This document shows positions 1 through 35,877 of a DNA stretch of 35,877 nt, one piece after another. The DNA is taken from assembly GCA_046352645.1 (NCBI GenBank), contig JBJTJV010000024.1, forward strand, positions 1 through 35,877, given 5' to 3'. Position 1 is the stretch's first letter, and every line of letters starts with the position of its first letter. Below the pieces are notes generated by a model. The model was not told where the DNA came from. It saw only the letters and a list, made by a program, of their open reading frames with translations, and ran no database searches. The DNA is from Chloroflexota bacterium (GTDB taxonomy: Bacteria > Chloroflexota > Limnocylindria > Limnocylindrales > CSP1-4). Both the position numbers and the translations under genes were made by a program.

Positions 1-32
1 CCCCACCCCTGCAATCCGCGCCCCCCGGCGCC

Positions 33-80
33 GCGATACGGAAATCGTTATCGCTCCGTGCGATCGCCCGGTCGTACGCT
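33..80 (+). promoter_or_regulatory. Putative rhodopsin promoter: palindrome GCGATA-N10-TATCGC (33-54) and -10-like TACGCT (75-80)
   Basis: AT-richer palindrome in a very GC-rich background; TAnnnT hexamer; GGAGG at 103-107 before ATG 119. Confidence 0.4.
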
Positions 81-118
81 GTCCGCGGGAGTCGGGCGCA
101 AGGGAGGCAACGGTCCGA

Positions 119-907
119 ATGGGCCTGACACTGACGGCAGACCAGTTCAGCCTGGTCTACAACTTCTTCTCGCTGGCGATCGCCGCGATGGGCTCGGCGT
201 TCGTCTACTTCCTGCTGACGCGCACGAGCGTCCACGAGAAGTACCGGCTCGCGGTGACGATCTCGTCGCTCGTGGTGCTGGTGGCGTTCTACCACTACAT
301 GCGGATCTTCGATTCCTGGAACCACGCGTTCATCTACGACCCCCAGACCATGACCTACACGTCCGGCCTGCCGGGGACGACGCCCTTCAACGAGGGCTAC
401 CGCTACGTCGACTGGCTGATCACGGTGCCGCTGCTCCTCACGGAGCTCGTGCTCGTGCTCAAGCTGGACAGGATGCTCACGCGCTCGCTCCTGACCAAGC
501 TGATCATCGCCGCCGTCGCGATGATCGTCCTTGGCTACCCGGGCGAGATCTCGCCGACGACGGAGAAGCTCCTCGACTTCGGCCCGCGCGGCATCTGGGG
601 CATCCTCAGCACGATCCCGTTCCTCTACATCCTCTACGTCCTGTTCACCGAGCTCACGAAGGCGGCCAGCCGCCAGAGCGACGCGGTGAAGGACAAGATG
701 TTCTGGCTGCGGATCATCGTGGTGGCGACCTGGGGCTTCTACCCGATCGCCTACATCGTCCCGATGGTGATCGCCGACGCGGCGCTCGCCGAGGTGATCC
801 GCCAGGTGGGCTACTCGGTGGCGGACATCCTCGCCAAGCCGCTCTTCGGCCTCTTCATCGTGGGCATCGCGATGATCAAGTCCGAGGAGGAGAAGGCCGC
901 GGCCTGA
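119..907 (+). CDS. Microbial rhodopsin, xanthorhodopsin/actinorhodopsin-like light-driven proton pump (DTE motif)
   Basis: 7-TM pattern; helix C RYVDWLITVPLLLTE (D85/T89/E96 equivalents, Leu at the spectral-tuning site); helix B His (FYHY); helix G DILAK with retinal Lys; RGIWGILSTIPF in helix E. Confidence 0.95.
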   Translation: MGLTLTADQFSLVYNFFSLAIAAMGSAFVYFLLTRTSVHEKYRLAVTISSLVVLVAFYHYMRIFDSWNHAFIYDPQTMTYTSGLPGTTPFNEGYRYVDWLITVPLLLTELVLVLKLDRMLTRSLLTKLIIAAVAMIVLGYPGEISPTTEKLLDFGPRGIWGILSTIPFLYILYVLFTELTKAASRQSDAVKDKMFWLRIIVVATWGFYPIAYIVPMVIADAALAEVIRQVGYSVADILAKPLFGLFIVGIAMIKSEEEKAAA

Positions 908-923
908 CCGCGCCTCTCCCCGA

Positions 924-1002
924 CCCGGGTCCGCGGAAGCGGGCCCGGGACCGGATCCGACGACACGACGCGACCCCCGCCGGCCCATCCGGTGGGGGTC
1001 GC
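924..1002 (+). terminator. Two GC-rich hairpins after the rhodopsin stop (possible terminator or mRNA 3' stabiliser)
   Basis: cccgggtccgc-GGAA-gcgggcccggg (924-949) and gcgacccccgccgg-N5-ccggtgggggtcgc (970-1002); no U-tract. Confidence 0.45.
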
Positions 1003-1109
1003 TGCATGCCGGGGCCGCGCCGCGACCGCCCGCGGTCGGGACGACCGGCGCGCCCGGACGGTCCCCGCGGCCCTGCCGGCAGGCCGCGCGGCGGGTGTAC
1101 GGTCGCCCC

Positions 1110-3668
1110 GTGACCCACGCCGACGGCCCGCTCCCGATCGTCCGCGACCCGCACCTGCGGGGGGCGCCGGACGTGGCCGCGGAGCTCGGGGTGGACCCGG
1201 CGCGGGGCCTGGGTGCCGCGGACGTGGTCCGGCGCGCGGCTGCCGCCGGTCCCAACGCGCTCGAGGAGCACGGGGGCGAGCCGCTCTGGCGGATGCTCCT
1301 CGGGGCCCTGACCGAGCCGTTCGTCCTCATGCTCGCGGCCGCGGGGGTCCTCGCGGTCCTCGTGGGCGAGGAGCGCGACGGGTTCCTCGTCCTGCTCGGG
1401 CTGATCCCGATCGTGGGGGCGGATGTCGTCACGGAGTACCGCGGCGAGCGGGCGCTCGCGGCGCTCCGGGCAGCCTCGGCGCCCGTGGCGCGGGCACGGC
1501 GCGACGGGGCCGTCTCCCGGATCGCGGCCGCCGACCTGGTGCCCGGCGACATCGTGCTGCTCCAGGCAGGCGACGTCGTGCCGGCAGACGTGCGCCTCCT
1601 GCGCGCGGAGCGGCTGCAGGTCGACCGGAGCGTCCTCACCGGCGAATCGATCCCCGAGGATGGCGCGGTCGCGCCGGACGCGGAGGGGACGGCGCTCACC
1701 GGCAGGCGGGCGCTCGCCTGGGCGGGGACGAGCGTCGTCGGCGGGCGGGGCGAGGGCGTCGTCGTCGCGACCGGGCGGGCCACGGAGATCGGCCGGATCG
1801 CGGGGAGCCTCGCGACGCGGGAGCGGCGGCGCTCCCCCCTCCAGCGGGAGCTCGACCGGCTCGTCCGGATCCTCCTCGTCGTGGCGATCGGGCTCGTCGT
1901 CTTCAGCGCGGGGATGGGCTTCCTCCGCGGCCACCCGCTCGGCGAGAACGTCCTCGCGGGGATCTCCGCCGCGATCGCCGCGATCCCGGAGGAGCCACCC
2001 GTCCTCCTCGCCGTGATCCTCGGGCTCGGCGCGTATCGGCTGCTCCGGCGCGGCGTCCTCGTCCGGCGCCTGAACGCGGAGGAGACGCTCGGGGCGGTGG
2101 ACCTGATCGTCACGGACAAGACGGGGACGCTCACGCAGAACCGGCTCGTCGTCGCGTCCGTGCGCACGCCGGATGGCGCGGTCGCGGACCCCGCGGCACG
2201 GCTGCGCCACCTGGAGGACGCGCTCCGGGCGGAGGAGGACGCGTGGCCCGCGGAGGGGATCGTCGCGGGCTCCTTCACGCGCGCGCTCCGGGCGGCGATC
2301 GAGGAGGCGGGCGGCGTGACCGAGCTCGACCCGGCCGAGCTGATCGAGGGCGTGGAGGCGACCGGCGCGCTGCCGATCACGCGCACCCGCGCCCGCCGCG
2401 ATGGGGCGGAGGAGGAGCTCGCGCTCGGCGCACCGGAGATCGTCCTCGGCTGGGTGGCGGGGAACGGTGGCGGCGGGGACGGGCACGACCGCTGGCGGAC
2501 GCTCATCGAGGATTCGGCCGCGGCGGGGGAGCGGCTCGTCGCGCTCGCGCGGCGGGCGGATGGCGGCGCCTGGACGGTGCGTGCGCTCATCGGCTTCGCC
2601 GATCCGATCCGGCCGGGGATCCGCGAGGCGATGACCACCGCCCGGAGCGCGGGCATCGACGTGATCGTCGTCACCGGCGACCACCCGCGCACCGCGGCCG
2701 CGATCGCGCGCGAGGCGGGGCTCGTGGCGGACCGCGTCGTCACCGGCGAGGAGCTCGCGGGCTGGGACGACGCGCGGCTCGCCGCGGAGCTCGGGACGCT
2801 CCACGTCGTGGCGCGGAGCACGCCGGAGCAGAAGCTGCGGCTGGTGCGCGCGGCCCGTGCGCGGCGCCGGATCGTGGCGGTCACGGGCGACGGCGTGAAC
2901 GACGCGCCGGCGCTCCACGGCGCGGACGTGGCGGTCGCGATGGGCAGCGGCACCGCGGTCGCGCGGGAGGCCTCCGACCTCGTGCTCGGGGACGATTCGT
3001 TCGCCACCCTGCTCTACGGGCTCGCCGAGGGCCGCCGGATCGTGGACAACGTGCAGAAGGGCCTCGTCTTCCTCATCTCCACCCATGTCGCCTTCCTCGG
3101 CTTCATCCTCGTGAGCACGATCTTCGTGGCCGAGCGCCAGGTCCTCCTGCCGCTCCAGATCCTGTGGATGGAGCTGTTCATCGACCTGACGACCTCGATC
3201 GCCTTCGAGATGGAGCCCGCCGAGCCGGACCTGATGAAGCGCCCGCCCCGGCATGCGGAGCGGCCGCTCCTCACGAACGCGCTGCTCACCCGGCTGAGCG
3301 GTGCCGGGGCGTGGACCGCGCTCGGTGCTCTTCTCGTCGTGCTCACGCACGACGGCGGCTTCGACCACGCGGCGTGGGTGGCGTACACCACGCTCGTGGT
3401 GGGCCAGTGCGTCCGGGCGTACGCGAACCGCAGCCTCCACGCGCCCGTCCACCACCTGCGGCGGAACACGTTCCTCCTCGCGGCGTGCCTGGGCGCGGTG
3501 GCCATCCAGGTCGCGATCCCCGACGTCGGTCCGCTCGCGGACGCGTTCCGCGCCTCCCCCCTCGACGTGGCGGACTGGGCGCTCGTGCTCGCGATCGCGT
3601 TCGCGCCGGCCGTGCTCGCGGAGGTCATCCGGGCCCGCGGCCAGGGGCGCACGACCTGGGTCGCGTAG
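1110..3668 (+). CDS. Cation-transporting P-type ATPase (type II-like), atypical membrane site
   Basis: LTGES, DKTGTLT, TGD and GDGVNDAPAL motifs; start placed at GTG 1110, 6 nt after TACGGT (the ORF track starts at 1095). Confidence 0.92.
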   Translation: MTHADGPLPIVRDPHLRGAPDVAAELGVDPARGLGAADVVRRAAAAGPNALEEHGGEPLWRMLLGALTEPFVLMLAAAGVLAVLVGEERDGFLVLLGLIPIVGADVVTEYRGERALAALRAASAPVARARRDGAVSRIAAADLVPGDIVLLQAGDVVPADVRLLRAERLQVDRSVLTGESIPEDGAVAPDAEGTALTGRRALAWAGTSVVGGRGEGVVVATGRATEIGRIAGSLATRERRRSPLQRELDRLVRILLVVAIGLVVFSAGMGFLRGHPLGENVLAGISAAIAAIPEEPPVLLAVILGLGAYRLLRRGVLVRRLNAEETLGAVDLIVTDKTGTLTQNRLVVASVRTPDGAVADPAARLRHLEDALRAEEDAWPAEGIVAGSFTRALRAAIEEAGGVTELDPAELIEGVEATGALPITRTRARRDGAEEELALGAPEIVLGWVAGNGGGGDGHDRWRTLIEDSAAAGERLVALARRADGGAWTVRALIGFADPIRPGIREAMTTARSAGIDVIVVTGDHPRTAAAIAREAGLVADRVVTGEELAGWDDARLAAELGTLHVVARSTPEQKLRLVRAARARRRIVAVTGDGVNDAPALHGADVAVAMGSGTAVAREASDLVLGDDSFATLLYGLAEGRRIVDNVQKGLVFLISTHVAFLGFILVSTIFVAERQVLLPLQILWMELFIDLTTSIAFEMEPAEPDLMKRPPRHAERPLLTNALLTRLSGAGAWTALGALLVVLTHDGGFDHAAWVAYTTLVVGQCVRAYANRSLHAPVHHLRRNTFLLAACLGAVAIQVAIPDVGPLADAFRASPLDVADWALVLAIAFAPAVLAEVIRARGQGRTTWVA

Positions 3669-3745
3669 GCCGGCGCGAGGTCGGTCGATATACTCGGGCG
3701 CAGGGCGGGTGTGCAGGGCGCCCGCCGTCTGCCGGAGGGTCTCCC

Positions 3746-4654
3746 GTGTCCGTTCGCCCCATCCGCGCGGTCGCGCTCGCCGCGCTCGCCGCCGCTCTCG
3801 TCGCCCCGTCGGCGTCGCTCGCCGCCGACCCCACCGAGATGACGACGGACGCCGCGGCTGCCGAGTGGCGGTCGCTCTCCTGCCCGGGGAACCTCGCCGA
3901 GGTTGCCGTCCTGGACGCGGTCACCGCGGCCGGCATCGCGCCCGGCGACCCGCTGACGGACGAGCTGCGCGCCGCGTCGGCGACCTGGGCGGACCGCCTT
4001 GCGCACGCCGCCGTGCGGCTCACCTGGCCGGCGGCCCCGTGGCCGGCCGCGATCCGCGCGGATGTCGGGCGCGTCGCGGGGCTGGAGACCCTGGAGGCGG
4101 AGCGCGTCGGTGCGCTCGCCCGGGCGGGCTCGGTCTGGGCGGAGCCGCTGAGCGCGGACGAGGTCGCCTTCGAGACGGCCGCGGTGGACCGCATCCGGAC
4201 CGCGCTCGGCCTCCCGCTCGCGAGCGACTGCACGGACGCGGACGCGCCGCCCGCGGTCCTCTCGGCGGAGGAGGCGGCCGCCGCCTGGTTCGACGCGATC
4301 TGCCCCCTGAACGCGGTCGGGGCGGCGGTCGCGGACCATGCCTCGTCGCTCCCCGATCCGATGGCGCCGGACGACCTGCTCCGGCTCCACTTCGCGCGCT
4401 ACGCCGCCGCGTCCGGTCGCGCCGCCGACCTCCTCGCCCATCCCCTGACCCCGTGGCCGGCCGAGATCGCCGACGCGATCGACCGCCAGATCGGGTTCTT
4501 CGTCTGGCAGCGGTCGCTCTACGCGCAGCTCGCCCTCGCGGACGTCGCGATCGCGCCGGAGAGCGGCGAGGAGAGCGGCCGGAGCCGCGACGCCGCGGAC
4601 GCGATCCGGGCCGCGCTCGGGCTCGGCGAGCGGGGGACCGGCTGCCCGGCCTGA
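3746..4654 (+). CDS. Secreted hypothetical protein with two internally duplicated helical Cys-paired domains
   Basis: GGAGGG at 3734-3739 before GTG 3746; TATACT at 3689-3694; signal peptide (RPIRAVALAALAAALVAPSASLA); repeat unit W-x4-CPxN...PWPAxI...IRxALGL...C occurs twice. Confidence 0.75.
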   Translation: MSVRPIRAVALAALAAALVAPSASLAADPTEMTTDAAAAEWRSLSCPGNLAEVAVLDAVTAAGIAPGDPLTDELRAASATWADRLAHAAVRLTWPAAPWPAAIRADVGRVAGLETLEAERVGALARAGSVWAEPLSADEVAFETAAVDRIRTALGLPLASDCTDADAPPAVLSAEEAAAAWFDAICPLNAVGAAVADHASSLPDPMAPDDLLRLHFARYAAASGRAADLLAHPLTPWPAEIADAIDRQIGFFVWQRSLYAQLALADVAIAPESGEESGRSRDAADAIRAALGLGERGTGCPA

Positions 4655-4787
4655 CCGGAGGGGGCGGGGCCGAGATCCGCACGCGCCGGGGTCGCGCGCG
4701 CGACATCGCCACTGCCATACTTCAGCGCGGCTGCCGACCCGACGGATCCTCCGCGGGCGGATGCCGTCGGGAACGAGGGAGGAGATC

Positions 4788-5180
4788 GTGTCAAGACCGC
4801 TCGGGGTGACGCTGGCGGGGATCGTCCTCGGCATCAGCGGGATCATCCAGGTGATCGTCGGGCTCGAGCTCATGGCGATCATCAACATCGGGCTCGCCGG
4901 GACCACGCTCGGTGAGGCCGCGCGGGGCGCGGGCATCGGCCAGGTCGTCTCGGGTGTCGTGACCCTTGTCGTCGCGTACGGGATGCTCACGACCGCCGGC
5001 TGGGCGTGGCTCCTCACCGTCATCGTGATGATCGTGCGGATCGTCGCGGGTGCAATCGCGGTGATCAGCCTGGGAATCGGCACGAACCCGGGGATCCAGG
5101 CGGTCGTGGATATCGTCATCTCCGCGGTCATCCTCTGGTACTTCACCCGCCCGAACGTCAAGGCCGCGTTCGGCCGCTGA
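4788..5180 (+). CDS. Small four-TM membrane protein of unknown function
   Basis: GGAGG before GTG 4788; four hydrophobic segments; RPLGVT N-terminus and YFTRPNVKAAF C-terminus. Confidence 0.8.
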   Translation: MSRPLGVTLAGIVLGISGIIQVIVGLELMAIINIGLAGTTLGEAARGAGIGQVVSGVVTLVVAYGMLTTAGWAWLLTVIVMIVRIVAGAIAVISLGIGTNPGIQAVVDIVISAVILWYFTRPNVKAAFGR

Positions 5181-5183
5181 CCG

Positions 5184-6557
5184 GTGACGGAACGAGACCC
5201 GGTGCGGGCGCGTCCCGCACCGGGTCTCGTCGTCTGCGTCGTCGGCGGTGGCGCCGCCGGGATCCTCGCCGCGGTGGCGCTCGCCCGGCACCCGTCCCGG
5301 ACCGCGCGCCGGATCGTCGTCGTCGAGCCACGCCCCGAGCTCGGGACAGGGGTCGCGTACGGGACGCGCTCCCCCTCGCACCTCCTCAACGTGCGGGCGG
5401 CCGGGATGAGCGCCCTGCCGGACGTGCCCGCCGACTTCGTCGCCCGGTGCCGCGCCCACGGCATCACGGACGACCCGGCAGCGTTCGTGCCGCGCCACCA
5501 CTACCCGGCGTACCTGCGCGCGACGCTCGCGGATGCGGTGGTCGCCGCGGACGGGCGCGTGACGGTCGAGCACGTGCCGGTGCGCGCGCTGGGCGTGCGT
5601 ATGGGCGCCGGCGGCCGGCTGCGGATCGAGACGGACGATGGCGGCGCGATCGCAGCGGATCGGCTCCTCCTCGCGACCGGCCACGGGCAGCCGGGCTCCG
5701 GATGGCCGGACGACCCACGCGTCATCGCGGATCCGTGGTCCGCGGACGTGCTCGCGACGATCGGGCGGGAGGCGCGGGTGACGATCGTCGGGAGCGGGTT
5801 GACCGCGGTCGATGTCGTCCTCGCGCTCGATGACGCGGGTCACCGTGGGCCGGTGCGGCTCCTCTCGCGACACGGGCTCCTGCCGATGGCCCACGCCGCC
5901 GGTCCCGCCCTGCCTCGGCCCCCGGCCACGGGCCCGGACGATCCGTCGGCTGCGACGGTCCTGGGCATCCTCCGCGCGCTCCGGGTGGACGCCGCGATCG
6001 CGGACGACCCGCGGGCCACGGCCGACGCGCTCCGGCCGGCAACGGTCGCCCTCTGGCGCGGGCTTGGCGACACCGAGCGCCGACGCTTTCTCCGCCATGC
6101 CCTCCGTCACTGGGAGACGGTGCGCCACCGGATGGCGCCGGAGGTCGCCACGCGGATCGACGGGCTGCGAGCCGCGGGCCGGCTCCGCGTGGAGCGGGGG
6201 CGGGTCGTGGACCTCGCGGCCGGCCCCGACGGCGTGGTCGTCACGGTCTCGATGAGCGGCCGCGTGGGGGAGCACATCGCCGGGGTGGTCATCCGCGCCA
6301 CCGGCCCCAGCCCGGACCCGCACGACGACCCGCTCCTTGCGCGGCTGATCGCCGAGGGGTCGGCCCGTCCGCACCCGCTCGGGATCGGCCTGGACGTGGA
6401 GCCGGACGGCCGGATCCGCCGTGCCGACGGCAGCGCCTGGGCGACCGTCCGCGCCCTCGGGTCGCTGCGCAAGGGCGCGGAGTGGGAGTGCACCGCCGTC
6501 CCCGAGCTCCGGCTCCACGCCCGCGACGCCGCGGCGGCGATCCTCGGGGACGCGTAG
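5184..6557 (+). CDS. FAD/NAD(P)-binding oxidoreductase (YdhS-like)
   Basis: VVGGGAAG; GTGVAYGT...HLLNVRAAGMS; LATGH; second dinucleotide motif VGSGLTAVD; C-terminal WECTAVPELR. Confidence 0.85.
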   Translation: MTERDPVRARPAPGLVVCVVGGGAAGILAAVALARHPSRTARRIVVVEPRPELGTGVAYGTRSPSHLLNVRAAGMSALPDVPADFVARCRAHGITDDPAAFVPRHHYPAYLRATLADAVVAADGRVTVEHVPVRALGVRMGAGGRLRIETDDGGAIAADRLLLATGHGQPGSGWPDDPRVIADPWSADVLATIGREARVTIVGSGLTAVDVVLALDDAGHRGPVRLLSRHGLLPMAHAAGPALPRPPATGPDDPSAATVLGILRALRVDAAIADDPRATADALRPATVALWRGLGDTERRRFLRHALRHWETVRHRMAPEVATRIDGLRAAGRLRVERGRVVDLAAGPDGVVVTVSMSGRVGEHIAGVVIRATGPSPDPHDDPLLARLIAEGSARPHPLGIGLDVEPDGRIRRADGSAWATVRALGSLRKGAEWECTAVPELRLHARDAAAAILGDA

Positions 6558-6577
6558 CGCCGGTGCGCGGGCCGGCG

Positions 6578-6659
6578 ACCGCGGCACGCGGGCGCCGGAA
6601 GCGAGCTGCGTCGCGCTACCGCGGCACGCGGGCGCCTAAAGCGAGCTGCGTCCCGCGCT
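6578..6659. repeat. Two-copy ~40-bp imperfect tandem repeat between convergent genes
   Basis: accgcggcacgcgggcgccggaagcgagctgcgtcgcgct followed directly by accgcggcacgcgggcgcctaaagcgagctgcgtcccgcgct. Confidence 0.85.
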
Positions 6660-6668
6660 CGCGGCCGG

Positions 6669-8706
<2,038 letters not shown>

Positions 8707-8764
8707 GGCCCCATCCTAGCGGGCGCCCGCAAACGGTTCCGGCCCGGCGCGCGCCGCGCCGCGG

Positions 8765-9775
8765 TCAGTTGCGGCGGAGCGCCAGCAGGTCCGTGTCCAC
8801 CGCGAGCGGCCGGAGGTTCCGTGCGAGGAAGGTGATCTCGCGCTCCAGGTGCCGCTCGATGCGTCCGAGGCGCGCGATCGTGTCCGGGATCTCCAGCAGC
8901 GCCTGGCGGGCAGGGAGGTCGATCGCGATGAGGCCGGTGAGGAACCAGGAGACCGCGGTCGGGTCACCCTCGGCGATCAGACGCCGGGCGGAGGCGAGGA
9001 GGATCGCGCGGCGGAGCGCGAGGTCGTCGGCCGTGTCCGGGCTGCCGGGGGGCGGCGCGCCGGCACCGCCGGAGCCCGCGGCGCGGATGAGGCGGGCGGC
9101 GAGGGCGCGGACCGGGTCGTCCGGCGTCGCGTCCGCTGCGTCCGCTGCGTCCGCTGCGTCCGCATCGGCGTCGTCGTCGTCCGGGGCGTCGTCGTCCGCG
9201 CCGTCCGCGTCGAGGACGTCATCGGCGTCCGCGCCGGCCGGGCGGAGGGCGTCGCGCGCGTCGTCGGCGTCCGGCTCCGCGAGGCCGGTCGCGGCGCGGG
9301 TGTCGCCCTGCGCCGCCGCGCTCCCGGGGAGGACGACCCGCCGATCGCCCTCCTGGACGCGCGCGAGGTAGTCCAGGAAGCGCCGCCCGGTCCGGTCCGC
9401 GAGCGCCGCCGCGCCCTCCGCGCTCCCGCCGAGCGGGTCGTCGAGGTCCTCCACGATCCCGGTGAGCCACGCCTCGCGCGCGGCATCCAGCGCATGGACC
9501 CGGAACCGGCGCGTACCGATCGTGACGATGTCCATGCGCCCGTCCGCGTACCGCCCGACCTGACGGATCCGCGCCGCCGTGCCCACCTCGGCGATCCGGC
9601 CCGCGAGCGACCCGGTCTCCCGTCCCTCGCGGATGAGCACCACGCCGAAGGGCGCGTCCTCCTCCAGGCAGCGCCCGATCATCGCGCGGTAGCGCGGCTC
9701 GAAGATGTGGAGCGGCAACGCGATCCCCGGGCAGAGGACCGTGTGGAGCGGAAAGAGCGGGAGCGTGTACGTCAC
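8765..9775 (-). CDS. LON peptidase N-terminal (substrate-binding) domain protein with acidic insertion
   Basis: LPLFPL...LPLHIFEPRYRAMI...FGVV...VGTAARI...DGR...G.RRF and RQALLE; start placed at GTG 9775; no ATPase or protease domain. Confidence 0.85.
   Translation of the reverse strand: MTYTLPLFPLHTVLCPGIALPLHIFEPRYRAMIGRCLEEDAPFGVVLIREGRETGSLAGRIAEVGTAARIRQVGRYADGRMDIVTIGTRRFRVHALDAAREAWLTGIVEDLDDPLGGSAEGAAALADRTGRRFLDYLARVQEGDRRVVLPGSAAAQGDTRAATGLAEPDADDARDALRPAGADADDVLDADGADDDAPDDDDADADAADAADAADATPDDPVRALAARLIRAAGSGGAGAPPPGSPDTADDLALRRAILLASARRLIAEGDPTAVSWFLTGLIAIDLPARQALLEIPDTIARLGRIERHLEREITFLARNLRPLAVDTDLLALRRN
9129..9164. repeat. 4 x 9-bp in-frame tandem repeat (gcgtccgct) encoding DAA repeats
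   Basis: Visible directly inside the acidic insertion of the LON-N gene. Confidence 0.8.
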
Positions 9776-9845
9776 GGGCGCGGCCGGGAACGACGAAGGC
9801 GAGCCCCGGAGGACTCGCCTTCCATCGCGTGGGCGCGGGCGGGGC

Positions 9846-10253
9846 TCAGTGGCTGCAGCCGCCCGGGCTCCCTGCGCTCTCCGCGGTCCGGAAGCTGCTG
9901 CCACAGCCGCAGCCCGACACGGCGTTCGGGTTGTTCACCGTGAACCCCGCACCCATGAGGGTGTCGAGGTAGTCGATCTCCGAGCCGGTGAGGTACTGGG
10001 TGCTGTTCCGGTCGACGTAGACCTTGATGCCGCGGCTCTCGATCGTGACGTCCTCGGGCGTCGGCTGGTCCTCCAGCATCATCCCGTAGCGGAAGCCGGA
10101 GCAACCGCCGGAGTAGACGTAGACGCGCAGGCCGACGTTCGGGTTCGCCTCCTCGGCGGTCAGCTCGCGCAGCTTGCCCGCGGCGGCTTCGCTGAGGGAG
10201 ACGAGGGAGGTGGCCGGCGCGTCACCAAGGGTCTGCGGCTGGGACTCGATCAT
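9846..10253 (-). CDS. erpA: A-type Fe-S cluster carrier (ErpA/IscA/HesB family)
   Basis: [26 protein letters not shown]; AGGAGG RBS. Confidence 0.93.
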
Positions 10254-10311
10254 GCGTGGCTGTCCTCCTGGACGGGAGCGGGAAGGCGCGGCACACGGCC
10301 GTGCCGGAAGG

Positions 10312-10342
10312 AAATCCTACGGCGGAGGTCGGAGTTCGGCAA
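10312..10342 (-). promoter_or_regulatory. sigma70-type erpA promoter (TTGCCG-17-TAGGAT) overlapped by a 25-bp imperfect palindrome resembling an Rrf2/IscR operator
   Basis: Minus strand reads ttgccg aactccgacctccgccg taggat; palindrome AACTCCGAC-N7-GTAGGATTT. Confidence 0.6.
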
Positions 10343-10385
10343 GACCCGTCCCTGCGCGCCGGTCGGCGCGACATCCGTGGCGGAC

Positions 10386-11618
10386 CTACGCGTCCCCGGG
10401 CAGGTGCTCGAGCACGGTCGCGATGCCCTGGCCGACGCCGATGCACATCGCCGCCGCACCCCACCGGCCGCCGGTCCGGGCGAGCTCGTGGACGAGCATC
10501 GTGACGAGGCGCGCGCCGCTCATCCCGAGCGGGTGGCCGAGGGCGATCGCACCGCCGTTGGGGTTCACGCGCTCCGGATCGAGGCCGAGCTCGCGGATGC
10601 AGGCGACCGCCTGGCTCGCGAACGCCTCGTTCAGCTCCACGCACGCGAGTTCGTCCACGCCGACGCCGGCGCGCGCGAGCGCCGCCCGGAGCGCAGGCAC
10701 CGGCCCGATCCCCATGAGCGCGGGGTCCACGCCCGCGACCGCCGTGCTCACGATCCGGGCCATCGGCCGGAGCCCGAGCGCCCGCGCCCGGTCCGCGGCG
10801 ATGACCACGGCCGCGCCCGCACCGTCGTTCAGGCCGGAGCTGTTCCCCGCGGTCGCGGTCCCGCCCGGACCGAAGGCGGCGGGCAGGCGGGCGAGCGCCT
10901 CGGCGGTCGTCCCGGGGCGCGGGTGCTCGTCGTGCGCCACGCGCATCTCCGTGCCGTCGCGCGCGACGACCGGGACGGGGACGACCTGGCCGTCGAAGCG
11001 GCCGGCGGCGATCGCGGCCGCGGCCCGCCGCTGGCTCTCCGCCGCGAACGCATCCTGGTCCGCACGCGTGACGCCCCAGCGCTCGGCGACACGGTCGGCG
11101 GTCGCACCGAGCGGGAGCGTGTGGGCAGGATCGTGGCGCGGGTTCACGAGCCGCCAGCCGAGCGTGGTGTCCACGAGCGCCCGGTCGCCGCGCGGCCAGG
11201 CGGCATCGGGCTTGGGCAGGACCCAGGGCGCGCGGCTCATCGATTCCACGCCACCCGCGACGATCACGTCCGCGTCGCCGGCCATGATCGCGTGGGCCGC
11301 GGTGTTCAGCGCCTGGAGCCCCGAGCCGCACAGGCGGTTCACCGTCTGACCGGCCACCGTGACGGGGAAGCCCGCGAGGAGCGCGGCCATCCGGGCCACG
11401 TTGCGGTTCTCCTCGCCCGCGCCGTTCGCGTTGCCCAGGATCACGTCGTCCACGACCGCGGGGTCCACGCCGCCGCGCTCGACCGCCGCCCGCACGACGA
11501 GCGCGGCGCGGTCGTCCGGCCGGCCGGAGGCGAGCGCACCGCCGTGCCGTCCGATCGGCGTCCGGACGGCGCTCACGATCCACACCGCGCGGACGGGGCG
11601 ATCGAGGGCTCGCGACAT
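10386..11618 (-). CDS. Acetyl-CoA C-acyltransferase (PaaJ/PcaF-like thiolase)
   Basis: [52 protein letters not shown]; TACGAT 7 nt upstream of ATG 11618. Confidence 0.92.
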
Positions 11619-11747
11619 GCAGAGAATCGTACTCCGCCCCCCGGACCCCCGGGAATGGCCCGGCGGCAGATCGGGACCGGGGTCCGCTCCCCGGTGCCCC
11701 GCAAGTACCAGCGACGGCAGGGACCCCCGTGCGGTGGGATGGCGCCG

Positions 11748-12413
11748 ATGTCGCAGCACCGCCCCCACCACCACCGCATCCGCCGCATCCGGACCGCACC
11801 GGACGGCGCCGCCGCGCGCGGCCAGGGCCTCGTCGAGCTCGCCCTGATCCTGCCGATCTTCCTCGCCCTGACGATGGGCCTGCTCGAGTTCGCCCTCGCC
11901 TTCAACGCGACGCTCGGCGTCAACCGCGCCTCGCAGGACGGGGCACACGTCGCATCCGTCGCCGGGGCGCGCCGGGGCGCCGACTGCATGATCCTCGCGG
12001 AGATCGACGCGACGCTCATCACGCCCGCGGACACCGACCGGATCCGCCGCGTGGAGATCCAGCGGACCGCGCTCGCGGGGAACGTCGTCTACGCGCGGAA
12101 CACCTGGGTCCGCAGCGGCAGGACGACCTGCACGCTCATCGACGGATCCACGCTCGACGTCCCGTACACGCGCACGACCGAGGGCTACCCGGAGAGCCAG
12201 CGCTGCACGATCCTCGCGGGCTGCGCGACGCTCACGCCGGCGCGCTCCACGGTGGACAACGTGGGCGTGCTCGTGGAATACCGCTACGACTGGGTCACGC
12301 CGCTCGGGGCGCTCCTGCCGATGCTCGGCGAGGACGCGGTCGCGGGCGGCGCGAGCGGCCGCGGCTGGACCTTCCAGAAGCGGAGCGTCTTCCGCATGGA
12401 GCCCGACCTGTGA
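11748..12413 (+). CDS. tadE: TadE/TadG-family minor (pseudo)pilin, cassette 1 gene A
   Basis: Basic leader then RG|QGLVELALILP (class III signal, Glu+5) and hydrophobic helix; 4 Cys; start uncertain (11694, 11739 or 11748). Confidence 0.85.
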   Translation: MSQHRPHHHRIRRIRTAPDGAAARGQGLVELALILPIFLALTMGLLEFALAFNATLGVNRASQDGAHVASVAGARRGADCMILAEIDATLITPADTDRIRRVEIQRTALAGNVVYARNTWVRSGRTTCTLIDGSTLDVPYTRTTEGYPESQRCTILAGCATLTPARSTVDNVGVLVEYRYDWVTPLGALLPMLGEDAVAGGASGRGWTFQKRSVFRMEPDL

Positions 12414-13045
12414 GCCGGCTCCGGGCGTGGCGCGCCGCGGCGCGGGATGCACGCGGCCAGGGGATCGTGGAGATGACGCTCATCGTCCCGGTCCTCATGC
12501 TCCTGCTCACCGGGATGCTCGAGCTCGGCCTCGCGTACAACGACGTGCTCACGATCGGCTATGCGAGCCGCGAGGGCGCGCGCGTCGGCGCGGCGCTCGG
12601 CAACGGCGGGGCGCTCACCTGCACGACCGCGGACCCGGCGGGCGTGGACCCGACGATCGTCGCGTCGGTCTCGCGGATCCTCAGCTCGCCGGGGGCGGAC
12701 ATCGCCCTCGCGGACGTGCGCGAGATCCGCATCTACCGCGCGGGCGCGAACGGCAGCCAGCTCGGTGGCGCGGCGAACATCTGGCGATACGCGCCGGGCG
12801 CCGGCCCGGACGTCGATCCGGGTCCGGGCGCGGCACGCCTGGACTTCGCGGAGACGAGCCGCGGCTGGAACGCGTGCGCCCGTCTGAACGGCGCGACGCC
12901 CGATTCCGTGGGCGTCCGCGTGGAGTACGTCTACCGCCTCACCACCCCCCTCGCCGCGATGATCGCGATCTTCGGCGGCGAGCAGGCGACGACCATCACC
13001 CGGCGCGAGCAGACGGTGATGGCGATCAACCCGACCGCGCGCTGA
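12410..13045 (+). CDS. tadE: TadE-family minor pilin, cassette 1 gene B
   Basis: GTGA overlap with upstream stop; RG|QGIVEMTLIVP...ASREGARVGA. Confidence 0.88.
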   Translation: MSRLRAWRAAARDARGQGIVEMTLIVPVLMLLLTGMLELGLAYNDVLTIGYASREGARVGAALGNGGALTCTTADPAGVDPTIVASVSRILSSPGADIALADVREIRIYRAGANGSQLGGAANIWRYAPGAGPDVDPGPGAARLDFAETSRGWNACARLNGATPDSVGVRVEYVYRLTTPLAAMIAIFGGEQATTITRREQTVMAINPTAR

Positions 13046-15324
13046 TGGGCCGGCTGCGCACCCTCCTCGCGCGGGTCATCGGCAGCAGCCGGGGAACCGG
13101 CGCGCCCCGGGCCGGGGAGCGCGGCCAGGTGCTCGTGCTCTTCTCGATCATGGCCGCCGGCCTCATCGGCGCGGTGGCGGTGGTCACGGACGTCTCTTGG
13201 CTCTGGGTGAACCAGCAGCGGATGCAGCGCGCGGCCGACGCCGCGGCCCTCGCGGGCTCCGTCTACCTGCCGGGCGATCCGGCGTCGGCGTACGCGGCGG
13301 CACTCGCGGAGGCGGCCAAGAACGGGTTCGCGAACGGCACGGACGGGATCGTCATCACGCCCCGCCAGGACACGGCGAACCCGCGCCGCCTGAACGTCCG
13401 CGTGAGCGGGCCCGTGGGCACCTACTTCGCGCGTGTCTTCTGCGTCAGCCAGGACGCCTGCCTGGAGAGCGTGCCGGTGGCCGCCGCGAGCGCCGCGGAG
13501 TACACGCTGCCGGTCCCGATGGGCAGCCCGCAGAGCTACTACGGCGTGGGCTACCTCGTCGCGCCGGTCACCTCGACGTCCACGGAGACGATCTCCGGGT
13601 CCACCGCGTGGGGCCCGACCGCGTCCGTGGTGAGCGGCGGCACCTGGACGAACCCGGGCCAGGCGCGCGTGACGGACGGCGCCTACGCGACCTCCGGTAC
13701 GAACGGGCAGAACCAGCAGTGGACGAGCTTCGGCCTGCTCGCGGGGACCGCCGCGCCGCCGAACGATCCGTCCACCGCGATCCTCGGCATCGAGGTCCGC
13801 CTCGCGGGCGTGAGCTACAACGGCACGAGCACCGCCACGAGCTGCCAGGTCCGCGTGGAGATCTCGCCGGACGCCGGCGTCTCGTGGTCGAGCCCGGTCC
13901 TCACCGCGGCGCTCGGCGCGACGGCGACCGCGAACCGCATCGTCGGCAGCACGACGTCCACCGCCGGATGGGGCGCGCGGACGTGGCGCCGGACGGACCT
14001 CGCGGACGCGGCCCTCCGCGTCCGCCTCACCTGGATCGACGGCACGAGCGGCTGCGCGTCGACGCAGAACGTGCGCCTCGATGGGCTGGAGGTCCGGGCC
14101 CACTGGCGGACCACCCGCACGACGAGCACGACGACCTGGGAGCAGAGGAACGTCGTCGCGCCGGACGGGACCGTGCTCACGCCGCAGAACTTCTGGGGTG
14201 CCATGCAGAGCCAGGGCGCCCCGAGCCACCAGGGCGACATCTACATGACCCGCTACGACACCCGCGGCGCATCGAACAACCCGTCCTACGCCCCGGAGGA
14301 CTACTACAACTACGCCGTCGTGGTGCCCGCCGGAGCGACGAACGGCGAGGTCTGGATCTTCGACCCCGGCTTCTGCGATGCGCGCCGGAACTACGGAACA
14401 GGCGAGAACTGGGCGATCGGCGGTACCAACGGCTACACCACGGCCCAGGGGATCAGCAGCTACTACGACCTCTACGACACGCGCGAGACGCCCTACGACC
14501 GCACGGACGACGCCCTCGTCGCGAGCTCCGGCACGCTCTTCCAGCGGGTGAGCATGTACGACCGCCGCGCCTACGAGGACGTGCCCGACCCGGGGAACAC
14601 GCCACCGGGCGCGGGCACGAGCTGCGAGGGCCAGTCCTGGCACTTCGGCTGGTGGCGCCTGGCGAGCGGGCTGAGCGGCGGTGCGAACGGCCGGACCTAT
14701 CGCGTCCACACCTACAGCACCGAGCGCGCGAACCCGTCGGGCCAGCTGAACGCGACCGGCCTGAACGCCTTCGCGATCTGGTCGAAGGCGACGGGCGGGA
14801 GCCCGCGCGTCTACGGGATCGGGTCGATGCAGACGCTCGTGCGCCTTCCGCCGAGCGCGGCCTCGGAGTTCTACCTCGCACGGGTGGACGCGGTCCACGC
14901 CGGCAAGACGCTGGAGATCCAGCTCTGGGACCCGGGCGACACCGGGCAGATGTCCGGCACGCTGGAGATCCTGCGGCCCACGGCGCAAAGCTACACGCCG
15001 GTCGCGTTCTCCTGGAGCGCGGCACCCGGCGCCACGGCCTCGGGGGTCTCGGGCTGCGCAGGGAGCCGGGCGACCGGCGTGACATCCGTCGTCACGAACA
15101 GCGGCGGCAGCTCGAGCTTCAACGGGTGCTGGCTCACGATCAGCGTGGTCATCCCGCTCGACTACGCCGCGCCGCGACCGCTCTCGGACACCACCACGGC
15201 CGAGGGCGGCTGGTGGAAGATCCGCTACCGGATGGGCGCGGCGCCCGCGGGGACGGACTTCGCGACCGACGTCGCGACCTGGCAGGTGCAGGTCAAGGGC
15301 AGCCCGGTCCACCTCGTCCCCTGA
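13045..15324 (+). CDS. Large TadG-like pilin-anchored protein (putative tip adhesin), cassette 1 gene C, 759 aa
   Basis: TGATG overlap; ERG|QVLVLF...D...MQRAADAAALAG Tad N-terminal motif followed by a long Ser/Thr/Gly/Trp-rich beta-rich region with 8 Cys. Confidence 0.85.
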   Translation: MGRLRTLLARVIGSSRGTGAPRAGERGQVLVLFSIMAAGLIGAVAVVTDVSWLWVNQQRMQRAADAAALAGSVYLPGDPASAYAAALAEAAKNGFANGTDGIVITPRQDTANPRRLNVRVSGPVGTYFARVFCVSQDACLESVPVAAASAAEYTLPVPMGSPQSYYGVGYLVAPVTSTSTETISGSTAWGPTASVVSGGTWTNPGQARVTDGAYATSGTNGQNQQWTSFGLLAGTAAPPNDPSTAILGIEVRLAGVSYNGTSTATSCQVRVEISPDAGVSWSSPVLTAALGATATANRIVGSTTSTAGWGARTWRRTDLADAALRVRLTWIDGTSGCASTQNVRLDGLEVRAHWRTTRTTSTTTWEQRNVVAPDGTVLTPQNFWGAMQSQGAPSHQGDIYMTRYDTRGASNNPSYAPEDYYNYAVVVPAGATNGEVWIFDPGFCDARRNYGTGENWAIGGTNGYTTAQGISSYYDLYDTRETPYDRTDDALVASSGTLFQRVSMYDRRAYEDVPDPGNTPPGAGTSCEGQSWHFGWWRLASGLSGGANGRTYRVHTYSTERANPSGQLNATGLNAFAIWSKATGGSPRVYGIGSMQTLVRLPPSAASEFYLARVDAVHAGKTLEIQLWDPGDTGQMSGTLEILRPTAQSYTPVAFSWSAAPGATASGVSGCAGSRATGVTSVVTNSGGSSSFNGCWLTISVVIPLDYAAPRPLSDTTTAEGGWWKIRYRMGAAPAGTDFATDVATWQVQVKGSPVHLVP

Positions 15325-15333
15325 GCGCGGGGC

Positions 15334-15367
15334 CGGCCGAGGGCGGACCACGGGAGGGCCTCGGCCG
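15334..15367 (+). terminator. Hairpin after cassette 1
   Basis: cggccgagg-N16-cctcggccg; no U-tract. Confidence 0.3.
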
Positions 15368-15427
15368 ACGGTGCGGCCCGGTCCGCGCGCGCCGGTCGCA
15401 GGAGTAGTGCGTCGCGTATCCCGCCGA

Positions 15428-15457
15428 TTGACGGGCCGGTCGCTTCCGGTGTCTACT
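15428..15457 (+). promoter_or_regulatory. Possible promoter for cassette 2 (TTGACG-18-TCTACT)
   Basis: Near-consensus -35 in a lower-GC intergenic stretch; the -10 is imperfect. Confidence 0.35.
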
Positions 15458-15465
15458 ACGCCCCT

Positions 15466-16104
15466 GTGCCGAAGGTACTGCCCACACCCCGCCGGAAGTA
15501 CCGTATCCTTAGTCGCGATCGCGGTCAGGGAGTCGTCGAGGTCGCCCTCGTGCTCCCGATGGTGGTGGCCCTGATCTTCGCCGTGCTGGAATACGCGCTC
15601 GCCTTCCACGCGGTCCTGTCGGTCAACCAGGCCTCGCAGAACGCGGCGCACATCGCAGCGATCGTGGGGAACATGGACGGCGCGGACTGCATCATCCTCG
15701 AGGAGGTCGAGCGGACGATCGCGACGCCGGCCGACCGCGCCCGGGTCACCGAGGTCGCGATCCAGCGGACCGCCCTCGCCGGGAACATGGTCCACGCGGC
15801 GAACACGTGGGTGCGCACGGGCTCCACGACCTGCACGCATCCGGACGGATCGACGACCACGGTCCCGTACTCCATGACCTCGCAGGGATACCCCGACGCG
15901 CAGCGCTGCGTCGTGCTGTCGGGCTGCCCCACGATGACGCCGCCGCGCTCCACGGTGGACAACGTCGGCGTGATGGTCGCCTACGACCACCCGCGGACCA
16001 CGCCGCTCGGATCCGTCCTGCCGATGATCGGCGGCTCGGAGCCCGCGGACGACGGATGGACGTTCCGCAAGCGGAACATCTTCCGGATGGAACCGGTCCT
16101 GTGA
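15466..16104 (+). CDS. tadE: TadE-family minor pilin, cassette 2 gene A (paralog of 11748-12413)
   Basis: RG|QGVVEVALVLP; shares IQRTALAGN, NTWVR, RSTVDNVGV, FRMEP and the 4 Cys with the first copy. Confidence 0.85.
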   Translation: MPKVLPTPRRKYRILSRDRGQGVVEVALVLPMVVALIFAVLEYALAFHAVLSVNQASQNAAHIAAIVGNMDGADCIILEEVERTIATPADRARVTEVAIQRTALAGNMVHAANTWVRTGSTTCTHPDGSTTTVPYSMTSQGYPDAQRCVVLSGCPTMTPPRSTVDNVGVMVAYDHPRTTPLGSVLPMIGGSEPADDGWTFRKRNIFRMEPVL

Positions 16105-16730
16105 TCGGGTGGGGGGCGCTGCGCCGACGTGCGGATGCGCGCGGCCAGGGGATCGTGGAGTTCACCTATGCACTGCCGATCCTGCTCCTGATCCTCGTCG
16201 GGATGGTCGAGCTCGGCATGGCCTACAACGACACGCTCACGCTCGGGTACGCGACGCGCGAGGGCGCGCGCGTGGGCTCCGCGCTGGGCAACGGCGGCGC
16301 TGCCTCGTGCAATGGCGGTGCGGACCCTGCGGGCGTGGACGCCTCGATCGTCGCGGCAGTGCAGCGGATCATCATGTCGCCGGGCTCGGACGTGGAGCCG
16401 TCGCGCATCGCGGAGATCCGCATCTACCGCGCCACGGAGACCGGCGCGATCTCGGGCGGGCTCGTGAACCGCTGGCGCTGGGCGCCGGGGAGGGGCCCGG
16501 ACGTGGATCCCGGTGCCGGTGCCGCACGCCTGGACTTCGCCGAATCCGCCCGCGGCTGGTCGGCCTGCGGTCGGGTGGCGAACGGCAGGCCGGACGCGCT
16601 CGGCGTCCAGATCGTCTACAGCTACCGCCTCCGGACGCCGCTCGGGGCCCTCATGGCGATCTTCGGCCAGGACCAGGGTCCCACCTTCGAGCTGCGCGAC
16701 CAGACCGTCATGTCGCTGAACCCGGCCTGA
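16101..16730 (+). CDS. tadE: TadE-family minor pilin, cassette 2 gene B (paralog of 12410-13045)
   Basis: GTGA overlap; RG|QGIVEF...ATREGARVG; shares GPDVDPG.GAARLDFAE. Confidence 0.88.
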   Translation: MIGWGALRRRADARGQGIVEFTYALPILLLILVGMVELGMAYNDTLTLGYATREGARVGSALGNGGAASCNGGADPAGVDASIVAAVQRIIMSPGSDVEPSRIAEIRIYRATETGAISGGLVNRWRWAPGRGPDVDPGAGAARLDFAESARGWSACGRVANGRPDALGVQIVYSYRLRTPLGALMAIFGQDQGPTFELRDQTVMSLNPA

Positions 16731-18997
16731 GCGAACGCCGTCGACGCTTGCGCCTGCCCTCCCTCCTCCGCCCGTTCCGGTTCCTCCGTCGTGCCCCGAG
16801 CACGCGCGGCCGGCGACTGCGCGAGGAAGGCGGCCAGGTGCTCCTCGTGTTCGCGGTCGCCTCCACGGTCCTGCTCGGCGCGGCCGCGATCGTCACGGAC
16901 GTCTCGTGGCTGTGGGTGAACCGCCAGAAGATGCAGCGCGCGGCAGACGCGGCCGCGCTCGCCGGCGCGATCCACCTGCCGGGCGACCCGGCGACCGCGA
17001 TCGCGGTGGCGCGGGCGGAGGCCAGACGGAACGGGTACACCCACGGGAGCGGCGGCGTGATCGTGGATGCGGTCCGCGACCCGGCGAACCTGCGGCGCCT
17101 GCGGGTGACCCTGCGCGCGGAGGTCGGCACCCACTTCGCGCGCGTCTTCTGCGTCGATTCCGGGCCGTTCGCGGACGCGCCCTGCCTGGACACCGTGGAC
17201 ATCTCCGTCCGGTCCGCCGCCGAGTACACGCTGCCGGTGCCGATGGGCAGCCCCCAGAGCTACTTCGGCGTGGGCTACCTGGTGGACCGGACGACGAGCG
17301 CCAGCTCCACGACCGGCACGACCGGCTGGGGCCTGCCGAGCATGGCGCGGAGCGGCGGGACCTGGACGACGCCCACCAACGCCTACACGGTGAACAACCG
17401 CCACGCCACGGTCGCCACCACCGGGATGGCGCAGACGTGGACCGACTTCGGCCTGCTGACCACCTCGGGGGCACCGCCGGACAACCCCTCCGTGGTGGTG
17501 GACGGGATCCAGCTCCGCCTCCAGAACACGTCCCTCGCCGGGTCGGGCACGGCCACCGGGTGCCGGATCGCGGCCGAGATCTCCTGGAACGGCGGGACGA
17601 CCTGGTCCACGCCCCAGCTCTCCTCGACGCTCACGACGTCCACGTCCGCCGATCCGCTCGTGGGGACCGCCACGGGGATGAGCGGCTGGGGCGCACGCAC
17701 GTGGACGCGCGCGGACCTCGGCAACGGCCGCTTCGTCGTGCGCCTGACCTGGACGGACGGGACGGTCACCTGCCCGGCGACCCAGGCGGCGCGCCTCGAT
17801 GCGATCGAGGTGCAGGTCAACTACCGGTACTCCGTCCCGACGCGTGCCTGGGCACCCGGCCCGGTCATCGCCCCCGACGGGCGCACGCTCGCTCCCCAGA
17901 ACTTCTGGGCCGCGATGCAGAGCCAGGGGGCACCCAGCCAGCAGGGCGACATCTTCCTGACCGGCTACGACACGCGGACGTCGGTGGCCAACCCCCACTA
18001 CGCCCCGCTCGAGCAGTACCAGTACTCGATCACCGTCCCGGCGGGCGCCACGAACGGCGAGGTGTGGCTCTTCGACCCGGGGATGTGCGAGACCGGGACG
18101 GCGAGCGGACTCGGCGAGAACTGGTCCGTGGGCGGCAGCAACGGCAACGCGACGCGCCAGCCCGCGAGCTCGTTCTTCGATCTCTGGGACACGCGCGAGA
18201 CACCGTGGGAGACCGGGGACGACGTGCTCGTCGCGAGCTCCGGGACGACCTTCCGGCGGCAGCTCGGGTTCAGCGCCTGGACGGCATCGCTGCCGTCGGG
18301 GATGACCGACTGCACGGGGACGAGCTGGCACCTGGGCTGGTGGCGGCTGGCGAACGGCCTCATCGGCGGCGCGACCGGGCGGACCTACCGCCTCCACACG
18401 TTCACCACGGACAGGAGCGCACCCTCGGACCAGGTGAACACGACGGCGCTGAACGCGTTCGCCATCTGGACCCGGGCGGTCGGCGGGAGCCCCCGGATCG
18501 CCGGGAGCGGCGCGATGGAGGCGTACGTGCGCCTGCCGGCGAGCACGGCGTCCGAGTTCTACCTCGCGCGCATCGACGCGGTCCACGCGGGGAAGACCCT
18601 CGGCATCGACCTCTGGGACCCGGGGGATACGGGATCGCTCGCGGCGCGCCTGGAGATCCTCCGCCCGACGGCGACCGGCTACGCGGTCACGCCGTTCTCG
18701 TGGACCGCGGAGCGGGTCTCGTCGGGGGGCTCGTCGTGCACGGGGCTCGCGGGGACGAACGCCACGTCGGTGACGACGAACACCGGCGGGACGTCGGTCT
18801 TCAACGGCTGCTGGCTGCGCATCAGCGTGACGATCCCGAACGACTACGCCGCCCCGGTCCCGATCTCCGAGACGACGACGAACGAGGGCGGCTGGTGGAA
18901 GATCCGCTACACGATGGGCTCCGGGTCCGGCAACGCCACCGATCTCACCACCTGGCAGGTGAGCGTCCGGGGCAGCCCCGTTCACCTCGTCCCCTGT
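16727..18997 (+). CDS. Large TadG-like protein, cassette 2 gene C (paralog of 13045-15324); non-canonical start, and the expected stop reads TGT so the ORF as written runs to 19630
   Basis: GG|QVLLVF...MQRAADAAALAG; colinear with gene 1C up to GSPVHLVP; the only candidate starts before the cleavage site are near-cognate (CTG 16727 in a CTGA overlap, or TTG 16748). Confidence 0.75.
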
Positions 18998-18999
18998 CG

Positions 19000-19022
19000 G
19001 CGGCCCGGGCCCCCCGGGCCGC
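19000..19022. terminator. Perfect 10-bp GC hairpin between convergent genes
   Basis: gcggcccggg-ccc-cccgggccgc just after the position of the expected stop of gene 2C. Confidence 0.5.
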
Positions 19023-19031
19023 GCGCCCGCG

Positions 19032-19799
19032 TCAGACGGGCGCGGTGCGCCAGTGGAGGAGCGCCGGTCGGCAGCGCGCGAGCTCGGCCGCATCGGGCTG
19101 CGCGCGGTGGTGGCCGGGCTCGATGCGGCCGGCGGCGGCGAACGGCGCTTCCGTCACGAGCCCCGCCCGGACCGCCAGCCGGTCGATCTCCGCGGTCCCG
19201 CCGGCACCCGCGTCCGCGAGCGCGTAGGCGGCATTCACGGCGAGGAGCGTGCGCCGCTCCGGGTCCGCCGCATCCCGGGCAGCGTCGGCCGCGTCCGCGA
19301 GGAGCGCTCCCAGCTGCCGCACGACGCGCCCGTGCGTGTCGCCGACGGGGACCGGGTCGCAGCCTGCGGCCGCGAGGACCGCGAGGACCGCGTCCGCGCG
19401 CACGGGATCCGCGTCCGCGGGGATCGCGAGCTCGGTCGGCGTGGCCGCGCCGCCGTCCGCCGCCGGGTGCAGCTCCAGGCCCACGAGGCGGCCGGCGCGG
19501 CGCGGCAGCGGCACGAGGTCATGCAGCGTCGAGGCGGCGAGGAGGGCAGCGACCGGCGTCCCGGCAGGCAGCGCGGCGAGGAGGGCGGCGAGCAGGGCCA
19601 CGTCCGCCTGCGCGTCCGCCTGCGCGGTGACCGTGCGCGCCCCGACGATCGCGAGCGCCAGGCCCGCCGGCGGATGCGCCGGGTCCGCGATCGGCACGGG
19701 CGTGACCCCGCGCGCGTCCGCGAGGAGCGCGGCGAGGCGCGGCCCCGGGGCCCCCGCGACACCGATGACGACGCTGCCGGACGCCGCTGCGTCCGTCAT
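19032..19799 (-). CDS. Degenerate 3-hydroxyacyl-CoA dehydrogenase-like protein (possible pseudo-enzyme or decaying gene)
   Basis: ATGA-coupled to enoyl-CoA hydratase; remnants RLVGLELHP, PVPVGDTHGRVVRQ and NAAYAL...EIDR...APF match the family pattern, but GxGxxG and the catalytic His motif are lost. Confidence 0.55.
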   Translation of the reverse strand: MTDAAASGSVVIGVAGAPGPRLAALLADARGVTPVPIADPAHPPAGLALAIVGARTVTAQADAQADVALLAALLAALPAGTPVAALLAASTLHDLVPLPRRAGRLVGLELHPAADGGAATPTELAIPADADPVRADAVLAVLAAAGCDPVPVGDTHGRVVRQLGALLADAADAARDAADPERRTLLAVNAAYALADAGAGGTAEIDRLAVRAGLVTEAPFAAAGRIEPGHHRAQPDAAELARCRPALLHWRTAPV

Positions 19800-20617
19800 C
19801 GGCCGCGCCAGGCGGGTGGGCGCTTCTCCAGGAACGCGCGCATCCCCTCCGCCTGGTCCTCCGTGTCGAAGAGGTCCGTGAAGAGCTCGCGCTCGTAGAC
19901 GAGCCCGTCCGCGAGCGTCAGCTCCGCGGCCGCGTCGATGGCGCGCACGGCCGCCGCGACGGCGAGCGGCGGACCGGCCGCGATCCGCTCGGCGAGCACG
20001 AGCGCCTCGGTGAGCGTCTCCGCCGCGGGCACGAGCCGCGACACGAGGCCGATCCGGGCGGCCTCCTCGGCGGGGACGTGGCGCCCCGTGAGGACGATCT
20101 CCATGGCGCGCGCCTTGCCCACGGCGCGCACGAGCCGCTGGGTGCCGCCGATGCCGGGGATGATGCCGAGCCGGATCTCCGGCAGCCCGAGCACCGCGTC
20201 GTCCCCGGCGACGACGAGGTCGCAGGCGAGCACGAGCTCGCAGCCCCCGCCGAGCGCGTAGCCACGGACCGCCGCGATGAGCGGCGTCTCCACCGCGTCG
20301 ATGCGGTCCCAGGCGGCGAACGGGCGATCGCGCCGGATCCCGTCCGCGGTCCGGGGCGCCATCTCCGCGATGTCCGCACCGGCCGCGAAGGCCCGCTCGC
20401 CCGCGCCGGTGATGACGATGGCGCGGCAGGCGGGGTCCGCATCGAGCGCGACGAGCGCGTCCGCGAGCTCGCCGATGGTGCGCACGTCGATCGCGTTCCG
20501 GACCTCCGGGCGGTCGATGGTGACGCAGGCGACACCGGGGAGGTCGCGGCCGTCCGCGGGCAGGGCCGCGGGGAGGTCCACCCGGATCCGGGGCCGGTCG
20601 GTGGCGGGCACGTCCAT
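19796..20617 (-). CDS. Enoyl-CoA hydratase (PaaF-like crotonase)
   Basis: RAFAAGADI, GYALGGGCEL, PEIRLGIIPGIGGTQRL, EGMRAFLEKR; AGGAG RBS. Confidence 0.93.
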   Translation of the reverse strand: MDVPATDRPRIRVDLPAALPADGRDLPGVACVTIDRPEVRNAIDVRTIGELADALVALDADPACRAIVITGAGERAFAAGADIAEMAPRTADGIRRDRPFAAWDRIDAVETPLIAAVRGYALGGGCELVLACDLVVAGDDAVLGLPEIRLGIIPGIGGTQRLVRAVGKARAMEIVLTGRHVPAEEAARIGLVSRLVPAAETLTEALVLAERIAAGPPLAVAAAVRAIDAAAELTLADGLVYERELFTDLFDTEDQAEGMRAFLEKRPPAWRGR

Positions 20618-20638
20618 GGCGGGTCTCCTTGGGTACGG

Positions 20639-21433
20639 TCAGGGGGTGGCGGACAGGTCCGCGGGTGCGGCGGACCGGTCGCGGTGGGCACGGAGGAAGG
20701 CCTCCGCGGCGGCGTTGAAGATGCCGGGCTGCTCGGCCGTCACGACGTGGCCGCAGCCGGGGATCACGAGGAGCTGGGCGTCCGGGAGGGCGCGGCGGAG
20801 CGCGACCGCGTGGTCGAGCGGGACGAAGACATCCCGGTCACCCACGACGTAGAGGACGGGCAGGCGGATGCGACGCAGCTCCGCGGGCGTGAGCGGCGCC
20901 TGGCGCGGGACCTCCGCCGCGATCGCGCGGAGGAGGCGCTCCCACTGGCCGGGCCCCTGGACGGGCGCGTGGCGCCGCTCCAGGGCCGCGGCCCAGGCGG
21001 GCTCGTCACGGCGGATCCGGTCCGGGTCCATGAGACGGGCCGCGACCCGCGACCGCGGCTCGGGCTCCGTGTCGATCCCCGCGACGATCGCGCTCCGGAC
21101 GCGCTCGGGATGGCGGCTCGCGTAGGCGAGCACGGTCATCGCGCCCATGGAGAAGCCGCCGAGGTGGAAGTCGGCGAGGCCGAGCGCGTCCGCGAACGCG
21201 CCGAGGTCCGCGACGAGGAGGTCGCGACCCCACCCGTCCGCCGGGTCCCAGCGCGTCCCCGCATGCCCCCGCGCGTCCACGAGGTAGAGCGTGTGCGTCC
21301 GCCGGAAGAGCGGGCGCTGGGCGGCCCAGTCCTCCAGGGCGGACGAGGTCGCCCCGTGGAGGAGGATGAGCGGCGGACCGTCGCCCTCCACCGTGTAGTG
21401 GACGCGGAGGCCGTTCGCCGCGACATGGGCCAC
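20639..21433 (-). CDS. Alpha/beta hydrolase
   Basis: LLHG, DARGHAGT, GFSMG nucleophile, GDRD, GCGH. Confidence 0.9.
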   Translation of the reverse strand: MAHVAANGLRVHYTVEGDGPPLILLHGATSSALEDWAAQRPLFRRTHTLYLVDARGHAGTRWDPADGWGRDLLVADLGAFADALGLADFHLGGFSMGAMTVLAYASRHPERVRSAIVAGIDTEPEPRSRVAARLMDPDRIRRDEPAWAAALERRHAPVQGPGQWERLLRAIAAEVPRQAPLTPAELRRIRLPVLYVVGDRDVFVPLDHAVALRRALPDAQLLVIPGCGHVVTAEQPGIFNAAAEAFLRAHRDRSAAPADLSATP

Positions 21434-21435
21434 CG

Positions 21436-21972
21436 TCAGGTCGCGTCCGGCTTGCCGCGCAGGTCCACGGCGGCGGCGTGCTCGATGCGCAGGTAGCGCC
21501 GCCGGTAGTAGAGGAGCGGCCAGTCGCGGCGATCGCTCGCGCGCAGCTCCACGACGCGGCCGAGGTGGAGGAGGTGGTCGCCCGCCTCGATCGTCTGCTC
21601 CAGCTCACAGGCGATCGTCGCGAGCGCGTCCGCAAGGAGCGGCTGGCCGTTGGCGGAGGGGGTCCAGGCCGCGCCGCAGAAGTCCGTCCGCGGGATCGTG
21701 GAGGGCGCGCCCGCGAAGCAGTCCGCGAGCCCCTGGTCTCCCTCGGCGAGGATGTTCACGGCGAAGCGCCGCGTCCGCGCGATGACCGGCAGGATCGAGC
21801 GCTCGCGGCCGATCGTGACGAGGACGAGCGGCGGGTCCAGCGAGACCGACCCGAACGCGTTCACGGTGGTGCCGAAGGGCTGGGCGGCACCGTCCGGGTC
21901 GTCGAGGGTGGTCACGACGGTGACGCCCGTGACGAAGCGCGAGAGGACGGAGCGGTAGGTGTCCGCGGCCAC
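21436..21972 (-). CDS. Flavin reductase family protein
   Basis: FVTGVTVVT, SVSLDPPLV, FAVNIL, GDH, PLLY. Confidence 0.92.
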   Translation of the reverse strand: MAADTYRSVLSRFVTGVTVVTTLDDPDGAAQPFGTTVNAFGSVSLDPPLVLVTIGRERSILPVIARTRRFAVNILAEGDQGLADCFAGAPSTIPRTDFCGAAWTPSANGQPLLADALATIACELEQTIEAGDHLLHLGRVVELRASDRRDWPLLYYRRRYLRIEHAAAVDLRGKPDAT

Positions 21973-21998
21973 GGGCGCGAGCGCGGGCGGGGTGCGGG

Positions 21999-23033
21999 TC
22001 AGTCGACCGGCCCTCCGAAGCCCGGCGTGCCGAAGATCCGCTCGTGCGTCCGCACCGCGAACCGGTCCGTCATCCCGGCGATGTAGTCCGCGACCTGGGT
22101 GACGCGATCCGCCGCGCTGTCGCGGTAGCTGTCCGGCAGCTCGTCCGGGTGCGCGAGATGCCAGTCCATGAGGCGACGCAGGAGGTCCACCGCCTGCGCC
22201 GTACGCACCTTCTGGTCCACCGAGAGGTAGACCCGCGCGAACATGAAGTCCCGCAGCTCGTTCATCACCGCGAGCGTCGCGGGATCCATGCGGACCTCCG
22301 CACCGCCGAGGCTCTCGTCGATCGTGGCCTCGATCATCGCGCCGATCCAGGCCTTGCCCGGCGGGCCGAAGCGCGCCTGCACGGCGGCCGGGAAGTCACG
22401 CGGCGTGAGCACCCCGGCGCGGAGCGCGTCCAGCGCGTCGTGCGTGAGGTACGCGATGCGGTCCGCGTAGCGGACGCAGCGGGCCTCCTCCGTGGCGGGC
22501 GGCGGATCGATCTTCCACGAGTGTGCGCGGATCCCGTCGCGCACCTCCCAGGTGAGGTTCAGGTCCTCGAGGACCTCGAAGATCCTTACGCTCTGCGCCG
22601 CGTGGTGCCAGCCGCCGGTGGCCGGGAAGTATGGCGAGAGCGCGTCCTCACCCGTGTGGCCGAAGGGCGTGTGGCCGACGTCATGGCCGAGCGCGATGGC
22701 CTCCGCGAGCGCCTCGTTGAGCGACAGCGCCTGGGCGAGCGAGCGGGCGATCTGGTGGACCTGGAGCGTGTGCGTCAGGCGCGTGATGAAGTGATCGCCT
22801 TCCGGGTTGAGGAAGACCTGGGTCTTGTGCTTGAGGCGCCGGAACGCCTTGCTGTGGACGATCCGGTCCCGGTCGCGCTCGAAGGCGGTGCGGTACGTGT
22901 CCGGCGCCTCAGGCCGCGCGCGCCCCCGCGTCGCCACCGCCCGGGTGGCGGCAGGCGCCAGGCCGTCGACCTCCGCGGCCTCGCGGTCGAGGCGCGTGCG
23001 GCGGCGGAAGGCAGGGGTCCGTGCGGGCTCCAT
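21999..23033 (-). CDS. dgt: dGTP triphosphohydrolase-like HD-domain protein
   Basis: RDRDRIVHSKAFRRLKHKTQVF, TRLTH, HDVGHTPFGH, DYIAGMTD; start placed at ATG 23033, 6 nt after CATCAT. Confidence 0.92.
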   Translation of the reverse strand: MEPARTPAFRRRTRLDREAAEVDGLAPAATRAVATRGRARPEAPDTYRTAFERDRDRIVHSKAFRRLKHKTQVFLNPEGDHFITRLTHTLQVHQIARSLAQALSLNEALAEAIALGHDVGHTPFGHTGEDALSPYFPATGGWHHAAQSVRIFEVLEDLNLTWEVRDGIRAHSWKIDPPPATEEARCVRYADRIAYLTHDALDALRAGVLTPRDFPAAVQARFGPPGKAWIGAMIEATIDESLGGAEVRMDPATLAVMNELRDFMFARVYLSVDQKVRTAQAVDLLRRLMDWHLAHPDELPDSYRDSAADRVTQVADYIAGMTDRFAVRTHERIFGTPGFGGPVD

Positions 23034-23127
23034 GGGGAGATGATGCATCGGGCCGCTCGCCGCCGTCTTCACCCGTGGTGGACGGACGACGCACCGGTGG
23101 CGCGCCCTCCCGTACAATCCGCCTGCG

Positions 23128-23895
23128 ATGTCCGAGCTGATCGTCCCCCCGCCCTCCGCGCCCAGGCGCGTCACGCCTGCGGTCGCCGCCCTCGACGCCG
23201 AGGCGCCGACGCTCTCCGACCTCTTCGCCTTCATGGCGGACGCAGAGCTGCGCGTCCGTACCCTGCGCCTGCGGGTGACGGAGACGATCCACAACGCCGC
23301 CGGCGCGGAGACGAGCACGATCGAGCTCATCCTCCGGCACCCCGGCCGCGCGCGGATCACGACGCGCAAGGGGGATGACCCGCTCTCGCGTGACTACCGC
23401 GTCTGGGCGAGCGACGGCGAGATCGTGACGACGTACGACGCGCTCGCGGACCGGGCGAGCGTCCGCCCGGTGCGTCCGCCGGTCGTGGGCGCGGACGACC
23501 CGCGCAAGCCCGCGTTCGCGCGGAACCGGATCCCGCTGACGGCGCTGCCGCTGAGCAGCGTCGCGGAGACCCTCGTCCACCCGGCCGGGTTCGTGCAGAA
23601 CGTCCTGCGGACCGGCCCGGTCGCCCTCATCGGCACGACGCATCTGGCGGGTGGCCGGGAGGCCCTCGTCCTGCGCTCGGACCACCCGCGCTCCAGCCAC
23701 GTCCTGACGGACCGGCCGGACCGGAGCATCGAGGTGGGCGTGGACCGGCTCACCGGCTTCATCACGCTCCTCGTGGAGCGGGTCGGCGAGCGCGTGACGC
23801 GCCACGCCGAGGTCACGGCGGTCCACGTGGACGCGGAGATCCCGGACGAGGCCTTCATCGTCCACCTGCCGGCCGACGTCCGGATGATCTACTAG
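23128..23895 (+). CDS. LolA/RseB-fold-like protein lacking a signal peptide
   Basis: Pattern PG.ARI...VWASDGEIVTTYD...VDRLTG...IPDEAF...P.D as in LolA-like proteins; TACAAT at 23113-23118. Confidence 0.65.
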   Translation: MSELIVPPPSAPRRVTPAVAALDAEAPTLSDLFAFMADAELRVRTLRLRVTETIHNAAGAETSTIELILRHPGRARITTRKGDDPLSRDYRVWASDGEIVTTYDALADRASVRPVRPPVVGADDPRKPAFARNRIPLTALPLSSVAETLVHPAGFVQNVLRTGPVALIGTTHLAGGREALVLRSDHPRSSHVLTDRPDRSIEVGVDRLTGFITLLVERVGERVTRHAEVTAVHVDAEIPDEAFIVHLPADVRMIY

Positions 23896-24261
23896 GGGTC
23901 CGGCACGCTCGACCCGGACGCCCTGGAGGACCTCTTCCGCGCCGCCGGGGACGACCCGCAGACGATCGCGGACCTCGTCGATCGTTTCCTTGATGCGGCT
24001 CCGGGACGCGTCGCGCGGATCGCAGCCGGGCTCGCGGACGGCGATCGCGCAGACGCGGCGCAGGCGGCCGCGGAGCTCGCCGGCGCGGCCGCCGCGCTTG
24101 GGGCGACGGACCTCGCGGACCTGGCCGCCGGCCTGGAGGCGACCCTCGACGGCCCGGACGATGCGGCCGCAGGCAGCACCCTCGCGGCGACCCGGGACGC
24201 GCTCGATGCGCTCGGCGGCCTCCTCCGGGACGCGCGTGCCGGCGGCTGGCCGCCGGACTAG
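23896..24261 (+). CDS. Hpt-like helical domain lacking the phospho-accepting His; no ATG/GTG/TTG start (missing from the ORF track)
   Basis: 121 open codons in the upstream gene's frame right after its TAG: GSGTLDPDALEDL...DLVDRFLDAAPGRVARI...GD...AAAELAGAAAALGATDLADLAAGLE...; GC-rich third positions. Confidence 0.65.
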   Translation, partial: GSGTLDPDALEDLFRAAGDDPQTIADLVDRFLDAAPGRVARIAAGLADGDRADAAQAAAELAGAAAALGATDLADLAAGLEATLDGPDDAAAGSTLAATRDALDALGGLLRDARAGGWPPD

Positions 24262-24271
24262 CGGGCGGCCG

Positions 24272-24520
24272 TCAGGCGGGGAGCAGCCCGCGGCGGCTGC
24301 CCGTGGCACCGGACGTCGCGCCCGCCCAGTGCGACGGGGAGGCCGCACACGCGCGACAGCCACAGACGGGCGGGGCCCCGTGGGTGTCCCGGCGATCGTC
24401 CGGGGCGCGCATCCGCGTGACGCAGCCCTGCGCCGCATGCGTCAGGTGCGGGTGCGCGCAGTGCGTGCAGAGGGCGTGGTGACGGTGGGAGCCGAGCGCG
24501 AAGGCTGCATGCGTGGACAT
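24272..24520 (-). CDS. Small Cys/His-rich putative zinc-binding protein (82 aa)
   Basis: GGAGG RBS before ATG 24520; CTHCAHPHLTH...GC...CGCRAC. Confidence 0.6.
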   Translation of the reverse strand: MSTHAAFALGSHRHHALCTHCAHPHLTHAAQGCVTRMRAPDDRRDTHGAPPVCGCRACAASPSHWAGATSGATGSRRGLLPA

Positions 24521-24687
24521 CGTGGACCTCCCCCGAGGCCCGGCCGGCAGTGCGCATGGCGGGCGATGGCTGGAGGCGAGCATCCGCGGCCGGGTCGCCG
24601 GCTGCAACGGCGCGGCGCGCACGGGTCGCGCACGGGACGGTCACAGACGCACCGGGGCGCGGGGCGGGGCCTGCGCAGGACGCGCGC

Positions 24688-24716
24688 TGGACATCGAGAG
24701 ACAGCGTAGCCACAAT
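24688..24716 (+). promoter_or_regulatory. sigma70-type promoter TGGACA-17-CACAAT for a leaderless transcript
   Basis: Canonical 17-nt spacing; ATG 24724 lies 7 nt after the -10. Confidence 0.55.
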
Positions 24717-24723
24717 GCCCGCG

Positions 24724-25911
24724 ATGGACGTGCGCCGGGGAGACGGGAGACCCGCTGCCGGGCTCCCGTCCCTGCTGCCGCGGGCGACCCGGGATTCCGA
24801 CCTTGCCGTCTGGCTCGGGCTCTTCGTCGCGGTCGCCCTCCTGCTCGGCGTGGGCACGCCGCCGGTCCCGATCGTCGCCGCGCTCCTCGCGAGCGGTGGG
24901 ACCCTGATCGTGGCGCTCCGCTGGCGGGTCGGCCCGCTCGCCATCCTCGTGCTGCTCGCGCTCGGCATCTGGCTCCGGATGCTCAACCCGTACGGCGGCT
25001 ACTCGGACGTCCTCACCGTCGTGCAGGCCGCCGCCCGGACGATGCTCGCGGGGACCCCGCCGTACGGCATCGGCTACGACGCATCGCTGCCGCCCGGGGC
25101 GCCGTTCGCCTACGGCCCGGTGGCGCTCGCCTGGTACCTGCCGATGCTCGACGACCCACGGCGGATGGAGCTGTGGCTCTCCTTCGGCATCCTCGGCGTG
25201 CTCGCGCTCCGGGGTCGGCCGCTGGGGCTCGCCGTCTACGCCGTGCTGGCGCCGCTGCTCGTGACCGCGACCGACGGCTCGAATGACACGAGCGCGGGCG
25301 TCCTGCTGCTCATCGCGCTCCTCGTGGCCCAGCGGGCGCCGCTGCCGGGGGCGATCCTCCTTGCGCTCGCCGCGGGCTTCAAGCCCTACGCCGCCGCGTG
25401 GCTGCCGCCGCTCCTCGCCTACGGCGGGATCGCCCCGGGGCTGATCGGCTTCGCGGCCGGGTCGCTCGTCGCGTGGGGGCCCGCGCTCTTCGCCTGGGGG
25501 CCGGAGCGGATCCTCTGGTCGTTCCGGACCGCGGACGCCGTCCACCAGGGGCCGTACTACTCGCTCGCCTGGGTCACCGGGGGGCTGGGCCTGTCCGAGG
25601 CCACGTGGCAGGCCTTCCGGCTCGTGGCGGGCGCGGCGACCGCCGCGGTCGGCTGGCTCTCCGTGCGCTCGGCGCGCTCGTTCATCGTCGCGGGGGCCGC
25701 GATCTACGTGGTCACGCTCTTTGCGGGGTGGTGGTCCACCTTCGCCTACCTCGCGGCCCTCGCCCCGGTGCTCTGCTGGCACCTGGACGACTGGGCGGGC
25801 CTCGGCAGCCACCGGGTGCGCTGGCCCGGCGACCCGGTGGGTCGGATCACCACCGCGGTGGACGCGCGCTTCCCGATCCTCCGTCCGGCGGACGACCGCA
25901 CCGCAGCCTGA
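24724..25911 (+). CDS. Multi-TM membrane protein, GT-C/GT87-like glycosyltransferase candidate
   Basis: Many TM segments; loop SDV...A...G.PPY...PFAYGP, GSND and KPY motifs typical of GT87-like proteins. Confidence 0.6.
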   Translation: MDVRRGDGRPAAGLPSLLPRATRDSDLAVWLGLFVAVALLLGVGTPPVPIVAALLASGGTLIVALRWRVGPLAILVLLALGIWLRMLNPYGGYSDVLTVVQAAARTMLAGTPPYGIGYDASLPPGAPFAYGPVALAWYLPMLDDPRRMELWLSFGILGVLALRGRPLGLAVYAVLAPLLVTATDGSNDTSAGVLLLIALLVAQRAPLPGAILLALAAGFKPYAAAWLPPLLAYGGIAPGLIGFAAGSLVAWGPALFAWGPERILWSFRTADAVHQGPYYSLAWVTGGLGLSEATWQAFRLVAGAATAAVGWLSVRSARSFIVAGAAIYVVTLFAGWWSTFAYLAALAPVLCWHLDDWAGLGSHRVRWPGDPVGRITTAVDARFPILRPADDRTAA

Positions 25912-25953
25912 CGGTGCCGCTGCGCACCACGGTGCAGCCCCGCGGGGTAGGCA

Positions 25954-25989
25954 GGCTCTGACCGGGCGGCTAGCCTCCCGGTCAGAGCC
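25954..25989. promoter_or_regulatory. Perfect 13-bp inverted repeat whose loop holds a -10-like TAGCCT
   Basis: ggctctgaccggg-cggctagcct-cccggtcagagcc. Confidence 0.5.
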
Positions 25990-25995
25990 CCGAAC

Positions 25996-26073
25996 ACGGG
26001 AAGCGAAGACGCGCGGTCCATCCGATCGGTCGCCTGAACGGACCGCGCCGAGCAGTGGCGAGCCCGGTCCCGT
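25996..26073 (+). ncRNA. c-di-GMP-II-class riboswitch aptamer (possibly a variant such as c-di-GMP-II-GAG)
   Basis: P1 acggga/tcccgt; GGAAGCGAAGA segment; stem gcgcggtcc/ggaccgcgc; loop GGTCGCCTG whose tcgcc can pseudoknot with ggcga in GAGCAGTGGCGAGCCCGG; lies 5' of a CDS. Confidence 0.75.
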
Positions 26074-26100
26074 CCGCCGAACGAGGACCTGCGCGCGCCC

Positions 26101-26391
26101 ATGACCGTCTCCCTGCTCCTGCTCGTCTCCGCCCAGGCATTCGACTACCTGAGCTTCCTCGTCATGGCAGGCCGCCACGGCCTCGCCGCGGAGGCGAACC
26201 CGCTCGTGGTCAGCCTCGCGGAGCAGTACGGCCTGCCGGGCGTGACGGCAGCGAAGCTCGCGGTCGTGGCGCTCGTGGCGCTCACCGCGATCGTCATCTC
26301 GCCGCAGCGCCGGAAGGTCGCGGCGGTCGTGCTCCTCGCGGGGATCGGGACCGGGGCGCTCGGCGGCATCTCCAACGTGGCGTCGATCTGA
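26101..26391 (+). CDS. Small membrane protein, DUF5658-like
   Basis: Three hydrophobic segments with D...G...EANP...K motif; GAGGA upstream. Confidence 0.75.
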   Translation: MTVSLLLLVSAQAFDYLSFLVMAGRHGLAAEANPLVVSLAEQYGLPGVTAAKLAVVALVALTAIVISPQRRKVAAVVLLAGIGTGALGGISNVASI

Positions 26392-26424
26392 CGCCCGCCA
26401 CCGGCTCGGGGACGCTCTCCCCGC

Positions 26425-27429
26425 TCAGCCCGCCGGCGCGAGCCGCACGAGCCGTCCGCCGATGACGAACTCGGCGACGTGGATCGCACCGTCGTCGGTC
26501 ACCGCGAGGCCGTGCGGCGCATGGAACCCTCCCGCGGCGATCCGGGGGCTGCGCACGAGGTTCCCCGCCCCATCGCGCGCGTTCGGCCAATCGGGCTCGC
26601 TGACGATGCCCTCCCGGTCGCCGATCCGGCCCGCGAGGCGGCCGTCCGCATCGAGGACCGCGAGGCTCGCGTTCAGCTCGCCCACGATGAGCAGGTCGCC
26701 GAGCGGCGCGAGGGCGCTCGGGCTGGTGAGGACGTCCGCCGCGATCGTGCGCCGATAGCGGCCGTCGAGGTCGAACGCCTGGAGGCGCCGCGCCGCCCGG
26801 TCCGTCACGAGCACCTCGGGCTCGGGGCCGCGCGTGTCCACGAGCAGTCCGTGCGGCGTCTGGAAGCGCAGGTGCCCATCGTCGCCGCCCGCGATCGCGC
26901 CGAGCCACTCGCCGTCCGGCCGGAAGCGGTGCACGAGGTGCGCGCCGTAGCCGTCCGCCACCCAGACCGTCCGGTCGCCACCCGCGCCGGAGAAGGCGAC
27001 GGCGGTCGGCTGGAACGTCGTCTCCCGGTACGCGGGATGCGGCGGCGTGCCGATCTCGCCGAGGAGCTGGCCGGCCATCCCGACGCGGACGACGCGCCCC
27101 GCGCGCGGCCCGTCGAAGATCCGCTCGGTGCCCCGGATCCGCAGCTTGAAGCCCGGGTCTGCGACCCAGAGCGCCAGACCGGTGCCGCTCCCCTCGACCG
27201 CGAGCCCGTGGGCCTCATGGACGGGGAGCGGGATCGTCCGGCGGCGCGCGCCGGCCGAGGTGACGACGTGGACCTCCGGCCGGTCCGCATCCACGACGAG
27301 GAGGTCGCCGGAGGGCAGCATGGCGAGCCCGGGGTGCGCCCAGGCGCCGGGGTCGGACGGGGCGGGCAGGTCGGCCCAGCCGTCCTCCCAGGTGTGGTCG
27401 CGGCCGAGGCCGGGGATCGAGATGCGCAT
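26425..27429 (-). CDS. NHL-repeat/beta-propeller protein
   Basis: HGLAV, LWVADPG, PTAVA, VWVADGYG, PHGLLVD, PHGLAV repeats; start placed at ATG 27429, 6 nt after CATCCT. Confidence 0.8.
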   Translation of the reverse strand: MRISIPGLGRDHTWEDGWADLPAPSDPGAWAHPGLAMLPSGDLLVVDADRPEVHVVTSAGARRRTIPLPVHEAHGLAVEGSGTGLALWVADPGFKLRIRGTERIFDGPRAGRVVRVGMAGQLLGEIGTPPHPAYRETTFQPTAVAFSGAGGDRTVWVADGYGAHLVHRFRPDGEWLGAIAGGDDGHLRFQTPHGLLVDTRGPEPEVLVTDRAARRLQAFDLDGRYRRTIAADVLTSPSALAPLGDLLIVGELNASLAVLDADGRLAGRIGDREGIVSEPDWPNARDGAGNLVRSPRIAAGGFHAPHGLAVTDDGAIHVAEFVIGGRLVRLAPAG

Positions 27430-27488
27430 GCGCGGAGGATGCCCGCGCAGGTCGGCGCGCGTGCGCCGCGCGCGCAGCGAGCCGGGGC

Positions 27489-28118
27489 TCAGCCGCGGAC
27501 GGCGCCGCGCGCGGTGCGGGGTGGCGCGACGTCCGGGTGGCCGGCGCGGACCCAGTCCGCGATCGCCCAGATGCTCGTGTCGAACGCGATCTCCGGCCAG
27601 GGGATCGCATCCGGCGCGAAGGTCCGCACCTCGAGCGCCTCCGACGTCCGCGCCATGGCCCCGCCCACGATCCGGGCCGCGAAGGCGACCACGACGATCG
27701 CCCCGAGCGGTCGCGAATAGAGCCCGACGATGCCCGTGGGCTCCACCTCCAGGCCGGTCTCCTCGCGCGTCTCGCGGATGGCGCCCTGGATCGCCGTCTC
27801 GTCCGCCTCCATGAACCCGCCCGGCTGCGCCCAGTAGCCGTAGCCCGGCTCGATCGCGCGGCGGAGGAGGACGATCTCGCCCGCGTCGGTCACCGGGATC
27901 GTGGTGACGACGAGGCGCGGGTTGATGTACGCGATGAACCCGCAGGCCGGACAGGCGTGCCGCTCGCGGTGCTCGCCGGAGAGCGGTCCGTACGCGAGGG
28001 CGCCGCCGCAGCGGGAGCAGAACCGGACCATCTCGGCGAGCCAGCGCGGCGCGCCCTCGTGGAAGCCGTCCGCCTCGCCGGTCGCGCCGTGGTCGTGGAG
28101 CAGGTCCGCGTCGCTCAC
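27489..28118 (-). CDS. NUDIX hydrolase with N-terminal zinc ribbon
   Basis: FCSRCG...CPACG, YINP, Nudix box GGFMEADETAIQGAIRETREETG; GTGA overlap with upstream gene. Confidence 0.9.
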   Translation of the reverse strand: MSDADLLHDHGATGEADGFHEGAPRWLAEMVRFCSRCGGALAYGPLSGEHRERHACPACGFIAYINPRLVVTTIPVTDAGEIVLLRRAIEPGYGYWAQPGGFMEADETAIQGAIRETREETGLEVEPTGIVGLYSRPLGAIVVVAFAARIVGGAMARTSEALEVRTFAPDAIPWPEIAFDTSIWAIADWVRAGHPDVAPPRTARGAVRG

Positions 28119-28531
28119 GCGGCCAGGACGAGCCAGACGAAGACGCCGAAGAGCAGGAGCGCGCCCGCAAGGACGCCGACCCAGACGAAGCGGAAGAGGC
28201 CGCGGCCGCGATCGATCGGCAGCCATGCGAAGGCCGAGCGCCAGATGCGCACGATCGCGTCGAGGGAGACCGCGACGAGGAAGGGCGTGCCGACAAGGAC
28301 GGGGATCTTCACCCAGGGCGAGGAGAACGGCGTACCGAGCTCGAGCGCGACGATCGTGATCGTGCCGCAGATGAGGACGACGATGGAGAGGTAGATGAAG
28401 ACACCGGCGAGGGGCGTCGGGCGCGTCTCGGGGACGCGCTGGGGGATGAGCGGCCTGCCGTCCGGGCCGAGCCGGACGCTCCCCTCCTGACGGTCGAGGG
28501 CGGGTCCGCCGATCGGCTCCTCGTGTTCCAC
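28115..28531 (-). CDS. Small three-TM membrane protein of unknown function
   Basis: GTG 28531 lies 6 nt after TACACT; three hydrophobic helices; coupled to the NUDIX gene. Confidence 0.7.
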   Translation of the reverse strand: MEHEEPIGGPALDRQEGSVRLGPDGRPLIPQRVPETRPTPLAGVFIYLSIVVLICGTITIVALELGTPFSSPWVKIPVLVGTPFLVAVSLDAIVRIWRSAFAWLPIDRGRGLFRFVWVGVLAGALLLFGVFVWLVLAA

Positions 28532-28574
28532 GGACGGAGTGTAGGACGGGAGCGGCACGGCCCGCCGGGACGGG

Positions 28575-29420
28575 TCAGGGCGCGGGGTGGCGCAGGCGGG
28601 CCTCGAGCGCGGCGATCCGGCGGCGGAGCTCCGCCTGGTGCCTGCCTGCCTCGTCCGCGAGGCGCGCGAGCTCGGCGATCTCGTCGAGGGCGTCGCCACT
28701 GCCCGTGGGCGCGGACGACGGCGCGGGCTCCGCCGCGGCCGCACCGCCGGCGGGCGTGCCGATGAGCTTCTGGGCGATGTACGCGGTGAGCACGGAGAAG
28801 AGCGCGATGCCCGCGACGAGCAGGAGGACGCCGAGGAGGCGGCCCTCGGTGGTCACCGGGTAGCGGTCCCCGTAGCCGACCGTGGTGATCGTCACGTACG
28901 CCCACCACACGGCGTCGATGCCGGTCCGGATGTTCGCGTCCGGGGAGCGCTGCTCCACCGCCACGATGGCGGCCCCGGCGACCTCCACCACGAGGATGAC
29001 GAGCGCGACGGTGAGCCCGAACGCGCTCGCCGACCGGTTCGTGCGCAGCTCGCCGACGAACCGGTCGGCACCGTGGGCGCGCAGCTTGCGGGCGACCCGC
29101 ACGAGCCGGAAGACGCGGAGGATGCGGAAGAGCGGCAGGATCGCGAGGAGGTCCGCCCAGCCCCAGTCCTGGAGAAGGTAGCGAGACCGCGGGTGCGACG
29201 CCCGCAGGCGCTTGGCGAAGTCGATGACGAAGAAGAGGGTGAGCGTCAGGTCCGTGATGATGATGACCTGGCGCGCCGCACCATCGACGAACGGGATGAT
29301 GAAGAGGTTCGCGATGGAGATGAGCGAGATGATGAGGATGAAGAGCTCGTAGCTCGTCGAGCCGATCCCCCTGCCCGCCCGCTCCTCGTCGAGGTCCTGT
29401 GCGGCTCCGTCGTGCGACAT
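28575..29420 (-). CDS. Six-TM voltage-gated potassium channel (KvAP-like)
   Basis: S4 FRILRVFRLVRVARKLR; pore WWAYVTITTVGYGD; C-terminal coiled coil; ATG 29420 lies 7 nt after TACCAT. Confidence 0.9.
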   Translation of the reverse strand: MSHDGAAQDLDEERAGRGIGSTSYELFILIISLISIANLFIIPFVDGAARQVIIITDLTLTLFFVIDFAKRLRASHPRSRYLLQDWGWADLLAILPLFRILRVFRLVRVARKLRAHGADRFVGELRTNRSASAFGLTVALVILVVEVAGAAIVAVEQRSPDANIRTGIDAVWWAYVTITTVGYGDRYPVTTEGRLLGVLLLVAGIALFSVLTAYIAQKLIGTPAGGAAAAEPAPSSAPTGSGDALDEIAELARLADEAGRHQAELRRRIAALEARLRHPAP

Positions 29421-29497
29421 CGACTCCATGGTACGCCTCGGGCGTGCCGCGGGTCCGGGGAGAGCGGCGGAGGAGCGTCCCCGGCTACCATCCGCCC

Positions 29498-30700
29498 ATG
29501 CCGATCTTCGCCGGCCTCGCGCCGCTCCCGCCCGACCCGATCCTCGGCCTGACCGAGGAGTACACCCGCGACCCGCGCACGGAGAAGGTGACGCTCGCCT
29601 CCGGCGTCTACGTGGACGAGACAGGCATCACACCCGTGCTGCCGAGCGTCGCGGAGGCGGAGCGACGGATCCTCGCCGCGCAGACGACCAAGCTGTACAA
29701 GCCGATCGCGGGCGATCCTGCCTACCTGCGGGCAGTGCGCGGGCTCGTCTTCGGCGCCGAGCACCCCGCGATCGCCGAGGGACGCGTGGAGACGCTCCAC
29801 ACGCCCGGCGGCACGGGGGCGCTACGCGTCGCGGCGGACCTCGTCCGGCGCCTGCGCCCGGGCGCCACGGTGCACGTGAGCACGCCCACCTGGCCCAACC
29901 ACCCGCAGATCTTCGCCGCCGCGGGCCTCGCGACCGCGAGCTACCCCTACCTGGACCCGGCGACCGGCACGCTGGACGCGGACGGGATGCTCGCGGGGCT
30001 TGCCGCCGCCGCGCCCGGCGACGTCGTCCTCCTCCACGCCTGCTGCCACAACCCCTCGGGCGTGGACCCGGCCCCGGAGCTGTGGGAGCGCATCGCCGCG
30101 GTCGTCACGGAGCGCGACCTGCTACCGCTCCTCGACTTCGCCTACCAGGGCTTCGGGGACGGGCTCGCGGAGGACGCGGTCGCGCTCCGGGCGCTCGTCC
30201 GGCCGGGGGCGGAGCTGCTCGTCGCCTCGTCGTTCTCCAAGAACTTCGCGCTCTACGACGAGCGCGTCGGGGCGCTCTCCATCGTGGGGCGGACGCGCGA
30301 GGAGACGACGGCCGTCCTCTCGCACGCGAAGGCCGCCGTGCGCGCCAACTACTCCAACCCGCCGGCGCACGGCGGCGAGGTCGTCGCCACGATCCTCGCG
30401 GACGCGGAGCTGCGGACGCGCTGGGAGGCGGAGGTGACCGAGATGCGCGGCCGGATCCACGGGAACCGGCGGGCGTTCGTCGCGGGGCTCGGCGCGGAGG
30501 GTGCCACCGGCTGGGAGAAGCTCCTCGCGCAGCGCGGCATGTTCTCGCTCCTCGGGATGAGCGCGGACCAGGTCCGCCGGCTGAAGGACGAGCACGGCGT
30601 CTACGTCGTGGGCGGCGGCCGGGTGAACGTGGCCGGGCTCACGCAGGCGAACCTCGGGCCCGCCTGCCGGGCGATCGCGGCGGTCCTCCGCGCAGGCTGA
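29498..30700 (+). CDS. aspC: Aspartate/aromatic amino acid aminotransferase (AspC/TyrB, subgroup Ia)
   Basis: PPDPILGL, TPGGTGALR, PTWPNH, HACCHNPSG, DFAYQGF, SFSKNFALYDERVG, YSNPPAHG; TACCAT 6 nt upstream of ATG. Confidence 0.9.
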   Translation: MPIFAGLAPLPPDPILGLTEEYTRDPRTEKVTLASGVYVDETGITPVLPSVAEAERRILAAQTTKLYKPIAGDPAYLRAVRGLVFGAEHPAIAEGRVETLHTPGGTGALRVAADLVRRLRPGATVHVSTPTWPNHPQIFAAAGLATASYPYLDPATGTLDADGMLAGLAAAAPGDVVLLHACCHNPSGVDPAPELWERIAAVVTERDLLPLLDFAYQGFGDGLAEDAVALRALVRPGAELLVASSFSKNFALYDERVGALSIVGRTREETTAVLSHAKAAVRANYSNPPAHGGEVVATILADAELRTRWEAEVTEMRGRIHGNRRAFVAGLGAEGATGWEKLLAQRGMFSLLGMSADQVRRLKDEHGVYVVGGGRVNVAGLTQANLGPACRAIAAVLRAG

Positions 30701-30736
30701 CGCCGCGGACGCCCCGCGGCACCGGGGGCGGCGCGC

Positions 30737-31636
30737 CTACCCCTCGGCGAGCAGCTCGTCCCGCGCGGCGAGCTGCGCCGCCCGCGCCTCGGGCGAGACC
30801 TCCGGGAACCGCGGGTCGATCCGGCGCAGGGCGTCCACGATCGCCGCGGCCGCGACGAGCCGCGCGAACCACTTGTGGTCCGCGGGGATGACGTACCAGG
30901 GCGCATCCGCCGTGCTCGTGGCGGAGATCGCATCGGCATAGGCCGCCTGGTACGCGTCCCAGTGGCGCCGCTCGCGGATGTCCGCGGCGGAGAACTTCCA
31001 GTGCTTCGTGGGATCCTCGATCCGCTCGAGGAAGCGGCGGCGCTGCTCGTCCTTCGACACGTTGAGGAAGAGCTTCACGATGCGCGTCCCGTTGTCGTGG
31101 AGGCGCCGTTCGAAGTCGCCGATCTCGCGGTAGCGGCGCTTCCAGATGCCGGGCCCGGTCGTGCCCGGGGGCAGGCGCTGCGCCCCGAGCAGCTCGGGGT
31201 GGACACGCACCACGAGGACCTCCTCGTAGTACGAGCGGTTGAAGATGCCGATCGTCCCGCGCGAAGGGAGACGCACCGTGGTGCGCCAGAGATAGTCGTG
31301 GTCGAGCTCGGCGGCGGACGGCGCCTTGTAGCTCGTGACCTCGACGCCCTGCGGGTTCACCCCGCTCATCACGTGTCGGATGGTGCCGTCCTTGCCGGCC
31401 GCGTCCATCGCCTGGAGGATCACGAGGAGCGACCAGCGGTCCTGGGCCGCCAGCCGCTCCTGGTGCTCGGAGAGCAGGCGGACGCCCGCCGCGAGCAGGT
31501 CCTTCGCGTCCTCCTTGCGGACGAGCTCGTGCGTGTCCGCGGGGTCGAAGTCCGCGGGCAGCCGGATGCGCCGGCCGGGCGCCACCCGATAGGGCGCGAT
31601 CAGCCGCTCGATGCGCTGCGCATCGCCACGCTTCAT
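30737..31636 (-). CDS. ppk2: Polyphosphate kinase 2 (class III-like)
   Basis: LQAMDAAGKDGTI, GVNPQG, FNRSYYEEVLVVRVH, WKFS..D, PWYVIPADHKW; ATGA overlap with ATPase stop. Confidence 0.93.
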   Translation of the reverse strand: MKRGDAQRIERLIAPYRVAPGRRIRLPADFDPADTHELVRKEDAKDLLAAGVRLLSEHQERLAAQDRWSLLVILQAMDAAGKDGTIRHVMSGVNPQGVEVTSYKAPSAAELDHDYLWRTTVRLPSRGTIGIFNRSYYEEVLVVRVHPELLGAQRLPPGTTGPGIWKRRYREIGDFERRLHDNGTRIVKLFLNVSKDEQRRRFLERIEDPTKHWKFSAADIRERRHWDAYQAAYADAISATSTADAPWYVIPADHKWFARLVAAAAIVDALRRIDPRFPEVSPEARAAQLAARDELLAEG

Positions 31637-34389
31637 GCCGCGGCCCCGGCGCCGGGCTCCGCGGCCGGCGTCACGACCGGCAGCGCATCGTCCCCGAACC
31701 GCCAGATCCGCTTGCGCACCTCGCTCACGACAAGGATGGCAAGGCCCGCGCCGAGCGCGATCGCCCACTGCTCCCAGGTGAGCGAGACGGTGCCGAGCAG
31801 CCGCTGGAGCGGCCCGAGCTCGACCGCGAGGAACGTGACGACGGCCGAGATGAGCGTGGACCGGACGAGCGTGCGGTCCGACGCAACGTCGATCTCCAGG
31901 AGCGAGCGATCCTCGTCCTTCGTCGCCCAGGAGAAGCAGACGACGAGCGTGGAGAAGGTGATGAAGCCCATGGTCCGCGCGATCGCGTCCCCGTAGGCAT
32001 CGCTCGCCCAGGCCATCACGAGGAGCGTGACGAGGCCCATGCAGACGCCCGCGAGGGCGAGCCAGGCGAGGACCGGCCGGGGCAGGATCGCCTGGCCCGG
32101 GGGACGTGGCCGGCGGGTCATCAGGCCCTCTGCGGGCGCCCCGTAGCCGAGCCCGAGGGCCTGGGAGGCCTGAACGGTGAAGCTGATCCAGAGCGACTGG
32201 AGGGGCAGGAACGGGATCCCGCCGAGGACGCCGAGGACCGCCGCACCGAAGAACGTGGTCATCAGACCGAAGAGCGTGCCGAAGGCATTGCGCACGTACT
32301 TGCGCAGGTTGTCGTAGAGGCCGCGGCCTTCCTCGACGGCGCGCACGATCGTGCCGAAGTCGTCGTCCGTGAGGATCATCACCGCGGCCTCCTTGGAGAC
32401 CTCGCTCCCGGCGATGCCCATCGCGACACCGATGTCCGCACGCTTGAGCGCCGGTGCGTCGTTCACGCCGTCCCCGGTCATCGCCACGACCTGGCCGCGG
32501 CGCTGGAGGATCTCCACGAGCCGGACCTTGTCCGCGGGCGTCACGCGCGCGATCACGCCGATGCCGTCGACCTCGGCGAGCGCCTGCGCGTCGGACATCG
32601 CGGCCCACTCGCTGCCGGTGATCGCGCGGCCGCGGATGCCGAGCCGGCGCGCGATCGCCTCCGCGGTCACGGCATGGTCCCCGGTGATCATCCGGACCTC
32701 GATGCCGGCCGCCTGCGCGACCGCGATCGCGTGCTGCGCGGCGGGCCGGGGCGGATCGACGATGCCCACGAGCGCGAGGAGGGTGAGCCCCTCGAGGAGG
32801 CCGAGGAGGTCGGCGGCCGGGTCGAAGCCGGCCGGGTCGAAGTCCTTCCGCGCCGTCGCCATGACGCGCAATCCCTCGCGGCCGAGCCGCTCGTTCTCCG
32901 CGAGGTAGGCGTCCCGGAGTGAAGCGTCCACCGGGAGCGGGTGGAGGTCGTCCGGGTCGAGGGCATGCGTGCCGCGCGCGAGGAGCTGGTCCGGCGCGCC
33001 CTTCACGAAGGCGCGGATGACATCGGCGCCGGACTCGTCGCGGAGCGCGTGGAAGGTGGCCATGAGCTTGTACGCGGAATCGAACGGCAGGGTCGCGAGG
33101 CGCGGATATGCCGCCCGCGTCTCGAGGGCGCTCACGCCGCCCTTGGCGGCGAGGACGACGAGCGCGCCCTCCGTGGGATCGCCCACGAGGTCGCCGTCGC
33201 GCACCACCGCATCCGAGGCGAGGACCATCGGCATGAGGAACGCGTCGAGCGGCACCTCGGCCGCGCCGGCGGTGCGCAGGATCGCGCCGTCGCTCGCGTA
33301 GCCGGAGCCGTCCACCGCGTAGCGCCGGCCGGGGATCGCCATGCTCACCGCGGTCATCTGGTTGAGCGTGAGCGTGCCGGTCTTGTCCGAGCAGATCGCG
33401 GATGTCGCGCCGAGCGTCTCCACCGAGCGCATCCGCTTCACGATCGCGTTGGAGCGCGCGAGCGCCTGCGTGCCTGCCGAGAGGATCGCCGTGACGACGA
33501 TCGGCAGGCCGGTGGGGATCGCGGCGACCGTGAAGGCGACCGCGCTCACGAAGAGCTCCTCGATCGGCACGCCGCGCGCGAGGCCCAGGAGGACGGATGC
33601 GCCGAGCGCTCCCGCGGCGATGAGGATCACGAGGTTCGTGAGCCGGGTGAGCTGGCGCGTGAGCGGGGTCTCGGTCTCGCCGGTCGCCGCGAGCATGCCG
33701 GAGATGCGGCCGACCTCCGTGGCCATCCCCGTGGCGGTGACGAGGAGCTCGGCCGAGCCGCGGGTGACGCTCGTCTGCATCCAGGCCATCGAGGTGCGGT
33801 CGCCCAGCGGCGTCTCCACGCTCGCGACGGCGTCCGGCCCCTTGGCCACGGGCAGGCCCTCGCCGGTGAGCGCGGCCTCGTCCACCTCGAGGGTGGCCGA
33901 GACGAGGATCCGCGCATCGGCCGGGATGCGGTCGCCCGCCTCCACGATCGCGATGTCGCCCGGGACGAGCTCGGTGGCGGGGATCGAGCGCAGCTCACCG
34001 TCGCGTCGGACGCGCGCGAAGGCCGTCATGGAGCCTGCCAGCGCGGCCACCGCGGCCGCCGCCTTCCCTTCCTGCGAGAGCCCCATCGCCGCGTTCAGGA
34101 GGGTGAGGAGGAAGAGGAGGATGCCGGTGGGGACCTCGCCGACGAGGACGATGCTCACGACGCCCGTGCCCAGCAGCACGAGCTGCATCGGGTCCGCGTA
34201 CTGGCGGACCAGGCGGACGAGGAGGTGGGGCGGTGGCGCGGCGCTGAGGGCGTTCGGGCCGTGGCGGCCGGCGCGCACGGAAGCCTCGGCGGCCGTCAAC
34301 CCGCGGACGCGGTCGCTGCCCGCGGCGGCGACCGCCGCATCCGGATCGAGCGTGTGCCAGGCGACCGACCCGCTCCCGCCATCCGCCAT
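31633..34389 (-). CDS. P-type ATPase (type IIA-like scaffold) with non-canonical transport site
   Basis: LTGEG, CSDKTGTLT, KGAP, MITGD, TGDGVNDAPALKRADIGVAMG; M4 reads IPTGLP; GGGAG RBS before ATG 34389. Confidence 0.92.
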   Translation of the reverse strand: MADGGSGSVAWHTLDPDAAVAAAGSDRVRGLTAAEASVRAGRHGPNALSAAPPPHLLVRLVRQYADPMQLVLLGTGVVSIVLVGEVPTGILLFLLTLLNAAMGLSQEGKAAAAVAALAGSMTAFARVRRDGELRSIPATELVPGDIAIVEAGDRIPADARILVSATLEVDEAALTGEGLPVAKGPDAVASVETPLGDRTSMAWMQTSVTRGSAELLVTATGMATEVGRISGMLAATGETETPLTRQLTRLTNLVILIAAGALGASVLLGLARGVPIEELFVSAVAFTVAAIPTGLPIVVTAILSAGTQALARSNAIVKRMRSVETLGATSAICSDKTGTLTLNQMTAVSMAIPGRRYAVDGSGYASDGAILRTAGAAEVPLDAFLMPMVLASDAVVRDGDLVGDPTEGALVVLAAKGGVSALETRAAYPRLATLPFDSAYKLMATFHALRDESGADVIRAFVKGAPDQLLARGTHALDPDDLHPLPVDASLRDAYLAENERLGREGLRVMATARKDFDPAGFDPAADLLGLLEGLTLLALVGIVDPPRPAAQHAIAVAQAAGIEVRMITGDHAVTAEAIARRLGIRGRAITGSEWAAMSDAQALAEVDGIGVIARVTPADKVRLVEILQRRGQVVAMTGDGVNDAPALKRADIGVAMGIAGSEVSKEAAVMILTDDDFGTIVRAVEEGRGLYDNLRKYVRNAFGTLFGLMTTFFGAAVLGVLGGIPFLPLQSLWISFTVQASQALGLGYGAPAEGLMTRRPRPPGQAILPRPVLAWLALAGVCMGLVTLLVMAWASDAYGDAIARTMGFITFSTLVVCFSWATKDEDRSLLEIDVASDRTLVRSTLISAVVTFLAVELGPLQRLLGTVSLTWEQWAIALGAGLAILVVSEVRKRIWRFGDDALPVVTPAAEPGAGAAA

Positions 34390-34462
34390 CGTCGTCTCCC
34401 GTGGTCGTCGCGTCCCTGCGTCCCGCACAGGGTAGCGGAGGGCGGCTGCGCCGCGCCCGTGG

Positions 34463-35242
34463 TCAGCCCTGCGCGGGCTCCTCGAGCAGCCGCTGGCCGC
34501 GCGGCTCCCAGCCCAGGAGCAGCTTCGCCTTCGTGATGTTGTGGTCCCGCTGGTGCTCGTCTGCGGCGAGGAGGACCGGGTCGAAGCGGGCGCTGCCGAC
34601 CTGGACGACCTCCAGGGAGCGGAGGATCGCGTCCGCGAGGTCCTCCTCGTCCATCACGTAGAGCTCCGGGTAGATCGGGTTGCGGCGCTCGGCGATGAAG
34701 GCTTCGCGGGTCCGCGGCCCGGTGATCCGGAGCGCGATGATGCGCATCCCGAAGTTCGAGCAGAAGTACTGGCAGACGCGCTCCCCGATCCCCTTCGTGA
34801 AGCCGTAGATCGAGGCGGCGTCGAGGAGCGAGGTCTCCTCCGATTCGTAGCGCACGATCCGGCCGTCCTGGGTCCGGCGCTGGAAGTGGACGCTCCGGGT
34901 GCTCACGTGGACGCCGCGGGTGATGCCCATCGACTGGGCGGTCCAGAGGAGGAGATGGAGGCCGGAGACGTTCACCTGGTAGTTGTTGCGGATCGATTCG
35001 GGGGTCTGCTCGGTCTCGTTCGCGCCGCCCGCGTTGCGCATCACCATCGTGACGAACGAATCCATCCCCTCGAGCGCCCGGGCGACCGCCGCCTCGTCAT
35101 CGATCGAGCCCTGGACGTACTCCACGAGATCGGGATGCTTCGGCGGGACGACGTCGAGGACGCGGATCGTGTGGTGCTTCGCGAGGTACGGGGTGACGAA
35201 CGTTCCGACCATCCCCGACCCGCCGACGAGCAGGACCTTCAT
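34463..35242 (-). CDS. NAD-dependent epimerase/dehydratase (extended SDR)
   Basis: VLLVGGSGMVG; YGFTK catalytic YxxxK; GAGGAG RBS. Confidence 0.85.
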   Translation of the reverse strand: MKVLLVGGSGMVGTFVTPYLAKHHTIRVLDVVPPKHPDLVEYVQGSIDDEAAVARALEGMDSFVTMVMRNAGGANETEQTPESIRNNYQVNVSGLHLLLWTAQSMGITRGVHVSTRSVHFQRRTQDGRIVRYESEETSLLDAASIYGFTKGIGERVCQYFCSNFGMRIIALRITGPRTREAFIAERRNPIYPELYVMDEEDLADAILRSLEVVQVGSARFDPVLLAADEHQRDHNITKAKLLLGWEPRGQRLLEEPAQG

Positions 35243-35299
35243 GCAGCTCTCCTCTTCCCCTCTTCCCCGACGGGCCGCGCGCCCGCCGGTCGCGCGGAT

Positions 35300-35818
35300 C
35301 TAGGCGCCCTGCGGCGCGGTGTAGCCCGCCTTGCCGCCGTAGCCGCGGAGCTTGAACGCCTGGACCCACGGCACCTTCGCGTTCACCCGCTGAAGGAGAG
35401 CGGCGTAGCCCGCCTCCGAGTACGGGTGCCCCTGGACGGGGATGAAGCGGCATCGCCACCAGCCGACGTTGTCCATGCGGCCGCCCGCGGTCGGGTAGAC
35501 GAGCGTGCCGCGGGTGGAGATGAACTCCAGCCACCAGTCGGGGCCCGCGACCGCGGAGAGCATCGCGCCGAGCGCCTGGGGGTCCATCGCCGCCTCGACG
35601 TAGATGTCCACGCCGTGGATCGTCGTCTCGATCGCGCGGGCGGCGCCGGTCGCCCAGCGGGCGCGCGGGGCAGGGACGGGCTCGGTCCGCTTGCCGGCCT
35701 TCGACGGATAGCGGACCGAGGGCGCCCTGCCGAAGCTCTCGATCACCTTGTCCGCGAAGCCCGATGTGGACGTCGCGGACTCCACGTCGCCGGGGTTGAG
35801 GGTGACCTGGTGGCTCAT
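35300..35818 (-). CDS. Isocitrate dehydrogenase derivative: N-terminal strand fused to the C-terminal domain of long-type IDH, catalytic core absent
   Basis: AGGAGG RBS; MSHQVTLNPGD then STSGFADKVI, GVDIYVE, ISTRGT.VYP, WRCRF, KL...G..G.T..QG as in Thermus/Rickettsia-type IDH C-termini. Confidence 0.7.
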   Translation of the reverse strand: MSHQVTLNPGDVESATSTSGFADKVIESFGRAPSVRYPSKAGKRTEPVPAPRARWATGAARAIETTIHGVDIYVEAAMDPQALGAMLSAVAGPDWWLEFISTRGTLVYPTAGGRMDNVGWWRCRFIPVQGHPYSEAGYAALLQRVNAKVPWVQAFKLRGYGGKAGYTAPQGA

Positions 35819-35877
35819 GGCACCTCCTGGGTCGGGGGCTCGGCGAGGTTCGACTGGGTCTGGGGCTCGGGCCACGC

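Follow-up and report, generated by a model that had tools for sequence, protein, structure and literature searches.

Layout and family membership of the tandem cassettes

The DNA analyzed here (the window, 35,877 nt at full length) comes from a freshwater Chloroflexota bacterium. Its + strand carries a three-gene TadE-TadE-TadG-like unit that occurs twice in direct tandem, as diverged copies. We picked reading frames by third-position GC together with a codon model and arrived at the following features.

11739/11748-12413, + strand: A1, TadE-like minor pilin, 224/221 aa (other ATG starts at 11748 and 11655, the latter giving 252 aa)
12410-13045, + strand: B1, second TadE-like minor pilin, 211 aa, GTG start
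13045-15324, + strand: C1, large TadG-like modular pilin, 759 aa
15325..15465, + strand: intercassette spacer between C1 and A2, 141 nt
15466-16104, + strand: A2, TadE-like minor pilin, 212 aa
16101-16730, + strand: B2, TadE-like minor pilin, 209 aa
16748-18997, + strand: C2, TadG-like modular pilin, TTG start, 749 aa (counted to the expected stop)

At the DNA level, the two cassettes are 69.3% identical over 3.58 kb. The corresponding proteins share 59% (A1/A2), 62% (B1/B2), and 56% (C1/C2, over 740 residues) of their residues, and A and B are 31% identical to one another (A1/B1). A preliminary description of this DNA had called the genes of each unit translationally coupled. This agrees with the A/B junctions of both cassettes, where start and stop share GTGA, and with the TGATG overlap at the B1/C1 junction; B2 and C2 are instead separated by a 17-nt gap that is followed by the TTG start of C2.

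All six genes scored above the Pfam cut-offs. The A and B proteins matched TadE (PF07811; cut-off, 22.9 bits) with 44 bits for A1, 45.7 for B1, 39.6 for A2, and 50.2 for B2, while the N-terminal domain of C matched Tad (PF13400; cut-off, 22.3 bits) with 35.4 bits in C1 and 43.3 bits in C2. With these matches in 6/6 genes and paralogs that are 56-62% identical, the view that the same three-gene unit is present twice was borne out. In a scan of NCBIfam, no model exceeded its cut-off; the Rv3654c/Rv3655c models (TIGR03816 and NF041390) gave 24.7 bits for C1 and 32.5 bits for C2 against a cut-off of 50.95, and 14.6 bits for B2 against 40. NCBI has already given the C family a name, “pilus assembly protein TadG-related.” Homologues number 118 for A1 (E<=1e-10), 233 for B1, and at least 753 (full-length) for C1.

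Each of the six proteins has Gly-Gln at the predicted cleavage site (A1, RG|QGLVE; B1, RG|QGIVE; C1, RG|QVLVL), as the preliminary description had reported. Across the aligned sequences (41 of A, 40 of B, and 49 of C), no member of the three families deviates from G(-1) and Q(+1). Position +5 separates them: Glu occupies it in all ungapped rows of A (40/40) and of B (40/40), both window copies included, and in 0/49 C rows, and the C proteins have a hydrophobic residue (I/L/V/M/A) there in 49/49 rows. A and B have the pattern of class III signal peptides, in which Gly at -1 precedes a hydrophobic helix with Glu at +5. The cysteines had also been described as conserved between the units, and on alignment all 8 Cys of C1, the 4 of A1, and the 2 of B1 are matched by Cys in cassette 2. 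Within the C family, Cys 337, 444, 527, 671, and 695 of C1 are kept in at least 98% of rows. C1 likely has three conserved Cys pairs, which would fit an exported protein.

The same preliminary description placed a hairpin and a possible promoter between the units and proposed that the two are separately regulated. The spacer hairpin folds no better than shuffled sequences (z of 0.32 and 0.93), and we found 0 sigma-70-like promoter sites in 11400-19900. Only one terminator-like site was detected in that interval, inside C1 and at chance level, with none between the cassettes, and Rfam gave no match in 11500-15600 at E<=1. With the hairpin at chance level and no promoter found, separate regulation is unsupported. 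Our search of public sequencing runs returned no RNA run that contains this DNA.

Predicted structure of the TadG-like protein

The model of full-length C1 (pLDDT of 86.4) consists of a long N-terminal helix, an inserted jelly roll, and a C-terminal beta-sandwich region. The last two were located as follows.

13591..14112, + strand: jelly-roll insert, CBM32/discoidin-like (C1 residues 183-356; predicted structure)
14146..15321, + strand: conserved C-terminal all-beta region with two beta-sandwiches (C1 residues 368-759; predicted structure)

In a wide VIA-align search, the insert reached Z values of 8.0-9.8 against many CBM32/35/36, discoidin, and F-lectin chains, which is barely higher than the Z of 7-8 that unmatched models typically reach. 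Examples are 2yc2_A (Z of 9.8, rmsd of 2.7, 119 aligned) and the CBM32 chain 5xnr_A (Z of 9.7). The jelly roll is a common fold from which function cannot be read alone, and the insert gave no CBM32/discoidin match by Pfam and no sequence match in the PDB. The insert is the least conserved segment of C1; over residues 181-300, family conservation is 0.40-0.53 and C1/C2 identity is 0.37-0.47, compared to an identity of 0.6-0.83 elsewhere. Going by the model, we consider the jelly roll a candidate ligand-binding head.

Modeled alone, the C-terminal region gave a pLDDT of 88.6 and a pTM of 0.86. Its best match among solved structures had a VIA Z of 7.5 (6i56_D, 97 aligned), Foldseek TM scores were <=0.20, and a PDB profile search returned 0 matches at E<=1; the region has no Pfam family. 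As predicted, then, it has no clear solved relative, and the model neither allows assignment to a known fold nor demonstrates a new one. Foldseek with the full-length C1 model returned multi-domain beta proteins only, at a TM of ~0.1. We also predicted the complex of mature A1, mature B1, and C1 residues 28-372 (with alignments), which scored 0.60. Two partner-replaced controls scored 0.00 and 0.00, and the control in which A1 was replaced scored 0.67, a pattern that weighs neither way on binding.

The Tad machine is encoded on other contigs

A Pfam scan of the 32 other window ORFs found no tad core genes, in agreement with the preliminary description, which had proposed a search of the whole genome for them. 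That search recovered tadZ-cpaF-tadB-tadC, an A24 prepilin peptidase, and a Flp pilin candidate, all on contigs other than that of the window. Absence of Tad machinery from the genome, which the preliminary description had named as counting against its idea, therefore does not apply, and the picture of minor-pilin and large TadG-like modules encoded away from the pilus machine holds. The source genome is 80.6% complete, and the machine genes are on short contigs. The cpaF gene is split between the end of C257, which also carries tadZ-REC, and the start of C310 (T2SSE, 184.5 bits). C310 holds tadB and tadC (T2SSF twice, at 71.1 and 65.8 bits); the tadC frame contains one TAG. The peptidase is on C220 (PF01478, 54.1 bits, 211 aa). 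The Flp candidate, a 57-aa ORF on C225, scored 24 bits with PF04964, below the cut-off of 32.2; its cleavage site, G|QGLAEY, is of the same kind as those of A, B, and C, and two ORFs homologous to it adjoin tadZ in the related genome G007. No secretin gene was found. A genome-wide count of similar cassettes, suggested at the outset, revealed a third cassette on another contig. Separately, contig C38 carries a second T2SSF gene and two type IV pseudopilin-like genes. Contamination was considered, and the GC of this contig (0.717) is inside the range of the genome.

The gene order tadZ-cpaF-tadB-tadC is also found in G010, G007, and G001, in none of which the core tad locus contains TadE/TadG genes. 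All 5 of the near-complete relatives carry a single tadB/tadC pair, on a contig separate from the cassettes, and this pair provides the only T2SSF genes above cut-off in the 5 relatives checked. Each of five relatives has 2-4 PF13400 genes per genome.

Cassettes in related genomes

A C homologue was present in 26/36 genomes of the same genus. Between the tandem cassettes of a relative, the sequence is homogenized over A, B, and about 430 nt at the start of C (DNA identity of 97.4% over 2031 nt in G010 and 97.5% over 1984 nt in G030), and the rest of C falls into two deep clades. A constant base that carries a variable head would give such a pattern. C1 and C2 of the window belong to the same head clade, in which they pair together (SH-aLRT of 91), and the window cassettes diverge evenly along their full length, with no constant-base mosaic. 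Among relatives with two full cassettes, 6/7 have at least one gene that is split into pieces or has internal TGA stops, which implies that extra copies may often decay or that those MAGs carry errors. NG86 dN/dS values were 0.5-0.7, and near 1 locally at residues 209-268 of C; this is a weak measure, unreliable here because dS is untrustworthy at ~96% GC3.

The mosaic in relatives suggests a route of tip diversification. One tentative reading, which we regard as possible but doubtful, is that tandem cassettes form a recombination-maintained locus for such diversification. The base, made up of A, B, and the helix at the N terminus of C, would have to match the single Flp filament, and gene conversion would keep it uniform in each genome. 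The lectin-like heads of the anciently separated clades X and Y would be preserved and swappable at a conserved junction block. The window would then hold two X-type heads with diverged jelly rolls. If so, one Tad pilus could show different glycan- or particle-binding tips.

Proposed function of the cassettes

Taken together, we believe that the cassettes most likely build alternative sticky tips for one Tad pilus. We put a probability of roughly two in three on each cassette being a three-protein minor-pilin module for a single Tad (type IVc) pilus, with the pair giving alternative heads. The six genes are members of the TadE and Tad families and share the motif pattern described above, the genome encodes the machine, and the layout recurs in relatives; the fold of C is a prediction. 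On this basis, we propose that the products are processed, form a complex located at the tip, bind glycans or surfaces, and are used as alternatives.

In our model, A, B, and C would start out as prepilins, which the A24 peptidase encoded elsewhere in the genome would cleave behind the conserved Gly. Their hydrophobic N-terminal helices would bundle at the membrane and prime assembly, and the unlinked TadZ-CpaF-TadB-TadC machine would then polymerize Flp pilin beneath them. Because it has no Glu5, C would cap the filament, and its jelly roll and conserved beta-sandwich body would form the adhesive head displayed at the pilus tip. Two cassettes would supply two alternative heads for one pilus. 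Tip complexes capped by a subunit without Glu5 are described in a review (PMC10191384), and C is such a subunit.

The cassettes might instead only initiate assembly of the Tad pilus, as redundant priming complexes; they would then be equivalent duplicates, and the divergence of their heads would be neutral drift. With TadE/TadG missing from the core tad locus in G010, G007, and G001, some unlinked cassette must prime, and the pairing of C1 and C2 within one head clade, the even divergence along the cassette, and an overall dN/dS of <1 are in line with redundancy as well. However, the lectin-like insert differs the most between the copies (0.37-0.47 versus 0.6-0.83 elsewhere), with local dN/dS near 1 at 209-268 as a weak further sign. 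Both cassettes are also retained at ~90% identity in related assemblies, and relatives hold two deeply divergent head clades on a homogenized base. We think such redundancy unlikely.

It is improbable that the products are no pilus parts at all and make up a short pseudopilus or membrane-anchored surface proteins without Flp polymerization, e.g., for secretion or as a cell-wall-spanning adhesin. Consistent with such a role, in none of the 5 relatives examined for tadB/tadC are the cassettes linked to the machine, no secretin was found, and a table in that review places classical TadG in a cytoplasmic-membrane sub-complex and not among the pilins (PMC10191384). The second T2SSF gene and the two pseudopilin-like genes of C38 could also be counted here, but this system is not general, as the tadB/tadC pair of the five relatives shows. 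Against it, strict G-1/Q+1 with E+5 in A and B and its absence in C is what a tip complex predicts, and the cleavage motif is common to Flp.

Comparison with known systems

The preliminary description had proposed an undescribed system, a claim that found no support. NCBI already has a name for the family, and interchangeable Tad tips from several unlinked TadE/TadF/TadG-like clusters were demonstrated genetically for Myxococcus in 2025 (PMC12075869). Thus, the cassettes are a further example of a known design rather than a system of a new kind. That report describes the Kil (Tad-like) pilus of Myxococcus xanthus with its Tip complexes KilL/KilM/KilN and Tip1-4 (Herrou et al. 2025, PMC12075869). 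As presented there, the Kil Tips resemble the cassettes in being three-gene sets (TadE/TadF/TadG homologues in Kil), in having several paralogous sets per genome for one Tad machine, mostly apart from the machine genes, in a large TadG-like member whose base is pilin-like and whose variable distal domain is without a solved relative, and in many predicted disulfides. In contrast to Kil, the host here is a member of the Chloroflexota, the sets directly follow one another, the predicted head has a CBM32-like jelly roll, and our search found no secretin. The HMM search of the same report restricts tip1-4 to Myxococcota (PMC12075869), which sets the cassettes apart and argues against their membership by sequence. 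The Kil tips act, by the same report, in contact-dependent killing with T3SS*. Nothing comparable was seen in the window or in our analysis that would support a Kil-like killing role, which we had considered.

A second parallel is PilA/PilB/PilC of the type IVa pilus (T4aP) of Streptococcus sanguinis (PMC9934059), where an adhesive module is grafted on a pilin moiety, as is predicted here. The host is a monoderm in both cases. In S. sanguinis, PilC carries a glycan-binding lectin module and is part of a tip-located minor-pilin complex. That pilus is a T4aP and not a Tad pilus, the protein families are different, and glycan binding was measured there, whereas here we have a resemblance of fold. 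With the classical TadE/TadF/TadG of tad loci and Caulobacter CpaL, the cassette proteins have the same N-terminal Pfam domains (PF07811 and PF13400), and the genome has the TadV-type A24 peptidase, CpaF ATPase, and TadB/TadC platform of classical tad systems. Unlike in those systems, the cassette genes occur in duplicate and away from the tad locus, and C gave no Pfam match at E<=0.1 to vWA or Tad_C (PF09977), which many TadG proteins contain. As a lead only, Tad_C is present in 12% of the members of an Atlas structural look-alike cluster.

Our literature search on Tad pili of Limnocylindria found nothing. With the cassettes, the “adaptable Tad tip” design of predatory Myxococcota would extend to uncultured freshwater Chloroflexota in which no secretin was found, with testable parts in a capping TadG-like pilin without Glu5, a variable lectin-like insert, and a large C-terminal domain without a Pfam family. 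If the heads bind polysaccharides or particles, this would bear on how abundant lake bacteria attach to algae, to particles, and to each other.

Integrity of cassette 2

At the expected stop of C2 (18995-18997), the window reads TGT, and the frame is open to 19630, extending 211 codons into the antisense of a convergent ORF. In the contigs of 4/4 public runs examined, which come from 2 studies, position 18997 is A, giving TGA. C2 retains all 86 family-invariant columns and all aligned Cys, and its third-position GC is 0.95-0.99 throughout. Other assemblies contain orthologues of A2 (P0146, 94%; P0148, 90%) and of B2 (P0267, 91%). Pseudogenization of cassette 2 had been named in the preliminary description as something that would count against the idea of alternative tips. 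Judged from the sequences, cassette 2 is not decaying: the family-invariant residues are kept, the orthologues are 90-94% identical, and the missing stop was not reproduced in the 4 runs. That it is a decaying duplicate, with the stop-codon loss in C2 as its first lesion, is very improbable on these data, even with the TGT of the window, the extended frame, and second copies that appear broken in several relatives. One further feature lies next to this end of C2.

18990..19040, no strand: GC-rich hairpin of 10 bp, located between the point where C2 is expected to stop and the stop codon of the convergent ORF 19032-19799(-)

This hairpin has a folding energy of -31.6 kcal/mol and a z of -1.62, a weak signal in that 12/200 shuffles fold equally well.

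Two tandem minor-pilin cassettes, probable Tad pilus tips

The window carries a real and intact pair of Tad minor-pilin cassettes, probably for pilus tips. The source metagenome-assembled genome (MAG) is 2.94 Mb in 372 contigs (80.6% complete, 1.09% contamination, GC ~74%). Raw ORF lists are noisy at such GC; we picked reading frames by their GC at third codon positions together with a codon log-odds model that had been trained on this genome. Below, A and B are TadE-like minor pilins, C is the large TadG-like modular pilin, and the suffix gives the cassette.

Cassette genes in the window
11739-12413, +, A1 (further ATGs at 11748, the start in the preliminary description, and 11655)
12410-13045, +, B1
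13045-15324, +, C1
15466-16104, +, A2
16101-16730, +, B2
16748 (start), +, C2

The preliminary description of two tandem three-gene TadE-TadE-TadG-like units held. Pfam matches were above cut-off in 6/6 genes: TadE (PF07811) for A1, B1, A2, and B2, and Tad (PF13400) for C1 and C2, where it is N-terminal and leaves ~690 residues of C with no Pfam match. An NCBIfam search gave sub-threshold matches only. Paralogs were 56-62% identical (A, 59%; B, 62%; C, 56%), while A and B shared 31%; at the DNA level the cassettes were 69.3% identical over 3.58 kb. The reported retention of Cys was also borne out, as every Cys of cassette 1 aligns with a Cys of cassette 2.

The junctions are GTGA at both A/B boundaries and TGATG at B1/C1, while B2 and C2 are separated by a 17-nt gap followed by a TTG start. 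A hairpin and a possible promoter had been proposed between the units, which we could not substantiate: shuffled versions of the 141-nt spacer folded equally well (z 0.32 and 0.93), and the spacer contained no sigma-70-like promoter, no terminator, and no Rfam match. The flanking genes are of housekeeping character. Those on one side encode a thiolase, a protein of Fe-S assembly, and a protein with a Lon-N domain; those on the other encode an enoyl-CoA hydratase and hydrolases.

The end of C2

C2 had been taken to end at 18997. In the window as assembled, 18995-18997 reads TGT, which is not a stop, and the frame stays open to 19630, antisense to a convergent ORF. Using Logan contigs over 18600-19400, we found an A at 18997, giving TGA, in 4/4 metagenome runs (freshwater or lake; two studies). 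The missing stop is therefore either an assembly error or a rare variant, and the contigs cannot separate the two. Differences between the window and the run contigs cluster here (18997, 19000, 19040, 19045, 19047, and 19054). The five from 19000 to 19054 were common to the runs, except that the X2 contig, which ends near 19006, has only the first of them; one run also has an opposite-strand joint of 32 nt at 19095/19127. This suggests that the assembly is locally unreliable or strain-mixed from 18997 to 19127. C2 keeps all 86 family-invariant columns.

An Ala-rich ORF of 255 aa lies at 19032-19799 (-), with a 4-nt overlap between its start and the enoyl-CoA hydratase stop. It had no Pfam match, and a tblastn search (E<=1e-8) of the corresponding ~1.25-kb gap in the syntenic locus of G007, the nearest relative, gave no match either.

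A Tad machine on other contigs

As described previously, Tad machinery is absent from the window: no tad core gene turned up among the 32 other ORFs scanned. The genome-wide search proposed at that time recovered core genes on other contigs. A REC-domain TadZ-like gene precedes a T2SSE ATPase gene (cpaF; 184.5 bits) that runs off the end of contig C257; the C-terminal end of cpaF opens C310 and is followed by tadB and then tadC. An A24 peptidase gene (54.1 bits) is on C220, and C225 carries a 57-aa Flp-like ORF with a G|QGLAEY cleavage site that scored 24 bits, below the Pfam cut-off of 32.2. No secretin was found in this incomplete genome, and the RcpC-like match was weak.

In three relatives (G010, G007, and G001), the order response regulator-x-tadZ-cpaF-tadB-tadC is contiguous, with two flp-like ORFs beside tadZ in G007, and these 20-kb tad-locus stretches yielded neither a TadE nor a TadG gene. 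The tadC gene of our genome (C310:1432-2352) is broken by one in-frame TAG into ORFs of 209 and 64 aa. Since tadC was also matched as two separate pieces, with a ~100-nt gap, in the same three relatives, the split may be conserved rather than a sign of damage. Near-complete relatives (5/5) carry just one tadB/tadC pair, which never shares a contig with the cassettes, and this pair made up all T2SSF genes above cut-off in the five relatives checked. In our genome, C38:3-2496 carries an incomplete T2SSF gene (PilC/GspF-like) and, after it, two genes whose N-termini are type IV pilin-like (pseudopilin-like). C38, with a GC of 0.717 that is within the range of the genome, either belongs to a second filament system or was mis-binned.

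C as a putative capping subunit

Inspecting the family alignments, we found that every ungapped row of B and C has Gly(-1) and Gln(+1) of the cleavage site, and that a single ungapped row of A departs from this. Glu(+5) occurs throughout the A rows (40/40) and the B rows (40/40) but in 0/49 C rows, which carry I, L, V, M, or A at this position. Type 4 filament tip complexes are described in a review as being capped by a subunit lacking Glu5, with assembly starting from such a complex (PMC10191384). Because C lacks Glu5, it would be the capping subunit by this criterion. Cys 337, 444, 527, 671, and 695 of C1 are conserved in >=98% of rows.

In the full-length C1 model (mean pLDDT 86.4, pTM 0.67), a helix (26-72) and a small beta domain are followed by a domain at 183-356 that is bordered by long Thr-rich strands (171-186 and 347-368); the C-terminal region is all-beta. 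In an all-against-representatives structure search, the 183-356 domain matched CBM32/35/36, discoidin, and F-lectin jelly rolls at Z 8.0-9.8, led by 2yc2_A (Z 9.8) and the CBM32 of AlyQ (Z 9.7 and 9.6). We predict a CBM32/discoidin-like jelly roll with only moderate confidence, because unmatched models typically reach Z 7-8 in that search, and the assignment concerns fold, not function. The insert is the least conserved segment of C (residues 181-300: family conservation of 0.40-0.53 and C1/C2 identity of 0.37-0.47, compared to 0.6-0.83 for conserved blocks).

Folded alone, the C-terminal 392 residues of C1 gave a pLDDT of 88.6 and a pTM of 0.86. They had no clear solved relative (best Z 7.5, an XepA/YomS/PirA/GOLD-type sandwich; Foldseek TM at most 0.20; no PDB sequence match). 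Structural look-alikes in the ESM Atlas (TM 0.79 and 0.68) came from Chloroflexota and from 456-aa Actinomycetota Tad-domain proteins. As a lead from these look-alikes, the C-terminal region may be a shared TadG body and the jelly roll a lineage-specific insert.

Cassettes in related genomes

C1 had at least 753 full-length homologues among the best 8000 candidates scored; where a name was given among the matches listed, it was "pilus assembly protein TadG-related", and the source was a Chloroflexota or Candidatus Limnocylindrales MAG. At E<=1e-10, A had 118 homologues and B had 233. C homologues occurred in 26/36 same-genus genomes versus 0/24 genomes (1.0-1.4 Mb) of a sister family, and five relatives had 2-4 PF13400 genes each. 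For the lineage of the window, orthologues closer to cassette 2, at 94% and 90% (P0146 and P0148, to A2) and 91% (P0267, to B2), exist in other assemblies, where they sit beside cassette-1 orthologues (87-91%).

Counting similar cassettes, as had been suggested, gave a third, different set in the same genome at C103:2837-5304, TadE (144 aa)-TadE (170 aa)-Tad (504 aa), adjoining a gene for a 340-aa membrane protein; its large gene had a close homologue (68%) in only 1/40 other same-genus genomes searched. We compared loci from 14 of the 26 positive genomes, a non-random sample chosen for multiple matches or long contigs. Seven have tandem double A-B-C sets (G010, G012, G021, G013, G036, G030, and G011), one (G026) has A-B-C and then a second C, and six have a single set, among them G007 (about 60% identity) at the syntenic thiolase/enoyl-CoA hydratase locus. 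In 6/7 double-set relatives, one or more genes are fragmented or interrupted by internal TGA stops, through either decay or MAG error, which counts against a uniformly maintained second tip.

Self-comparison of tandem cassettes in relatives showed DNA similarity that runs from the upstream region through A and B and stops ~430-500 nt into C.

Similarity between tandem cassettes within each genome
G010 (locus L046, C3): 8859-10886 versus 12697-14727, 97.4% over 2031 nt
G030 (locus L052, C4): 8251-10231 versus 12068-14049, 97.5% over 1984 nt
G012: 77.7% over 1799 nt
G021: 74.0% over 1791 nt
G036: 76.5% over 1795 nt

The paired A proteins of G010 are identical, as are its paired B proteins, while its two mature C proteins are 100% identical at residues 1-40, 93% at 41-80, 80% at 81-120, and 17-55% beyond. 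The C tree separates the heads into two deep clades, X and Y (SH-aLRT 100), and both window copies share one clade with G007. A genes group by genome, not by the type of adjacent head. A constraint that united the head-Y-linked A genes in a single clade cost 128 log-likelihood units (p-AU 8.9e-31); the group was defined after viewing the tree, three head types were taken from fragmentary C genes on identity alone, and four long or fragmentary rows were left out. The near-identical ~2-kb tract, which reaches ~430 nt into C, and the two deep head clades point to gene conversion or head swapping in G010 and G030. This mosaic is absent from the window, whose two cassettes diverged evenly along their length. 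The proposed dN/dS comparison along the paralogs gave 0.70 for A, 0.51 for B, and 0.58 for C, with windows near 1 at C1 209-268 and 451-517, values that are unreliable at this GC3.

Proposed role and known systems

Our best reading of these analyses is that each cassette would provide a tip and priming module for a single Tad pilus. C would be a Glu5-less cap displaying a lectin-like head, and the two cassettes would supply alternative heads on the same pilus.

The preliminary description regarded this as an undescribed system, but interchangeable Tips have been published for the Tad-like Kil pilus of Myxococcus, where they are formed by four paralogous kilLMN (TadE/TadF/TadG-like) clusters and were shown genetically, with the KilN C-terminal domain at the extremity (PMC12075869). 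On our reading the design here would be the same, with TadE/TadF/TadG-like sets serving as interchangeable tips. Those authors extend the Tip idea to TadE/F/G of other bacteria via structure prediction; their text mentions neither Chloroflexota nor Actinobacteria (PMC12075869). Cryo-ET papers name Tad pili of Chloroflexota in their titles and abstracts. Streptococcus sanguinis PilC is an established case of a modular pilin at the tip with a lectin module (PMC9934059), whereas in C the likeness is one of fold. The new details here are the predicted lectin-like insert in C and the family-wide Glu5 pattern.

Other features of the window

A c-di-GMP-II-GCG riboswitch variant (RF03170) matched at full length at 25990-26079 (+), with 64.5 bits against a gathering score of 47.9. 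Directly downstream is a hydrophobic 96-aa ORF (26101-26391, +) with a weak DUF5658 match. The riboswitch is ~7 kb from the cassettes and has no link to them. A bacteriorhodopsin-like gene at 119-907 (+; PF01036, 136.3 bits) adjoins a P-type cation ATPase gene and fits a light-using freshwater Chloroflexota lineage.
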